Part shown: piece after piece, positions 1 to 64,000 of the stretch
How positions within the stretch are numbered: the stretch's first letter is position 1
How the letters are laid out: every line of letters starts with the position of its first letter
Virus record (IMG/VR): IMGVR_UViG_3300005821_000187
Direction: 5' to 3' (one strand)
Source of the DNA: an uncultured virus (IMG/VR IMGVR_UViG_3300005821_000187)
Taxonomy: Duplodnaviria > Heunggongvirae > Uroviricota > Caudoviricetes
Length of the DNA stretch: 64,000 nt
Position numbers and translations under genes: made by a program
The notes under the pieces: model-generated
Databases searched by the model: none
What the model saw: the letters and a program-made list of their open reading frames with translations, nothing else
What the model was told of the DNA's origin: nothing

Positions 1-866
1 TGGCCCTGTTGGTACAGGCGAGCGGCTTCTGCGGGCAGGAACTTGGCGCTATCCTCGTTCAAGGCGAACTGCGGCCGGATGTGGAGCACCTTCACGGCCC
101 GCTTGTCCGTGGTCTCATCGAGCGCGTGCCCGCAAGCCCCGGCGAGCTGTAGCTCTAGGCCCCTGATTTTCGTGTAGAGCTGCGCGATCTTGATATCCTT
201 AGCCACGATCTCATCGCTCATGAGATCAATCGAGTGCAGCCCAATGTCGAGCGCGTTTGGCTTGTCCGTGAACTTCAAGCTCGCCTCTTTGGGCTGTAGC
301 GTGATCGCCACCACGTTGGTGGCCCCCGCTTCGATGGCCGATGCCAGCGGTGTGACGGCCCGTACGCCCCCGTCGACCCACAAGCTCCCGCCCATGCTCA
401 CGGGCGAGAATGCGAACGGCAGTGAGGCGCTGGCGGCGATGGCTTTGTTGAGCGGTACGTAGGTCTCATCGAATATCGTGTACCCCTGGCTGTAGAGATC
501 CACGGCGCCGATGCGCAGCTTCTTTCCGTTCTCACGGATCTTCTTTGGGTCCACGCTCCGCTCGATAAGCGCATGGAGCCCCGCGGAGTTGTAAATGCTC
601 GGCTTCCAAAGCCCGGCGATGCGACGCCAGAACTTCCAATTGCGCCACACGTCATTCGTTTCCAAGCGCAGCATGATATCGACCAGCGCGCGGTGCCCCA
701 TGAGCACGTCGCGGTCATCGAACTGCGCTAGATATGCGGCCATGAGCGCCCCCACGCTCACACCCGCGAATAGATCGAACCGATACCCCTGCGAAAGCAG
801 TGAAGTGATCGCACCTAGATGATACGGCCCCTTACTGCCCCCTCCCCCCAAAACTAACGCGCGCAT
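1..866 (-). CDS. Patatin-like phospholipase (3' end runs off the window)
   Basis: Not in the ORF track. My translation from ATG 866 reads MRALVLGGGGSKGPYHLGAI...FAGVSVGAL...WVDGGVR, giving the Gly-rich loop, the GxSxG nucleophile and the DGG motif in one frame. GAGGGGG RBS upstream. Confidence 0.88.
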   Translation of the reverse strand, partial: MRALVLGGGGSKGPYHLGAITSLLSQGYRFDLFAGVSVGALMAAYLAQFDDRDVLMGHRALVDIMLRLETNDVWRNWKFWRRIAGLWKPSIYNSAGLHALIERSVDPKKIRENGKKLRIGAVDLYSQGYTIFDETYVPLNKAIAASASLPFAFSPVSMGGSLWVDGGVRAVTPLASAIEAGATNVVAITLQPKEASLKFTDKPNALDIGLHSIDLMSDEIVAKDIKIAQLYTKIRGLELQLAGACGHALDETTDKRAVKVLHIRPQFALNEDSAKFLPAEAARLYQQG

Positions 867-875
867 GTTTCCCCC

Positions 876-1598
876 TCATAGCGTGCTCTTCCGTGCGCAA
901 TCCAAGTGCCATGTGACTTGGAGCGCGCTGAGTGATTCGTTGTGGACGGCGACCTGTAGCTTCCAATGGGGGAGTAGCTTGCGAGCCTTGGTTTCAGGTT
1001 GGAGCGACACGCTATGGTCGCCGATCATCGGGAGCTTTTTGACCCAATAGACCAGCGGCAACGTGGCGTCGTAGAGGTTGTACATGTTCTTGCCGTCGCC
1101 CACGAAACTCATGGTGCCCTTGCCGGCGTCGGGCTCGCTCCATAGCCAAAGCCCGTTCGGCTCGCCGTCCGCATTGAAGGCCGGAACCGGAACCGGATCG
1201 GAGTAGTCATGCGTGCCGTTGCCCGCTGCGGGGATAATGGTGTTGAACCCCATCCCCGTGGCCACGAGATTGCAGTTGCCCGCACCCGCGTTGGCCACGA
1301 CCGTGGTAGCCGGCGCAAACGCGTGAAAGCCGATGTAATCCCCCGGCCCCGCGTTGCTCCAATTCACGGTGCCCTTGGCGATGTAGATCCAGTCGCAGAA
1401 CCCGAAGACTTGCGACTTGTCTTCGGCCTCAGTCGGCGCCGTCGTCCAATGCAAGCAAAACAGGTCGCCTTGCCCGCGCCCGTTCTCATTATCCCCGGAG
1501 CCCGCAAAGAACGGATCGACGTTGCCGCGGAATCGGCTCGTGAGATAGATGGGCCGACCGTCGCTCGTGGTCGGCGCCTGCTTCATGCTGATACTCAT
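876..1598 (-). CDS. Hypothetical protein, probably virion-associated (240 aa)
   Basis: Long ORF coupled to the upstream gene by an ATGA overlap; Gly/Asn/aromatic-rich, beta-type composition. Confidence 0.6.
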   Translation of the reverse strand: MSISMKQAPTTSDGRPIYLTSRFRGNVDPFFAGSGDNENGRGQGDLFCLHWTTAPTEAEDKSQVFGFCDWIYIAKGTVNWSNAGPGDYIGFHAFAPATTVVANAGAGNCNLVATGMGFNTIIPAAGNGTHDYSDPVPVPAFNADGEPNGLWLWSEPDAGKGTMSFVGDGKNMYNLYDATLPLVYWVKKLPMIGDHSVSLQPETKARKLLPHWKLQVAVHNESLSALQVTWHLDCARKSTL

Positions 1599-2845
1599 AG
1601 CTCCGTGACCTCCGTGCCGAAGTGCGCAAAGGCGCGCGAAGCACTCAGGGCGCTCAGGTCATCGCGCACAACGAACTCCAACACGTCATCGTCTGTGATC
1701 ACGATGCTCGCCTTGCCGGGCTTGACCATGAACCCGACAAGCAAGGTGCCATCGGCGAACTCGATATCGTCTTGCGGATGGTAGCGACCGAACAGCTCCA
1801 CATTATCCTTTGAGTTGAAACTCCAAAGCACTTCCCCATCGCTCAGCCGGCGCTGGCGCAAGATGAGCCCGTTCGGGAGTGCGGCGATGTTCGCAAACGT
1901 GGTCGAAGTCCAGCCCGCGCTAGGCCCGCTCACAAGGAACACGATCATGGACACGTGGTGACTGCTAAGCGCGTCGTCCGCGGCCACCCGGTACGTGTAC
2001 GGCCCGCCGCCACCCGCATTCAGTAGCTCAATGTCGTCCAGGTAGAAGTGCTGGCCGCCCTTGACCCCGTACTCGAATAGGATCTTGGCCACGTCAGTCG
2101 CGCCAAGATTGAAGTCCACGATCGGGATCTCGACTTGCTGCCACACCCCGATATCCATGTTCGTGACGTAGTTGCTCACGTCCAGTTTGAGCCCCGGCGT
2201 GCCACCGCCAAGGGTCTTCCACCGCACGCGCAGCTCAGAACCAGTCGGGTAGGCTTGGGGGTTCATCCAAAAGCGCAGCGTGTCATAGGTGCCGTCAATC
2301 GGCGTGTTCGCCCCGTTGCTGAACCGGCTCTCTTGGCCCGCCGTGCGTATCCCGCTATCGAGCCCGTTGGTGCCCGTTCCACGGTCGGCGGGAGCGGTCT
2401 CTGTGCCTTGGGCCTCGTGGGTCCAGTCCCCGCCTGTATCGGCCGCTCCGGTGCCATTCCAGAGCACCAAAGGCGTACCCGTCGCGGCCCCGTTGACGTT
2501 CATCGGCTCCGTGCCGTCGTCCGTGCGCGTGAACGCGAGCTGGCCCAGCGTGAGGTTTTGGCTCGCCGTGACGGGCGTCCCATCCGCACTTCGGGGTTGC
2601 AGCGTGGCGCCAAGGCCCACGATGTTCGCGAGCGCAGTATCCTCGCCCGGCACAAGAGTTGAGCTGGGGAAGGCGGCTTGCCAGTCCGCGAAGTCGGCCG
2701 GCTCCACATCGGTGGCGTAGACCACTTCGGGCAGTCCCGACCACACCCGCAAGGTGTCTGTGGTGACGACCTCATGGTACGCGGTGAACCCGCGGTCTTG
2801 CGTGATCTGCTTCCAAAGCGCGTAATCGATGTAGAGGATTCTCAT
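1595..2845 (-). CDS. Putative virion protein with a carbohydrate-binding-like beta-sandwich (416 aa)
   Basis: Segment YDTLRFW...WQQVEIPIVDF...FYLDDIEL resembles galactose-binding-like/CBM domains; coupled to neighbours. Confidence 0.55.
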   Translation of the reverse strand: MRILYIDYALWKQITQDRGFTAYHEVVTTDTLRVWSGLPEVVYATDVEPADFADWQAAFPSSTLVPGEDTALANIVGLGATLQPRSADGTPVTASQNLTLGQLAFTRTDDGTEPMNVNGAATGTPLVLWNGTGAADTGGDWTHEAQGTETAPADRGTGTNGLDSGIRTAGQESRFSNGANTPIDGTYDTLRFWMNPQAYPTGSELRVRWKTLGGGTPGLKLDVSNYVTNMDIGVWQQVEIPIVDFNLGATDVAKILFEYGVKGGQHFYLDDIELLNAGGGGPYTYRVAADDALSSHHVSMIVFLVSGPSAGWTSTTFANIAALPNGLILRQRRLSDGEVLWSFNSKDNVELFGRYHPQDDIEFADGTLLVGFMVKPGKASIVITDDDVLEFVVRDDLSALSASRAFAHFGTEVTEL

Positions 2846-3978
2846 ACCGTGTAGCCTCGAATCTCTGAGTCGATCGCGATGTTCGAACCACTGTACTTCG
2901 TACGGCGCACGATGATCGTTTCGGTGCCCGTGCCGACCATGAGCGTCCCGTCCCGCGCGTTGTCTAGATCAGGGAATCCGATCGTAATGGTCTGGCCCGC
3001 GGTATAGACGCGCTCGATAAGGTGCTCAGTCCCATTGTCGTAGATCACTTCGGTCACGGCGCCCTTGGTGGGATCTTCGTTGCCCGCGGTGATCGATTGC
3101 AGGTAGAACGTCTCCCCGGTCGGAATGAGAAACGTCGTGTCGTGAGTGCCCACGGACAACGGCGTGTCCGCGCTAACCTGAACCGGGGTTGTGGAAGGCG
3201 GCGGAATCGCGCCAACCGTCTGCACCTTGCCCGTGATCTCTACACGGTAGACCCCTGCATCATCCGTGATCGTGACCGGGTTGCCGGCCCCATCGTACAT
3301 TTGGACGGGCCACGCATTGGTGCCCAAGCCTTTGGTGCCTTGCGCGGCCTTGCCGACCTCATTGGTTCCGGCCGGAAGGGGGTCGGTGATCTTCTTGATC
3401 CCCGCCGTGTCTTTGATCGACGCGAGCGTGGTCTCACTGGCCCGCGACGCGAGCGTTGCCTCAGTAGCGCGTGTGGCAAGCGTGGCTTCCGTAGCGACCT
3501 TGGTTTCGAGCGCGCTCAGAATGACGCCCAAGGCCACTTGGGTTGTCTCAGTGGCGAAGTCTTTGCCGTCCAGCGATGCCAAGAGCACGCGTGACGCTTC
3601 GAGCGTGGCTTCCGATGCCCGCGTTGCGAGTGTGGCTTCCGATGCCCGTGTCGCCAGCGTGGCTTGCGTGGCGAAGTCTTTACCGTCCAGGGATACCAAC
3701 AGCACACGCGCGGCCTCTAGCGTCGCCTCGGATGAACGTGTCGCGAGCGTCGTTTGCGTCGCGAAGTCTTTGCCTTCGAGCGCCACCAACAGCAAGCGCG
3801 CGGCCTCTAGCGTGGCTTCACTGGCGCGTGTCGCTAGGGTCGCTTCGGTCGCGCGTGTGGCCAACGTAGCTTCACTGGCGCGCGTGGCCAGCGTGGTCTC
3901 TTTCGCCGGCCCGATCTCATTGCCGCTCGAATCGTAGAGCGTGACCGGCGGTTGATTGACGACTACGACGCCGGCCAT
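2842..3978 (-). CDS. Fibre-like virion protein with 9-aa and 21-aa repeats (378 aa)
   Basis: Repeated (S/T)EATLATRA and SEATLEAARxLLxxLxGKDFA units, followed by a beta-rich C-terminal domain. Confidence 0.65.
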   Translation of the reverse strand: MAGVVVVNQPPVTLYDSSGNEIGPAKETTLATRASEATLATRATEATLATRASEATLEAARLLLVALEGKDFATQTTLATRSSEATLEAARVLLVSLDGKDFATQATLATRASEATLATRASEATLEASRVLLASLDGKDFATETTQVALGVILSALETKVATEATLATRATEATLASRASETTLASIKDTAGIKKITDPLPAGTNEVGKAAQGTKGLGTNAWPVQMYDGAGNPVTITDDAGVYRVEITGKVQTVGAIPPPSTTPVQVSADTPLSVGTHDTTFLIPTGETFYLQSITAGNEDPTKGAVTEVIYDNGTEHLIERVYTAGQTITIGFPDLDNARDGTLMVGTGTETIIVRRTKYSGSNIAIDSEIRGYTV

Positions 3979-4427
3979 TAGCTCATGACCCGCGTGATAT
4001 CGTCGATCTTGGTGCCGGTGTAGCTCAGTGTCTCAGTCATCGTTTCGCCCACGATCAATGCCCCCGCCACATCGTATTGCTTGGTGACGATCGTCGTCGC
4101 CTGGTTCCCCGTGTACGTGAACAGCTCTTCGCGGATCTTCGTTGTTTTGCCAGCCGTGGTCCACACAATGATCGCCGTGACCTTGTTGCCCGTGTACGTG
4201 ATCTCTTCGAAGCTGTCTTCGGCAATGCCGTGAATGAGCTGATCGAGCGCGCGGTGCGCCCCCACGCTGAGCCCTGAGCCCGTCGTGAGGCTCTTGACCA
4301 CGCCCCCTAGGAACGCGACTAGATCGCCACTCACATAGCGAACCAGCCCCTCTTCGCCGGGGTTGCCATCCCCGGTCGCGTCAACGAAGAACAGATCCGA
4401 AACGCGTTCGTCGCGCGCTCCCGCCAC
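3978..4427 (-). CDS. Hypothetical virion-associated protein (149 aa)
   Basis: ORF in operon; three YTG-containing beta-hairpin-like repeats. Confidence 0.55.
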   Translation of the reverse strand: MAGARDERVSDLFFVDATGDGNPGEEGLVRYVSGDLVAFLGGVVKSLTTGSGLSVGAHRALDQLIHGIAEDSFEEITYTGNKVTAIIVWTTAGKTTKIREELFTYTGNQATTIVTKQYDVAGALIVGETMTETLSYTGTKIDDITRVMS

Positions 4428-4430
4428 TGC

Positions 4431-5042
4431 CTACTTCGCTTTCTTTGGAGGCCGTACGGTGCGCCTTTTCTTCGGCGCGGTCTTCTTAGTCGGCTTCTTA
4501 GGTTCCGCTTTCGCGTCCGCAAGCGCCTTGTCGACGGCCTCTTCGGCTGCGGCCTCACGTCGCTCATCGAGCGAGCTTCCCTTCGGGTGCTCGCCGGCCT
4601 TGCGGCCCCTACGGCGCTCGCCGGCTTCGGCCTCAGTCTCCGGCTCATCGGGAGCGGTAAGCTGAGCGCATCGAGCTGCGGCGGAGTCGTGGTACTTCTG
4701 GGCAATCGTCACGGCCATTTTCATCGCCGCGGCTTTACCGTGCGCGACCATCTCTTCGGCCTTGGCGCGCTCATGTAGATTTTGGAGCGCGTCCATCGAG
4801 CGCATGAGCCACTTCTTTAGAAGCGCCTTCACTTCAAGCGCGGAGAGCCCTTCTAGCTCCCCCTCATCGAAGGCTTTATCGACGTGCGGAAGCAAACTGG
4901 CTACCGATTTGGCACTTGCCTGGCAGCCAGCCTGCATCCCCTTCCGCTGTTGAACCTCGCTCTCGGCAAGTTGTAGCGCACCATCGAGTTGTTCCCCGAT
5001 CTGCGCGGAAACCTCTACCTTACCGAGAACGTGTTCAAGCAT
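4431..5042 (-). CDS. Hypothetical helical protein with a basic C-terminal tail (203 aa)
   Basis: ORF packed tightly between neighbours; coiled-coil-like composition. Confidence 0.6.
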   Translation of the reverse strand: MLEHVLGKVEVSAQIGEQLDGALQLAESEVQQRKGMQAGCQASAKSVASLLPHVDKAFDEGELEGLSALEVKALLKKWLMRSMDALQNLHERAKAEEMVAHGKAAAMKMAVTIAQKYHDSAAARCAQLTAPDEPETEAEAGERRRGRKAGEHPKGSSLDERREAAAEEAVDKALADAKAEPKKPTKKTAPKKRRTVRPPKKAK

Positions 5043-5045
5043 TGA

Positions 5046-6608
5046 TTACTGTCCGTTGACGATCACTGTGATCTGATCGGGCTTCGTGCCGGTCCCCTTC
5101 AGATTGAAAAGGAACTGCAAGTCCCCATCGGCTGGCGTGCCCCCTGCGACCACATCATCCGTGTAGCGCATTAGCTCACCATTCAGGAACACGTCAACGT
5201 CCGTGTTGAACGTGACGCTATCGAACGGGGCAAGATCCACGTCCGTATTATTGTGCGCGGTGCCGGGACCGTTCACATCGTTGCTCGCCGTGACGTTCGC
5301 CGTGAGCGTCGCCTGGACCTTGGTGCGAATCTGCCCTGAGTAGGCTTGCTGAATCGCATTTAGCAGTGAGACCTCGCCGAAGGCTGTCTCAAAGGCATCC
5401 CACTCCGCCGTGGTCTCGGAGAGCTTGATACCGTCCGTTTGTGCCCACGTGGAACCCGCCTGGTTCACATCGTCCAGGTACATTTCGTCGGCTGCGATAA
5501 TCCGAAGATTGCCCGCCGTGGTCGCGATCTCGCCGCTGGTAACGCCGACCGTGATAGGTCGAGCGCCGCCGCTGCCGACCGTTACGCCCGCATCGAAGTT
5601 GTTCACGATCGCGTCTACATCGAACTCGTCGACTGCGGCGTGAATGTTGAACTGCGAAGTGCCGCCGGCCGAACCTTCGACAACCGAAAAGAGGCTCGCC
5701 TCTAGGTCATCGCGAATCGCCCAAACGAGACCCGCGCCCTCAAGGTCGAGTGTCGCGTTCGTGACCAGATCAACCGGGGTGACGCCCTGGTTCGTGTAGC
5801 CAACTTGGCGAGTGACGGTTGTACCCGCCGGGATATCGACGATGCCACCACCAAGGAAATCGTACTCGTTCAAGTCTTCGAGCCGTACGCGCTCATGAGA
5901 CTGGTAGTGAATCACTGCGCCCTGAATGTCGCCGGCCGGGCACGCTTCCAGGTCGTCGGTTCCGAAGTTGACGCGGACGAACGAAATCTGCGCACGGAGC
6001 GCCGTGGTGCCGGTCATCGTGTGACCGTCAGTGACAGTCTCAGTCTGCAAGAGACCATAGACAATCGAACCGCTCGAAAGGATCGGGTCGTGGGTCGTCG
6101 CGTCGATAATGTGCACAAGGTTCAACGGCGAAACCGCTGTTGGCCCTGCAACCTCATCGAGTGAGTGCTGCCCGAAGGTGCCGCTATGGAACGCGACTAC
6201 GGTGCCCAGCGTGGTGACAGATCCGACCGCCGCGGTGGTCTGCGCGGGAAGCTCGGAGAGCGCGAGAATCACGAAGTTGTCAGTACCCCCAACGGTTACG
6301 TCTTCGAGATTCTGGACCTCGCGCAGAACACGCTTTTTCTCGACCGCATGAAGGTCGCTGTTCAGATCGTTGACGCCTCGCTGAGTGCCTGTTTCGAGCG
6401 TGGCTGGCGTGTTGGCATCGGTGTACCAATCGTTTGCTTGCACATCGATCAGGTTCGAAACCATCGAACGCAAGTTGTTCAGATCGTCGGCGACGGTGCC
6501 GGCGGCTGACTCCATTGTTGCCGCGGGCGATACCGCGTCATTGAACCCGATGAGAGTATCGTTCGTACTCCCGATCTGAATATCTTGTCGTATGAATGTC
6601 CGTGCCAT
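5046..6608 (-). CDS. Putative virion structural protein (520 aa)
   Basis: Thr/Gly/Asp/Val-rich; C-terminal DVDVFLNGELM...DDV motif of the kind seen in phage structural proteins; GGGGAA RBS. Confidence 0.6.
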   Translation of the reverse strand: MARTFIRQDIQIGSTNDTLIGFNDAVSPAATMESAAGTVADDLNNLRSMVSNLIDVQANDWYTDANTPATLETGTQRGVNDLNSDLHAVEKKRVLREVQNLEDVTVGGTDNFVILALSELPAQTTAAVGSVTTLGTVVAFHSGTFGQHSLDEVAGPTAVSPLNLVHIIDATTHDPILSSGSIVYGLLQTETVTDGHTMTGTTALRAQISFVRVNFGTDDLEACPAGDIQGAVIHYQSHERVRLEDLNEYDFLGGGIVDIPAGTTVTRQVGYTNQGVTPVDLVTNATLDLEGAGLVWAIRDDLEASLFSVVEGSAGGTSQFNIHAAVDEFDVDAIVNNFDAGVTVGSGGARPITVGVTSGEIATTAGNLRIIAADEMYLDDVNQAGSTWAQTDGIKLSETTAEWDAFETAFGEVSLLNAIQQAYSGQIRTKVQATLTANVTASNDVNGPGTAHNNTDVDLAPFDSVTFNTDVDVFLNGELMRYTDDVVAGGTPADGDLQFLFNLKGTGTKPDQITVIVNGQ

Positions 6609-6630
6609 CTAGTGTTCCCCCTTAGTCCCC

Positions 6631-7374
6631 TCAGACCCCTTGTAGGTCATAGTCAATCAAAATACTGTCCCCTGGAATCGGTGCAAAGTGTACGAACCGA
6701 ATTGTATCAAAGCCCGTTCCGCTCCCGCCGGATTCGAGCCGTACATAGTCACATGTGGCGCCCGGCTTTTGCCTCACACCATTCAGGTAAACAGACTCAC
6801 GGTTTGCAAAGAACCGCTGGCTCACAAGGTAGTCAGTATTGACCCCATCGATCGCCCCGCTTGGAGTCTCATTGTAAAACCGGATGCCTATGCTTGGTCC
6901 ACTCACGACTAGCCCGCAGAGGATATCGAGCGAGTTGAACATGCGGGCAAAAATCTGATTCGAGTCGATCGGATTGCGCGCTTCGACGGGGAAAGGCGAC
7001 GCAACTTCGCATTGCTGGCACCCCTCATGAGTGCACCCGCAGCCGTCGCCGCCCACGCACGTAGTGATCCGAAGTCGAAGGTAGGCGTCATCGGCCGGCA
7101 GTCGGGTGCATGAGCTTTTGACCGTGGTCGCGATCTCCCAAAGCTCCCACTTGCTCACGACGGGCCGGCACGTGAGATAGTGCGCGATCTGGGAGCGAAT
7201 CACGTTGCGGAAGGGCAGATCGGTCCATGCGTCTTCGGTGCGCCGATGCCACGGCAAGCCGTCGATATCGCTGTCATCGTCGATCTCAGGGAGCGGACCA
7301 AAGCCTTCGGGGCGAAGTGCCCCGGAGATATCGAATGGCAGCCGCCCCCGGCTTCCGCGCCTCAGTACGCCCAC
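6631..7374 (-). CDS. Hypothetical protein with an internal Cys cluster and a C-terminal virion-type beta domain (247 aa)
   Basis: CVGGDGCGCTHEGCQQC cluster; C-terminus NETPSGAIDGVNTDY...VYLNGVRQ...DY resembles repeated domains of phage virion proteins. Confidence 0.5.
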   Translation of the reverse strand: MGVLRRGSRGRLPFDISGALRPEGFGPLPEIDDDSDIDGLPWHRRTEDAWTDLPFRNVIRSQIAHYLTCRPVVSKWELWEIATTVKSSCTRLPADDAYLRLRITTCVGGDGCGCTHEGCQQCEVASPFPVEARNPIDSNQIFARMFNSLDILCGLVVSGPSIGIRFYNETPSGAIDGVNTDYLVSQRFFANRESVYLNGVRQKPGATCDYVRLESGGSGTGFDTIRFVHFAPIPGDSILIDYDLQGV

Positions 7375-7769
7375 GGAACCTCACGGTGAAGTGCGTCAAA
7401 TGAGCGTGCCGCCAGTCCCAACTTCACCGCGATCTCCCCTACGTCCGTGTCTGTGCCGCGCGGAAAGTGCAAGCCGCACTCGAATCGCTCATTATCCTTT
7501 GAGCGCAGAACCGCCAGCACAAGGATAGGCATTCCTGGCCTTTGGTGAAATGTTCGTTCTTTGGGGGGTCCAGTCGGCCCCGTGGCGACGTGTACGTTCA
7601 CCCCGTTGTCCATGAACCGCTCTTCGACTTCCCAGCCCTTGCCCCAGCTCCGGCTGCCCACGTAGCCTTTGAGATACCCGATCACGAGCGCGCGTTGGTG
7701 CATGGTCGTCCACGCATGGCTGCGCGGTTGATCCCATGGTAGCCGCGCAATATCGGGGGGCTTAGTCAC
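7362..7769 (-). CDS. Hypothetical protein (135 aa)
   Basis: ORF fills the gap in the minus-strand gene run. Confidence 0.55.
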   Translation of the reverse strand: MTKPPDIARLPWDQPRSHAWTTMHQRALVIGYLKGYVGSRSWGKGWEVEERFMDNGVNVHVATGPTGPPKERTFHQRPGMPILVLAVLRSKDNERFECGLHFPRGTDTDVGEIAVKLGLAARSFDALHREVPWAY

Positions 7770-7790
7770 GGGGCCTAGGGTAGCGCCATC

Positions 7791-8267
7791 TCACGGCCGG
7801 ATCAGCTTCCCTAAGCCGCGGAACGCCTCATCGAATCGCTTGGCGCGCTCGCCCCAATAGCAGATCGCGGAATCGAACGGAGCCCCCGCGTCAGAGCCCA
7901 CGAAACGGATGCGCCCCTGTACGAAACAGATCCGGTCGGCGGTCCACATCTCATCGAACCACTTGGAGCCCGTGCGGGCCGCTACAAGGGCGACAATCTC
8001 CGCCCCTGCTTTGCCCTCTATGGCCATCTTGCGAGCCCACACGCGGTTGTAAGCGCGTCCGTAGGGGGGATTCACGTACACGAGCCCGCTATGGGTCCAG
8101 GGGCGCTCTAGCCCGCTCTTCTCTGGCGTCAGGAACACCTTGGCCTTGGTGGGGTTGCCGACGCGGCTCGCCGGGTCGAGCCCGATCGGCGCAATGGCGC
8201 GCACCCGCGCGAGAATGCTCTCAGGGGTCTCATGGTCGGATCGCTGAGAGCGGTGCTCGACCCTCAT
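7791..8267 (-). CDS. Phage DNA N6-adenine methyltransferase (158 aa)
   Basis: ETP...LDPAS N-terminal motifs, catalytic VYVNPPY, and AART...WF, GRIRF, APFDSA motifs typical of the phage Dam family. Confidence 0.85.
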   Translation of the reverse strand: MRVEHRSQRSDHETPESILARVRAIAPIGLDPASRVGNPTKAKVFLTPEKSGLERPWTHSGLVYVNPPYGRAYNRVWARKMAIEGKAGAEIVALVAARTGSKWFDEMWTADRICFVQGRIRFVGSDAGAPFDSAICYWGERAKRFDEAFRGLGKLIRP

Positions 8268-8557
8268 TCCAGCCCTAGGGCCTCTTTTTGCCAGCGAGCC
8301 AAGGGCTCCGTGGTCTCCCCGGCCGGCGTACGGATATCTGTGTACCGCTGGCCCGTAGCTTCGATGATCTCGATCTCGAAGCCCTGATCGTTCGGCTTGC
8401 TCACGAAAGCCATGATCCCCGGCTCGCGCGCCTGAGTCTGCACCATGGTTTTGCCGTCCACGATGATCCGCAGCTCGATACGCCGGGCCTCATCTAGTGC
8501 GGGGCTTTCGACGGCGTAGTGGCGGCGGGTGAAGTCTTTGTCAGTCCATTCAGCCAT
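8264..8557 (-). CDS. Hypothetical protein (97 aa)
   Basis: ORF overlapping its neighbours' start and stop codons. Confidence 0.55.
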   Translation of the reverse strand: MAEWTDKDFTRRHYAVESPALDEARRIELRIIVDGKTMVQTQAREPGIMAFVSKPNDQGFEIEIIEATGQRYTDIRTPAGETTEPLARWQKEALGLE

Positions 8558-8804
8558 TGGACGGTTTTATACGATCCGTCAGTAAAGTCACGCACGAATC
8601 GCTGCACACGTGGAAGCTACCGACCCAGCCTTTGAGCTTGACCCGTTCCCACCCATCGGGCAGCGGCGTGCGCTCCCCTTTCTTGATCTCTACCTTCTCA
8701 GGCGCCCGCTCATAGCGAAAGCACCCGTCGCACACGAGTGCGCGAATCATTTGGAACACTGCTCCCCCCACCTCCGGCACACCACGCACCGCAAAGCCAA
8801 ACAC
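8550..8804 (-). CDS. Small Cys-rich hypothetical protein
   Basis: CDGC and HVCSDSC, a possible Zn-binding pair; start codon uncertain. Confidence 0.5.
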   Translation of the reverse strand: MFGFAVRGVPEVGGAVFQMIRALVCDGCFRYERAPEKVEIKKGERTPLPDGWERVKLKGWVGSFHVCSDSCVTLLTDRIKPSNG

Positions 8805-9203
8805 TCAGTCGTCTCCGTGCAGTAGCCCCCCGGTCTGCACGGTCAGCAAGTCTAACCCGAAGCGCGCTAATAAGTCATGGAGTTGAGCCCGCGTCAAAAT
8901 GATCGCGTCGGCCTTCATGGTCCTGGCATCGACCAATACCGGCAACTGGCGCAACGTCTCCGCGGTTAGCTCTTGCAACAGTCCGCACGCACGAGCATCC
9001 AAGTCATCCGCATGGTCCAGCGCGGATATCGAAGTAAGCAAGCGTTTCCTAGCGCGCTCTATTTTACGAAGCGTAGCTTTCCGCACCTCCCAAGCGTATC
9101 GTGACCCGCTATTCGAAAAAACTGTTATTCGTATCGACGGATGTGCCAGTTTTGCGACGGCGGAACACGGCGCCGATCTGCGGACCCAACGGAACCACCG
9201 CAA
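8805..9203 (-). CDS. Hypothetical protein (start uncertain, probably shorter)
   Basis: ORF fills the gap; its N-terminal part overlaps the upstream ORF. Confidence 0.35.
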   Translation of the reverse strand: MRWFRWVRRSAPCSAVAKLAHPSIRITVFSNSGSRYAWEVRKATLRKIERARKRLLTSISALDHADDLDARACGLLQELTAETLRQLPVLVDARTMKADAIILTRAQLHDLLARFGLDLLTVQTGGLLHGDD

Positions 9204-9315
9204 TCAGCTCATAACCATCGCGTTCAACGCGGTTCGCTTCCTGCAAAAACTTGCGAAAGCCTTCCTTCGTTGCGGGGTGCACGGCACCCGCGATGCGCGG
9301 CCCTTCATTCGTCAT
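9109..9315 (-). CDS. Hypothetical protein (68 aa)
   Basis: In-frame ATG at 9315 (MTNEGPRIAG...) overlapping the upstream gene's end. Confidence 0.45.
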   Translation of the reverse strand: MTNEGPRIAGAVHPATKEGFRKFLQEANRVERDGYELIAVVPLGPQIGAVFRRRKTGTSVDTNNSFFE

Positions 9316-10093
9316 GGTGTGGCCTATGGTCTTCGGGCCTAATGTCAATCGAAGTCGCGACCAGCTCCGGTTGCCGCCGCTTGGTGAGTGCTTGCGCCAT
9401 CGAACGAAGGTCATCGGCGGAGAGCTTCACTTGCTGCACTACAGGGTCGACGGGCGACTTCGATGCGCTCTCCCCTTGGCCAGTGAGCCGCAGCACTTCA
9501 TCGCGCCGTTCACGCACTGCATCATCGAGCGCGAGCGCGGCAGCCACGGCCCCCTCGTAGTTACGCGGGCGCACCACGAGCATGGGCTTGCCGGCGAATC
9601 GATGGGGCTCGCCCTTGTCGTCTTCCGCGGGGTAGCGGAGCACTTCGCCCGTTTCCTCATCCCGCACGGGGTCGCACCATTCGATGGCAAAGCCGCGCAG
9701 CTCGTTCATTTGCCTCATCGAGTCGGCGAGCATTTGCACCGTTTGATCGCGCGTCTTCTCTAGGAGCATCTTTTGCGCTTCGGCCCAATACGCGGCCCGG
9801 TGCAGCTCCCATTCGTCTGTGTGCTTCCACTTGCGAAAGATGTGGATCGTCACGTGCTCTTCGTACGTGCGGTCATCGCGCATGTAGTGGTAGCCCTCAT
9901 CGCGGCTCTCCGCGTCGCTCACAAAGTCAGCGAGGGCTTGCTGGCGCACCACGTGGGTCTTCGGGAGATCCTTTTGGAGCGCAGCCTTTTTCGGCTTCAT
10001 GACCCGCTTCTTGCGGGCCTTCTTGACGGGCGCCTTCTTGGGGATGCGCTTCTTTCGCAGTCGCCGTTTCTTGGTGGGCTTGGGATCAGTCAC
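9305..10093 (-). CDS. Basic DNA-binding protein, possibly a terminase small subunit (262 aa)
   Basis: Lys/Arg-rich N-terminus, WKHTDEW segment followed by a long helix. The TerS assignment is only a resemblance. Confidence 0.35.
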   Translation of the reverse strand: MTDPKPTKKRRLRKKRIPKKAPVKKARKKRVMKPKKAALQKDLPKTHVVRQQALADFVSDAESRDEGYHYMRDDRTYEEHVTIHIFRKWKHTDEWELHRAAYWAEAQKMLLEKTRDQTVQMLADSMRQMNELRGFAIEWCDPVRDEETGEVLRYPAEDDKGEPHRFAGKPMLVVRPRNYEGAVAAALALDDAVRERRDEVLRLTGQGESASKSPVDPVVQQVKLSADDLRSMAQALTKRRQPELVATSIDIRPEDHRPHHDE

Positions 10094-10367
10094 GGAGGGC
10101 TCGCAATCGGGCAGTCAGCTCTTCATCGCTCAGCTCAGTGGTATCGCCAAGCGACCGTAGCTCTTCGCGGAGCACCGTGTCGATTGCCTCGCCGATGATC
10201 TGCGCTCGCTGTGCATCGGTGAACAGCACCGTGTGGAGCCGGGTCGGGACGCGCACGTGTGGCTTATCCTTGCGCGCATCCCATGCCACCCGCACTGACG
10301 CGGGCGCCACCCCAAACAAGTAGCCCACGCGGAGCTGTAGCGACTCTTCTATCTCTTGGCGTGTCAC
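10086..10367 (-). CDS. Hypothetical protein (93 aa)
   Basis: Coupled ORF between the resolvase and the 262-aa gene. Confidence 0.5.
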   Translation of the reverse strand: MTRQEIEESLQLRVGYLFGVAPASVRVAWDARKDKPHVRVPTRLHTVLFTDAQRAQIIGEAIDTVLREELRSLGDTTELSDEELTARLRALRD

Positions 10368-10894
10368 TAGGTGTTCTCAGCGCGACGGCCATGCTCCCCG
10401 ATCAATAGAGCTTCGGCTCGCCCGTCATCCTTTTTGCGTTTCAGCTCATCGGCAAGGTACGGGAAGAGCTGTAGCGCCCGCATGCGCGACGCTTCCTTCC
10501 CCTTGGGCTGCCCGGCGAGCATGGCCTTTTTCCACCGCTGCGGGGTGACGTAGTGCAGAGCGCACCCGAACGCCGCGACCACGCCTTCCCACTGCCCGAA
10601 GTTACGCCCGAACGAGAACATGCTCGTAACGCCTTGGCCGGGCATCGCGGAGACCTTCTCGATGTGAACGACAACGCGCGCGCCGTCTTGCATGGCCTCA
10701 CGAATCAGCCCCGCCATGAGCACGGGGCTCGCCTCTTTTTTGACGGTTTTCGTGACCTTGCCCGTTGTCTTGTTCTTACGCACCTTGGTACTGGTCTCGA
10801 CAAGCGGGCAGTCCGCAACGCGCCACGTGCCGTCCATGTAGACGGCGAGCGCCCCGCTCTTGCCAGGGTCTATGCCTATGTGGACGACCTTCAA
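10367..10894 (-). CDS. ruvC: RuvC-like Holliday junction resolvase (175 aa)
   Basis: IGIDPGKSGA, HIEKV...QGVTSMFSFG, VTPQRWKK and DDGRAEALLI motifs. Confidence 0.88.
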   Translation of the reverse strand: MKVVHIGIDPGKSGALAVYMDGTWRVADCPLVETSTKVRKNKTTGKVTKTVKKEASPVLMAGLIREAMQDGARVVVHIEKVSAMPGQGVTSMFSFGRNFGQWEGVVAAFGCALHYVTPQRWKKAMLAGQPKGKEASRMRALQLFPYLADELKRKKDDGRAEALLIGEHGRRAENT

Positions 10895-11349
10895 GCCTCG
10901 GCACTCTCAGGCGCGGGCTCGGCTTCGGGCTCGGCTTCGGGCTCGGGCTCTGGCTCAGTGTCGCGTCGCGCTTGCTCATAGCGGTCGAGCTTTTCGGATT
11001 GGCTATCCGTTGCGGGGCGGAGCTTCATGAACTTGACGCCTTCGGAGACCAGCAAGGCATCGATGCCATTCTCTTTGAGCCATTCCCCCAGCCGCTTGAT
11101 CGCGTCCATCGGAGTGCCCTTGCCCACTTCGACGATGTTCACTTCATCGAGCTTGCCCATGATGAACGCGCTACCCCCGTCGACCGGGAGCTTCTGGATC
11201 GCATCCGCATCGAAGTATTCGATCACTTCGTACCAATGCTCCGTGTCGCGCCGCACTTCATCGGGCGCTTCGTACTTGTGAATGCGGCTCCGTAGGCGCT
11301 CGTTCTCGCGCCTCAATCGGTCCCGATCCTTGCTCACTTCCGTTTTCAT
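10891..11349 (-). CDS. Hypothetical protein (152 aa) with a Glu/Pro C-terminal tail
   Basis: ATG 11349 overlaps the upstream stop (ATGA) and follows a GGGGG RBS. Confidence 0.55.
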   Translation of the reverse strand: MKTEVSKDRDRLRRENERLRSRIHKYEAPDEVRRDTEHWYEVIEYFDADAIQKLPVDGGSAFIMGKLDEVNIVEVGKGTPMDAIKRLGEWLKENGIDALLVSEGVKFMKLRPATDSQSEKLDRYEQARRDTEPEPEPEAEPEAEPAPESAEA

Positions 11350-14330
11350 GCTGCCCCCGCTTCGGCTTCGGGCGCCGCCACCGGCAGCGCGCTTAGATCC
11401 CATACCTGATCGAACTCGCTTTGTACGGATAGATCGTGGTCAATGACAACCACGGATGTTCGATCCAGGTCTCGGAGGATATCGCATACGATCGGCTTTT
11501 CGTCTTGCCCTAGGTGGGTCGTCAGCTCGTCCACGATGAGAGTATTGACCCGCACCCCGCAGCGATTGAACACCATCTCGCCTAGCGCGAATGGATTGAA
11601 CGCCAGCTCCACGCATCGGCGCTCTCCACCGCTGAGCTGTTCGTAACGGCGCTCGTGCACCTTCCCGCTTACCGGGTCGACGGCATAGAAGTGGATCTTT
11701 AGCTCTTCGCCCTTCATGAGCATTTTCGTGAAGATCCGGCCCTGTAAGAGCTGGCTCATGAACGTGTTGGCGTAGGTCTCTAGCTCGTGAAGCGCCGCGC
11801 GGAGCACAAGCACCGGGAGCCCCTTGGCCCCGAAGCCCCGCTCCCAGAACGAAAAATCGTTCCGCTTCTCATCGTACGAATCCATCTCGACCCGATCCGC
11901 CGCTTGCTTGCTCGTGAGCGTGGCCACCTTGGCTTCGCACTCGGCTTGCTTGGCCCCGAAGGGGTTCACTTCGCGCTCGCGTCGCGTGTACTCCGCGCGA
12001 GCCTCGTGCAGCCGCTTCTCCGCGTTCACCCGGTTAGTCTTGATCACGGTCAAGGTGTTGAGGGCTTCGGCGCACTTTTCGAGTGCTGCCCGGCTCTCTT
12101 TGATCTGCGCTTCGATGTGCGCGGCTTGCTGATCAACGCCCGTGTCTAGCTCGCCCATCTTGACGCTGAGATCGCTCATTTTCACATCGAACGTCTGAAT
12201 GGTCGCCGCGAAGCCGCGCACTTTGGCGTCCAGGGCGGCGGCGTGTTGCTCTTGGTGGGACGCATCGAAGGGCCGCTCGCAAGTCGGGCACACGCTCGTG
12301 CCCTTTTTCATCGCATCGTAGTGCCGATCTAGCTCTTGGCGCACAAGGGCTTCATCGCGCTCGACCATGGCCTTTTCGGCTTTGAGCGCGCCGAACTGTT
12401 GCTGTAGCTCCGCGGCCTTGTTCTGCGGCGACGATCGAACCAGCGACTTGGTGAGCGTGTCGACGTGCTCCGTATGGCTAGCCTTGCTTTCCAGCCATTG
12501 CTCTTCGCTCTTCAAGTGCCCATCGCACTGCGCCATTAGCTCTTTGGCGCCCTCGCCCTCTTTTTTCGCGGCCTCTAGGGCAATCTGACGTTGCTCTTCC
12601 CACTGCACGATCTGCGTCTTGTAGTCCGTTTCTTGGAGCACTTGGATCGCGCGCTCATCGGAGTGCATTTGCATCCGTAGTCGCTCCACGGAGCCCTCTA
12701 CGTCTTTGAGCCGGGCGCGTACATACGTTTGGGCAGCCGGGCATGCGTCCAGCCCGAACGCGGCGCTCAGAAGGTCTTTGCGGCGCTTGTCAGCGTCCGT
12801 GACAAAGTTGCCCACGGACCCTTGGCCCAAGTAGACGCACGTGCGCCAAAGGGCGTGATTGATCCCCAGCGTGGCGTGAATCAGCTCTTGCTGGTCGGCG
12901 ATGCCATCGGGGGCCTTGATCCCCGTGATCTTGGCCTTGCTCCCGGTGCCTCGCTTCTTAGTGCGCGTGACGACCACGGGCTGCTTCCGGCCCTGTAGCG
13001 CCACTTCGGCGACCACGGTGCAGTTAGTCGCCTCATCATGGACCACTTCATCGGCCCGAAGGCTCGCGCCATGGCTGCCCGCTTTGCGGGGCGTGGTCGT
13101 CCCAAAGAAGACCCATGTGAGCGCATCCATCATGGACGTTTTGCCGGCGCCCATCGGGCCTTTGATCAGCGTCACCCCCTCGGGGAAGTCGAAGGATCGC
13201 GTGCCCCGAACCCCGCAGAAGTCCGTAACGGTTACCCGCTTGATATCAACTTCTGGCGATAACGGTTGTACCGCTCGCGCGTCTGGGATCTCCGCCATGA
13301 TGGTCTGGCCAAGCTGGCGCAGCCGGAACTTGTCGAGATCGGTGCCATCGCAGTCTTCGACCCATTGGTGCATGGCCTCATCGAGCCCCATGGCGATCGA
13401 CGGGACGCTAACCGCTTCATCTTCCTCAGTCGCCAAGAGCGTGCGCACGTCGGCCGCTGGGATCGTTTCGATTACCTGAGCGAGCCTATCCGTGCCCATT
13501 ACATCGGCGGGTGCGTGCACTTCGACGATATCGTGCGGCGCGATCACGGCCGCGTCTTTCCAGCTCTTGCCGTAGACCAGCCGATGGTGCTTGGGCAGAT
13601 CATCGAAGTCGATAAAGTGGGGCTCGGCTCGGCCCTCTTCGATAAGCGCCACCCCGTGCGGCATGTCGCGCTCCCCGAAATTCTGTTCGAAGGGCGAGCC
13701 CAAGTACCACGTGTGCGCGCCTAGCTTCTGGCGCTTGTGGTAGTGCCCGCAGTAGCACGCACGCGTATCCGCCTCTACTTCGGCAATGCTCACGCGACCG
13801 GGCGAGATATGCGAGCCGTTGGTAGTCGCGCCTTGCACTTCGGCATGCGCAAAGACGGTCCAGGGAACGCCGCCCTCTAGCTGCGCAAAGAGCTTCGCTT
13901 GTTCGCCCGGCTCTTCGCGCCACGGCAAGAATGCGACCTTGCTATGGTGCCAAAGCAAGGGCTCAGTCGCGATCGTGATATTGGGGTACGCGCCAAACAT
14001 GCGCACGCCGTGGATCGTCCCGTCTTGGCTCACTTGATCGTGATTGCCCGGAATGATCACGAACTCGATACCCTTCCACTGGTCAAGCTCATCGAGTAGC
14101 GCGTCCATTTGCCGCACGTTCAAGACGCCGCGTTGATGCCAGAAGTCACCCGTACAGATCACCATCGCGTCATGCGTCTGCGCGAGCACCCGCACGCGCG
14201 CGAGCACGTCTAGGCTACGGTCGAGCGTCTTTTGCGACACGTGAAGATCGCCGAAGACTACCGCCTTCCACGGAGTGAGCTTCACGTCGTCAATCGGGCG
14301 TGCGGTTTTCTTGCGTTTTTTAGTCGTCAC
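11346..14330 (-). CDS. Fused Mre11/SbcD nuclease - Rad50/SbcC ATPase (994 aa)
   Basis: Phosphoesterase motifs GDLH, GDFW, GNHD, AHAE, GHYH; then Walker A GPMGAGKTS, Q-loop YLGQG, coiled coil with CPTC zinc hook, signature LSGGE, Walker B IVDE, and IDHD. Confidence 0.92.
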   Translation of the reverse strand: MTTKKRKKTARPIDDVKLTPWKAVVFGDLHVSQKTLDRSLDVLARVRVLAQTHDAMVICTGDFWHQRGVLNVRQMDALLDELDQWKGIEFVIIPGNHDQVSQDGTIHGVRMFGAYPNITIATEPLLWHHSKVAFLPWREEPGEQAKLFAQLEGGVPWTVFAHAEVQGATTNGSHISPGRVSIAEVEADTRACYCGHYHKRQKLGAHTWYLGSPFEQNFGERDMPHGVALIEEGRAEPHFIDFDDLPKHHRLVYGKSWKDAAVIAPHDIVEVHAPADVMGTDRLAQVIETIPAADVRTLLATEEDEAVSVPSIAMGLDEAMHQWVEDCDGTDLDKFRLRQLGQTIMAEIPDARAVQPLSPEVDIKRVTVTDFCGVRGTRSFDFPEGVTLIKGPMGAGKTSMMDALTWVFFGTTTPRKAGSHGASLRADEVVHDEATNCTVVAEVALQGRKQPVVVTRTKKRGTGSKAKITGIKAPDGIADQQELIHATLGINHALWRTCVYLGQGSVGNFVTDADKRRKDLLSAAFGLDACPAAQTYVRARLKDVEGSVERLRMQMHSDERAIQVLQETDYKTQIVQWEEQRQIALEAAKKEGEGAKELMAQCDGHLKSEEQWLESKASHTEHVDTLTKSLVRSSPQNKAAELQQQFGALKAEKAMVERDEALVRQELDRHYDAMKKGTSVCPTCERPFDASHQEQHAAALDAKVRGFAATIQTFDVKMSDLSVKMGELDTGVDQQAAHIEAQIKESRAALEKCAEALNTLTVIKTNRVNAEKRLHEARAEYTRREREVNPFGAKQAECEAKVATLTSKQAADRVEMDSYDEKRNDFSFWERGFGAKGLPVLVLRAALHELETYANTFMSQLLQGRIFTKMLMKGEELKIHFYAVDPVSGKVHERRYEQLSGGERRCVELAFNPFALGEMVFNRCGVRVNTLIVDELTTHLGQDEKPIVCDILRDLDRTSVVVIDHDLSVQSEFDQVWDLSALPVAAPEAEAGAA

Positions 14331-14562
14331 TACGTTCCACCATCGTCTTTACCGTGCCGTCCAGTTTCAGGATCACATCGAACACCTTGTCGCCGATCTG
14401 AATCCACCACGTGTCATCGTCCATGCGCTCGGCATGCAACCAATCCGCGATCACAACCTCATCGAGATCGCCTAAGTCCACTGCCGAAACCGGCGTGTTC
14501 CCCGTGTGCGCTATGAACCGCCACTTCCTGCATGACGGTGCCCCCCTACGTAGATCGGTCAT
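14320..14562 (-). CDS. Hypothetical protein (80 aa)
   Basis: ATG 14562 overlaps the recA stop (ATGA); reads MTDLRRG...WLHAERMDDDTWWIQIG. Confidence 0.55.
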   Translation of the reverse strand: MTDLRRGAPSCRKWRFIAHTGNTPVSAVDLGDLDEVVIADWLHAERMDDDTWWIQIGDKVFDVILKLDGTVKTMVERSDD

Positions 14563-15674
14563 TCCCCCAGATACCTCGCTACCAGTTTTTGGTAAAGCTC
14601 CGGCCGCTCGTTCATGAGCGCCCCGAACCCTACGAAGCCGTGTTGAAACGTGACGGGCTCTTGGCCGGGTTCCACGAGCGAATACCACGCGCCCCGCTGG
14701 ACCACCCACTTGTGCCCATCGCCTTCACCGTGCTCTAGCGCCCAATCGAAAAGCGTGAACGAGTTATCAAAGCCGCTCCCATAGATCAGCCCCGCTTTGG
14801 TGTGCGGAGGCATCGGCCCTAGTCGCGTCTTTTTGACCTGGCACTCGACTTCATGGCCGATCAAGCGGAGCCCCGATTTGACTTGGCCCTTGCGCATGAG
14901 CCTCACGCGTAGATGTGGGAAGTAGCGCAGCCCGCTCCCGCCCGGCGTTTGCAAGCCACCGAACGGTCCCAGCTCTTTGTAGAAGTGATTCGTCACGACC
15001 AGACACGCCCGAAGGTCGGGAAGCCGGAGCATGATGCGCCGAAGGTTTTGCTTGATTCGCTTGGCGCCGACCGCCATGTGATTCGAGTCGCTTTCGCCCT
15101 CGCTCTCCGCTTTGGCCGGCGTGCCCCCGATCGAATCCCACACGATGAACAGAGGCGCGAGCGTGCGCTCACGGCCTAGCTCTTCCTGGCGATCTAGGAT
15201 CTCATCGATGCGCGTGAAGCACTCTTCGATCGTGTACGCGCTCATGTGGATCACCTTCTGAGGGTCGACCCCTAGAAGCTCCATGTAGCCCAAGTCGCGC
15301 GCGCCCTCAGTGTCAATGACCGCCGCTGTACCGCCGGCCCGCTGGACCTGAGCCACGGACTGGTCGAGTAGGGTGCTCTTGCCGACCCCTTCCCACGCCG
15401 CCACTTCCACGAGCGAGCCCACTGGCCAGCCGCCCCCGCTCAGCTTGTCGAGCGCGAGCACGCCAGTCGGGAGCCGTTCACGGCTTTTCAGGAATATCGA
15501 GTCAGATAGGAACCGAAACGACGTGTCGTCCTCGCTCCCTTTGAGCCCTTTCAGGAACTCTCTCGCGCTCGCCGGCTTCGCCGTGGGTTTGCGCTTCCGC
15601 GGAGCCTTCGTAGGGGCCTTCCGCGGGGCTTTCTTGGGGGCTTTCTTAGTGGTCTTTTTCCGGGCAACCGCCAT
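14559..15674 (-). CDS. recA: RecA/UvsX recombinase (371 aa)
   Basis: LPTGVLALD...GGGWPVG, P-loop AWEGVGKST, IDTEGA, VWDSIG, TPGGSGLRYF and QRGAWY motifs. Confidence 0.93.
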   Translation of the reverse strand: MAVARKKTTKKAPKKAPRKAPTKAPRKRKPTAKPASAREFLKGLKGSEDDTSFRFLSDSIFLKSRERLPTGVLALDKLSGGGWPVGSLVEVAAWEGVGKSTLLDQSVAQVQRAGGTAAVIDTEGARDLGYMELLGVDPQKVIHMSAYTIEECFTRIDEILDRQEELGRERTLAPLFIVWDSIGGTPAKAESEGESDSNHMAVGAKRIKQNLRRIMLRLPDLRACLVVTNHFYKELGPFGGLQTPGGSGLRYFPHLRVRLMRKGQVKSGLRLIGHEVECQVKKTRLGPMPPHTKAGLIYGSGFDNSFTLFDWALEHGEGDGHKWVVQRGAWYSLVEPGQEPVTFQHGFVGFGALMNERPELYQKLVARYLGE

Positions 15675-17032
15675 TAGAACGGCGTTGCCCCTTGGTTCTC
15701 ACCAAGCAAGCCTTGCTCAAAGTCTTCCGGGGTTTGCCCGGCCGGTGGTGCCGCTGGGGGCGTTGGAGGGGACGGCTGCATGCCAGCCGGAAGCCCCGGC
15801 GCGGGCGCTGCGGTGGGGGGCACGTTCGGGGAGCCCACGGGCGGAGCCGCGGGAATGCCCCCTGGCGCCGTAGCGGGCGGATACCCCGCGGGGGCGGCTT
15901 GCGGGACAGGCGGAGCCACGGGAGCCGCCGGAGGGGCCGCTGGGGGCGTTGGAGGGACCATTTGAGGCGCTGGGGCCGGTGGGACCGCCGCTGGGGGCGC
16001 TGCCATCGGAGTCAAAGGCGCTTGCGGGGGCGGCTGGTAGGCCGCGGGGGCCGCTACCGGAACCGCCACCGTCGCTAGCATGTTCTGCGCGATGAGCTGC
16101 ATCTCTGGGAGCGAGTAGAAGTGTACCTGAGCCTGTAGGTCGATCAGATTCGCGAGCACGGGCATGAGCTGCGCATCGAGCTGGGAGGGGGCCGTGTCCA
16201 TGGCGGAGTATTCGATCTCCATGGAGCCGGCGCCGGTCTTGGTCTTGATCAGCTCCATGGCGTAGCCGGTCACGGGATGCGTCGCGTCGCCCTTCTTTTC
16301 AAAGAACTTCGTAACCGCACGGTGCAGCGTAGGTGACATTCGCATGATGCCCGGAACCACGTCCCACACGGGATCGCCGCTGGCTTGGAGCATGGGCTGT
16401 TGAGTCGCCTCATCGAACCGTTGGCGGAAGTGCTGGTTCAAGTTGTCGAGCGCAAGGGCTTGCCACATGTACTTCCCCTTCGGGCGGTACTTGGCCAGAT
16501 CGCCGGTCGTGTCGAGCTTTTGCGCTTCGCAGATCGGGCACCGTCCGGGGCCGCCCTCGCTATCGTAGCAAGTGGCATATACGAACTGGCGCTTACCTGC
16601 ATCGGGCACGAGCGTCGCTTCCAAACGGTGCTCCGCGTACTTCACATGCGCGAAGCTGCGCCCCGTGACCCACGGCGGAAGCAAGCGCACCGGGAGCGAC
16701 ACGCTATCGCCGATCGTGCTCGGAGTCGCTGGGAAGTTGAGATAGATTCTCTTGCCCGTAGAGCTGAAAACGCTCTGACTGTCTTGGCCCATCGCACCTA
16801 CGTCGACCGCTCCGTAGCTGGGCACCGCTTGTGCTGCGGGCACCATCGGCGCGGGGGCTGCCATCGGCATGGGCGCGGGCACTGGCACGGCTACAGGCGC
16901 GGGGGCGGGAGCCGGCGGAACCGGGGGCGCAACGGCGGCTTGGGCTTCAAGCACTTCCCCGGTCTGCGGGTTGTACATGTAAGCCGGGTTCTGGGGGTGG
17001 ATTAGGTATCCGGGGGGGAGCTGCATTGTCAT
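15674..17032 (-). CDS. gp32-like single-stranded DNA-binding protein with Pro/Ala-rich extensions (452 aa)
   Basis: VRLLPP, H...CY...CPICE Zn motif, DATHPVTGY...IKTKTGAG...EY; lies next to recA; C-terminus ends TPF. Confidence 0.7.
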   Translation of the reverse strand: MTMQLPPGYLIHPQNPAYMYNPQTGEVLEAQAAVAPPVPPAPAPAPVAVPVPAPMPMAAPAPMVPAAQAVPSYGAVDVGAMGQDSQSVFSSTGKRIYLNFPATPSTIGDSVSLPVRLLPPWVTGRSFAHVKYAEHRLEATLVPDAGKRQFVYATCYDSEGGPGRCPICEAQKLDTTGDLAKYRPKGKYMWQALALDNLNQHFRQRFDEATQQPMLQASGDPVWDVVPGIMRMSPTLHRAVTKFFEKKGDATHPVTGYAMELIKTKTGAGSMEIEYSAMDTAPSQLDAQLMPVLANLIDLQAQVHFYSLPEMQLIAQNMLATVAVPVAAPAAYQPPPQAPLTPMAAPPAAVPPAPAPQMVPPTPPAAPPAAPVAPPVPQAAPAGYPPATAPGGIPAAPPVGSPNVPPTAAPAPGLPAGMQPSPPTPPAAPPAGQTPEDFEQGLLGENQGATPF

Positions 17033-17649
17033 TCGCCTTTCAGAGACCGCACGTAGTCGGCCGCTGCTTTTGCTGAGCCGCTTTGCTGGATTGCTTCGGC
17101 GGTTGCCTGGTCCAGCTCTTCAAGCTCAGTCAGTCGTTGCTGTTGATCGTCGTACCGTATCGAAGACTCGTGCCCTGCCATGAGCTTGCTTTGATGCTCT
17201 TGGGCGCGGGCCTTCATAAGAAACGCGTTTTTCGCGTCCGCAAACAAGTTAGAGAGCACGCGGAGACTCTTTGGCGCGTCGACCATCTCCACGTATTCCT
17301 CGTGCTGCCGGTAGAAGCCTTCGACTTCCGCCACCGTGGGCTTCTTTTCCGCAGACTCGCGAAACTCCGCGGCCTTCTGCGCCTTCCAACGCACGTACCG
17401 CGTGTCGAGCTGATCGGCGCCCCATTCACACGCACGCTGCGCTCGCGCCATCTCCATGTAGAGCGGGCTCACGCTTTGGTTGTCGAAGGGCAGCGCATCG
17501 ATATCCGTGGTCAACAGCTCCATGAGATTTTCGCGGTGGATCGAAAACTCATTCCCAAGAGGGTCGACCAGCCCATCCAAGTGAACGGGCATTGATAGCT
17601 TCAATCGGCGAACGATCTCGCTCGCCGGCACAAAACGATTCGGGGGCAT
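17029..17649 (-). CDS. Putative UvsY-like recombination mediator (206 aa)
   Basis: All-helical, with a KKPTVAEVE...EEY segment; position between polA and SSB/recA. Confidence 0.45.
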   Translation of the reverse strand: MPPNRFVPASEIVRRLKLSMPVHLDGLVDPLGNEFSIHRENLMELLTTDIDALPFDNQSVSPLYMEMARAQRACEWGADQLDTRYVRWKAQKAAEFRESAEKKPTVAEVEGFYRQHEEYVEMVDAPKSLRVLSNLFADAKNAFLMKARAQEHQSKLMAGHESSIRYDDQQQRLTELEELDQATAEAIQQSGSAKAAADYVRSLKGE

Positions 17650-17682
17650 GTCTTACCTATACAACTTCTGATCAGAGGATAT

Positions 17683-19812
17683 TTAGGCGGCCCATCGAAG
17701 CGTATCGTCGGGAAGGATTTCTACAGCACGCTTGTCGGCCCACGTCGTGGTGCTGATATCCGCGCTCACTTGGATCGGCACGCCCTCGCGCCCTTCGGGG
17801 GCTGAGAACATGGGCCAGTCTTCCATCGCGCGGGCGAGCTTCACGAGTAGCGCCGCCCATCCGGGCTCGTTCGGCACATCGAAAACCAGCTCATCGTGAA
17901 TCGTTTGCACTTGCTTGGCGCCCGCGTCGCCGCGCACCCCGTAGCCCATCTCATGCGCTTGCAAGATCCCGTCGCAACGAATCATCGATTCCTTCATGAG
18001 ATCGGCGGCTGTACCACTGACGATACTACTCATCATTTGCCGCTCGCCGCGCTCACGTAACCATTGCTCTTCGGCGCTCAGAAGCGGGATGCGCCGGGGA
18101 CGGCCAAAGGGCGACACGAATAGGTTGCCGTTCTCTCTCATTTGCTGCGCCGCCGCGACCTTGAACAGTCGGATGTTCCGGTACTTTTCGAAGTAGGCCG
18201 CCAACACCTTCTTAGCGTACTCGCGCGTGCCCACTGGATCGTCGTAGTAGCCGGGAATGCGGAGCGCGAGCCCAATCTCAGTCATGCCGTAGCTGTTGCC
18301 GAAGTTTACCTGCTTCGCGATCTTGCGCAGAATGCCCAACTGGTCCGCGATGATCTGGTGCACATCGAGCCCCATCCGGTAGCACTCCAAAAGCACCGGG
18401 TCTTGGCAGTACCAAGCGAGCACGCGCAGCTCGATCTGGCTGAAATCGATATAGAAGCGGATGTAGCCTTCGGGCACCGTGAAGTAGCGCCGGATCTCGA
18501 CCTTGCTGCCGTCGCGCAACTCCATGGGGCGCGAATCGATGTTCTGCATGTTCGGGTCGGCGGAGCTAAGCCGGCCCGTCACGGGGGCGCCGCCCTTCTC
18601 GCGACGTTCAAGCTGATTGTAGCTCGCGTGAATGCGCCCCGTGGTCGGGCTCACGTACCGTAAGAAGTTGGCCGTGTAGGTCGTGAACAGCTTGTGCGCG
18701 CGGGCAAGGTTCCCAAGCGCGTCCAGCAACTCGCCGTGCTGGGGGTACTGCTTCGCGAGCAAGAGGCGCGACTCGCGATCGACCGAAGCCTGCTTCCCCT
18801 TCTTAGTTTCCTTCGGCACCCGCATGCGCAGCTTGGCGTAGAACAGATCGCGCAGCTCAGCGTCCGTGCCCGCAAACTCCGGGTTACTCGTGAGCCGGCG
18901 AGCTTCGGCTAACCAATAGTTGTATTCGATCTCCGTGCGATCGTGCGTGTCGCGAATGAGGGCCGCGTTCGCGGGCAGCCCGTTCCATTCCATCTCGTGC
19001 AGGATCTTCGAGACCTTGTTCTCACGCGCGACAACCGAAGCCCATTGCGTGGCGACTGACTTGTACCGCACGAGCGCGAGATAGATCGTGTAGAACACGT
19101 CTTTGCATGCGTACTTGCCGCAGAGATTGATCGGCGAGCGCGCGAAGCCGAAGCGTTCCATGTAGGACGCTTCGCCTAGAACACCGTCAACTTCGCGGCG
19201 GCGCTTTTTGTACGGCATGCCCAGCTTGCGCGCGTCCGCACGCATCCAGTCATCCATCTCTTTTTGCTCAGCGCGCGCTTCCTTGTCGCAATACTTGGCG
19301 GCTAGGTTCTTTAGCGCGAACGTCGGCTCGTTCTCATTATCCGCCGTGGCGAGCGTGGCCACGTCTTCGAACGTGCGCTTGAACGGGATGCCATCGGCTC
19401 GGAGCTGCGCCCAATCGAACTTCGCGTGGAAGAGCCCGCACCATCCGGGGGCCGCAAGAATCGCCGCCACTGCTTCGCTCACTAGCTCGACCGGGAGCTG
19501 GGGCGCTTCCTCGTTGTCTACGCCGATGTGCCGGATCGGGATGTACCACGCGGTGATCTGAGTCGGGCCGGTGAAGCACGCGAGCGCGTGGCCAATGATG
19601 CGCGCGCCTAGGTGCACAAAGAGCCCGCTCGTTTCGGAGTCGTAGACAATGTGCGTGGTCGCCACGAGCTGATCGCGCATCGCCGTTAGCTCTGCGGGCG
19701 TCTGCACGATCCGATACACCAACTCGATCTTGCCCGTGCGCGTCTTGATCACTTCTGGCTTCGGCCATTGGTGCTCTATGCCGACAAGACTGAGTTGATC
19801 AGAGGCGTTCAA
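17683..19812 (-). CDS. polA: Family A DNA polymerase with 3'-5' exonuclease (709 aa)
   Basis: Exo motifs YDSETSG, HAKFD, YACKD; TGRLSSADPNMQNI; motif A DFSQIELRVLA; motif B RKIAKQVNFGNSYG; motif C TIHDEL. Confidence 0.95.
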   Translation of the reverse strand: MNASDQLSLVGIEHQWPKPEVIKTRTGKIELVYRIVQTPAELTAMRDQLVATTHIVYDSETSGLFVHLGARIIGHALACFTGPTQITAWYIPIRHIGVDNEEAPQLPVELVSEAVAAILAAPGWCGLFHAKFDWAQLRADGIPFKRTFEDVATLATADNENEPTFALKNLAAKYCDKEARAEQKEMDDWMRADARKLGMPYKKRRREVDGVLGEASYMERFGFARSPINLCGKYACKDVFYTIYLALVRYKSVATQWASVVARENKVSKILHEMEWNGLPANAALIRDTHDRTEIEYNYWLAEARRLTSNPEFAGTDAELRDLFYAKLRMRVPKETKKGKQASVDRESRLLLAKQYPQHGELLDALGNLARAHKLFTTYTANFLRYVSPTTGRIHASYNQLERREKGGAPVTGRLSSADPNMQNIDSRPMELRDGSKVEIRRYFTVPEGYIRFYIDFSQIELRVLAWYCQDPVLLECYRMGLDVHQIIADQLGILRKIAKQVNFGNSYGMTEIGLALRIPGYYDDPVGTREYAKKVLAAYFEKYRNIRLFKVAAAQQMRENGNLFVSPFGRPRRIPLLSAEEQWLRERGERQMMSSIVSGTAADLMKESMIRCDGILQAHEMGYGVRGDAGAKQVQTIHDELVFDVPNEPGWAALLVKLARAMEDWPMFSAPEGREGVPIQVSADISTTTWADKRAVEILPDDTLRWAA

Positions 19813-20063
19813 TTGATCGCTAGGGCTTTGAATCGAGCGCGTAGATGATCGGGGGTTTCATCGGGATGGAAGTAGACCACGCCCTGCGCTTCAAGTCTGG
19901 GGTCCGCGTGATAACTCATGACGAACCATCGATACAAGTCGGAATGCCAGAACCAGACTTCAAAGCACGGAGCCCCATCCGTGAAGTAGAAGATCGGGGG
20001 CTGTTGCCGGGTCTCTTCGCGGCAGTCGGCGCTATCCCAGAGATTGATGATCCAGCCGTTCAT
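19809..20063 (-). CDS. Hypothetical protein (84 aa)
   Basis: Coupled to both neighbours by 4-nt overlaps. Confidence 0.5.
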   Translation of the reverse strand: MNGWIINLWDSADCREETRQQPPIFYFTDGAPCFEVWFWHSDLYRWFVMSYHADPRLEAQGVVYFHPDETPDHLRARFKALAIN

Positions 20064-21457
20064 GACGTGGAGTAGCCGGCGAGCACTGCGCCCTTCTCAG
20101 ACCAGATTTCAGTGCATTGGTGGGTAGTGATATTGAAGTAGGCGTTGCCGCTCGTGACCTTGCGCAGCCGATACATGATCGCCGTGCTGAGCGAGCTGTA
20201 GACCACCCCATCCAAACGGAAGCCGGTCGGCACTAGCTGCACGATGATATTGTCGCCGTCTTTGGTCTTGCGCACGAGCTGCATCCCCACGTCCAGCGGG
20301 AAGCCTTGCCCGACCTTGATACGGGCAAGCGCGGCCTTCATTTGCTTGACGCTGAGCTGGCGGATGGGCGGGAGCGGCTTGCCGTTCTTTAGCGTGGGGA
20401 GCCCTTCGGCATTCACGAGCCCTGGCGCGGGCGCTGGGGGCCGCTTCTTAGGTCGCGGCGGCGTTGGCGCGGGTTCCTTGGCGACGGGCTCAGGGGGCGG
20501 CTCAGGGGCTTCGGGGGGCTCTTCTGCAACGGGCTCGGGCTCGGGCGTGGGCTCGGGCGTGGGGACGGGGCGTACGCCGGTTTCGGCGATGGGGGTTCTC
20601 ACGTCCAGATCGGCCGGCACTTCGCCGCCGGCCTGAGTCACCCGAAGCCGGGCCTTCATCCGTTCGATGGCCGTTCGAAAGCTCATCTCTTCGGTGAGCA
20701 CGGCATGGATCTCCGTGTCATCGCTAAGCGCGCCCACTACCAAGTGCTTGTCGAGCGCGGCCGGCAAGCACGTGAACTTGTCTCGGCAATTCCAACACAC
20801 CGGGTCTTCCCGGTCATAGCCTTGGGCTTGGGGGCCAGCGGCGTGGCACTCGGGAAGCTCTTCGCGAGTTGGCTTAGGGATCGCTACATTCATCGGTTGT
20901 TCCTCGTGAGTTGTGAGAATCCCGCTGAGAATGCGTCGCGCCCGCCCCTGGATCTCCCGAAGCCGGCTTTGTAGTTGCTGCCGTTGTGCTGGCGCGAGCC
21001 CCCGCGCCAAATGTGCCCCCTGCACGAGCGATCGAACCAAAAACTCCCAATCCCGCCTTGGTAGTCGATCGTGCAGAACTTGTAATGCTTGTCGTGACTC
21101 GATTCGACCCTTATCGAAGACGGCCAAAGACTGCAACTCATTATCCGCGGAAAGCGCATCATAGCTGCCCACCCATTCCGGCCGGGGTCGTCCAGCGGCG
21201 TCGTGTGGCACGCGCCGTTGACGTAGGGCTTGCTTGCGTACGTTCGCGAAACGGTTGCGAATGGCCGTGCGCACGTACGTCACGCGGCCACCCCCCTCGG
21301 GACGCCAGCGCGCCACGCACTGCACCGCCGCGATCGAAGCCTCTTGGGTTAGGTCGTCCGGGTCGAGACCGATCTCTTCCCCCGCGCGGCGCCATCGCCG
21401 TGCTTCTGCTTCGACCACTGGCCAACAGTCTTCCCATGTTAGGCTACCCTCACCCAT
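20060..21457 (-). CDS. Sigma-70-like protein with a C-terminal Cys-rich and DUF2924-like extension (465 aa)
   Basis: DDLTQEASIAAVQCVARW...TYVRTAIRNRF resembles sigma region 2; then ECH...CWNCRDKFTC, a Pro/Glu linker, and GFRLDGVVYSSLSTA...SGNAYF. Confidence 0.6.
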   Translation of the reverse strand: MGEGSLTWEDCWPVVEAEARRWRRAGEEIGLDPDDLTQEASIAAVQCVARWRPEGGGRVTYVRTAIRNRFANVRKQALRQRRVPHDAAGRPRPEWVGSYDALSADNELQSLAVFDKGRIESRQALQVLHDRLPRRDWEFLVRSLVQGAHLARGLAPAQRQQLQSRLREIQGRARRILSGILTTHEEQPMNVAIPKPTREELPECHAAGPQAQGYDREDPVCWNCRDKFTCLPAALDKHLVVGALSDDTEIHAVLTEEMSFRTAIERMKARLRVTQAGGEVPADLDVRTPIAETGVRPVPTPEPTPEPEPVAEEPPEAPEPPPEPVAKEPAPTPPRPKKRPPAPAPGLVNAEGLPTLKNGKPLPPIRQLSVKQMKAALARIKVGQGFPLDVGMQLVRKTKDGDNIIVQLVPTGFRLDGVVYSSLSTAIMYRLRKVTSGNAYFNITTHQCTEIWSEKGAVLAGYSTS

Positions 21458-23490
21458 TGACGCTCCATGCGGGACCGAAGCAATACATCGGTCATCGCGG
21501 TCATGGCAAGCCTTCCTAGGTCTTGCATGTCAGAGCAAACCCAATGCTCCGGGTAGAACGTGCGGACGGCCGCGCTGTCCATCCCAATGCCGTAGATTTC
21601 GATGCCCGATGCCTGGACCCGCGCCACCGCTTCTTGCAGGTAGCGAGCCCCTTGGGCGTTATCGATGCTCCCTTCGGGCTGCCCGTCGCTCAGTACGAAC
21701 ATGACCCGCCGCTTCTCAGCGCGCTTCGCCAGTCGACCCGCTTGCCAGAGCACCGCTTCACCGTCCAGGTTGTGGCTGATCCCGGCGACGTTCTCTAGCC
21801 CCCGCGCATCCGTGGCGCCGAAGCTCTTGAACACGCCGTAAACGGGCACTTGGATGAGCGAGCCGCCCGTGGTCTCACGGTAGATACGCGCAAACTTGCT
21901 GATATCGGTCCCCTGAGCTTGCGCTTCTTTGAGTGCCGCGCGGGCCGCGTCCATGTTCTCCGCGGCCTGCTTTCGGAAGTCTTCGCTCCCGAAGATCCAC
22001 TGGTTGCCGTAGTGGCTTTCGTAGGTGGTGAAGCCCGTGATCTCATGCTCGACCTGGCACGTGGCCAAGGCTTGGTGGAGCGCGAGCGCCGTGAGCTTGG
22101 CCAAGTGGCTCTTCGACCCGTGGCCGTTGCCCATGGAGCCGGAGCAATCGAGCAAGATCGAAACCGCCACGTCGTCAGAGTCTTCCGCGACGTATTGCTG
22201 GTAGAGCTGATCCGCCGGGCACGAGCCCACCGCAAACTCACCTAGAAGGTCCGGGTCGACCAGCCCCTCGTCGTAGCCGCCGACCGCGCGCAGATCGCGC
22301 TTGGCTCGGAGCGCCGACTCGAAAGCAATCGAAAGCGACTCGCTTGCCGCGCGGGCTTCCCGCATATCGGCGGCGAACTGATTGCCCGTGGTCACGTTCT
22401 CAGCCGAAAAGTCACGCACAAGATCGAACTCGTGACTAAAGACCGTGTACGGCTGCACGTAGCGCGGCTGCTCAAAGACGTGGCGCACGCGTACCTGGAC
22501 CGCATCATCGGGGCTCAGCGGTGTGCCGTCCCTAGTCCACCGTCCCAAGTCACGTTCCACGATCGGGCTCTTGCTGCGCCCGACCTTGGCATCGGAGTCC
22601 GCGTCGTCAGCGGGCTCGCCCTCGGAACCACCGCCCTTGCCGGCCGTCTCTTCCTCCGTGTCGTCTTCCTCCGTGTCGTCATCGCGCACACGAGCCCGAC
22701 CGCCATCGCTGTCATCGTCAGCGTCGTCAGCATCGTCATCGTCATCGCAGTCAGAAGGATCTTCCTCATCGTCTTGCTCTTCGGAATCATCATCGCGCGT
22801 ATCGCCGTGCCCGTCTTCCTCATCGTCAGACTCTTCGGGCTCCGGCTCGGGCTTCGGCGGTTCGGCCGTGTCTTGGAACCATTCGTAGATCGTCTTGGTG
22901 ATCGCGAATATCTCTTCCGTGGTAGTCGACGTGGCCACCTTGGCAAGCTCGCCCTCGACTTCGCGGAGCATCCGGCCCGCGTCCGTGTGCAGCTCTTCGA
23001 TGGTCTCAATGGGATGGCCGCCGAAGGGCGTCACCACCGTGTTCACGCTCAGGCAAAACGCCGTCCAGAGATCGGGGTGCGATGCAATGACCTCAGAGAT
23101 CGGACTGTCACCATCGCCGCCGCGCTCCCAGAACCAGTCGTGAAGTTGTTCAAGGTTCTGCGCGCAGCCCCGGTACTCCGCGCCTTTGAGCCGTTCGATC
23201 ATCCCGTCTTCGAGCGCGTTCCAAAGCGCCTTGAACGCGGGGGTCTCTTCGGCGACGATCCGCTCGATCACTTCGAAGTTGGTGAAGCTCGCGTGCCCGC
23301 ACTCGTGGTCGAGCATGCCGTGCAGCATCCGGCCCGCGTGCTCTCCCAGCCAATCGTAGTGTTCGATCGCCGGGAGCACGACGCGGCCTTTGACGGCGAA
23401 CGCCTTGACGCCGCGCACGTCGACTTTGAGTAGCTGGTCGGCCGCTACGATGCGGCCAACGCGCTCCATGACGTTTTGCAGGTCGATCAT
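21439..23490 (-). CDS. CobT-like vWA-domain protein (683 aa)
   Basis: HECGH and NALED in the N-terminus, long acidic linker, MIDAS LLDCSGS, ITGFTT, VLSDGQP; ATG 23490 overlaps the ATPase stop. Confidence 0.85.
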   Translation of the reverse strand: MIDLQNVMERVGRIVAADQLLKVDVRGVKAFAVKGRVVLPAIEHYDWLGEHAGRMLHGMLDHECGHASFTNFEVIERIVAEETPAFKALWNALEDGMIERLKGAEYRGCAQNLEQLHDWFWERGGDGDSPISEVIASHPDLWTAFCLSVNTVVTPFGGHPIETIEELHTDAGRMLREVEGELAKVATSTTTEEIFAITKTIYEWFQDTAEPPKPEPEPEESDDEEDGHGDTRDDDSEEQDDEEDPSDCDDDDDADDADDDSDGGRARVRDDDTEEDDTEEETAGKGGGSEGEPADDADSDAKVGRSKSPIVERDLGRWTRDGTPLSPDDAVQVRVRHVFEQPRYVQPYTVFSHEFDLVRDFSAENVTTGNQFAADMREARAASESLSIAFESALRAKRDLRAVGGYDEGLVDPDLLGEFAVGSCPADQLYQQYVAEDSDDVAVSILLDCSGSMGNGHGSKSHLAKLTALALHQALATCQVEHEITGFTTYESHYGNQWIFGSEDFRKQAAENMDAARAALKEAQAQGTDISKFARIYRETTGGSLIQVPVYGVFKSFGATDARGLENVAGISHNLDGEAVLWQAGRLAKRAEKRRVMFVLSDGQPEGSIDNAQGARYLQEAVARVQASGIEIYGIGMDSAAVRTFYPEHWVCSDMQDLGRLAMTAMTDVLLRSRMERQWVRVA

Positions 23491-24440
23491 TTGTCGTACC
23501 CAAACTGGCGATTGATGGCTTGCTTGGCGACCTCTGCATCGGTCGGGCTTTCGAGCTTGCGCAGAATCGTCAACTCCGCGGCGCGAATCCCGTCGCCCAT
23601 TAGCTCCATGACCTTGCACCACTGAATGAGCCGGCGCGTCGAAAAGTCGCTCACGAAGTTTTTGTCTTGGCGGAGCTTGTTCGCCACCCGGCAAGCGGAG
23701 TCGATGAAGTCGATTTTGAGATCCGGCACGTGACACTGAATCCGCTTGATCTCTTCTTTGCGCTCCGGGTAGCCGCAGTCGATCACGATCCCGAAGCGGT
23801 CAAGGAAAGCCGCGTTCAACGAGTGCGTGCCGGCGTGGCGTGCTCGCGCCATGGCGCGGTAGCCGATCGTGTTGCCCGTAGCGAACACCGCGAAGTCCTC
23901 GTGCGCCTCAACAGTCTCGCCGGTCTCAGGGATGTGCAACGCGCGGTTGCCCTCTTCGAGCACCGGCTGCAAAACGAAGAGCACGCTCGGGAGCGCCGCG
24001 TCGATCTCATCGAAGAGCACCCAATAGCCCTCGCGCATCGCGATGGCCAAGTCGCCGGGATTGAACTTCAAGCTCAGCACCCCGTCGTCACTCGTGGGCC
24101 GCATCATGCCGCGCAGATTCGAGACCCGTGTCTCGCCATCGCAGTTGAACCGAACGAACGGCCGACCCAGCTCAGAAGCGAGCCGGGCGATGAGCGAAGT
24201 CTTGCCGCACCCCGTGGGGCCGGTGAGCATGACGTTCGTGCCTAGCGTGAGGCCCGCAGCGACTTCGGCGACCTCTTGCTTGGGGAAGCGGTAGGGCTGG
24301 GGCTTGGGGCTCAGGAAGTGCCGCTCAGCGAGACCGGGCATGACAACGCCCGTGTCGCCGATCTTCACGTTCTTGTGGGGCCGCACGCCCGCGTGGTCGA
24401 ACAGCGGAGCCCCCTTCTTTCGTTTTCCCTGGTTAGTCAT
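23487..24440 (-). CDS. CobS/MoxR-like AAA+ ATPase (317 aa)
   Basis: Walker A GPTGCGKTS, Walker B LFDEID, ATGNT and LNAAFLDRF; adjacent to the vWA gene. Confidence 0.9.
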   Translation of the reverse strand: MTNQGKRKKGAPLFDHAGVRPHKNVKIGDTGVVMPGLAERHFLSPKPQPYRFPKQEVAEVAAGLTLGTNVMLTGPTGCGKTSLIARLASELGRPFVRFNCDGETRVSNLRGMMRPTSDDGVLSLKFNPGDLAIAMREGYWVLFDEIDAALPSVLFVLQPVLEEGNRALHIPETGETVEAHEDFAVFATGNTIGYRAMARARHAGTHSLNAAFLDRFGIVIDCGYPERKEEIKRIQCHVPDLKIDFIDSACRVANKLRQDKNFVSDFSTRRLIQWCKVMELMGDGIRAAELTILRKLESPTDAEVAKQAINRQFGYDK

Positions 24441-24492
24441 GGTCCTCGTTCCCTTCAATCTCTCTATACGATGAATCGTCTACGGTCGTCAA
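24441..24492 (-). promoter_or_regulatory. Sigma70-type promoter with CGTAGACG box and conserved leader
   Basis: Minus strand: TTGACG-18 nt-TATAGA, then TGAAGGGAACGAGGACC-ATG. Confidence 0.6.
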
Positions 24493-24494
24493 GC

Positions 24495-25376
24495 TCACGC
24501 CTCCGTGCGGGCGGTCACGAGGGTGGCGGTCGCGCCCTTGGCGGGGCGCTTGAAGAAGCCGAAGTCGGTCGACTTGTCGGAGCGGGTGACGGTCGCCGTG
24601 AAGGTCACGGCCGCGCCCTTGAGAATGTCGCCAAGAAACTGGTCGTAGTCGACGCGGGCCTCAACAGCCACGTCGATGATGGCGGCCGGGACGGTGCCCC
24701 AAACGCACGCGCCATCGGGGAGCTTGACGGTCATCTTCCAAGTGGAGCCGTACTGGCTCTCGTGAATGTCGGCTTTGATGATGGTGCCGGCCATCTCGTA
24801 GCGGCCTTCGGTAAGCACGGCCTTCGGGGCGGCTTCGTCGGCGAGCATCTTGCGGGCGAACGCGACGGCCTTCTCGGAGATTGAACCGTAGCGCGCGAGC
24901 TTCGTCGCCATGTCGTTCAAGATGCGGTGTTCCTTGTTCGCAAGGTTGGTGCCTTCGGCTTCGCAGTAGTAGGGGAGGTAGTCGGCAAGCTCGGCGCGCA
25001 TGGTCGGGAAGGCGGCGTCGAACTCAGTGGCTTCGCGGGCGATGCGCTCGTTGCGCTCGGCCATTTCGACCGCGGCCTTGCGAGCCCGCTTGTTGGCGGC
25101 AAGCTCGACCTTGCGAGCCCGCTTCGCGATGGCGATGAGCGACGTGCGCACGATGCGGTTCGGGGGGCTGCCGCCGCACTCGAAACACGCACCGTGAAAC
25201 TGCGTGGGGTAGTAGCCCGCGCCGCCGCAACGCTTGCAGGTCTCGCGGTGCTCTTCGTACTCGTTGCCATTGTCGTCGACCTGGACGCGGCTGAAGTTGA
25301 AGCTCTGCGTCGTAAGGTACGCGCGGGCGTCGTCGGCGGTCTTGATGGTGATGCGGGTGGTCTTTGTTTTGGTCAT
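24495..25376 (-). CDS. Hypothetical early protein with CxxCxGxG zinc finger and OB-fold-like C-terminus (293 aa)
   Basis: CKRCGGAG...CFECGG; beta-rich C-terminus; has its own promoter and leader. Confidence 0.65.
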   Translation of the reverse strand: MTKTKTTRITIKTADDARAYLTTQSFNFSRVQVDDNGNEYEEHRETCKRCGGAGYYPTQFHGACFECGGSPPNRIVRTSLIAIAKRARKVELAANKRARKAAVEMAERNERIAREATEFDAAFPTMRAELADYLPYYCEAEGTNLANKEHRILNDMATKLARYGSISEKAVAFARKMLADEAAPKAVLTEGRYEMAGTIIKADIHESQYGSTWKMTVKLPDGACVWGTVPAAIIDVAVEARVDYDQFLGDILKGAAVTFTATVTRSDKSTDFGFFKRPAKGATATLVTARTEA

Positions 25377-25506
25377 GGTCTTTGGTCCCTTCACTACTAA
25401 GAGTAGACGGTCGACCGTGTACGATGCAAGGATAATTTCAAATGGGCACTTTTCCCTGGAAAACTAAACGATTGACCGTCCATCGGCCGTCCCTCATAAT
25501 CAGAGG
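25377..25506. promoter_or_regulatory. Divergent promoter region
   Basis: Minus: TTGCAT(25429)-18 nt-TACTCT, then TGAAGGGACCAAAGACC-ATG. Plus: TTGACC(25472)...CATAAT(25495-25500), 6 nt before ATG 25507. AT-rich spacer; palindrome ACGGTCGACCGT. Confidence 0.65.
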
Positions 25507-25707
25507 ATGAGCAAAAAATCCGATCTCCAACGCTGGTGCGATAAGCGCGGGCACGGGGCGCGAGCCGACCTAGCGAGGCTTACAGGGCTTCGCTATCAGA
25601 CTGTTCACGACCTGTTCAAAGGCACGCGAGTCGCTACCGTCGCAACCGCACGCAAGATTGAAACCGCCACGGGCGGAAGGGTGAAGTGGCAGTCGCTAGT
25701 GGGCTAA
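25507..25707 (+). CDS. Cro/Xre-like helix-turn-helix regulator (66 aa)
   Basis: ADLARLTGLRYQTVHDLFKG...ARKIETATGGRV is the pattern of Cro/YdaS-like HTH proteins. Confidence 0.8.
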   Translation: MSKKSDLQRWCDKRGHGARADLARLTGLRYQTVHDLFKGTRVATVATARKIETATGGRVKWQSLVG

Positions 25708-26706
25708 CGGGCGTTCGCTGAGCTGCGCTTTGTAGCGCACCGCATTGTCGATCACCCATGCGTTCTGTTCGGGGGTTAGAGCGCCGGGGTCGTAACCTTC
25801 TGGGGGAGTCGCGATGAACGTCGGCGCTTGCACGCTGAGTTGTCGCGCGAGTGTTTCGGCGTACTGCCGTTCCTCTTGTCCGCGGTCGAGATAGATCGTG
25901 TAGCGCATCGCGCGCATGCGTAGGAGCCGGGCCACCTTGTGCGGGGTCGGCACCTTCCCCAGCATCGCCACGGCGTTGATGCCCACCTTGATCGCATCGA
26001 ACGGCCCTTCGGTGATCACAACGTGCTGTTCGGTGCGTGCGCGATCGTAGTTGAGCAACACGTCGCCGGCCAACGCGTTCCCTTCGACGCTCTTCGGGTT
26101 CATAGTCTTTTTGAATCCCTTGCGCTCACCACCCGGTGGGTCGAAGGCTGCGCGCGCTTGCCAGTACACGAGCCCGTCGTCCATGTAGACGGGAAAGAAG
26201 AGATACCCTTTGAGCCACCCGTGCCGGCAAAAGCCCAAGTGCCACGCGGCGGCGTGCTCTTGGGTCACGCCACGCTTGTGCAAGTAGATCCAGGCTTGGG
26301 CGTGCGCGTGCACGTACGCGAGCCGTTCCACGTCCGTGGGCCACGGGATAGTCGGGAGCCGGCGGAGCTGGGCTCGCTTCGGGGCGATCGGGGCGATGCA
26401 CTGCACGTCCAGGCTCGCGTGGTTCCCGTCGCCGCCATCGTACCCGTCTAGGATGAACTTGCGGGCCGCGTCGGCATTGATCCCGAAGGCGAGCTGCACG
26501 AGCATCGCCGTGTTCCCCGTCCGGTTGCACCCCCAACAGATCCACGCGTCTTTATGGTGGTTCCATCGAAGCCGCGATGAGCCGCACTTCGGGCACGGCA
26601 AGAGGTATTCGTGGCTCTGCGCCGACCGTGACTCTTTTTGGCCCCCTACCTTCTGAATGAAGGCGTCCACATCGAGCTGGCGGAGCGCGCGGTCGAAGTC
26701 GATCAC
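25696..26706 (-). CDS. dnaG: DNA primase (Zn finger + TOPRIM, 336 aa)
   Basis: CPKC...CWGC zinc finger, YLHKRGV, YWQAR, ITEGPFDAI, YLD and DPG motifs. Confidence 0.9.
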   Translation of the reverse strand: MIDFDRALRQLDVDAFIQKVGGQKESRSAQSHEYLLPCPKCGSSRLRWNHHKDAWICWGCNRTGNTAMLVQLAFGINADAARKFILDGYDGGDGNHASLDVQCIAPIAPKRAQLRRLPTIPWPTDVERLAYVHAHAQAWIYLHKRGVTQEHAAAWHLGFCRHGWLKGYLFFPVYMDDGLVYWQARAAFDPPGGERKGFKKTMNPKSVEGNALAGDVLLNYDRARTEQHVVITEGPFDAIKVGINAVAMLGKVPTPHKVARLLRMRAMRYTIYLDRGQEERQYAETLARQLSVQAPTFIATPPEGYDPGALTPEQNAWVIDNAVRYKAQLSERPLAH

Positions 26707-28070
26707 GACGCCCCCTTGTAGCTATCGGTCGGTGGGGGCGGAACCAGGGATTCGCCGGTCCCTTCGACGGCCGTGATCATGCGCATGGTGCTCAGATCGT
26801 TGCGGATCGTGTAGAGCTTGCCGATCGGGGCGTCGCGGTGGCCTTCCATGAACACCCGCATCCGGCCCTCATCCATCTCCGCATCCGTGGCGTTCAAGCT
26901 CCCGTACGCGTCCACGATGCGGACCTTGGCGTAGGCATCGGCGACGTTGGAGCTTGTGAGCACGTGTTCCTTCTCTTGGGAGCCGGGCTTGGGCCTCTGA
27001 GCCTGCCAGGCACTCCAACACGCGACCTTCTCTTGGTTCACGAGCCGTTTCAGGTCGCGCGCGGCGTTGACTTGGTGCTGAGTCTCGCTTTCGACGTTCG
27101 AACGCGAGCGCAACAGATCCATGTAGTCCACGAGCAACAGCTCAGGCTTGAAATTCTGCGCTTTGAGCTTGGCAATCTCGGCCTGAATGTGGAGCACGTT
27201 CACATCCCAATCGTTCAACGTGCGGATCACGAGCTTCTTTTTGAGGCGCGCGTACCGCTCGTGCATGGCCCGGTAGGCCGTGGCGTTGATGTTCCCGTGC
27301 TTGACGTTGGTGTACAGCTCTTGGCTGAAAATCGCATCGTAGCGGGCCGCGATCTGTTCGCCGGAGCCTTCGAGCACGATGTGGAGCACGGGCCGCGCCA
27401 TGACGTTCAAGGCATTGAAGCCCTGATTGATGAGCCACGTCGACTTACACCGCTTGGCGTACGCGAAGACGACCCATAGCTCGCCTAGATGCACGCCCCC
27501 GTTGGTACGCGCATCGAGATCATGGATGCCCGTAAAGAAGGGCTCAGGGCGGAGCGCGCTCTGATTTTTCCAGCGGCCCACTTGGCGGTCGCCTAGCTCA
27601 TCGAAAAACCACTGGCGGTCTTCCGTGCCGAAGTCGATCTCCGCCATCTTTTCCGACGCCTTGGCCGTGAGCGCGTAGGCGTCTTCGAACTGCCCCTGAT
27701 TGAAGTGGACCGCCGCTTGCGCGTGCGTGTCTGCGAACATGGCCCGCTTGCAGAACTCCGATAGCTCGTGCCGGATGTAGGCGGCTTCGGGCACGAGCCC
27801 CAAGGCCACGATCGCTTCTAGCTCGCCCGCGTAGAGCGCCCGCTTATCGTCGGGAAGCTGTTGCAAGGCTTGGCGCAGCGGGATCTCCGTGCACCGCGAC
27901 TGGTATTGCTGCCAGTGCGCATCGCATTGCTTGAACACCCACCCGAAGGCCGGGGTCGTGAAGTGGGACGGCTCTAGCCATTGAAGAGCCCGTAAGCAAA
28001 ACGCGTCATCCACCATGCAAAGGCGGAGTACCGCTCTTTGAAAGCTCGCATCGAACGAGAACACCCCCAT
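26703..28070 (-). CDS. dnaB: DnaB-like replicative helicase (455 aa)
   Basis: TGIHDLD...GGVHLGEL, atypical P-loop AYAKRCKST, VLE, LLVDYMDLL, SAWQ; coupled to primase. Confidence 0.85.
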   Translation of the reverse strand: MGVFSFDASFQRAVLRLCMVDDAFCLRALQWLEPSHFTTPAFGWVFKQCDAHWQQYQSRCTEIPLRQALQQLPDDKRALYAGELEAIVALGLVPEAAYIRHELSEFCKRAMFADTHAQAAVHFNQGQFEDAYALTAKASEKMAEIDFGTEDRQWFFDELGDRQVGRWKNQSALRPEPFFTGIHDLDARTNGGVHLGELWVVFAYAKRCKSTWLINQGFNALNVMARPVLHIVLEGSGEQIAARYDAIFSQELYTNVKHGNINATAYRAMHERYARLKKKLVIRTLNDWDVNVLHIQAEIAKLKAQNFKPELLLVDYMDLLRSRSNVESETQHQVNAARDLKRLVNQEKVACWSAWQAQRPKPGSQEKEHVLTSSNVADAYAKVRIVDAYGSLNATDAEMDEGRMRVFMEGHRDAPIGKLYTIRNDLSTMRMITAVEGTGESLVPPPPTDSYKGAS

Positions 28071-28079
28071 GGTCTACCC

Positions 28080-28682
28080 CTACCCAAACGCCGCTCGTAA
28101 GATTTGATTCGGCACTTGCTGGTAGCGGCCCGTGCGGAGCGCCACCACGTCAAAGCCATGCACGGAACGAAGCTGATCGGTACACGCCGCTTTGCACGCG
28201 CACCCCTTGCACCAATCGCTCTTCGGATGATAGCCGCCGGAATACTTCTGCATCGCGAGGCACCCTTCGGGCATGCTGGCGTTCTGACGCTTCACGTCTT
28301 CCTGGTAGGGCATCGGGTCGGCGGTCAACGCGCGCACGCTGATCTCCGCCGTCGTGTCTTGCGCTTTGGTCACACGCTTGGCGTGCTGATCGGTGTAGTG
28401 GTTTTGCTCGACCCGCGGCCAGCACTTGGCAAGTCGATCACTTGCGAGCTGGCTCGTTCGGGGAACTACTTTCTTGTGCGATGCTCGATACATCGCTTCG
28501 AAACGCTTCTCCATGAACAGCCGTGGCGGTAACTGTTGATCGCCGCACCACGTAAGAAACTGCGCGATGTGCTCAGAGTCTTCGCGCGTCTTGTCCGCAG
28601 CGACCTTGCGTGGTCTCCGCCTTCCGTACCTTGTTCTGAGTTGGTGATAGTGCTCTAAGGTTTCCCAAACCGTTGTCCCCAT
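28080..28682 (-). CDS. Hypothetical replication-associated protein with a C-terminal Cys cluster (200 aa)
   Basis: Lies between the two helicases; YHPKSDWCKGCACKAAC. Confidence 0.55.
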   Translation of the reverse strand: MGTTVWETLEHYHQLRTRYGRRRPRKVAADKTREDSEHIAQFLTWCGDQQLPPRLFMEKRFEAMYRASHKKVVPRTSQLASDRLAKCWPRVEQNHYTDQHAKRVTKAQDTTAEISVRALTADPMPYQEDVKRQNASMPEGCLAMQKYSGGYHPKSDWCKGCACKAACTDQLRSVHGFDVVALRTGRYQQVPNQILRAAFG

Positions 28683-28704
28683 TGTGCCGTCCCAATGCCT
28701 TTCG

Positions 28705-30075
28705 TCACGGAGCGTTCACGCAGTCTCCCAAATGCAACCGCGCAAAATCGATCCGCTGTTTACTGTGCCGTCGAAGAGTGCGGTGCTGCGAATCGATGAA
28801 GTCGTAAATGTACGCCGTCTTCTTGCCCTCGTGGGCGGTCAACGGACGAAAATACGATTGCAGCATCGAGACCCCTTCAGCACCACCGGAAGCGTATATC
28901 AAAGCCGCTGCGCGCGGCACGTCAACACCTTCACCTAGGACCGTTGTACCTACCAGCACTTGCACCTTGCCGGCAAGGAAATCTTTGATGGAATCATTCG
29001 TGAGAATAGCCTCGCCACCCTTCACTGCGACCGCGTTCGGAATGCGTTCGGCGAGCATGTTCGCGTGCTTACGGCGCCTCACCAATACGATCGTCGGCAA
29101 CGCATTATCCTGCGAAAGCATCGTCGCTAAGTTGACGATCAAATTGTTGCGCGGTTCGTAGTCGACGATCCCCTTGTCGTATGCGGCCCGCCAGTCTTCC
29201 GCGCTCACTTTCGGCCCCTTCACGGGCGCAAAGAACACGCGCGGTTTCGTGAGGTACTTCGGCACGAGATCGTCAACAGTCACCCGGTGGATAACCTGTG
29301 AACAGATCGCTTCCATCGCCAGCGTATCGTTGCCAGAACGGAAATTCGTGCCTGTGAATAAGTAGCGGTAGTGCACATTCTGCGCGAGCGAGTTGATCCG
29401 GTGGTAGGTCTCCGCCGCGCTATGGTGAGACTCGTCGATGATCAGCACGTCGCGCGTGTCATACCAATCGCGCGGTAGGCGAACGGCGCTAGGCGTGGTC
29501 GAGATCACGATGGGCTTCTCAATATCCTTCTCGTGCTTCTTTGCCGACCCATCGAGCCGGGCGACCATGGGCTCGCCGAAGTGCTCGCAAAAGACGTTGT
29601 AGGTCTGGCGCACGATGGCCACGGACGGCGCGATGTAGAGCGCGGGCAGCGCAATGGAGTCAATGGTCCGCGCTGCCATGAGTGTCTTGCCACTTCGTGG
29701 CACTGCATTGATGATCCCGGTCGGGCTCGCGCAGACTTTGTTATGAATGTCGTCTTGGTACGGGCGCCACTTCGCGTTCACGCTCCACCACGGCACTTGC
29801 TCTTCGGGCGCCGCGCGAATATCCCGCGTCTGCGATTGGAGCCTGTAGTGCGTCGCGAGCTTTTCGACGTACGGCGTGAGGCCGGCAGCGACACGGTTCT
29901 CGTGCACGAGCGAGCCCCACGGCTCCCCCTCGTGCCACCATATCTTGCCGAAGCGGGCGCCTTTCTTGTGCCCCGCTTCGACGGGGATACTTAGGTGCCG
30001 CGCGATGTAGTCGAGAAACCACTGCGGAGCGCCGTGAATATCCGTGAAGCTATTGCCGCGTACTAGGTGAATCAT
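28705..30075 (-). CDS. Superfamily 2 helicase (UvsW-like)
   Basis: RPYQ Q motif, PRSGKT, IIDESHH, FTGT, GEGVDVP; probable start MIHLVRG at 30075. Confidence 0.88.
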   Translation of the reverse strand: MIHLVRGNSFTDIHGAPQWFLDYIARHLSIPVEAGHKKGARFGKIWWHEGEPWGSLVHENRVAAGLTPYVEKLATHYRLQSQTRDIRAAPEEQVPWWSVNAKWRPYQDDIHNKVCASPTGIINAVPRSGKTLMAARTIDSIALPALYIAPSVAIVRQTYNVFCEHFGEPMVARLDGSAKKHEKDIEKPIVISTTPSAVRLPRDWYDTRDVLIIDESHHSAAETYHRINSLAQNVHYRYLFTGTNFRSGNDTLAMEAICSQVIHRVTVDDLVPKYLTKPRVFFAPVKGPKVSAEDWRAAYDKGIVDYEPRNNLIVNLATMLSQDNALPTIVLVRRRKHANMLAERIPNAVAVKGGEAILTNDSIKDFLAGKVQVLVGTTVLGEGVDVPRAAALIYASGGAEGVSMLQSYFRPLTAHEGKKTAYIYDFIDSQHRTLRRHSKQRIDFARLHLGDCVNAP

Positions 30076-30189
30076 GGGCAGTTGGATGTGCTTGCCCAAA
30101 TCAGGGGATAATGGCACACTGCCGTTATCCCACGGAGGGCTTCCCAAACTTCTGGGGGATGTGTCGTCAAAGAGTTAGTTGTTGTGCCG

Positions 30190-30228
30190 GTAGCGGCCTA
30201 GGTTCCCAAACCTAGGCCGTTGCTTTTT
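30190..30228 (+). terminator. Intrinsic terminator-like hairpin
   Basis: GTAGCGGCCTAGGTT-ccca-AACCTAGGCCGTTGC followed by TTTTT. Confidence 0.6.
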
Positions 30229-30608
30229 GTGGGTCGGGCTGTAGGGTCGTGTCGTCACGCGAGAACGAACCCCTGTTTTTGCACACCGTACCGCCCTGAG
30301 TCGCCGCGCATAGGCTCAGGGCGGTTCCTTTTTCTACCATAGGCCGTTGCTTTTTTGGGGGCACGCGGATAGTTTCGGGCTCCTTTTGCATGGGTCGCCT
30401 CTGGGCTGGTATGAGACAGCTCAGGGGCGGTTCTGAATTTCGCGACAAGAGCCTTGATTCACACCGCGCGCATCGCGTAGAACCAAGCGCATCGGTCATC
30501 GGGGCGGCAATGGTGTTGCAGCTCGCCCCACACCCACTTTGAACCAAGAGTAGTGCGGTCTGCCAGATTGCATGGGGGCGGGTTCGATGATCGGTCGCGC
30601 GGGCCTTA

Positions 30609-30632
30609 CGTCCCCTGGCCTACCAGGGGACG
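30609..30632. terminator. 10-bp hairpin just downstream of the 189-aa gene
   Basis: CGTCCCCTGG-ccta-CCAGGGGACG; no clear U-tract. Confidence 0.4.
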
Positions 30633-30641
30633 CCGGGCGTT

Positions 30642-31211
30642 CTACTGAGCGAGCTGGTCGGGCTCTTTGGGAAGCTCGACCCCGTTGCGCTCCGCGTTCT
30701 CCGTGAGCCGCACAACCGACTGCACGTGCCCCTTGGCTTGCGCCGCGCGCTGAGAGATCCGCCGGATCGTGAGATCCCCGTTTGCATAGTTGACCGACGC
30801 ATAGCCGGCCGTTTTCTTGCCGTGGCCTTGGGCGATGAACTTTTCGGGCGTGTTATGCACCGCTTCGCTAGTGCGCTTACGCGTGAAAAACGCGCCGCAG
30901 ATCGGCACCAACTCCGCGCCCGTCGCTTCTTTCAAAAAGTCGCGCACGAACTCCCATTTGATCGCGTCTTCGAAGACGCGGTGATCGGTAATCGGCAGCT
31001 CTGCGAAGAGCGCCAACTGTTCGGGCTCTTCGGGCGGCGGGGGGAGCATTTTGAGATCCCCCGCGTCACGCTCATCGGGCGGGATCAACTCACCCCGCAC
31101 CACGGTGCTCTTCTTGAAATAGCCGACCATCCGAAGCTCATAGAGGCAACGGGATACAATGTCTTGGTAGACCGGGGATAACCGGGCAGCCTCTTTGCGT
31201 ACGTATCCCAT
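30642..31211 (-). CDS. Hypothetical protein (189 aa)
   Basis: Coupled to the ParB-like gene by a TAATG overlap. Confidence 0.6.
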   Translation of the reverse strand: MGYVRKEAARLSPVYQDIVSRCLYELRMVGYFKKSTVVRGELIPPDERDAGDLKMLPPPPEEPEQLALFAELPITDHRVFEDAIKWEFVRDFLKEATGAELVPICGAFFTRKRTSEAVHNTPEKFIAQGHGKKTAGYASVNYANGDLTIRRISQRAAQAKGHVQSVVRLTENAERNGVELPKEPDQLAQ

Positions 31212-32251
31212 TAAGCCCTCGCTCGTGTGCGGGATGGAAGATGGACGACCTTGCTCGTGCGCTTCTTTTGCGCTGCCAAGAGTTGCTGACGTTCCTTGGC
31301 CGTGCGACCTTCGAGCTGTTTCAGCTCGTACTTGATCCGGTTCACCACGTCTTCGTCTTGTTTCAGCTCGATCGAGCTTACCGCTTCGCGAACCTGAGTG
31401 AGCTTTTCTTGGGACGCATCCCCATCGAGCATCCGCGCAATCGAGTTGGCCAACGCTTGCCCGAACGAAGCGAACAACGGCGTCGCGCGCTTGTCTTTGC
31501 CGGCGGAGCGGTAGGCGTGCACGTCGACACGGCCTCGAATCTCGCGCCCCGCAACCGTACCCTTACGCGCCTCTTTGAGTGTGGCCTTCGCGCCCTTGGC
31601 AACGTGGCGCTTCGCAGTCTCAATATCCTTCTTTGGGCGCTTGAAATCGCGGCCCGTCTTTTCGAGCTGCTTCATGTGCGCTCGTGCGCGCCCGCAGACT
31701 TCGCGACACGCGGTCACGTTCAAGCCGTCTAGGTCTTTGCGCTGTAAATAGCCGCCCCTGATCAACTCGCTCGCGTTGGCGCAACCTTCGGCCGTGTTGC
31801 TTAGGCGGTCGTCGCCGGGACGCGGTTGTGCACGGGTCCAGCCCAAAAGCCGCGCAATGTCTAGGTTTTTCACTTCGTGCGCTCCGACACGCGAAACTTC
31901 GTAGTCGCGAGCCGCTTCCCACGTCTCCAACATGGTGAGAAAATTGGCGTTGTAATCCTCTAGGTTCTCACGCCCCATGAACTGCAACATCTCTTCATCG
32001 TCGAGATCGCGCACGATGAGATCCACTTTCGGGAGCTTGCTGCGGCGGGCGGCTTCGAGCCGGTGGTGCCCGAACGCGATCTGGTAGCGGCGGCCGACCT
32101 TGCGGGCGATGATGCCTTGCCAAAGGCCCACGGCTGTGATCGACCGCTTCAATGCGGTGATCTTGTCAGGAACGAACGGATACTTCTTTAGGTGGCGATG
32201 CGGGTTCGAATCGATGAGATCGATCCGCGCAGACACAATCTGAGCGCGCAT
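31211..32251 (-). CDS. ParB/Srx N-terminal domain protein (346 aa)
   Basis: IDSNPHR...LKRSI...GLWQGIIAR...YQIAFGHHRLEAA...EN; AAGGAG RBS before ATG 32251. Confidence 0.8.
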   Translation of the reverse strand: MRAQIVSARIDLIDSNPHRHLKKYPFVPDKITALKRSITAVGLWQGIIARKVGRRYQIAFGHHRLEAARRSKLPKVDLIVRDLDDEEMLQFMGRENLEDYNANFLTMLETWEAARDYEVSRVGAHEVKNLDIARLLGWTRAQPRPGDDRLSNTAEGCANASELIRGGYLQRKDLDGLNVTACREVCGRARAHMKQLEKTGRDFKRPKKDIETAKRHVAKGAKATLKEARKGTVAGREIRGRVDVHAYRSAGKDKRATPLFASFGQALANSIARMLDGDASQEKLTQVREAVSSIELKQDEDVVNRIKYELKQLEGRTAKERQQLLAAQKKRTSKVVHLPSRTRARA

Positions 32252-32334
32252 GGGGGAACTCCTTTGGTTATGCAGGAAACCAGGATTCGACTTTTCCTGT
32301 TTTCTTGCGGGGGAGCCCCCTGGTATCAAAGTAG

Positions 32335-32993
32335 CGACTTGCTCGTCAAGCCCAAACCGATCTACAAGCTCCCGTGGTCATCCGAACGGACACGGAAGCA
32401 TCGCAGTGAACTCGAACCGGGGCAGCCGAAGAGCGGCCGTAATGCCCATACCAAACGGGGTCGGGGTGCAAGAGGGCGCGGGTTTATGACACGTGCCGTG
32501 ATAGCGCGATCGGATGGACACGTAGAGCCAGTGACAGACCAAAGGGCAGCCGCGCACTCCTAGCGGGCCGTCCTAGAACATTCGCGGGGGTGGGTCGTAG
32601 GCGGCTGTGTATCCCCCCAAGTCGTAACGACGCACGTTGGGTCATAGTTGGGTGGAGTTGGATTTTTGCAGCGAGGGCGCCTCGCGTGTGTGCGCACTTG
32701 CGTGCGTGACAAGAGGATCGAATCGCCGCTTCCACTAAGCGTTCCGATCCGATGGCATAGTTTGTCGAGTCATGGAGGGGGCAAGCGAAGCGCAGCTCCC
32801 GACCCACGGGGCGCAGCCCCCGGCGAGGCAAAGCGACTCCGGGCCGGAGGTTTCGGGAGGGGTGCGTGCTACGCTCCGGGCAACTCACGTGGCGCGGTCT
32901 TCTCCCTTCAAAGAAGCCCATCTATTCGGCGCCATGTGAGCCGGGACAAGTTGTAGGTGGGAAGCCCCTAGAGTGATCTGGGGGCTTTCCTTT
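32335..32993 (+). ncRNA. Candidate large structured non-coding RNA (~620 nt plus terminator), family unrecognised
   Basis: No convincing CDS; 5'/3' closing stem (32335-45 with 32942-53); many internal 6-13 bp stems whose G-U pairs favour the plus strand; ends at a terminator. Confidence 0.6.
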
Positions 32994-32994
32994 G
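32959..32994 (+). terminator. Intrinsic terminator
   Basis: 14-bp stem GGGAAGCCCCTAGA/TCTGGGGGCTTTCC with a GTGA (GNRA) loop, followed by TTT. Confidence 0.7.
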
Positions 32995-33007
32995 GTACGA
33001 TCCGGGC

Positions 33008-33094
33008 ATGAGGCATTTGAACCAGCTCGCATCGGCAGCAATCAGCATTTTGATCATCGTGATCCTCATCTTGCTCGTGCTCCGGCTGACATAA
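33008..33094 (+). CDS. Small hydrophobic membrane peptide (28 aa)
   Basis: MRHLNQLASAAISILIIVILILLVLRLT*; TACGAT -10-like box 6 nt before the ATG; below the ORF-track cutoff. Confidence 0.6.
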   Translation: MRHLNQLASAAISILIIVILILLVLRLT

Positions 33095-33167
33095 CGCCGG
33101 TTCCGTTTTGCAAAACGTAGGGGGTTCCGTTTTGCGCGCATTGCCTGTAAATCGCAGGGCGCCGTGT

Positions 33168-33201
33168 TTGCATCGTATACGGCGCATGCTATACTTGGCG
33201 T
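33168..33201 (+). promoter_or_regulatory. Promoter with CGTATACG box, probably leaderless transcript
   Basis: TTGCAT-16 nt-TATACT with TG extension, 6 nt before ATG 33202. Confidence 0.65.
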
Positions 33202-33789
33202 ATGCGCAACAAACTCGTAAACGAAACGAAGTACCAAGGTCGGGTACTGCGGCGCGCGATCACGCTGGGTCACAAGTGCGCCAAAGAGCACGTGCCGCTT
33301 TCCACGTCGGGCTACACCGTCCGGTTCATTACCAAGCCGCGTATCCGTGCGGTTCGGATCTGGGCCAAGGGCCTCACGATCACCATCCAACTGCCCATGA
33401 ACGACGCCTCGATGGCCCAAGCGGCCGGCGCGGTCGCGTACGGGATGGTCAAGTGCGCCAGTCCCACCGTGACGCGAGCGAGCCTTCACCGGGTCTACGC
33501 GGACGTGCCCGGCGTCGGCTACGAAGCACTGCCTCACAAGCCGAAGCGCAAGCGCGGCAAGCCCACGCTCGATAAGAAGTACGACGCGCTCCGCAAGGCC
33601 GTGGTAGAGAACGAAAAGCGGGTCAAAGAGTTGGAGCGGCAACTCAAGCGGAGCACGACCCTATTGAAGCAAAAGCGGCAAAAGCTCGCGCGCATGGCCA
33701 AGGCATTTGAAGGCGCGATGGATTCGACTGAGAACCTGAGCGATAACCAGTTGGCCGTGCGGCTCCGCCTGAGCCGTGAAGCGTCCTAG
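33202..33789 (+). CDS. Basic hypothetical protein with a C-terminal coiled coil (195 aa)
   Basis: Clear promoter; GC-rich third codon positions; Lys/Arg-rich. Confidence 0.7.
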   Translation: MRNKLVNETKYQGRVLRRAITLGHKCAKEHVPLSTSGYTVRFITKPRIRAVRIWAKGLTITIQLPMNDASMAQAAGAVAYGMVKCASPTVTRASLHRVYADVPGVGYEALPHKPKRKRGKPTLDKKYDALRKAVVENEKRVKELERQLKRSTTLLKQKRQKLARMAKAFEGAMDSTENLSDNQLAVRLRLSREAS

Positions 33790-33797
33790 GCGCCCCC

Positions 33798-34097
33798 ATG
33801 AGCAAGCCCCCTCGATACCATTCCCTGCTTGGCTTTGTGCCGGGTTCCGACGATGAAGCGGCTGCGCGACTCGCCGACGCGCTCCCCGAAGATCCCCTTG
33901 CCGTCCGTGCCGTGCGCCGGATCTGCCCGGAGTGCGATGGGCTCGATGGCTACCATTCCGAAGAGTGCCCGAAGCGGGTGCATCTCCCGCCCCCGCAGAG
34001 CAACGGCAAGCACGAGCCGAAGCGCACGCTCCCTGAGCCGCGCAAGCTCGTGAGCCGGCTTCTCCGTGAACTCGCCGACCGTATCGAACGCGGCTGA
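33798..34097 (+). CDS. Hypothetical protein with a possible Zn site (99 aa)
   Basis: CPEC...YHSEECP; starts 8 nt after the 195-aa gene. Confidence 0.6.
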   Translation: MSKPPRYHSLLGFVPGSDDEAAARLADALPEDPLAVRAVRRICPECDGLDGYHSEECPKRVHLPPPQSNGKHEPKRTLPEPRKLVSRLLRELADRIERG

Positions 34098-34123
34098 CTT
34101 CGGGGCGGGTGTGTATAGTTTGA

Positions 34124-34476
34124 GTTGCATGGGTGAGCCGCAAAAGTATCGGCGCGGTGAACCGTCGCGTATGGCGCCTATTGCGGTGCCGTTTCAGGCA
34201 CTTAGCCCCCACCCGGCCTTGTCGGGTATCCCACTGAGGGGCGTTCGTGAGGGCTACCAGTTGCGGCGAGCCTATCTGTTGATTAGCGCCAAGCGCCCGA
34301 AAAGACTGCGCTTACGGGGCGGAGCCATAGGCCATTAGTCGGTTAGGGCTCCGGGGATAATGGCGCGAGACCCCCGTCGTTTGCGTGCTCGACCCTGCAA
34401 AAAGCAGGGCGGAAGTCGATCATGGGGGGTTCCCAAGCCCGAATTCGTACGCCACGGGTGTAACCCGACCGGCAAC
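34124..34476 (+). ncRNA. Second candidate structured non-coding RNA (~350 nt)
   Basis: TATAGT box at 34114-19; GTTGC/GCAAC closing stem; nested hairpins throughout; fills the gap up to a convergent stop codon. Confidence 0.45.
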
Positions 34477-34478
34477 GC

Positions 34479-34940
34479 CTAGCGAGTCGCGTTGATCGCG
34501 TAGGCGCTCACGCCGATCACGAGCACGCCTGAGACTATGCCTAGAGCGAACCACAAGGCCCGCGAGCGCCCTGGCTTGTTCAGGGCTTCCTCGGCTTCCC
34601 GCTGGCCCTTCACGGCCCTGTGAAGGGCTCCTACGGCCTTCTCCGACTCTAGGGCGGCGAGAGAGACCTGGCGCTCTAGCAAGAGCGTGAGCTGCCCGTG
34701 CATGACCGTGCGCACTTCGTAGTCCACGATCTGAGCCCGGAGCACATCGATGGTTTGGAGCTGGACCAGCATGCACTTGGCCACGCGGGCATCGAACCAG
34801 ATCCCCGGCTTGCCTTGGTGGGTCATTTGAACCCGGCGCAACTGCACTTCGGGCGCGCAAAGCTCGATAGGCTGCACGGGCTCCGCCGCTTCTGCCGGCG
34901 AAGCCATGAGCCATATCGCGATCAGAATCGCGGCCTTCAC
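34479..34940 (-). CDS. Membrane protein with signal peptide, coiled coil and C-terminal TM helix (spanin-like, 153 aa)
   Basis: MKAAILIAIWLMASPAEA signal; ALWFALGIVSGVLVIGVSAYAI TM segment. Confidence 0.6.
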   Translation of the reverse strand: MKAAILIAIWLMASPAEAAEPVQPIELCAPEVQLRRVQMTHQGKPGIWFDARVAKCMLVQLQTIDVLRAQIVDYEVRTVMHGQLTLLLERQVSLAALESEKAVGALHRAVKGQREAEEALNKPGRSRALWFALGIVSGVLVIGVSAYAINATR

Positions 34941-35032
34941 GCGAAGACTAGATACAGGGCGATGATCACGGCCACCCCGATGGCGGCGAGTACGGCGATT
35001 TTCTTGGTGTTCACTTTGTCGAGCTTGCTCAT
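34937..35032 (-). CDS. Small single-TM peptide (31 aa)
   Basis: MSKLDKVNTKKIAVLAAIGVAVIIALYLVFA*; GAGGGGG RBS; GTGA overlap with the next gene; not in the ORF track. Confidence 0.7.
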   Translation of the reverse strand: MSKLDKVNTKKIAVLAAIGVAVIIALYLVFA

Positions 35033-35041
35033 GGTTCCCCC

Positions 35042-35395
35042 TCAGTATCCGAGCCGAGCGAACGCGTCGGCCACTTGGTTATCATCGAGCCCTTCGGCCC
35101 CCTCGTGCAAGCCGACGATGGTCCGCTTGCGCTCATCGATGCGTAGGTCGATCGCGTCCAGATCCCCTTGGAGCGTGGTGCCCATTTGCGCGAGCATCTT
35201 GCGCTCCGTTTGCAGGGCCACGATCTCTTTTTGGGCCTTCTCGACCGCCAAGAGATCCTTCACGCTACCAAGGCGTCGTTTGTGATACGTGTACGCGAGC
35301 CCCGCGCCGAACACGAGCACGAGCCCGGCAAGCGCGACTTGCGTGTTCTTGCTGATCCACCGCCCGGCTTTGATGAGCCACAACGGCCAAGTCAT
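35042..35395 (-). CDS. N-terminal TM plus coiled-coil protein (i-spanin-like, 117 aa)
   Basis: VALAGLVLVFGAGLAYTY TM segment, then a heptad-like helix. Confidence 0.55.
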   Translation of the reverse strand: MTWPLWLIKAGRWISKNTQVALAGLVLVFGAGLAYTYHKRRLGSVKDLLAVEKAQKEIVALQTERKMLAQMGTTLQGDLDAIDLRIDERKRTIVGLHEGAEGLDDNQVADAFARLGY

Positions 35396-35892
35396 TCAGT
35401 GTCCTTGTCGTCTAGGTTCTTGAGCACCGTCGCCACCGAAGGCACCTTTGGGGGACGGGGCACTTGGAGCGACGGGCTCTTGCTTTGGCCGGGTAGCGCG
35501 GGCAGCTCGATATCCTTGCGCTTCAAAAGCCCTTTGGCGGTTTGGTACAGGAACACGCTGATCGCTCCGGCGCCCGCGAAGTAGAGCGCGCTTTGGCCGT
35601 GGGTCATGCCGGGCTCCGCCGTGACAAAGAAGCCGAGCACGGCCCCGGTGGCGACCGGGTGCAGCGGCATGGTCTTGTAGGCCCACCACCAAAACGACTT
35701 GGCCTTGCGCTTCACGCGCGGCGCACCGGGCAAGTGGCTGACTTCGTACGGAAGCTCATCGACGTACACGGCGTACGCACGCGGGCGCGTGAACACGCTC
35801 CGCTTCATGACTTGGCCGATCACCATGAACACAAGGGCCGCTACGAGAAAGGGCCAGTGCGGTTCAATCGCGCTCTGCCACCATTCGATCAT
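35392..35892 (-). CDS. Putative holin (three hydrophobic segments, 166 aa)
   Basis: Three TM-like stretches, charged C-terminus, position after the tail genes. Confidence 0.5.
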   Translation of the reverse strand: MIEWWQSAIEPHWPFLVAALVFMVIGQVMKRSVFTRPRAYAVYVDELPYEVSHLPGAPRVKRKAKSFWWWAYKTMPLHPVATGAVLGFFVTAEPGMTHGQSALYFAGAGAISVFLYQTAKGLLKRKDIELPALPGQSKSPSLQVPRPPKVPSVATVLKNLDDKDTE

Positions 35893-38378
35893 ACGAACGC
35901 CGTGGCCACGTTGTGCGTGCTGTTGAACATCTTTTGGCCAGTAGCGAGCCCGTCTGAGAACTGGCCATCGGATTGGTTGCCCACGATCAAGCTATCATCG
36001 CCATCGCAGTACATCGCGTCCGTGCCGCAGCCTCGAATGATGTTGCTCGAAACAACGCTGTAATCGACGCTGCAATAGATCGCGCCCGCGATGGCGGTTC
36101 CGCCATCGCCCCAAATCGTGTTCCCCGTGATATTGGCGGAAGTCGCGACTCCGGTCACCCAAATCCCATTGGGGCAATCGTTGAACATATTGCCGTTGAT
36201 CACGATGAGCGATGAATACTGAGAGAGAATCCCCTCGGAAACATTGCTGTTGAAATTGTTGAACGCGTTCCCCGTTATTACGGCGTAGTCCGAGTCATAG
36301 AGCCAGATACCGTTCTCACGCCCGTTGCCCGTCACGCTGGGGCCGGCAAGTCTGTTCGCTGAGATTACGGCGTTGCGAAAATCGTCCACATAGATGCACG
36401 CGTGGTCGGCCTCGTGTTCGGTCACGGCGGCCCAATCATGGACGGAGTTGTTCGCAATGAGCAAAGCCTGGCCGAAGCCAAGGTTATTGCTCTCCGCGCG
36501 AATGCACGTGACACGATCGGCCCCTGCGACGGTGCCGAACCCATTGAACTCGTTCCCGATAATCCGCGCTTCCTCTATATCCCACATGTAGAGGCCGCCC
36601 GCATCGGAATGGCCTGCGGTGCCATCGAAGGTACAGTGCTCTACGACAAAGCCGCGTCCGTCTGGGCTGCCGGATGAGTTGTTCGCATAGAGGGACCAGC
36701 CCGTTCCTTCCGCACCGTTGGCACCCGCATCGGGCGCGTGTACGCCGCTCGTCCAACTCTGTTGGAACTTGCACCGCGAAAAGCGAATGTCATTCCAAGC
36801 GCCACCCGCGTTATCGATGTGGACGTTATCTTCGTCTGGCTCATTGGCGTAGAAAAGGCAGTTGTCGAAAAGCAGATCGCTCGCGTTCGTGATCGTGACC
36901 ATCGAAAGCGTGTTATCTATCTGGAAGAAACTGTTATCGCGGAAGACCCAATCGCTCGCGCCGTCAATCTCCATTTCGCCGCCGATAAAGCACCGCTGCA
37001 TTATCGAGTTAGAGGAAGCGCCGCCGGCCCCAAGTTTCCAAGTGCTGTAAAGAAGCTCGCAGTCTTCAATGATGTTATCCCCGCGCCCAAGCTCGAACGT
37101 GGGGGCCGCTACCGTACCCCGAACGCCGCCGTGGCAGCCGCGCATGACGAACGTGGCTGCGTTACTCGTGAAGACCATCTTCACCGGGTCAAAACCCGAC
37201 GTGGTAATGCGTATGTCTTGCAGCTTGAAGTCGAGTGTCCCCGAATTGATCGAGAACACCGGGGTGGTGAGCGTTCCCACGGGCCGGATATAGCTATGGA
37301 ATGCCCTGTTATTCGTGCCCCCACCCAAAATTTCGATGCTGGTATCGCTAAACGCGTAGTTGGTGACTTGGAAGGGGGTGGCCGTGCTCGTGCCGTCCCC
37401 GCTCACAAGGATCTGAATGGTGACGCGCCCCATGATATTCGCGTCTTCGGTTTCGATGTGCGTCAAGCACGCGTCTAGGCCCTCACCAAGCCCGTAGCCG
37501 TTGAAGTCCCCGAAGGTGCGCAGCCCATCCCCGATCGTGTAATGCACGGTGCGGAGCGAGCGCAGACTCGTGGTCTGATCGCGCGTGAGCGTGTTCGATG
37601 GGTCGAGCGGCAAGTAAGGGTCGTTCCACCAATTCCAGTTGCCATCGTCATCGGCGCCCTTGATATCCTGAATCTGACGCGCGAGCCCTTTGATGGCCGG
37701 GTAGATCGCGTTCAAGCCCGTATCGTGCCGACTCGCTGCGCGCGTAAAGTCGGGCATGCCCCCGGAGCCGAGCTTGGTAGTTTGCTGCCAAGGCGTCGCC
37801 CCTTCGAACGTGCCTTCCCGAAGGTCTGTAATATCCCCGGCGTCAATCGATACGTTGTCCCACACCACGTCGGCCAAATCGATCCACTCAGGCCCCGATC
37901 CGGTGATCGAAATCTCGTACTGCGGAAGGTGGCGGGTATCGATGGCGGAAATGAATTCCGTGTTGCCCGTCTCGTTCCAAAAGGCGCGGTTGTCATTGGC
38001 GCCGTCCGAGTACAGGAACCGGATTTTGACGGTGTAGGTCGCGACCGGCTGGCCGGTAAAGTCGATCGATTGCTGCGCGTTGCCTTCGGTGTTCCCATCG
38101 GAGTTGTCGCCGCCGATGAGCTGGCCGTAGTCCGTGCGCGCGCCGACGATCTCAGCGCCGTACGCAAAGCTCAGCGCACCACCGTTGTCGAGCTTCACGG
38201 TGATCGTGGTATCGGGCACCCCAGCGGGCTCGACTGTGAAGCCGTTGATAATCGAGTTGCCATCGACCCCTAGGGCGCCACGCACCGTGCGCCGAAACTC
38301 GCCCAGCACGAGAAAACCCATCGCAGTGATATCGGGGATATCGACGCGCTCTTGTGGAGTCCATTTGACGATTCGCAT
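35889..38378 (-). CDS. Tail spike with a right-handed beta-helix (pectin-lyase-like) domain (829 aa)
   Basis: Repeated IxxNxF/IxGNxI rungs (IIGNEF, IANNSV, ISANRL, ITGNAF, INGNMF, ITGNTI, VSSNII). Confidence 0.8.
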   Translation of the reverse strand: MRIVKWTPQERVDIPDITAMGFLVLGEFRRTVRGALGVDGNSIINGFTVEPAGVPDTTITVKLDNGGALSFAYGAEIVGARTDYGQLIGGDNSDGNTEGNAQQSIDFTGQPVATYTVKIRFLYSDGANDNRAFWNETGNTEFISAIDTRHLPQYEISITGSGPEWIDLADVVWDNVSIDAGDITDLREGTFEGATPWQQTTKLGSGGMPDFTRAASRHDTGLNAIYPAIKGLARQIQDIKGADDDGNWNWWNDPYLPLDPSNTLTRDQTTSLRSLRTVHYTIGDGLRTFGDFNGYGLGEGLDACLTHIETEDANIMGRVTIQILVSGDGTSTATPFQVTNYAFSDTSIEILGGGTNNRAFHSYIRPVGTLTTPVFSINSGTLDFKLQDIRITTSGFDPVKMVFTSNAATFVMRGCHGGVRGTVAAPTFELGRGDNIIEDCELLYSTWKLGAGGASSNSIMQRCFIGGEMEIDGASDWVFRDNSFFQIDNTLSMVTITNASDLLFDNCLFYANEPDEDNVHIDNAGGAWNDIRFSRCKFQQSWTSGVHAPDAGANGAEGTGWSLYANNSSGSPDGRGFVVEHCTFDGTAGHSDAGGLYMWDIEEARIIGNEFNGFGTVAGADRVTCIRAESNNLGFGQALLIANNSVHDWAAVTEHEADHACIYVDDFRNAVISANRLAGPSVTGNGRENGIWLYDSDYAVITGNAFNNFNSNVSEGILSQYSSLIVINGNMFNDCPNGIWVTGVATSANITGNTIWGDGGTAIAGAIYCSVDYSVVSSNIIRGCGTDAMYCDGDDSLIVGNQSDGQFSDGLATGQKMFNSTHNVATAFV

Positions 38379-38381
38379 TTG

Positions 38382-39482
38382 TTACACCTTTATTGTCACT
38401 TCGACTTGTACCCCGGCGGCCCGGATCTGTTCTAGTAGGCATCGCGCCGCTAGGAGCGGATCGGAGAGATAAGCATAGAAGTCGCCGTCGTCCTGTATGT
38501 TCTCGTTGTAAGCCAAGTGGTGTGCACTGAATGCCGTGTAATCAACGATCACGGCGGTGCCGATGGCTCCGGGGCTCGTGCCGAGCGTGATCGTGGTCCC
38601 TGAAACAGTGCCCCCCGGCAAAAAGTAGTTGGTAAGGCCCTCTCGGAACCCACGCCGCACTTGGGGCGTATCGATGTAAACGCCGGCAATCGCGTCAGCG
38701 GCTACGTCAGCGGGGTACGCGATCTCGCGAAGCCCAAAGGTCGCCGTCAAGGCTCCGGGGTAGGGCGCTTCCGCGCCGTCGACCGCTCCGTAGTCCACTT
38801 CCACGCTGTTGAGCCCCGTGGTGAGCTGGGGCTCGCCGCCATTCGCGAAAAACCGGCCTTGTAAGCTCGTGGCGAGCGTCGTGATAATCGACACGAAGAC
38901 CTTCCAAGGGTCCGCGGTAATGTTCTCGCGAATAGCGTACTGGCTGGCCCCTAGAAGGGCCGTAAGGGCCTCATCGAAGGCGTGAATCGTGGTCTTCGGG
39001 AGATAGGCCACCGCTTTGATGATCGCCCGCCACTGCTCTTGCGTGACACCGGGGCAGCGGGTGAGCCCTAGGTTCCGGCCGATGATATCCAGGTCTTCGC
39101 CTACCGCGTGATCCACCAAGAGCCCGCGCCGTAGGTGGTCGAGCCCGCTCGCGTTGCCGGATAGGTCCAGAACCAGCGTCCCCACCGGGTGGACCTTCGG
39201 CTCTGTATCGCGGAGCCCACGCGTGAGCGTTTGGAACTCGAAAGTCGACGGGCCATTCAGCCGAGCCGTCGCGCTAATGATCTCGCCCCCCACAAGCAAG
39301 AGCGCGTCTTCCGCGCCGTCCGTGAACTCGCCGATGCTGAGCGTGCTCTCGACCCCCATCGCGGTGGTCTCCGTATCGCTGAGCGTCGCCACGAGCCGCG
39401 TCACGGGCTTGCCGGCGATATCCTCATCGGAGCCAAAGATCGCGTCCAGAACCGCGGAAAACAGCCCTTGCTCTAGGCTCAT
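38382..39482 (-). CDS. Baseplate wedge / tail protein I-like (366 aa)
   Basis: AVGEDLDIIGRNLGLTR...WRAII and C-terminal IRAAGVQV motifs. Confidence 0.65.
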   Translation of the reverse strand: MSLEQGLFSAVLDAIFGSDEDIAGKPVTRLVATLSDTETTAMGVESTLSIGEFTDGAEDALLLVGGEIISATARLNGPSTFEFQTLTRGLRDTEPKVHPVGTLVLDLSGNASGLDHLRRGLLVDHAVGEDLDIIGRNLGLTRCPGVTQEQWRAIIKAVAYLPKTTIHAFDEALTALLGASQYAIRENITADPWKVFVSIITTLATSLQGRFFANGGEPQLTTGLNSVEVDYGAVDGAEAPYPGALTATFGLREIAYPADVAADAIAGVYIDTPQVRRGFREGLTNYFLPGGTVSGTTITLGTSPGAIGTAVIVDYTAFSAHHLAYNENIQDDGDFYAYLSDPLLAARCLLEQIRAAGVQVEVTIKV

Positions 39483-39904
39483 AGCTGTAGCCCCGCGGTG
39501 TTGCTAGTTAGGATGCGCGGACCCACCCGCCAAGGCGTGGCGAAGCCGCCGCGCACGCGTTGCGCTTTGGTCTCTTCGGCGAAGAGCCGATAGTCGAATG
39601 CGGCGACAAAGGTGGCGATATCGACCCCCACGGTCACTTGTAGGTCATAGACGCCATCGGGGAGCGGGGGGAGCCCCACGAAAACGCACGTCGAAGTCAC
39701 ATCGAAGTCAGCGTCCCAAATGTACCCCGTCCCCTGGACAACCGAAGCCTGCAAAAGCTCGACCACGATCCCCGCTTCAAAGCCCGTACCAAGGATCTTG
39801 ACGACCTTGCCGCCGCGCCGGGGCACGATGGTATCGCTCACGCTCGTGATCGAAAGTGGATCAGCTTCGCCTGCACCACCGTCGAATAGAATCAGCAAGC
39901 TCAT
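39479..39904 (-). CDS. Ig-like (IPT/TIG) virion protein (141 aa)
   Basis: ITSVS...GGKVVKILGTGF...PPLPDGVYDLQVT...AFDY. Confidence 0.7.
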   Translation of the reverse strand: MSLLILFDGGAGEADPLSITSVSDTIVPRRGGKVVKILGTGFEAGIVVELLQASVVQGTGYIWDADFDVTSTCVFVGLPPLPDGVYDLQVTVGVDIATFVAAFDYRLFAEETKAQRVRGGFATPWRVGPRILTSNTAGLQL

Positions 39905-39946
39905 TCGTAAGCCCGTGCTTTCTGAGTCGTGTCGATAGTCATGGTT

Positions 39947-40726
39947 CTAGCCCATCCATGGCGATGCGTGCCCAAACGATTCATCGGATAGATTCTTGAT
40001 CGTTGCGGCGCTGAGTAGCGTGTCCGTGACAAATGCGTTGCACATGAGCCCTTCCCACGCCGCGCTAGTATCGTCCGCATCCGATGTGAGCGCGAAGTTA
40101 TCCGTGGTCTGCACGGCTTCCGCGTTGACCGTGCCGCTCCACACTTCGCGGCCATTCAGGTAGAACGCCGCCGCCGGGCTCGTTGTGCGGTTGGCTGAAA
40201 CGGCCATGCAAACATGAAACCAACGCTGGATTGGAGTCTTCGTCTTATGATCGCCCATGCTCGTTTGGCCATTCCCTAGGAATTGCCACCCCGCCGTGCT
40301 TTGCCGGTACAGCCCGTAGTTGTTCCCGAACCCGCCGTTGCCTGAGCACAGCATCGCGGGGGAGCCGTTGTACACACGGGGGTAGATGAAAGCCCCGAAG
40401 GTTACCGGGCTCGTGTGCGGGATTTGATGCGCCGCAGCGCCGTCCGCGATAATGCGCGGGTTCAACGCGGCGCTATTTTCCACGATCATCATGGTGCCAC
40501 CGTCGTACGACCCGTGGGTAGAATCGGCGGTGCCGAACGAAGGCGTGCCGTAGTCGAATACATGGTTGCCCGTCAGATCCGTGAGATCGGCGGAGAGCGG
40601 GCAGCAAAGGATATTGCCGATATCTGTGCCGATTTCGATGCGCTTAGGCGTAGGCGCGTAAAGCGAGCCGGGCCGTCTCGCGAGCGCCGCGCCTTCCAAT
40701 GCTTTCGTACTTGCGCCGTGTCCCAT
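39947..40726 (-). CDS. LamG/concanavalin-like virion protein, paralog B
   Basis: TFGAFIYP, RWFHVCMAV, FYLNGREV, LSAATIKNL; AAGGA RBS before ATG 40726. Confidence 0.75.
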   Translation of the reverse strand: MGHGASTKALEGAALARRPGSLYAPTPKRIEIGTDIGNILCCPLSADLTDLTGNHVFDYGTPSFGTADSTHGSYDGGTMMIVENSAALNPRIIADGAAAHQIPHTSPVTFGAFIYPRVYNGSPAMLCSGNGGFGNNYGLYRQSTAGWQFLGNGQTSMGDHKTKTPIQRWFHVCMAVSANRTTSPAAAFYLNGREVWSGTVNAEAVQTTDNFALTSDADDTSAAWEGLMCNAFVTDTLLSAATIKNLSDESFGHASPWMG

Positions 40727-40737
40727 TCGATTCCTTG

Positions 40738-41556
40738 CTACGGCAACGGAGCGCCGACCGTCCATGGGGATGAGTGCCCGTGTGCCTCATCCGAAAGTGC
40801 TTTGATCTCAGCATTGCTCAGCGCGCGGCTCGCGATGAACACATTGGTCAAGTACCCTTCCCAGCCTGGATTGTCCGAAGTTGCGCTGGCTTCGTTGATG
40901 CTGAATATGTCCGTTGGGTTGGCCACTTTCCGACCGTTTGTTCCGAACGCACCGGACCAAATCTCGTTGCCGTCCCAAAAGAACGAGCCTTCGTTGGCGC
41001 CGTCGTCACACCGCATCGCGACGTGGAACCATCGCCCCGCGTTCGCAATCTGAGTGTCGTCGTCTTCCGGGTCGCGATTGATCATGACCCGCCACGCCGA
41101 GCCCGAACCACCGCCTTGATCGTTTCGAAATCCCCAACTGCCATCCACGAAGCGGGTAAGGCCGTAGTTTTGGCCGCCGCCCGTTCCCGTGCTGCATAGG
41201 AAATTCGACGTGGTGTTCCAAAATGTGGGCCGCAAGAACATTCCGAACGTCACTGGATCAGTGCCGCCGATGGCATGCGCGTCCTCGCTCGCGGTTGTGC
41301 GAACCGCGCCGCCAGCACCGCGATTGCACATGAGAACAGCTTCGCCGTTGTAGCCGGTCGTGATGCCCCCCGGCTCGATGGTGGAGTCGCCCGGAATGAG
41401 CGTGTGGTTGCCCGTCAGATCGGTGCGATCCGTAGTGAACGGGCAGCAAAGGATATCGGCAATGTCGGTGCCCACGTCTTGGCGCTCTGGCTCGCCGCCG
41501 ATGCTTCCCGGCTGCGCGAGTTGATCCCCCCTTGGTGAGTGCGTGTAATAGCCCAC
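40738..41556 (-). CDS. LamG/concanavalin-like virion protein, paralog A (272 aa)
   Basis: TFGMFLRP, RWFHVAMR, FFWDGNEI, RALSNAEIKAL. Confidence 0.75.
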   Translation of the reverse strand: MGYYTHSPRGDQLAQPGSIGGEPERQDVGTDIADILCCPFTTDRTDLTGNHTLIPGDSTIEPGGITTGYNGEAVLMCNRGAGGAVRTTASEDAHAIGGTDPVTFGMFLRPTFWNTTSNFLCSTGTGGGQNYGLTRFVDGSWGFRNDQGGGSGSAWRVMINRDPEDDDTQIANAGRWFHVAMRCDDGANEGSFFWDGNEIWSGAFGTNGRKVANPTDIFSINEASATSDNPGWEGYLTNVFIASRALSNAEIKALSDEAHGHSSPWTVGAPLP

Positions 41557-42393
41557 TTACAATCCCATCATAGCGGTGCGAATGACTTGTAACTCAGCGG
41601 GGCTCTCGACCCGGCTCTCCATGAGCACTGCCGAAAACGCGCCGTCCATCCCGGTGGTGTTCCACGAGTCTCCGAGCGTGAAGGGCTGTCCCGTCTTCGT
41701 GCTTGGGGTTGTGAGCGCGTACGGTTCGGTTTGGTCGTTGAGCGTGAACGTGCCGGTGATGCCGTCCGCGTTCATAGTAAACGCGAGGAAGTTCCATTCG
41801 AACAGCGGTGGAATCAGGGGCGTTACGCTTGTCGCGGATTCCCAGGTGGGCTTGTCGTGACCGACTCGCTGATGGCCGTCGCCGCCCTGATACCACTGGA
41901 AAACAGACTGGCTCCCCGTGTACACGTCGGAGCGAGCCCATGCACAGCTAGGGCGGTAAGCCCACATCCACACGCCCATGCAAATGGTGAATTCCCACGC
42001 GGGGGCGTATACTGACGGGTCGAGCGCGGCGTTGTAGCCCGTGACCCGCAGCGGGTTGGAATTGTCTTGGGCGAGCCCCATACCGTTGCCCGCTGGGCAA
42101 AAGCTCTTTGTATGGGTGAACTGCGAAGTGAAGCTGCCCGGCGCCTTGCCGAAGGCGTCCCCGTCAAGGGGAAGCCAAAGCTCGCAATCCCTAGTTAGGT
42201 CGGGGGTGCCGGGCGTCCATGACGGGGCTTCGGGCTCGACGTACTCCACACAGAAGTCGTCCGTGTGAATGCCGAACGTGCCGGGGCCGGGGTACTGTGC
42301 GCCCGTAGGGTCGCCTGCGTTTAGGGTTCCCCAACGCACGAAACCGCTCGCCATCGTATCCCAAACACGGTTGTAATATGTTGGGCCGCTCAT
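41557..42393 (-). CDS. LamG-like virion protein with an N-terminal duplicated module
   Basis: LWLPLDGD, FTICMGVW, EWNFLAFT, FTLG...MDG; probable start MSGPTYYNRVWD. Confidence 0.7.
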   Translation of the reverse strand: MSGPTYYNRVWDTMASGFVRWGTLNAGDPTGAQYPGPGTFGIHTDDFCVEYVEPEAPSWTPGTPDLTRDCELWLPLDGDAFGKAPGSFTSQFTHTKSFCPAGNGMGLAQDNSNPLRVTGYNAALDPSVYAPAWEFTICMGVWMWAYRPSCAWARSDVYTGSQSVFQWYQGGDGHQRVGHDKPTWESATSVTPLIPPLFEWNFLAFTMNADGITGTFTLNDQTEPYALTTPSTKTGQPFTLGDSWNTTGMDGAFSAVLMESRVESPAELQVIRTAMMGL

Positions 42394-42397
42394 TACC

Positions 42398-42682
42398 TCA
42401 CCCGCATGGATCTGCGTACTCGATGCAGTAGTCGTCCGTATCAACGCCGAAGGTTCCGGGGCCTGGGTAGCTCGTCCCCGTTGGATCGGGATCGGTGGTT
42501 TCCCAGCGGACAAAGCCCGGCCCCGCTTGAACATCCCAAACTCGATTGACGACCGGAGCCGCCGGAGCCGCCGGCTCGCCTCCAATGACGGTTCCTGGGA
42601 TCACAAACTCGTTGACCGTTCGCTCATGCGCCCGAATGATGATCGGCGGAACGGTCACTATCCCCATTGGAACGTCAGCCAT
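42398..42682 (-). CDS. Small virion-associated protein (94 aa)
   Basis: Its C-terminal ~48 aa closely match the N-terminus of the downstream protein. Confidence 0.7.
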   Translation of the reverse strand: MADVPMGIVTVPPIIIRAHERTVNEFVIPGTVIGGEPAAPAAPVVNRVWDVQAGPGFVRWETTDPDPTGTSYPGPGTFGVDTDDYCIEYADPCG

Positions 42683-43836
42683 TAGAACGTGACTCCGGCT
42701 CTAGTGAAATTCGATCCGTGGACTGTAACGCCGTCCCACGGGACGGCGATCTTCATATTGTTCGTCGTCCCGTCCCCGAAAACGATCCGATCTTTGGTCA
42801 AACTCGTGGACCACTGCGGGACGTTGTAAACCCACAAGTTGAAGTTATCGGCCGAAGCGCCGAACGTCCCGAGAAGCCCGGTGGTCGGAGATTCGATGAT
42901 GCGTACCCACATCGGTGCCAGGTCATACTGAGCGGGCGTAAACAGCCCGTTTGGCTGACTCTGTAAGCCCACGTGAGAGTCGAGATTTAGGTTCCGAACA
43001 GGTTCCGGGTCGGTGGAATCTGGCATCGGGGCGCCGCCTTGGCGCTCTGGAATCGTGCTCTCGTTGACCGGGTGCAGTGTGTAGAAGGCCATCCAAGGAT
43101 AGTCAACAGTTAGGTCGTCGTGTGGAGCTACCAGCCCCGCGTGGATGTACCGGGTAGCCGACCCGGAAGAGAGTAGAAACAAGTTGTCGTCATCCATGAT
43201 GATGTGGAACCGAGTGGCGGCCGGGTTCGCATCATTGACGGCGGGCAACAGGTCTCGCATGTTACCGGGGTTGTAGGTTCCCCCGGCGGAGTTGGAGCGC
43301 GGATAGCAAAGCAGGTTGGTGCCGCCCGCTGCCGGGATTCGCCAAACTGCCCCGTTCCCATCATTGCCGACCGGCATAGCGGCCGACCCGCCCTTGGTGT
43401 CCGTGCCGTCATCATTCGTGGTGCCGTTCCAAGGGTTCTCGTCCCCACCAACACCGATGGCGAAAGCGATCGTTAGGTGGCTGTAGGACGTGCCGGTACT
43501 AGAGCCGTTGTGGCTTGCTGGATCGCCCGGAGCTATGCCTATCGCCTGGTTCGTTGCGCCCCCGCCAGATTCGCACTGCATGAGCACGTAGATCGGATAG
43601 GCGCGGGCTGCGCTCGTGCCCCATTGCCAAACCGCCCAACAGTGGTTCCCCCATGGGTTCGCCCCGTCCCACATGTCAGTCCCGGTTCCGCCAGAACCGA
43701 CGTTGTAGGCAATCCGGGTCATCAACGGATGGGCCTGCAAGAAGTCGTACCAAATCTTCCAAGTGACCGCTGTATTCCGGTACTCCGTGGTCTCACTCGT
43801 GTAGCAGTCGATCTGCCCGCGTATTGTTCCGCCCAT
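42682..43836 (-). CDS. Tail-associated protein (384 aa)
   Basis: Gly/Asn/Trp-rich ORF within the tail cluster; GAGG/GGGG RBS. Confidence 0.6.
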   Translation of the reverse strand: MGGTIRGQIDCYTSETTEYRNTAVTWKIWYDFLQAHPLMTRIAYNVGSGGTGTDMWDGANPWGNHCWAVWQWGTSAARAYPIYVLMQCESGGGATNQAIGIAPGDPASHNGSSTGTSYSHLTIAFAIGVGGDENPWNGTTNDDGTDTKGGSAAMPVGNDGNGAVWRIPAAGGTNLLCYPRSNSAGGTYNPGNMRDLLPAVNDANPAATRFHIIMDDDNLFLLSSGSATRYIHAGLVAPHDDLTVDYPWMAFYTLHPVNESTIPERQGGAPMPDSTDPEPVRNLNLDSHVGLQSQPNGLFTPAQYDLAPMWVRIIESPTTGLLGTFGASADNFNLWVYNVPQWSTSLTKDRIVFGDGTTNNMKIAVPWDGVTVHGSNFTRAGVTF

Positions 43837-43847
43837 GTTCCCCTACC

Positions 43848-44318
43848 TCACGAAAGAATGCCGACCGTATCGTATCGAATGGTGTCGCCCGCATCGCCAG
43901 CGGTGAAAATGACGCGCAGCTCATAGACGTGCACGACGTTGTAGATCGTCCCATCGTTGGGATCGGAGCCCGGCACGGTAGGCGTTCCGCTCGCCGTGAG
44001 CGCAACGCTCTCGCGCACGATGGCGTTCGTTGTGGAAGACGTGATCGTGGCTCGAAGGTCGCCTGTGACTGGCGCGTTCGGCGGTCCCACATCGTAGAGC
44101 CGCAGCTCGACCGTGGGTGCGATGCCGCCCGCGTCCGCAAGGAAGCCTACGATGTACAGCTCTAGATCGACCTTGCCCGCGCCGTTAGGGTCTAGCTCGA
44201 AACGGCCGATGCGCGTTTCAACTAGGGTAGCGGACTGCTCCCACTCGCCTTCGACAAGTAGGGGAATCCTGTACTCAGGGTTGACGTTCTCTATGCCCGA
44301 TGCGCCTGCGTATCCCAT
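43848..44318 (-). CDS. Hypothetical tail-associated protein (156 aa)
   Basis: Beta-rich ORF in operon. Confidence 0.55.
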   Translation of the reverse strand: MGYAGASGIENVNPEYRIPLLVEGEWEQSATLVETRIGRFELDPNGAGKVDLELYIVGFLADAGGIAPTVELRLYDVGPPNAPVTGDLRATITSSTTNAIVRESVALTASGTPTVPGSDPNDGTIYNVVHVYELRVIFTAGDAGDTIRYDTVGILS

Positions 44319-44321
44319 CGA

Positions 44322-44828
44322 TCAAGCCTCTAATCCCCGTACGTGGAAAAACGCATCCGCCGCACTCACGGTGAGCGTGGGCAGCGTGGTGCTGATCATC
44401 GCGTAGCACCCCGTCGTGAACTCAAACTCGCCGCCCGGAAACGACTCGCTTGCCTCGCCCGCGGCGGGAATGAGCCCGCGCCAGTCGGGCACCGCGGCCA
44501 GCGTTGGCGGCGTAGTGGTATCGAAGAGCATGAGGTAGCGAACCGCGACCACGGAAGGGTCGAGCAAGACGCGCAGCTCTCGGATATCCCCGGCCCCCGT
44601 GCGGAGTAGCGCACCGGCTTCGGCGACTCCGACCGTATCGTATTTCCAACGCGCCGCCGTAGCCTCGATACCGACGATGAACGGATTGCCAGCAACGCCC
44701 GCGTGTACGCCGTCCTCATCTACGGCAGCGAATGTTTGAATCCGCCGTGTCGAAGGGTCCGTGAAGATCAGGAAGGGCTGTTCTCCTACATCATTCGCGC
44801 GTTCTACCGTTGTTATTCCGAGTGCCAT
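44322..44828 (-). CDS. Hypothetical tail-associated protein (168 aa)
   Basis: RYLMLFDTTTPP...FTTGCYAMISTT; in operon. Confidence 0.55.
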   Translation of the reverse strand: MALGITTVERANDVGEQPFLIFTDPSTRRIQTFAAVDEDGVHAGVAGNPFIVGIEATAARWKYDTVGVAEAGALLRTGAGDIRELRVLLDPSVVAVRYLMLFDTTTPPTLAAVPDWRGLIPAAGEASESFPGGEFEFTTGCYAMISTTLPTLTVSAADAFFHVRGLEA

Positions 44829-44837
44829 CTTATTCCC

Positions 44838-46250
44838 CTACACGAGCGTGATATTGGCGGCCGTGATCCGCGCGACCTGATCATCGAGAATCACTTGATC
44901 TGCGGGCGGTGTGGAGCCCGTTAGTATTTGGAACCGAAAGTTGTACATGCCGGTCACCCCCATCGCGCGTTCGATGATCTCGCTCACGATCACGTCGGCT
45001 CCGATCGGCAAGTTGTTTATGTATGCCTGAATCACGGTGTCGACTTCGGCCGCAACCGTCACGGTGTCGAAGCCCCCAAGCACACTGACTGACGCGGTTA
45101 TACTTTGGGGCACGAGTGTGGGCGGAAGGGTGTAGACCTGAATACCGCCGGCCCGAACCCCCGGATACACGAGCGGGTTCAAGGGGTCGCCGTCTATGAC
45201 TTTTTGGGTCTCTTGAATGAGCCCCGTGTAGTAGCGGTAGGTCATGCGCACGGCGTCGCCCGCGGCGAGCCCCGTGGGGTAGCTCACTGCGGTGAACACG
45301 ATCTTGCCTTGCGCGGCATTGAAGTTGTAGTCCGTGTCGATCACTTGAACGACGTACCCGCCGCCCGTGTCGACTTCGAGCACAAAGCTCCCGTCGTCAC
45401 GGATGGGCTTCTCCCCCGAAAAGGCTTGCACTTCCCCACCCACGGCCGATGCAATCACGATTTCGGGTGTGCCGATGAACGTGTCGTCAGACTCATCGAC
45501 ACTGCCGGTGCCGTCGTCGATGTAGAGCTGGACCGTCCCGTTCGGGATAATGGGCTCTTTCAGGTTCGCGAAGAGCACGCGCCGGCCATCGGCCAAGGTT
45601 ACGTTGTTCGCGAAGCTCTCAATAGCCGTAGGCGTCGCACGGCTGATCGCCTGGACGTAGGCGCGGATGCGCGCGCGGAACGCTGCATCGCTTTCGCGGT
45701 CGGCGGAGTTGGTGATCGCCGTCCCGTTGGTAACCGTGGTGACCCCTGGAATACGGCTTACGAACTGATTGATGCTCCCCGCAGCGACGTTGCCCCGTGT
45801 GCCTGCTTCGATGGCGACCACGGTGATCGGAAGGGAGTCTGTGCTGCCGGCGAGAATCGAGCCCGCTGCGGTCGTTTGGAACTTGATCTGCCCCTGAGCA
45901 TCCGTGGCGGCCACGATGGTGCCAGTCGGGATGGCGGTCGTTCCAATGATGCCAGGGCGGGAAAAGACGACTGGACCCGATCCTTTCAAGGCTTCGCGGC
46001 GCACGATCGTGCCCGGTACGATCTCCGCTGCGCGCGCGTCCAGATCGGAGCCAGTGGCCTTGTCGATCGCGAAGAGATCGCGAAGCCGGCTCATTTGGAA
46101 GTATTGCTCCGCGTCTTCTGACGCCGCCGCCGCAATCAAATGGTAGATCACGCTGTTGCGAGTGAGCCCCGTAAGGTTGGAGCGGGCCACTGCGCGAGCC
46201 ACCATATCGCGCTCGATTGCCGGTCGGGTTCTAGGGGTGAAAACTGGCAC
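44838..46250 (-). CDS. Baseplate J-like wedge protein
   Basis: ATGSDLDARA, AIEAGTRGNVAAGSI, DRESDAAFRARI, RAGGIQV; GGAG RBS before GTG 46250. Confidence 0.9.
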   Translation of the reverse strand: MPVFTPRTRPAIERDMVARAVARSNLTGLTRNSVIYHLIAAAASEDAEQYFQMSRLRDLFAIDKATGSDLDARAAEIVPGTIVRREALKGSGPVVFSRPGIIGTTAIPTGTIVAATDAQGQIKFQTTAAGSILAGSTDSLPITVVAIEAGTRGNVAAGSINQFVSRIPGVTTVTNGTAITNSADRESDAAFRARIRAYVQAISRATPTAIESFANNVTLADGRRVLFANLKEPIIPNGTVQLYIDDGTGSVDESDDTFIGTPEIVIASAVGGEVQAFSGEKPIRDDGSFVLEVDTGGGYVVQVIDTDYNFNAAQGKIVFTAVSYPTGLAAGDAVRMTYRYYTGLIQETQKVIDGDPLNPLVYPGVRAGGIQVYTLPPTLVPQSITASVSVLGGFDTVTVAAEVDTVIQAYINNLPIGADVIVSEIIERAMGVTGMYNFRFQILTGSTPPADQVILDDQVARITAANITLV

Positions 46251-46251
46251 G

Positions 46252-48009
46252 TTAGAATTCTCCTGTTGCCGTACCAAAGGGCAAAACTAGGTTCACGCCC
46301 GTCTGGTTTCCGCGTAGCCGGGGTGTGATCTCTTGCCTGAGCACGTCGTTTTCGAGCGTGAGCTTCGTATCCTCGATGCCCTCTACGCGAGGGTCGGCCA
46401 AGATGCCCTCGCGCAAGTTGAGAGCGGTCAACAGCATGTGCTGGATGGTGCCTTTGACGCCCACGGAGCGCCGCACGCCGACTTCGGGCACGTAGACGGT
46501 CGAGCCCCGCTCCGTGCGCACGGTGACCTCCGTACCTTGAATGACGTTATCGATCCCCCGCTTTAGGTCCACGTCCGTGAGCGACTGTGCGATTTGGAGA
46601 TCGAACTCGTTGTCTTTGAGCACCGTCGTGTCGAGCGCCATATCGATACCGTACAGAAGCTCTTCGGCCGTCAGATAGCTATTGGAAGGCTGCCCGGTGT
46701 CACCCGCCGTGCCCTCACGTACCGGGATAAGGATCACGTCCCCTGGTTTCAGCACACCGGGACCACCCCCTTCGGCGATGTAAGGGAACGAAAGGTTGTT
46801 CGCGAGGATAATCAGCTCCGGGGGCGCTTGGAACTGGTTCGCGAGCCCCTGGATCGTCGTGGTCCGGTCTACGCGCTCCCGCGCCACGCCCGTGTACTCG
46901 CTAATATCGATCGTGTCCGCATCGCCGCCGGAGCCGAGCGCGAGCCGGGTGCGCGAGCCTATGTCTGCGCCGGCCGATCTGTTGGCCAAGTCGTCGGCCG
47001 TGAGCCCTTGCTCGCCTTCGTAGCGTTCTAGGGTGTCTTGGATGCTGGACGGGCCGAACTTCTCAGGAATGGCGAGGATGCGATCTAAGGCGCTCTCTAG
47101 CCGCCTGAGTTGCCTAGAGCCTGTTTCGGCCACGGAGCCGGGAGTGAGCGTTGCGGCGCTGTTGGCGAGCCTGTCAGCGGCGTTCGCTAGGTCCGTAGCG
47201 ACGTTGGCTGCCAGCTCTAGCGGGTAGTTGATGAGCGCCACGGTGCCATCGAGCACTTCGCCCACGCCGTTGATCAGCTCTGCGGCCTGCACAAGCACTT
47301 GTTCGATGTTCTGGACGCGGGCCTTGATATCCCCAAGTTGCGACGTGGCTTCGGCGAAAGACGCGCGGGCATCGTGGAAGGCTTTGCTCAGGGTATCGAG
47401 CGCCTTGGGGATGGCCAAAAGGTTGGTTGGGACCGTGGCATCGCTGATCACGGCCATCGTGATCCGATATTCGTAGTGCAAACGCGTGGCTTTGGCGTCG
47501 CGCGGGGTCTCAAAGCTCCGGGGCACGACCACGAAATGGTCATCATCCCGCATCGAATGGAAGACCATTTGGATGAAGCTGGCGATCTTCGGGTCTTGCT
47601 TTAGCTTGCCGTAATCGCGGAACAGATTGCGCAAGTGGATGAAGTGCTCATTGCCGGAGCGCGAGCCCTGATCCCCGTTGAATGACGGCCCCCGCTTTTC
47701 GGTTATCCCGAACGTGCCGCCCAAGGTGACTTCACGGATGATCTGCCCGTTCTCTTCGGCGACTACGAAGTTGTCTTCGGTCGGCGTGAGCGTGGACTGG
47801 AATGGTTCACTTAGGATGTAAGTGCTGGGATTCAGCGCGAAGCTATGGACGGCCAACGGCTGGCGCTGATTGCGCGTATCCCGCACTTCGATGGCGAACC
47901 CGGAGCGGAAGCCCGTGCGGATATCGCGCAGTGGTGCCGAAGCGAGATCATAAGCCCCGATCTCGATGTTCCTCGGACCCGCCGATCGCACCCCACGCTC
48001 TCTAGCCAT
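46252..48009 (-). CDS. Multidomain baseplate protein: tube-initiator-like + LysM-like + gp25-like (585 aa)
   Basis: FALNPSTY...TLGGTFG N-terminus; TIQGLAN...IILANNL...LKPGDVILIP; GIDNVIQ...TERG...PEVG...ADPRV. Confidence 0.65.
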   Translation of the reverse strand: MARERGVRSAGPRNIEIGAYDLASAPLRDIRTGFRSGFAIEVRDTRNQRQPLAVHSFALNPSTYILSEPFQSTLTPTEDNFVVAEENGQIIREVTLGGTFGITEKRGPSFNGDQGSRSGNEHFIHLRNLFRDYGKLKQDPKIASFIQMVFHSMRDDDHFVVVPRSFETPRDAKATRLHYEYRITMAVISDATVPTNLLAIPKALDTLSKAFHDARASFAEATSQLGDIKARVQNIEQVLVQAAELINGVGEVLDGTVALINYPLELAANVATDLANAADRLANSAATLTPGSVAETGSRQLRRLESALDRILAIPEKFGPSSIQDTLERYEGEQGLTADDLANRSAGADIGSRTRLALGSGGDADTIDISEYTGVARERVDRTTTIQGLANQFQAPPELIILANNLSFPYIAEGGGPGVLKPGDVILIPVREGTAGDTGQPSNSYLTAEELLYGIDMALDTTVLKDNEFDLQIAQSLTDVDLKRGIDNVIQGTEVTVRTERGSTVYVPEVGVRRSVGVKGTIQHMLLTALNLREGILADPRVEGIEDTKLTLENDVLRQEITPRLRGNQTGVNLVLPFGTATGEF

Positions 48010-48069
48010 TCCGACGCTAGCTTACCCTTGGAAGCGGCTACCGCGCCACGATGGCCCGCTGATTATCCT

Positions 48070-48561
48070 TTAGAGAATGGGGGTGGCCACTGCGGCGGCG
48101 GGAGGGATCGTAACAGCGACCGTCCAGCCAGCTAGGAAAGTGTGGATCGCGGTCCCAATGGAGTTGGCTTGCGTGGCCGCGCTCGTGCCGGCTTCGGGCG
48201 CGTCGAAAATGGGCTTTAGTACGTTGGCCAGCGTGCCGGGCGTGGACGCGGCTGGGATGGCCGGCGGAGCGATCGTTGCTGGGGCCACGGCCGTGAATGT
48301 CGTGGCGACCACGAGCGCGGTGCATGCGTCTTCGAAGGCTTGTGCGGCTTCGGTGGGGGTCGAGTTGTCTCCCAAGGGGCTGAGATCGGCGTGGGTCACG
48401 CCGGGCGTGAAGAGCGTCGCGCTACTGACGCCACCACCGACTGCGGCCGTGATCCAAAGAGCTTCGATAGCATCGCCGGTCTCTATGATATCCCGCGCTT
48501 CGGGTGGGTTGGTCCACAAGCTCGTAAGATCGCTGATCAGATTGGCGGCGACCATCGTCAT
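48070..48561 (-). CDS. Hypothetical baseplate-region protein (163 aa)
   Basis: Ala/Thr-rich ORF after the spike gene. Confidence 0.55.
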   Translation of the reverse strand: MTMVAANLISDLTSLWTNPPEARDIIETGDAIEALWITAAVGGGVSSATLFTPGVTHADLSPLGDNSTPTEAAQAFEDACTALVVATTFTAVAPATIAPPAIPAASTPGTLANVLKPIFDAPEAGTSAATQANSIGTAIHTFLAGWTVAVTIPPAAAVATPIL

Positions 48562-48563
48562 GG

Positions 48564-49514
48564 CTACTTCTTTGTCTTGCTCAGGTCGGAAAGCAGGGTC
48601 GCGTCCATGGGAACAGTCGGCACATCGGAAGGCCCGACGCCCGTGGGATGAATGTGGTCATTGAAAAACTGCATGAAGCTATCCCCCAAGACGACCCGCT
48701 CATCGGCGCTTTCCCCTAGGTCGACCCGGAGCTGCGCGCCGTCTTTGAACACTTCGAGCACGTCTTCGTCTTCGCCCATGGCGATGGTGAACTTCTGGCC
48801 TTCCTTGACGCGGAGCCGTATGTCGCCGGTCGCGACGGCATTATCCTCCGTGGAGCGTTCCTGATACGCCCCCACCGTATCGATCAGCACGTCGCCGTTG
48901 GCGTTCACGCGGATCTCCGCGCCTTGGTGGTGCACGTAGTATTCGTTCGCGTAGGGTGAGCCTCGCTCTTCGGCGCCGTTGCCTTCGGTCCAGCCGTCGC
49001 CATCGCGCAACACGCGATTGGTACGCTCGTGCGTGAGCGCGCCCGTGATCAGTGGGTAGTCCGGGTTCCCTTCGACGAACTGGATCGCGACCATATCGCC
49101 GTCCATGTCATCGAACGGCGTCGCCACGCCTTCGAAGCTCCCGTCATCATTCTGCACTTGGAAGCGCAGCTCGTTCTGGCCCGTGATCGTGCGCGTGGCA
49201 GCCTTGGGAATCCAAGGTGCGTGCGCTTCGTTGATCCCGAACGCGCGCTGCATTACCGGGACGTGCAGCAAAGTTTGGTGCGTGCGCACAAGGATCACGT
49301 CGCATTCGACCTGAGCGGGGCGCCGGTTCTTTTCGTTGTCTTTGAACTCGCCCCCCTCATCGACAAGCGGGGGATAGGTCTGGACTACAAGCCCGCGGTA
49401 AATGCCGAGCCGGGGCACCATCTTGCCGTCGCGAGCCGACCGTTGATCGCGCACATCGAGACCCGACTGCACCACCGGGCCACCGCGCGTTCGAATCGTA
49501 TTGTAGCGACTCAT
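48564..49514 (-). CDS. Baseplate central spike (gpV-like, 316 aa)
   Basis: GDMVAIQFVEGNPDYPLITG OB-fold motif; C-terminal HIHPTGVGPS metal-binding tip. Confidence 0.8.
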   Translation of the reverse strand: MSRYNTIRTRGGPVVQSGLDVRDQRSARDGKMVPRLGIYRGLVVQTYPPLVDEGGEFKDNEKNRRPAQVECDVILVRTHQTLLHVPVMQRAFGINEAHAPWIPKAATRTITGQNELRFQVQNDDGSFEGVATPFDDMDGDMVAIQFVEGNPDYPLITGALTHERTNRVLRDGDGWTEGNGAEERGSPYANEYYVHHQGAEIRVNANGDVLIDTVGAYQERSTEDNAVATGDIRLRVKEGQKFTIAMGEDEDVLEVFKDGAQLRVDLGESADERVVLGDSFMQFFNDHIHPTGVGPSDVPTVPMDATLLSDLSKTKK

Positions 49515-51265
49515 GTGTTCTCCGGCGTGCTGATCTTAGTGCCCCTGTTCAAGTCGTCTTCGGAGAGCGATAGATCGGGCTGCGCGGGCGCTTCTTTGGG
49601 CGGAAGCGGGTCTTGCGACTCCCCCAAGGCGACCTGCAATGCTTGCGCGGTCAACGGATTGCCCACGGTGGGCACGCTCTTGGGGGCGCCCGTCTTGGTA
49701 CGCGCGGCTTTCTCATCCTCGCTTCGCGCCGGAATGACCTCATCTTGCGGGGCGCGCGTTTGGGCCTCAATAGGCTGCGGGTCGTCGGATTGCTTCACGT
49801 CAGAGAGCGCCTTGCTTGTGGTCGATCGCTCTTCGTATTGGGCGTACAGCGCATCTAGTAGGTTCTCCCCATCGATCTGCCCGTGCGTGACCGTGATCGT
49901 ACTCGTGCCGGCCCCCGGATAGGACCAGTTATGGGTTACGGATTCGATGTAGTAGACCACCCGGCTGCCATTGTGGCGCTCTTCGCGTACGCGCTCGCCC
50001 ACACGGAGCCCCGGAAGTAGGCGCGTGGTCGTGATCGTGCCGCTGAGCTGGCCCGGCGCCACGCCGTACCAATCATGCGCGCGTTTGAGCCAGTTGGCGG
50101 CGAGCGTAATGAAGTTTTGGCCGATCTCTTTCAGCTCGCCGGTCTCATCCTTTTCGCGTTTGTAGAGCGGTAGGAAGTTGGTGGTGACCACGTACGGGCG
50201 GATGCCATGCCGCTGCATCGAATCGAGATTGATGATCGGGATCGCGCCGGGCTTGTAGGGCTCTTTGCCGATGCTGTGCGTGAGCGCCTGAGTCGAATAC
50301 TGGTCGCCGAGCACGCCCCCGTGCAAAAGCCAGTAGTTGTACCGATTCGCCGCTCCGCCCTTGGCCAACTGCCAGCCGCGCACCATGCCTACTTTCAGGT
50401 CGAAGATCGGCGCGTTGTCCCAAAGCGTCAGACCGCCCACGCCTTCGGTGCGAAAGATGCGCTCGCGCAAGTAGAACGCGGGGCGCCACGCTTTTTTGTT
50501 CTGGTCGTAGGCTAGGTCGAGCCACATCTCATTGATGAGCCCGTTGCAATACTGTTGGAGGATATCCCAAAGCGCCGCACCCCCTTGCTGGTCCGGGTTC
50601 AAGATGCTCATGTCGAGCGTTTCGCCGTGCCCGCGATCCATCTTTTGGATCGTGTCTAAGTTGAGCGCGTCGTAGAAGTTTTCCACGCCAGCGATCTTGG
50701 CGAGTGATTGCGGCAAGCGGTATTGCCGTGATGCCAGCCCGTTGTTCCCAAGCCACCGCTTCAAAATGTCTTTGATCACCACGTCGGGCGGCCCTAGCGC
50801 GGGTTGGGTATTGTAGGCTTGGAGCATCGCGGCGAACATTTCGATGCTCGACACTGCGAAGAGATTGACGATGGTTTTCGTGTCTTCGAAGACCTTGCCG
50901 ATATCGCGACCCGTGATCGTATAGGTCTCCGTGCGCTGGCCCGAACCTTGGCGCTGGACGTTCTCTACGATCGAATCGATCATGCCCCAAAGCAAGGGAC
51001 GCCGTTCCCCGTCAATGATGTACGTAATGCGGACCCACACGCCTTCGGGAGCCGGGAAAAGCTGAGCCCACGACTGGTTCTGATCCGTGGGCTTTTTCAT
51101 CGTGATCTGAAACGTGCCCGAAGCGCCGCCAAGCCCTTTGGTAGTCGTCACGCCGACGATGCGGCCAAGCTGCGGGTGCGAACCGAACACCACCCCATCG
51201 AAGTTGTCATCCCCCTCAGAGTGAAACGCGACTTCGCATCGAGTGTTGGCGTAGGTCTCTCCCAT
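49511..51265 (-). CDS. Baseplate hub protein (584 aa)
   Basis: ASGTFQITM, ITGRDIGK, SGTIT...LRVGER...YYIESVTHNW; lies between tape measure and spike. Confidence 0.75.
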   Translation of the reverse strand: MGETYANTRCEVAFHSEGDDNFDGVVFGSHPQLGRIVGVTTTKGLGGASGTFQITMKKPTDQNQSWAQLFPAPEGVWVRITYIIDGERRPLLWGMIDSIVENVQRQGSGQRTETYTITGRDIGKVFEDTKTIVNLFAVSSIEMFAAMLQAYNTQPALGPPDVVIKDILKRWLGNNGLASRQYRLPQSLAKIAGVENFYDALNLDTIQKMDRGHGETLDMSILNPDQQGGAALWDILQQYCNGLINEMWLDLAYDQNKKAWRPAFYLRERIFRTEGVGGLTLWDNAPIFDLKVGMVRGWQLAKGGAANRYNYWLLHGGVLGDQYSTQALTHSIGKEPYKPGAIPIINLDSMQRHGIRPYVVTTNFLPLYKREKDETGELKEIGQNFITLAANWLKRAHDWYGVAPGQLSGTITTTRLLPGLRVGERVREERHNGSRVVYYIESVTHNWSYPGAGTSTITVTHGQIDGENLLDALYAQYEERSTTSKALSDVKQSDDPQPIEAQTRAPQDEVIPARSEDEKAARTKTGAPKSVPTVGNPLTAQALQVALGESQDPLPPKEAPAQPDLSLSEDDLNRGTKISTPENT

Positions 51266-51266
51266 C

Positions 51267-53207
51267 TCAGGCCGGCAGTCCTAGATCCGACTCGTTCATG
51301 GCGTCTAGCTCTTGCAGCCTACGCGCGCCGCCAACGGCTGCTTCTAGCCCGTCCACGATCTGTTTGCGCGGGTCTAGGCTCGCCGTTGGCCCCGATCCCG
51401 ACACCCCGGTGCCCTTGCCGAAGCCTTCGACCGCATCCTTGGCGACCTTCTTATCGCGGTCGCGCTTGCGGTGGCGTTCCACCTTCTCTTCGGGGCTCTC
51501 CCCCATGGTTTTGCCGATGAAGTCGCCGACCGCATCCCCCGCGGTCTCTACCGTGTCCGTGAAGGTTTCGAGCGCGCTACCCGCGCCCTCTATGACAAGG
51601 GCGCTTAGGCCGCCCTCTTTGTAGGCCGCCAGCATGTCTTTGAGCGTTTCCGTGGTTCCGCGGATGGCCTTGGTGAACGTGGGAAGCGTTTCTTTGGCTA
51701 GATCCAGCTCCAGCCGGTTGATCTCGCGCGCTGCGGTCTGCGACTGCGCCCCCATCCCCACGCGCTCCGCTTCGAGCCCGGCGACGTAGCGTGCTTCGCC
51801 TAGGCCCTTGGCAGCGCCCTTAGTGCGTCCGCGTTGGTAGTCTTTGCCCTTTGCGGTGCCTTCGGTCGCGTCGTCCGTGACTTGACCCTTTCCGCCCCCG
51901 ATGGCTCGCGCTTGTTTCGCGCTGAGCTTGATCCCGGCGCTCTGCGCGAATGCCTGAGTGACGAGCTGCCCTACGCCCTCATCTCCGCCGCTGACTTGGC
52001 GGAGCTTGTTGAACATGCTCTCCGTGATCTCATCGGGATTCTTTTCCATGTAGAGCATCGCATCGGCCAGATTCCCGCCGCTCATGTCGAGTGCTTCGCG
52101 GAGCATCATGTTCTTGGCGAAGCCGCCACCGCCGATGCCCGCAGCATTCGCGACGGCCCCTTGCATGCTCTGCGCGAGCCGGGTCGCCGCTTCCCCCTGA
52201 ATCCCGGTGTTGCCGACCACCCGCACGAGCGACAAGGCGCTTGCGGGGGTGATATCGATGCCATTGGTTCGGAGTGATTCGATCCAGCCGCTCATTTGCT
52301 GAAAGAACTTGTCCATCTTGGCTTCGCGCATGCCGACCTGGAAACCGCTCGAAATGGCGAGCTGCATTTCCTTATTGCCCCCGGTGCGACCGCCCGCGGT
52401 CCCGCCCGCGCCTAGAATGCCGCCGACGTTGCCGAAGCCCATCGTGCGCTGCATTTTCAACAGCTCAGGGGCTTGCTTTTGGAGCGCGTCGCCCGTGAGC
52501 CCCGTCTGCCCGCTGAGCCCTTGCATCATGGACGCGAGCTGAATGGGGCCTAGCCCTTGCTGCACGCCGGCTCTTTGTAAGCCGCCGCCCATTTGATTGA
52601 TCCCCGTGGCGCCATAACCCCCAGCGATCCCCATTTGCCGCTGTTGGTACTGCCCATACATGCCCTGGACGCCCTGGACCGCTCCGGCGAGTGCTGGGCC
52701 GACGATCGGAATGCCGCTCACCATGTTCCCTACGAAGCCCGAGCCCGACGCCATCGTGCCCAAGGCCGATGGCAGCCGTTGGCCAGCCATGCGTGCGCCC
52801 ATGTAAGAGCCGGCGGCCGTGGACGCCATTCTGCCCCAGAAGCCGCTTCCGCCCCCTGGCTGGCCCGCTCCGCCGCCACCACCACCGGAGCCGCCTACGA
52901 AGCGCCCTTGGCCATCCCTACGCCCACCACCGCTGCTTCCGCCGCCACCGGGGGGTGGACCACTGCCACCGCCACCGCCGGGCGGGGCACCGCTGCCCGA
53001 AGCGCCCAAGGCATTTGCCGCGCCACCCGCCTTTTCAAGCGTGGTGACTAGGTGATTCAGGGTCCGGTCGAGCCGTTCAAGGGAGCGTTCGAAGCCTTCG
53101 ACGATGGTCGGGTCGAAAGCCCGCTCCATGGTCTGCCCAAGGCCGCGTACTTGGCGGTCTTCGACCGCAACTTCGACTACTGTACGATGCCTCGTTTGCC
53201 CCGCCAT
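51267..53207 (-). CDS. Tape measure protein (646 aa)
   Basis: Gly/Ala/Met/Gln-rich helical protein directly after the chaperone genes. Confidence 0.75.
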   Translation of the reverse strand: MAGQTRHRTVVEVAVEDRQVRGLGQTMERAFDPTIVEGFERSLERLDRTLNHLVTTLEKAGGAANALGASGSGAPPGGGGGSGPPPGGGGSSGGGRRDGQGRFVGGSGGGGGGAGQPGGGSGFWGRMASTAAGSYMGARMAGQRLPSALGTMASGSGFVGNMVSGIPIVGPALAGAVQGVQGMYGQYQQRQMGIAGGYGATGINQMGGGLQRAGVQQGLGPIQLASMMQGLSGQTGLTGDALQKQAPELLKMQRTMGFGNVGGILGAGGTAGGRTGGNKEMQLAISSGFQVGMREAKMDKFFQQMSGWIESLRTNGIDITPASALSLVRVVGNTGIQGEAATRLAQSMQGAVANAAGIGGGGFAKNMMLREALDMSGGNLADAMLYMEKNPDEITESMFNKLRQVSGGDEGVGQLVTQAFAQSAGIKLSAKQARAIGGGKGQVTDDATEGTAKGKDYQRGRTKGAAKGLGEARYVAGLEAERVGMGAQSQTAAREINRLELDLAKETLPTFTKAIRGTTETLKDMLAAYKEGGLSALVIEGAGSALETFTDTVETAGDAVGDFIGKTMGESPEEKVERHRKRDRDKKVAKDAVEGFGKGTGVSGSGPTASLDPRKQIVDGLEAAVGGARRLQELDAMNESDLGLPA

Positions 53208-53219
53208 GACGTAACCTTA

Positions 53220-53630
53220 TCAGCCCATTTGCCGCTCAGATAGCAAGGGGCGCCGCGGATCTGTCTCCGCCAGCTCGATTGCATCCCATTCTGGGTCGCC
53301 CGTCAAATGGGGCGAATCAGCAATCTTCTTAGCGGCCTCATCCGTGTGCGTTTCGACTTCTGGTTCTCCCCAATCTTCGAACTCTGGGTTCTGAGAACGC
53401 CACCGCTCGCGCGCGTAGGTTTTGAACGCCTCTTGCTCGAAGACTTGCTCAGCCGCTTCTTTGAGAGTGAGCGACAATAGTCTCTCGTCGTTCGGCGGTA
53501 GGCTGTACTTTTCGGCCCACATGAGCTTCACCATCCGCGTCATCGCGGGGAGCGTCGTCATGTCCAGCTCCCGCAGCTCTGTTTTGAGTTGTTCCGCGGT
53601 TCGCAAGCTCGCCGTGAAACCTTTGCTCAT
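53220..53630 (-). CDS. Tail assembly chaperone, second (frameshift) ORF
   Basis: Overlaps the chaperone ORF in the +1 frame; KYSLPPNDERLLSLT segment; precedes the tape measure gene. Confidence 0.6.
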   Translation of the reverse strand: MSKGFTASLRTAEQLKTELRELDMTTLPAMTRMVKLMWAEKYSLPPNDERLLSLTLKEAAEQVFEQEAFKTYARERWRSQNPEFEDWGEPEVETHTDEAAKKIADSPHLTGDPEWDAIELAETDPRRPLLSERQMG

Positions 53631-54000
53631 AAGAGAGCGCCTCCTTGTAGAGAGCCGAAAGGGGGGTCGCATCGTAGCTCCCGAAGGGTTCCCACCAATC
53701 CGGCTTGGGGTCTTGGATCGTCACGGCTAGGTAGCTGATTTGCTCGACCAGAATCGACGCGTTGGCATCGGCTGCGCCGCCTTGCGGCAAGTAGGTGTTT
53801 TTGAGCCGCCCAATCGAGATTTGATCGGCCAAGGTCGGCACCTTGTAGATGAAGTCGCCTTGGTATCGTTGGCCGCGAATCCCGGTCACATCGATTTCCA
53901 GGCGCGTGATCGCCGGCAGTAGGTCGTCTTCGGCCTTGTCGGGCGCATCTACGGACGCGAACTGCTTTAGAACGTCTTCGGGGGATGGGGGTTGAGTCAT
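53449..54000 (-). CDS. Tail assembly chaperone (183 aa)
   Basis: Between tube and tape measure; YQGDFIYKVPTLADQISIG...PDWW. Confidence 0.75.
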   Translation of the reverse strand: MTQPPSPEDVLKQFASVDAPDKAEDDLLPAITRLEIDVTGIRGQRYQGDFIYKVPTLADQISIGRLKNTYLPQGGAADANASILVEQISYLAVTIQDPKPDWWEPFGSYDATPLSALYKEALSYEQRFHGELANRGTTQNRAAGAGHDDAPRDDADGEAHVGRKVQPTAERRETIVAHSQRSG

Positions 54001-54012
54001 GCCCCCCTCTTA

Positions 54013-54447
54013 CTACGCAATCTCGGATTCGTCTCGGATGCGGATCGCAACGAACTCCACATCATTCAGGACGATGCCCCGTGCGCCGATGTTTTGCGAG
54101 TAGCGGGTCGCCCGCACGCGCTCGATATTCGCCACCACGGCGCCCGATGCACGATCTTCGATCGACGCCGTAAGCTCCGGGCTCGTGAGAATGTCTTCGA
54201 GCCGGGGCTGGATCACCACGCCATCGCGCAGCTTGATCGGGTTCGTAATGACCCGAACCATTTGCGCGGTGAACGTGACGCGGTAGCCGGTCGGAACGTG
54301 CTCAGCGACTTCGAACTGGTCGAGAATTTCAATCCCTTCCATCGAAATTTCCTCGCTGTACGACACATTGGTGGCGTACATGACCTTGACCCCTTCGATC
54401 ATGAGCCGCGCTCTCGCGCCTGAAAGAACTAATCCTCTACCGGCCAT
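54013..54447 (-). CDS. Tail tube protein (144 aa)
   Basis: Directly after the sheath gene; typical size; ATNVSYSEE...EHVPTGY. Confidence 0.8.
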   Translation of the reverse strand: MAGRGLVLSGARARLMIEGVKVMYATNVSYSEEISMEGIEILDQFEVAEHVPTGYRVTFTAQMVRVITNPIKLRDGVVIQPRLEDILTSPELTASIEDRASGAVVANIERVRATRYSQNIGARGIVLNDVEFVAIRIRDESEIA

Positions 54448-54461
54448 TGATGCCCCCTACC

Positions 54462-56732
54462 TTATGCCGCCGCCCGAACGGCCACCAAGTGAACCGTAAT
54501 GGGGATGAAGTTGATCGGCAGCACCGGAGCGATCTCGACTGAGACCGGGAACACGTCGCCGATTTGGTCTACCTGCAAAGCCCTGTACGCCACAATGATT
54601 TCGTCATCGATGAGCCTTCCCAGCACATCGTTGGCCAAGCCCTTGATTGCCGCCGCCGAACCCGCCAGCCCACGCTGCCCGATTTTCAGCTCTAGCTGCC
54701 GGCGCAGCTCGAAGACTGCGGTGTTGGCCGACTCGTTCGCGCTCATCTCCGTGAACACCACGTTGTCATCGGCCAAGTGGGTCGTGATCGATCGAATCCA
54801 GCGAATGCCGACGTTATCGACCTTCTCGCTCATCATGAGCCCTGCGTCGATCAGCTCTTCCACGTCGTTTTCAACCGACCACGAAGAGTCGTTCCGCACG
54901 TCCGTGACGGCCGGGCGCTTGCGCGTCAGAGGCTCGCCGATGGGGCTTCCCGCTTGCATGCCCGCTGCGATGCTCGCGTAGATGTAGGGCGGATACCAAG
55001 TCGCGTCGCCGGTCTCCGGGTCGAAGCGTTGGCACTCTTCGCTGATCGCACTGATATGCCGGCTTTGGAGTACCTGAATCTCGCTCTTGATCGTGGCCCG
55101 TGCTTCGCCCGCACCGTCCGTGTTGCCGATGCCCACGTAGCCGTTGGCCTCGCTGCGAAGTCGACCCGCCCGCTCCACAAGGTGGCTCAGAAGCAGGTTG
55201 TGCACCGCGGGGTCACGCGTGAGCGGCACGATGGTGGTCACGCGGCGCTTGCGTAGAAGCTCGAAAGCCGCTTGCCATTCGCTGATCGTGGTGACGCCCT
55301 CGCCGCCCCCCGTGAGAAACGCGGGAGCGACGGTGTTCGCGGGCACGCTCGTGGCGCCCGTGGAGCGCGCTGCGCTCACGTAGGCGCTCTCTGTGTTGAG
55401 CTTTTTGATCACCGCGTAGAGATCGGCCGTGAAGTTGGCCGTGACCGCCAAGAGATTCACCGCCGCCTCGTAGTCCATGTCAGTCATGGCGAAAGTCGTC
55501 GGATTGCTCACCAAAGCGGCGGCAGTGAACCCATCGAGGGTGTTGAGCCGGTCCACGAGCTTCGACACCGTACTGTAGGTGCTATGGCTGGCAGCTTCGG
55601 CGTTACAGCTAATCGAGACCGTACGCGCCGCAGCGGTATCCCCCAGCTCGATTTGCGTAATTCTGGCGAACACCGTGGTGCCGACAACCGGCGTTGTGTT
55701 CGCGGCTGTCAGATCGATGCGCTCCGTGACTTCGACACCCGAAGCGTTGGCGCCTCGGATCACGCAATCGGTTGCATCGTCCGTATCGATGGTGACCGTG
55801 ACCACGCCGTTGACGGGCGTGTTGGTGGCGAGCACGACGCCGCGCGTAAGCACGGTGGTCGCGAGCACGAATAGCGACGCGCTGATCGGCGAGTCGCTAA
55901 CCGTGACGGTGCCAAGGGCGACCGCATCGAGCACGCATCCGAGCACCTTGGTGAAGCTCACGGTGCCCGTGGCGTTCGTGGTGCCATTCAGCGCGATGCT
56001 CTCTTTGATCGGAACATCCGACGCATCGAGCCCGTAGACGGTGATCGTCTGGGTCGTGTCGCCTGCGTTGTCGCTGGCCACGTCGAGCACGCCCGCGGCC
56101 GGGATATCGGCAGTGCGCTCCGTGACAAGCCCGATCTCATCTTTGGTGGCCGCGGCAAGGAACTGCGTCGCCGTGACCTGGCCCGTGATCGTGTCGTAGC
56201 CATCGGAGCCCGCGGCGTAGCCCACGGTGAACGCGGGGTCGCCGCCTACATCGTCGAAGACTTCCGATTCGTCTTCGAAGACGACGGTGATCTGCTTCCC
56301 CTGATTGGTGCCGGCGGCGACCGTGATATTGATCTGCTCCGTGAACAGCCCGTAATCGCGGCTCGTGAGATCCACGGCGTTGGCTGCGGAGCCATCTTGG
56401 AGCACGCCCGTGCTCTGGGTCGCGGGGTTGACCTTCACGCCGACGATCCGCTGCGCGCCGTTCGGCACGGCTTCATCGCTGGACGGTTCGAACGCGAAGA
56501 GCGAAGCCGTTTTCAGGTCGCCCGTGCGATACCGGGTGTAGACCTGCCCGCTTCGGGTCATGTCGGAAAGGGTGGTGTCAACAGTCAGCGGCACGCCGCC
56601 TTCGGCTGTTCCCACAAGGGCCACGATCCCCACCGCAGAAGGGCTAATCGTGCTGAGCGCACTCGCGTCGATCTTCGACACGACCTGCGGCACGTTGATA
56701 CGTCGCCCGTTGAAAAAGATTGCAGTAGCCAT
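54462..56732 (-). CDS. Tail sheath protein (756 aa)
   Basis: VALVGTAEGG, SRDYG, FLTGGGEG, GEPLTRK, IRSITT, PVLPINFIPIT motifs. Confidence 0.92.
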   Translation of the reverse strand: MATAIFFNGRRINVPQVVSKIDASALSTISPSAVGIVALVGTAEGGVPLTVDTTLSDMTRSGQVYTRYRTGDLKTASLFAFEPSSDEAVPNGAQRIVGVKVNPATQSTGVLQDGSAANAVDLTSRDYGLFTEQINITVAAGTNQGKQITVVFEDESEVFDDVGGDPAFTVGYAAGSDGYDTITGQVTATQFLAAATKDEIGLVTERTADIPAAGVLDVASDNAGDTTQTITVYGLDASDVPIKESIALNGTTNATGTVSFTKVLGCVLDAVALGTVTVSDSPISASLFVLATTVLTRGVVLATNTPVNGVVTVTIDTDDATDCVIRGANASGVEVTERIDLTAANTTPVVGTTVFARITQIELGDTAAARTVSISCNAEAASHSTYSTVSKLVDRLNTLDGFTAAALVSNPTTFAMTDMDYEAAVNLLAVTANFTADLYAVIKKLNTESAYVSAARSTGATSVPANTVAPAFLTGGGEGVTTISEWQAAFELLRKRRVTTIVPLTRDPAVHNLLLSHLVERAGRLRSEANGYVGIGNTDGAGEARATIKSEIQVLQSRHISAISEECQRFDPETGDATWYPPYIYASIAAGMQAGSPIGEPLTRKRPAVTDVRNDSSWSVENDVEELIDAGLMMSEKVDNVGIRWIRSITTHLADDNVVFTEMSANESANTAVFELRRQLELKIGQRGLAGSAAAIKGLANDVLGRLIDDEIIVAYRALQVDQIGDVFPVSVEIAPVLPINFIPITVHLVAVRAAA

Positions 56733-56746
56733 GTACCCCTTACCCC

Positions 56747-57073
56747 CTACCTAGGTTCACTCTTGAAGGCTTCGAATGCCGTCTTCCACTCATCCCGTGT
56801 GAGCTTACGGACGGCCTGTGACAGTCGCTCTTGACTCGCGAATGAACGCAAGATTGGATCTTTGGTTCCCCGCACGAATGACTGGATCGTAACGCGTGGC
56901 GTTCGGTCTGGCAGCTCTTGCGCCAAACTAACGGTAGAAGGGCTCTTTGCGGGCGCGGGCTCCGATGGAACAGCCTCCGGCGCGGCCTCAATATCCTCTA
57001 GTGCCGGCTCCGCTTCACGCGGTGCCGACGAACTCTCAGTGCTCCCCCCGGAGCGCCCCCTAGCTTTCGCCAT
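56747..57073 (-). CDS. Hypothetical protein upstream of the sheath gene (108 aa)
   Basis: Coupled ORF with a low-complexity N-terminus. Confidence 0.55.
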   Translation of the reverse strand: MAKARGRSGGSTESSSAPREAEPALEDIEAAPEAVPSEPAPAKSPSTVSLAQELPDRTPRVTIQSFVRGTKDPILRSFASQERLSQAVRKLTRDEWKTAFEAFKSEPR

Positions 57074-57845
57074 TTTCAGATCCTTCTGGGACGTACGGTG
57101 TCACGGTCCCTCGTATTCCGTCCACTACGATATCATCCATGTGGAGCCCCAAGATACGCACCTTGGCCGGGTCAATCACGAGCCTTGGTACGCTCATCGG
57201 AGCCGTCGCCTGAATGCGCAGCACGCGGGCGTACATGTTATCGGGCAAGTACATCTCTTCGGGGCTCAGCTCGCCGCCGCTGAAAGAGAGCCCGGTAAAA
57301 CCAGCGCATTGAAGCGCGGTTTTTGCGCCAAAAAGCACCATCTTGGCGAACTGGTAGAGGTACACCGCCACGTCGCTGTTCTGCGCGTAGACGTAGATCC
57401 CGTAGGTGTTCTGAAAGAAGCCGCCTTCGTACTCCGCCGCTTCGCCGGGCTCCCCATCGAGCGTCATGCCCATGTAATCGCCCATAAGTTGGGGGTCGGT
57501 CTCTTCCTCGCTTTCGAGGATAATGGCGAAGCACGGAAAGTCGCCCGACGCCCGCGGGTAGCCTATGACCGTGGCCGGGGGCTCGCGCATGAAGTTGGTG
57601 ACGAATCGTGCGCGCTCTTCGGCGCCGGCCGTGGGATCGAAAAAGTGGCTAAAGAAACGAGTCAGCTCAGGCTCGTTCGCCGCCAGCCGTGCGACTTCGG
57701 AGCGCAACAGGTTCAAAATGATGCGCTCCAACAGCACGATGCTCGTGCGCGCGTTGGCGAGCGCCGGCCCTTCGAAAAAGGGTTCGATGCTGTTCTCTAG
57801 GGTGCCGCCTAGATTGCGGGGGTTGGCCTTGTCTTTGCGACTCAT
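57060..57845 (-). CDS. Putative tail terminator/completion protein (261 aa)
   Basis: GYPR...FPCFAIILESEEE, YARVLRI; position before the sheath gene. Confidence 0.6.
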   Translation of the reverse strand: MSRKDKANPRNLGGTLENSIEPFFEGPALANARTSIVLLERIILNLLRSEVARLAANEPELTRFFSHFFDPTAGAEERARFVTNFMREPPATVIGYPRASGDFPCFAIILESEEETDPQLMGDYMGMTLDGEPGEAAEYEGGFFQNTYGIYVYAQNSDVAVYLYQFAKMVLFGAKTALQCAGFTGLSFSGGELSPEEMYLPDNMYARVLRIQATAPMSVPRLVIDPAKVRILGLHMDDIVVDGIRGTVTPYVPEGSENGES

Positions 57846-58663
57846 TTGCCCTCTATGATCTGACGCATGATGATCGGCGCGAATAGCTCGATGCGTGCCT
57901 GCACTTGGGGCGCGAATCGCTTGCCTTCAATCCCCGGATGGTGCCAGCTCTTGCCCTCCGTGCCGGGGCGCACCTTCGAGCTGATCCGCCGGAACGTCGT
58001 GTAGCCGCTGGTCTGGCTCGCGCTCTCATACTGCTTCGAGTCGCGCTGCATCCCCGTCCAAATGCTCGTGGTGTGCCAGTCTTGGCGCTTCGTTTTCAGC
58101 ATGGTCACGACCTGCTTACTGATCCCGCGCATCGTCGGCTCTAGCCGCTTGCCGTGGATCTTGTCGATCCGTGTATCTTTCGTGCTACGGGCCGACAAGG
58201 TGCTTGGCCCTTCGAGCTTTTTGGCTCGCGACTTCGTACCGTCCAGCTTTTTGGCCGCGTTGTAGATGGGCTTGGGCATGGCTTCGCCCACGTTGCGCCC
58301 CCCTGTGCCCGGCGTGCCGTGGCGGAACGGCACCGTGAGGTATTTGCTCCCATCGGCGGCCGTCTTGGCCTTCGGGCCTTTGAGCATCCAATCGCGCATG
58401 TCGCCGCCGCGCCAGCCGTTTTCGATCATGTTCGGGAGCACACCCGTGAGCACGATGTACTCCCGGTTCTCCGTGGAGCGGTGGCTCAGCTCGTGAATGT
58501 AGGCGCGCGATGAGCTTCCCAGCTTGGTTTTGGCGAGATGGGTCCAGTATTCCATCGCCTTGGCGCCTAGCTCCGCTTGGAGCCGCTTCGTGTCCGTGCG
58601 GCGCGGGAGCGAGCGCGCGACGTTCGCGACTACCTGGCTCATATCGACTTTGATGATCGCCAT
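57842..58663 (-). CDS. Putative neck/tail-completion protein (273 aa)
   Basis: LPNMIENG, YLTVPFRH, YTTFRRIS...SWHHPG; located in the neck cluster. Confidence 0.65.
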   Translation of the reverse strand: MAIIKVDMSQVVANVARSLPRRTDTKRLQAELGAKAMEYWTHLAKTKLGSSSRAYIHELSHRSTENREYIVLTGVLPNMIENGWRGGDMRDWMLKGPKAKTAADGSKYLTVPFRHGTPGTGGRNVGEAMPKPIYNAAKKLDGTKSRAKKLEGPSTLSARSTKDTRIDKIHGKRLEPTMRGISKQVVTMLKTKRQDWHTTSIWTGMQRDSKQYESASQTSGYTTFRRISSKVRPGTEGKSWHHPGIEGKRFAPQVQARIELFAPIIMRQIIEGK

Positions 58664-59514
58664 TATCCCGTGACCGGCGGCACCGCAGCCGAGTTGATAT
58701 CGATGAGGTAGTCGAGCCGTGCGGCTGCCTGAATCGGGAGCGCCGTCACAGTGTCTTTGGGTTGCTTGGTGCCCCGCACATCGTCGCGAGTCGAGTGCGG
58801 ATGGCTAATGATCTGGAAAACGGGATGGAAGTCGTAGAGCACGCTGTAGGTCGTCCCGTCGCTCACGGCGTTATTGCCCTGCGCGGTCCACTTGATCCAC
58901 CCCTCATCGGTCACTTCGAAATGATAGCCCGATTCGAGCAAGGTGAACGAATCCCCGGTGTGCACTGCCAGCCGCGTGACACTCGTGACCCGGTAGCGCG
59001 CGGAGTCGACCCCATCGGGGAGCTTGCTCCGCCGGCCGCGTCGGTTGCCCTTCCGCAACAGCTCATTGAAACTCATGAGCGAGTCTTCCATTTCGATGGA
59101 ATCGCGGAAGCCGAGCCGGTACTGCGGGAGCACGGTGATCTGCACGTTGCCTTCAAGCCACATGCCGAACTTTTCGTAGATTTTGGTGGCCTTGTCGAAG
59201 CTCACCATGTGCGCGCGGATGCGGTGGCCGTCCACGTAGATGTAGCCCGACCCATCGCAGTCTTCGCAGTCCACTAGGGGCTGCCCCGTGTCGCGGTTCT
59301 CACACGGGCAAAGCAGGGCCTTGCGCCACACCACGAATTTGCCGTGCTGCCCAATGACCCGTTCGAACTCTTGCGGGCGAAAGTCGGCCCGCGTCTTCTG
59401 CTTTGCCGGGTAGTCCTCGGAGGTGTCGTACTGCCCAACGGTTGGCGGCACGTCGACCACCCGATCGGCGTGATCAACGGGCGCTGGGGGAGCGAGCTTC
59501 GAAGGGTCGGCCAT
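58663..59514 (-). CDS. Putative head-closure/neck protein with a Cys motif (283 aa)
   Basis: WRKALLCPC...CEDCDGSGYIY, LGFRDSI. Confidence 0.65.
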   Translation of the reverse strand: MADPSKLAPPAPVDHADRVVDVPPTVGQYDTSEDYPAKQKTRADFRPQEFERVIGQHGKFVVWRKALLCPCENRDTGQPLVDCEDCDGSGYIYVDGHRIRAHMVSFDKATKIYEKFGMWLEGNVQITVLPQYRLGFRDSIEMEDSLMSFNELLRKGNRRGRRSKLPDGVDSARYRVTSVTRLAVHTGDSFTLLESGYHFEVTDEGWIKWTAQGNNAVSDGTTYSVLYDFHPVFQIISHPHSTRDDVRGTKQPKDTVTALPIQAAARLDYLIDINSAAVPPVTG

Positions 59515-59548
59515 GGCCCCGCAAGGTTAGCTCAGGGTCTCAGGATAA

Positions 59549-60085
59549 TCAGCTACCCTCTAGGATCTCTTTTTTGATGCGCTCTTGCACGCGCGCCTTG
59601 GCTACGGGGTCGAGCCGCCACATCGGCGGAACGGGCTCCGGCGATGGCTCATACGTGACCAGCGTCGTGTCATCGTGCCACCGCCACTTGCCGCCCCTCA
59701 CCATGAGCCCCGCGGGGACGGGCATCCCGCGCTCCGGCCGTGACATTCCCCCGGCTGCGCAATCGAACACCTTCCCCTTCGAGATACAGACAAGGTGACT
59801 CAGGTAGCCTTCTGCATCCGGGTTGTGGCTCGTGATCCCCACCGACCACGCGTAATGCGGCATTGGATCGTAGTGCCCTTCCATGCGTCGCTGCACCCAA
59901 TCGAAAAAGGGCCAATTCATGGCGACGGTATCCATGCTCGCGAGTCGCGCGGGTATCCCCTTGGCGCGCAAGACTTCCTGGCAGTGGTACGCGGCGGGAA
60001 TGCACACGTCCTTCCGCCCGTACTCCGCGAACACGATATCGGGGAGCCGAGCGACAAGACGCGCGAATAACTCAGAACGCTTCAT
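59549..60085 (-). CDS. Transglutaminase/papain-like Cys-His-Asp protein (178 aa)
   Basis: DVCIPAA...VLRAKGIPARL, YLSHLVC, VFDC; TGcTATACT promoter 6 nt before ATG 60085. Confidence 0.55.
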   Translation of the reverse strand: MKRSELFARLVARLPDIVFAEYGRKDVCIPAAYHCQEVLRAKGIPARLASMDTVAMNWPFFDWVQRRMEGHYDPMPHYAWSVGITSHNPDAEGYLSHLVCISKGKVFDCAAGGMSRPERGMPVPAGLMVRGGKWRWHDDTTLVTYEPSPEPVPPMWRLDPVAKARVQERIKKEILEGS

Positions 60086-60193
60086 TCCCCAAGTATAGCA
60101 CGGATCGTATACGACCCCAAAAACACGGCGTATACGGTCGATTTGACACGGTAGACGGCGCACCGTACTCTTTAGGTGAAGGGAACGAAGACC
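60086..60193. promoter_or_regulatory. Divergent promoters with CGTATACG boxes
   Basis: Plus: TTGACA(60143)-17 nt-TACTCT, then TGAAGGGAACGAAGACC-ATG. Minus: TGCTATACT. CGTATACG at 60106 and 60129. Confidence 0.7.
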
Positions 60194-60655
60194 ATGACCA
60201 CCATCAAAAACGAACTACGAGGCCGGCTGCACACCCCGCTTTTCGCGAAAGCCTACGCGCTCGCGGGCAACGCCACGTTCACCGTGTTGAACCCGGAGAG
60301 CGGCAACCGCTTCACGTTCAAGGTGAAGCGCAAGGATGTGGGCACGGAAGCCGAACCCAAAGAGCTGTTCTTTGTCGGCTTGCTGAGCGGAGCGGACAAC
60401 GAAGCCGACTACTCGTTCCTCGGAACGATCTTCGACGCGGAAAAGTTTGTGCACGGCCGCAAGAGCAAGGTCGGCGCCGAAGCCCCCAGCGCACGAGCCT
60501 TCCGCTGGCTTTGGAGCCGCTTGGCTGGCGACGCTGACTTCGCCCCCGCGGAGTTTTGGCACGAGGGCCGCTGCGGGCGCTGCGGGCGCAAGCTCACGGT
60601 CCCGGCGAGCATCGAGCGCGGCCTAGGCCCCGTGTGCGCGGGCGCGGGGCAGTAA
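60194..60655 (+). CDS. DUF6011-like Zn-finger protein (153 aa)
   Basis: C-terminal HEGRCGRCGRKLTVPASIERGLGPVCA; promoter and leader upstream. Confidence 0.75.
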   Translation: MTTIKNELRGRLHTPLFAKAYALAGNATFTVLNPESGNRFTFKVKRKDVGTEAEPKELFFVGLLSGADNEADYSFLGTIFDAEKFVHGRKSKVGAEAPSARAFRWLWSRLAGDADFAPAEFWHEGRCGRCGRKLTVPASIERGLGPVCAGAGQ

Positions 60656-60749
60656 GCCTGATCCGACCTTGAACTAGGCCGGCTTGACAATCGGATACGG
60701 TGCATCGACTATGATGCGTCGTATCCTACAACGAAGGAGAGTCCCTAAC

Positions 60750-61100
60750 ATGCCCAAAAAGGCAACTACCAAACGCGTCCCCCGGCGCAAATTCACCCCC
60801 GCGCGGAAGCAACAGATCGTGACCGCGGCTTCGAAGACTTCGGTCGCTGCGGCTGCCAAGCGGTTCAAGGTGAGCGATGCGCTGATCTACAAGTGGAAAA
60901 ACCAGCTCGCATCGGCCAAGACGGTGCCGGCTCCCAAGGCTGCGCCAGCCCCCACGCGCAAGCGGCGCAAGACGCGTACCCGGAGCAACAAGCTCGTGCA
61001 GTACGCGAAGACGAATCATCTCGAAACTGAGAACCAACAGCTTCGGAACATGGTCGTCGACCAGCTCTTGATTATCAAAGAGCTACAGCACCGCGCGTGA
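60750..61100 (+). CDS. IS3-family OrfA-like HTH/leucine-zipper protein, solitary (116 aa)
   Basis: RRKFTPARKQQIV...SVAAAAKRFKVSDALIYKWKNQ and LETENQQLRNMVVDQLL; AAGGAG RBS. Confidence 0.7.
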   Translation: MPKKATTKRVPRRKFTPARKQQIVTAASKTSVAAAAKRFKVSDALIYKWKNQLASAKTVPAPKAAPAPTRKRRKTRTRSNKLVQYAKTNHLETENQQLRNMVVDQLLIIKELQHRA

Positions 61101-62339
61101 GTCGCCCATCGCGATGTGATTGGCGAGAAACAGGGCAGCCTCGTTCGCCACTTCCACGCGATACATGAGCGCCCGATGGATGGGTTCCACATCCACCATG
61201 CCGACTTTGGCGTGGTGGTAGTGGAGCGCATCGGGCACTTCCGCGTGGACCTTGCGTAGATACTCGATGGCCAAGGGGCGCCGGATGGCCAGCCCGCGGC
61301 GCTCTAGCCGTACGATCTTCTCGCGCTCATCGCCCGTGAGCGTCTTCCAAACGGGGCTCACCATCATGGCGCGGATAACCGTTTGCGCCGTCGACACCGG
61401 GAGCACATCCCAGCGGTTCTCATAGCCGGGTACTCGCGCAGCTTCGCGGGGCACGCCATCTTGCAAGTCCCCTACGGAGTCCAGCCACGCGTCTACGTCG
61501 GAAACACGGATCTTGTGGTCGACGGTATCGCTCTGCTTCTCGTGTGCCGCCACGCCGATGGACCATAGGCACCGGAGCGCAGACTGCCGGAGCGTGGGGT
61601 TGTGGAGGTAGAGCACGGGCGCGTTGTAGGTCTCATCCCACTTCGATGCGCTGGCGAAGAGCCCCCGCAGAAGTGCGGCGCGAATCCAAGCTGGCGCCTG
61701 AAAGAAACGGTTCGGGATCGACTGGCCTTCCGCGGCCGACTGAAACCCCAGATCGCGCAGCCATCGATGGAAGTCCCGGTCATGGATCGAAAGCATGGCG
61801 TGGTCGCCTTCGGTCGCCATCGCGGGAATGAAGTGGGCGTCACACGTCGCTGCGAAGTCTTCGAGCAAGGGCTCATCCAAGCGGTTGTAGGCGAAAACGC
61901 TGAATGACTCCGTGCTGGGTGGGGCTCCGGGGAAGTAGCCGCTGCCGAGCGCGTAGCCGAGTAGGTGCCAAATGCCGGGATCTTCGAGCGTCGCCCGGTC
62001 CCGGTAGCCACACCCCAGCAAGTCGGTATCGAGCAAGGTATCTTCGCGCTTGTAGCCCATGAGCACGCGGTCACCCGCTTTGAGTGCCCGTTGCTCGCGC
62101 CACAAGGGGGCTCCTAGGGCGCTCTCTGAGGGGACGACCGCTAGAGCCTGCGATGGGCTCACGAGCGCGGAGAGCCCGTTGGCGAGCTTCACGCGGGCAA
62201 CAGGCTCGACCCCCGCGGAGTAGGCCAGGGCTTCCTCGTATCGCTGGCCCGTCCAGACCTTGAACGGGGCCGTGGTGAGGGCTTCGACGGGCATGAGGCC
62301 CTTCGACGTGGTGATCAGGGTGCCGGGGGCAACGCTCAT
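61083..62339 (-). CDS. Free-standing intein-like (Hint + LAGLIDADG) protein with degenerate catalytic motifs (418 aa)
   Basis: Block A SVAPGTLITT..G..PVE, block B LANG...SPSQ, LGYALGSG, LRGLFASAS, block F/G MYRVEV...FLANHIAMGD/S. Confidence 0.82.
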   Translation of the reverse strand: MSVAPGTLITTSKGLMPVEALTTAPFKVWTGQRYEEALAYSAGVEPVARVKLANGLSALVSPSQALAVVPSESALGAPLWREQRALKAGDRVLMGYKREDTLLDTDLLGCGYRDRATLEDPGIWHLLGYALGSGYFPGAPPSTESFSVFAYNRLDEPLLEDFAATCDAHFIPAMATEGDHAMLSIHDRDFHRWLRDLGFQSAAEGQSIPNRFFQAPAWIRAALLRGLFASASKWDETYNAPVLYLHNPTLRQSALRCLWSIGVAAHEKQSDTVDHKIRVSDVDAWLDSVGDLQDGVPREAARVPGYENRWDVLPVSTAQTVIRAMMVSPVWKTLTGDEREKIVRLERRGLAIRRPLAIEYLRKVHAEVPDALHYHHAKVGMVDVEPIHRALMYRVEVANEAALFLANHIAMGDSRAVL

Positions 62340-62364
62340 GCCCGACTTATACGCCGGGCCGTTG

Positions 62365-63450
62365 CTATGCCCAAGTCATTTTGAGGCCGCGGTAATACTG
62401 CTTATACATCGGGATCGCGGCCTTGATCTCTTTGAGGTAGTTGCCCACGCGAGCGCCATACCCGGAGTTGGTGGCGGAGCTAGTGGTGCCGATGGCTTGG
62501 CTCAGCCCGTCCATGCTCAGAGAGATATTCGCGATGCCCGCGCCCGCGATGAGATCGCCAAAAATATGGAAGGGGCCGATGCTCGCCATCATGCCGATCA
62601 CATTGATGATATCGGCTGGGATCTGGCCCTCTTCGAAGCCGGCCGTGTAGCTCACTTCGAAGAGCTGCGGGAGATAGTCGAGCCCGTTGTAGATGGCCGG
62701 CAAGAATGAGCCGCCCTGGCCCACAAGGATCTCGGAGAGCGTGCCGCTGGTCGGGACGATCTGCACTTGCCCTTCGAGCTTGTTCAAGCGAATCCATTCG
62801 CCGGGAAAGATGATCACGTTCTGCCCCGAAGGATATTGAACGCGAAACTCGTCAACGGTGATCACTGGCGTGTTGTCCAAGTGAATGAAGTTGAACGAGT
62901 GATAGTCGTGGCGGTAGTAGTCGTGCTTCTCTACGAAGGTCGACGGCAACAGCGGGATATCGACCTGCTTCTCGAAGCCGCGAATCGCGGCCATGATGTA
63001 GCTCAGGTACACGGCGTCTTCTAGCGGTACGCCTTTGTCATTCGTAAGGTCGAGCCCGAACATGTAGCGCGACTTTAGGTCATCGACCGTGAGGATATTG
63101 CGCACGGCCAAGCCCGCTCCCAGAATCGGGGGGCTCGCTTCCGTGCACATCTTCTCGCCCTTGACCGTGCCCGCGTAGCGCGTGCGGTACAGGTAGGTCG
63201 GGCTCCCGCAGCGGTCGAAAAACTCGTAGACGAACTGTTCGGCTTTGAGCACGGGCCGCTCTGAGGCGTGCGTGATCTCTTGGTACGTGAGGCCCTGGTC
63301 CGTGCTCCGCTCGACCACGAGCCGTTCCATGCCGGCAGCGATGGCGATGGCCACGTTCGGGTCATTGGTCGTGACGCGAATGACGTTGCCCGACGCGCGT
63401 GTATCAATGCCGCTGTTCTCTGCCGGGTCTAGTGGATTTACCTGAGCCAT
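62365..63450 (-). CDS. Head-tail adaptor/neck protein (361 aa)
   Basis: LTVDDLKSRYMFG, EKHDY, PQLFEVSYTAGF, GAGIANISLSMDGLSQ...SATNSGYGARV. Confidence 0.75.
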   Translation of the reverse strand: MAQVNPLDPAENSGIDTRASGNVIRVTTNDPNVAIAIAAGMERLVVERSTDQGLTYQEITHASERPVLKAEQFVYEFFDRCGSPTYLYRTRYAGTVKGEKMCTEASPPILGAGLAVRNILTVDDLKSRYMFGLDLTNDKGVPLEDAVYLSYIMAAIRGFEKQVDIPLLPSTFVEKHDYYRHDYHSFNFIHLDNTPVITVDEFRVQYPSGQNVIIFPGEWIRLNKLEGQVQIVPTSGTLSEILVGQGGSFLPAIYNGLDYLPQLFEVSYTAGFEEGQIPADIINVIGMMASIGPFHIFGDLIAGAGIANISLSMDGLSQAIGTTSSATNSGYGARVGNYLKEIKAAIPMYKQYYRGLKMTWA

Positions 63451-63463
63451 GCGTCCCCCTCAC

Positions 63464-63637
63464 TCATTCTGGCGCTTCGCTCTTCAAAAGTGCAGCACCA
63501 CTTTCCAGGTCGTCCCACATTTGAAAATACTCAGCGAGGATCAACGGGATCAGATCCTTCACGAAGAGCTTTTTCTTGTCCGCTTCGGCGGCAAGCCGCA
63601 TCTCAATATCCTCCGGTACGTCGACCACGTGCTGCAT
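63464..63637 (-). CDS. Small protein, possibly ribbon-helix-helix (57 aa)
   Basis: MQHVVDVPEDIEMRLAAEADKKKLFVKDLIPLILAEYF...; TGATG coupling to the upstream gene; not in the ORF track. Confidence 0.55.
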   Translation of the reverse strand: MQHVVDVPEDIEMRLAAEADKKKLFVKDLIPLILAEYFQMWDDLESGAALLKSEAPE

Positions 63638-63993
63638 CACTTTTTCCTTCGGATGTAGAGGCGCTTCTCGATGGTGATCAACCGTTCCCCGTGCTCTTTG
63701 TCCGTGTTCTGCATGCTATCGAGCGTGTCTTGGTTCACCCCGTGTGGCTGCTTCGCGTGCGCTTCAATCGACTGCTTCACCCCGGCTTGCTCTAGCTTCC
63801 TACTGTCTACGTCAACGCACGCGCGCTGCCACGAGCCGAGCAATGTGATCAGAAGCATCCCGGCGAGCACTTGAAAAACCCGAACCTGAGTTTCGAGCTT
63901 TTCAAGTTTGCGGAGCCGAGCATCGTGCTCTTCCAGCTCCCGGCCCATATCGACCTTGCGATAGGGGCGTATGCTCGCCTTCGGCTCAATCAC
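63637..63993 (-). CDS. Single-TM coiled-coil protein (118 aa)
   Basis: VFQVLAGMLLITLLGSW TM flanked by HDARLRKLE and HGERLITIE; GGAG RBS. Confidence 0.6.
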   Translation of the reverse strand: MIEPKASIRPYRKVDMGRELEEHDARLRKLEKLETQVRVFQVLAGMLLITLLGSWQRACVDVDSRKLEQAGVKQSIEAHAKQPHGVNQDTLDSMQNTDKEHGERLITIEKRLYIRRKK

Positions 63994-64000
63994 TCACTCC

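Follow-up and report, generated by a model that had tools for sequence, protein, structure and literature searches.

The described systems closest in kind to the RNA reported here are ROOL and GOLLD, RNAs often found in phages and prophages, which are hundreds of nucleotides long, fold into many helices with long-range closure, occupy a unit running from promoter to terminator, and have been assigned no function. Both are often located near tRNAs. Large, intricately folded RNAs of unassigned function are rare, and those that have been studied show unusual biochemistry; for other large, ornate phage-borne RNAs it has been proposed that they act as folded molecules in their own right. Apart from the neighbouring tRNAs, the locus described here appears to share these general features. 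We put at roughly 0.55 the probability that positions 32338-32995, read on the plus strand, encode a non-coding RNA outside all catalogued families, with a length of about 655 nt when its first conserved base and the U-run behind its terminator are taken as the ends.

The window, by which we mean the whole 64,000-nt stretch of DNA that was analysed, comes from an uncultured phage whose DNA polymerase is at most 28% identical to that of any GenBank phage and whose DNA is present in marine-sediment metagenomes of eight studies. The phage is otherwise tightly packed with genes, and a gap of about 750 nt (32252-33007) runs from the start codon of a ParB-like gene to the next real ORF. That gene, which encodes a ParB-N-domain protein (31211-32251, start codon 32249-32251), closes a minus-strand replication module on the left that also encodes DNA polymerase, primase, and DnaB-like and SF2 helicases; on the right, again on the minus strand, virion genes, those for the baseplate among them, are accompanied by a row of small ORFs for membrane proteins. 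Between the two modules sits a plus-strand island, which opens with the gene-free stretch and continues with ORFs of 28, 195 and 99 aa, the second of them under a separate promoter. The remainder of the island, past the 28-aa ORF, spans 33167-34097 and holds a sigma-70-type promoter called by a consensus scan (TTTGCA-17-TATACT, 33167-33195), the 195-aa ORF (33202-33789) and the 99-aa ORF (33798-34097). Neither of these two ORFs has a family in PHROGs or Pfam at threshold, and an AlphaFold model of the 195-aa protein (pLDDT 72) has no PDB match at E <= 0.001. ARAGORN found no tRNA genes or tRNA-like parts in the 64 kb.

Judged by alignment, the element in the gap is conserved in two other uncultured marine-sediment phage lineages. 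Three distinct versions were found: that of the window, that of a 101-kb virus record (G001), and that of a 108-kb contig (L007). G001 is the nearest, its RNA being 88.5% identical to the window's over 653 columns, or 87% by the initial similarity match. L007 was reached via relatives of the 195-aa protein, which fall into nine related clusters; its copy of that protein is 63% identical, and its RNA is 64.9% identical over 609 columns, or 68.5% in the blastn alignment. Invariant runs of 18-23 nt are common to all three phages, indels between them are located in hairpin tips and junctions, and at the four-fold sites of the neighbouring gene 52% differ in L007. The similarity to G001 begins at window base 32338, as does that to contigs of the sediment runs X17 and X18, and to the left of the element the ParB-like protein of G001 is only 50% identical. 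Synteny between L007 and the window ends near 30240 and restarts in the element; L007 lacks the ParB-like gene and its two adjoining ORFs, yet has the RNA. Because of this, the element is seen to travel with the genes for the 28-aa peptide and the 195-aa and 99-aa proteins, not with ParB, and the association with the divergent ParB-like gene made in an earlier interpretation of the window (hereafter the sequence-only reading) is not supported.

Beyond these versions the element is sparsely represented. The contig L006 carries the window's RNA with a single change (32754 G>T), L010 is the same as L007, and L011 differs from L007 by one base outside the element. Among viral contigs the only further homologues were G001 and two records carrying the L007 version; a metagenome scan for the RNA gave only L006, L007 and two short unrelated contigs; the genome contigs scanned gave no match; and GenBank phages gave no match either to the RNA by blastn or to the 195-aa protein by tblastn. 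Six more protein clusters related to the 195-aa protein exist. A further locus, L003, encodes a ParB protein of 46% identity and has no stretch resembling the element. No run recorded as RNA contains the stretch. In two runs labelled metatranscriptomic, which were flagged as probably DNA, contigs cover the 3' half of the RNA and the flanking genes alike, and for that reason these runs are uninformative on expression either way.

Codon phase and indel lengths mark 32338-32995 as non-coding. Mismatches are spread over the three codon phases as 21/24/30 against G001 (p 0.43) and 75/70/69 against L007 (p 0.87), and the indels break every frame, being 1, 1, 4, 1, 2, 3 and 1 nt long in the G001 comparison and varied in length in that with L007. 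The adjacent 195-aa gene, analysed as a control, gives 14/12/29 (p 0.009) and 48/48/95 (p 1e-5) in the same two comparisons, and all its indels are 3 nt long. The three sequences have no stop-free frame in common, and none of the six ORFs inside the gap matches Pfam at E <= 0.1. That about 660 nt of a gene-dense phage encode no convincing protein, as the sequence-only reading had it, is therefore borne out both by Pfam and by the relatives, in which these ORFs are not kept. It is very improbable that the stretch is an unrecognised protein-coding gene or a recent pseudogene: the window does have stop-free frames of 102 aa (plus strand) and 145 aa (minus strand), but they are split over different frames in G001 and absent in L007, and codon periodicity, indels in multiples of three and a Pfam family are all missing from the region.

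Folded singly, the window's RNA resembles its shuffles. The plus strand has a minimum free energy of -283.5 kcal/mol, where dinucleotide shuffles average -275.1 ± 7.7 kcal/mol (z -1.09) and 3 of 20 do as well; the minus strand gives z -1.01. Because the single sequence folds like shuffled ones, stems found in it by hand are by themselves no better than chance, and the fold signal appears only in comparison with relatives. For that comparison the three sequences were aligned with MAFFT (701 columns), and the null was built by shuffling columns within classes of gap pattern and conservation. The RNAalifold consensus of the plus strand then reaches -196.7 kcal/mol against -152.2 ± 7.6 kcal/mol (z -5.8; 0 of 137 shuffles), and that of the minus strand -160.7 against -127.2 ± 6.2 (z -5.4; 0 of 70). 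When the adjoining coding sequence of these three genomes (identities 90, 68 and 68%) is put through the procedure, z is -0.03 and 34 of 73 shuffles do as well, which indicates that the shuffle test is unbiased for this genome. The proposal of an undescribed large structured phage RNA, with which the sequence-only reading had ended, thus draws its support from the alignment (z -5.8 against 0.0 in the coding control), from covariation, from Rfam and from the lack of a conserved ORF, and none from the folding of the single sequence (z -1.1).

Changes among the three phages preserve a common multi-helix fold, which is ended by a conserved strong hairpin and U's. The consensus has 179 pairs. Double changes that leave the pairing intact occur in 26 of them, whereas shuffles that are refolded have 16.2 ± 3.5 (1 of 158 reaches 26), and 33 contain a non-standard cell, against 51.6 ± 7.1 (0 of 158 lower). 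A pair-count tool scored 95.5% of 528 cells as paired and the 26 double-changed pairs against 9.7 ± 2.3 (0 of 500), with 1-5 for slid partners, these being controls that favour a structure derived from the same sequences. Covariation is concentrated mainly in the helices 32378-88/32507-17 and the hairpin 32543-74. Base pairs are kept via compensatory changes beyond chance when all three sequences are used, above nulls that control for selection of the fold, and the corresponding L007-blind test is null. In the latter, the fold was derived from the window and G001 only (198 pairs) and L007 was taken as placed in the MAFFT alignment; of the pairs changed in L007, 34 of 85 are kept, against 33.0 ± 4.2 in shuffles (2255 of 5000 reach it). 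The blind fold leaves 120 of 171 pairs (70%) paired in L007, against 33-48% for slid partners, mostly owing to invariant columns. It is wrong in places, missing the hairpin 32543-74, and MAFFT places L007 wrongly in several hairpins. Since the blind test is null, the covariation signal depends on all three sequences choosing the fold. Most double changes sit on one long branch, and a phylogeny-aware test such as R-scape is impossible because there are three distinct sequences only, two of them close. A published review cautions that covariation without proper controls can mislead on conserved RNA structure (PMC11234323).

A partial model of the fold, read by column number with one- or two-column shifts for L007, comprises 130 pairs in 19 helices, and 383 of its 390 cells are paired; 31 pairs are compensatory, 19 one-sided and 76 invariant, and 6 have a broken cell, while slid controls yield 0-6 compensatory pairs. 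Because it was fitted by hand, the model is a description and not a test. Each of the three sequences folds the shifted hairpins alike on its own. The model contains 42 G-U cells against 1 A-C cell, and the plus strand is favoured because of this G-U excess, because its consensus is the more stable (-196.7 against -160.7), and because the terminator reads only on that strand.

Three nested domains would be closed by a 5' spine (32361-32388), since in the RNAalifold consensus it pairs in turn with three distant segments, 32951-57, 32804-14 and 32507-17. The long-range helices span up to 590 nt. The outermost, P1, joins UCUACAA (32361-67) to UUGUAGG (32951-57) in 7 bp and is invariant; P1b, between the spine and 32804-14, has 10 bp with 3 one-sided changes and 1 broken cell; and PLR (32378-88/32507-17) has 10-11 bp, 9 of 10 pairs having both bases replaced in L007 with pairing retained. 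Domain I (32389-32506) consists of two compound hairpins within 32411-32497. P2 is built from CUCG/CGGG, GGGCA/UGCCC and GCCG/CGGC, the last of which is GCUC/GAGC in L007, and P3 (32475-84/32488-97) shows 3 one-sided changes. Each of the three sequences folds P2 and P3 this way alone; P2c has 2 compensatory pairs, and in P2b and P2c L007 is moved by one column from its place in the MAFFT alignment. Three hairpins meet in the central domain (32528-32651), a junction closed by helices 32528-32/32647-51 and 32537-39/32641-43. Its first hairpin, H4 (32543-55/32563-74), exists in three versions in the three phages, with 6 of 11 pairs changed on both sides; H5 (32586-90/32613-17 and 32594-97/32602-05) has an invariant UAGG loop and 5 compensatory pairs; and H6 (32621-24/32628-31) has 3, the outer H5 and H6 pairings being read with row-specific shifts. 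One hairpin loop of this domain reads CCUA, or UCUA in L007, and could form a kissing contact with the loop of the next hairpin, whose invariant UAGG is complementary to it.

Downstream lies the most conserved block (32671-32750), with hairpins at 32671-76/32680-85, around 32689-32706, and a long one at 32715-31/32737-50; it includes invariant runs of 18-23 nt and shows one compensatory pair (G-C to A-U) and a few G-U changes. The 3' domain (32761-32957) is modelled with hairpins at 32761-65/32772-76, which has 3 compensatory pairs, 32777-82/32795-800 and 32844-48/32853-57, a 12-bp stem (32884-95/32929-40) and the 3' strand of P1 (32951-57). In L007 some 40 nt are missing here, most of the 12-bp stem among them. 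Across 32777-32821, G-runs and C-runs permit two exclusive pairings that both fit all three sequences. Of the seven helices drawn by the sequence-only reading, three hold up against the relatives, three do not, and the closing one is replaced. Its stem 32373-85/32510-22 persists, slightly moved, as PLR, and 32715-20/32745-50 is retained and invariant. The 12-bp stem is kept in the window and G001, with one compensatory and one G-U change, and is reduced to weak wobble pairs in L007. The closing helix it placed at 32335-45/32942-53 does occur in the window's minimum-energy fold; its 3' arm is deleted in L007, and it is 32361-67/32951-57 that is conserved instead. The pairing of GTGAACTCG with CGGGTTTAT and the stems 32546-53/32601-08 and 32796-802/32853-59 are absent from the consensus, where their bases belong to other, better supported hairpins.

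Both ends of the element carry features expected of a transcription unit. A putative extended -10 box (TGgTATCAA, 32322-32330, plus strand), already pointed out in the sequence-only reading, would set a start at about 32337-32341. In the window, G001 and L007 the sequence TAYC stands exactly 10 nt before a conserved CTTGC, the 10 nt between them differing, and the same spacing recurs in the loose end of a contig from run X18. This fixed spacing, together with the edge of similarity at 32338, is what would be expected of a -10 box and a start site, and on these grounds we infer a promoter; a sigma-70 consensus scan called no site at 32322-32330. At the 3' end, the 14-bp GNRA hairpin of that same reading is present at 32959-72/32977-90 with a GUGA loop, and with the U-run that follows it forms a terminator-like element (32959-32995, plus strand). 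The hairpin beats shuffles in all three phages (z -3.96, -4.20 and -2.52), and 14 of 14 pairs are kept in all three, with 1 compensatory and 5 one-sided changes. The U-run is UUU in the window, UCUUUGUU in G001 and UUUAUUU in L007, and is weak in the first two; a simple terminator scan made no call in the window because the run there is short. The element resembles a Rho-independent terminator in having a G+C-rich hairpin, here of 14 bp and kept with compensatory change, ahead of U's; it differs in the shortness of the U-run in two of the three phages and in the conserved ORF that follows within 17 nt. Termination may therefore be only partial.

That ORF (33008-33094, plus strand) begins 17 nt past the terminator and encodes a hydrophobic peptide of 28 aa with one predicted membrane helix. 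It accompanies the RNA in every version. With 26 and 25 of the 28 residues kept in the two comparisons, and 8 of 12 and 6 of 12 differences at third codon positions, the ORF bears the mark of purifying selection, and the spacer on its 3' side is not conserved. It has no Pfam family. There is no room for a promoter of its own between the terminator and the ORF, and the peptide probably depends on read-through of the RNA's terminator, in a transcript that the two would share. Two partners are possible for an invariant GUUGUAGG that precedes the terminator, namely 32361-67 and an invariant UACGAU ahead of the start codon, an alternative that could constitute a switch.

The RNA is not a member of the ROOL, GOLLD, OLE, HEARO, group I or II intron, RNase P, tmRNA, 6S or known-ribozyme families, since Rfam 15 gave no match in the 64-kb window at gathering thresholds. 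With permissive filters, the 4227 Rfam models run on 32150-33250 gave mir-668 as the sole match up to E = 10, and this we regard as chance (22.5 bits, where the gathering score is 87; E 0.31). At the level of listings and abstracts, full-text literature searches returned no description of such an RNA.

We consider it likely that the locus contains a conserved structured RNA element on the plus strand. Whether this RNA stands alone as a functional molecule or is no more than a leader is, in our judgement, an evenly balanced question. The main rival, which we regard as a real though distinctly less probable explanation than the gene for a non-coding RNA, is that the element is a giant cis-acting leader or dual-function RNA of the 28-aa peptide, the fold and terminator forming an attenuator or translational lock that times the peptide and perhaps the genes behind it. 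Such an arrangement, which would have parallels in the type I toxin mRNAs and in the S. aureus RNAIII, would account for a selected peptide ORF that always occurs with the RNA, lies 17 nt beyond the terminator stem with no promoter space, and follows a U-run that is weak in the window and G001, and it would give a use to the two possible partners of GUUGUAGG. Against this, no alternative pairing that competes with the terminator stem was found and no antisense partner or promoter was seen, the good U-run of L007 argues for real termination, and no leader is known that comes near a 650-nt fold with some 19 helices, three nested long-range closures and 18-23-nt invariant runs. The stand-alone reading is preferred because of the size of the RNA, its nested long-range closure, its long invariant single-stranded stretches and the proper terminator of L007.

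The remaining explanations are much less probable. One is that the stretch is a DNA-level element, such as a replication origin or a partition or packaging site, placed between the replication and lysis modules, whose inverted repeats act in DNA or bind the neighbouring ParB-like protein. The stretch does head the replication operon and adjoin the ParB-like gene in the window and G001, and the minus strand of the alignment scores similarly (z -5.4), as inverted-repeat-rich DNA would; but the stretch contains no iterons, direct-repeat arrays or AT-rich stretch, L007 has it without the ParB-like gene and its two neighbours, the long-range helices reach 590 nt, and 42 G-U cells against 1 A-C cell fit an RNA of one strand, not duplex DNA. 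A search of the stretch for iteron- or ParB/parS-type sites accordingly found no repeat arrays and no linkage to the ParB-like gene, and this reading is improbable. Clustering of GATC was also considered as a sign of an origin and dismissed: there are 5 in 658 nt against 8 per kb in the genome, where the excess is general. A shade less probable again is the absence of any function, with the stretch a neutral or decaying spacer, its likeness between phages a result of recent descent and mosaic exchange, and its fold a product of G+C-rich sequence. The single-sequence z of -1.1 and the null L007-blind pair test would be expected of such a spacer, and in these mosaic genomes the divergence at four-fold sites varies from 0.12 to 0.53 in genes that adjoin one another, which means that it gives no neutral rate for the block. 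Set against these are the 18-23-nt invariant runs that occur, in a single 650-nt block of 65% identity, next to hairpins in which both strands have been rewritten, the consensus z of -5.8 against 0.0 in the coding control, a compensatory excess that holds against refolded shuffles, and the confinement of indels to hairpin tips and junctions.

If the stretch is the gene for a stand-alone RNA, transcription would proceed rightward from a promoter with its -10 box at 32322-30 and start near 32338. The spine pairings would close the transcript into three nested domains with about 19 helices, and its long invariant loops and junctions might serve tertiary contacts or a protein partner. The folded molecule would act by itself in infection, as a scaffold, an RNP or a catalyst, and leakage through the weak U-run could provide the message for the 28-aa membrane peptide. 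A bolder extension, which we regard as unlikely, although less so than the DNA-level and spacer explanations, is that the RNA is the first known example of a class of large phage RNAs with several domains that function as RNA machines, whether as a ribozyme or, in the manner of ROOL and GOLLD, as a particle that assembles itself, and that it is genetically coupled to a tiny membrane peptide. Were this true, RNA and peptide would make up a phage module of a new kind, directed at the membrane or the defences of the host.

The RNA has likenesses to several described systems. Like OLE, the HEARO/IscB omega-RNA and raiA, it is long and highly structured, has conserved junctions and was found by comparative analysis; it differs in having no Rfam match and in being phage-borne, and no IscB, TnpB-type or OLE-associated gene was noticed among the annotated neighbours. 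The type I toxin mRNAs hok, tisB and zorO are long and folded, and the S. aureus RNAIII is a structured regulatory RNA that also encodes delta-haemolysin (hld), a small membrane-active peptide. With type I toxin mRNAs and dual-function RNAs the element shares a structured RNA joined to a tiny hydrophobic ORF; the ORF at 33008-33094 has the small hydrophobic peptide that characterizes type I toxin-antitoxin systems, and 28 aa is in their size range. Unlike in type I toxin mRNAs, its fold lies upstream of a terminator and not around the ribosome site of the ORF, it is several times longer, and no antisense RNA was found for it. From ROOL and GOLLD, which it resembles most in kind, it differs in matching neither by Rfam models of sequence and structure, in the absence of nearby tRNA genes, and in directly preceding a conserved membrane-peptide ORF. 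RNA-only multimers are reported for ROOL, GOLLD and OLE (PMC12286853). Altogether, the RNA would represent a new family of sequence and structure, as a unit with clear boundaries, three nested domains and a constant partner in the gene for a 28-aa membrane peptide, and it is one more indication, among a growing number, that RNAs of this kind are numerous in phages.

Two elements inside the proposed structured RNA stand out. At 32777-32821 (+), runs of G and C permit two mutually exclusive pairings, GGGGGC with GCUCCC or GGGGGC with GCCCCC, in all three sequences compared, namely this phage, G001 (the nearest virus record with a version of the RNA, ~88% identity) and L007 (a 108-kb contig, ~65% identity). 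The indels that L007 carries in this segment fall at the hairpin tips formed when GGGGGC pairs with GCUCCC, the first of the two options, and we consider that the segment could be a conformational switch. The second element is a candidate kissing-loop contact, which could be made, judging by complementarity, between hairpins 32543-74 and 32594-32605 (+). The loop of the former (32556-32562) contains CCUA, or UCUA in L007, and is complementary to the UAGG loop of the latter (32598-32601), which is invariant.

To the left of the RNA, the ParB-like gene (31211-32251, -) makes up, with a pair of small ORFs, a swappable block at 30212-32337. These genes are missing from L007 and have 33-50% identity in G001, and the right-hand junction of the block is 32338 in G001 and in contigs from two other runs.

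To the right, 17 nt 3' of the RNA's terminator, lies a 28-aa hydrophobic ORF (33008-33094, +) whose product has a single predicted membrane helix with charged ends. G001 keeps 26 of the 28 residues and L007 keeps 25, and most nucleotide differences fall at third codon positions; no obvious Shine-Dalgarno sequence was found for this ORF. Possible roles for the peptide are those of small toxin, lysis or exclusion factor, or partner to the upstream RNA. The spacer 3' of it holds, in this phage only, a perfect 13-nt direct repeat, GGTTCCGTTTTGC, in two copies 24 nt apart (33099-33135, +). Further along, the promoter of the 195-aa gene (33202-33789, +), TTTGCA-17-TATACT at 33167-33195 (+), has one change among the three phages, compared with 33% difference in the coding sequence. 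Its spacer contains a GTATAC palindrome, and the site looks like a promoter plus operator.

Counted over the whole window, GATC sites number 513, where dinucleotide shuffles predict 332 ± 16, a genome-wide excess that is unusual for a phage that would meet GATC-cutting enzymes. Four small ORFs in a row (153, 31, 117 and 166 aa; 34479-35892, -) begin with signal-peptide-like or membrane-helix-like starts and have no PHROG or Pfam family matches; together they look like a putative lysis cassette. Finally, a single 994-aa ORF (11346-14330, -) matches SbcD-like phage families over residues 22-306 and SbcC-like ones over residues 361-976, and from these matches it appears to encode a fused SbcCD nuclease.
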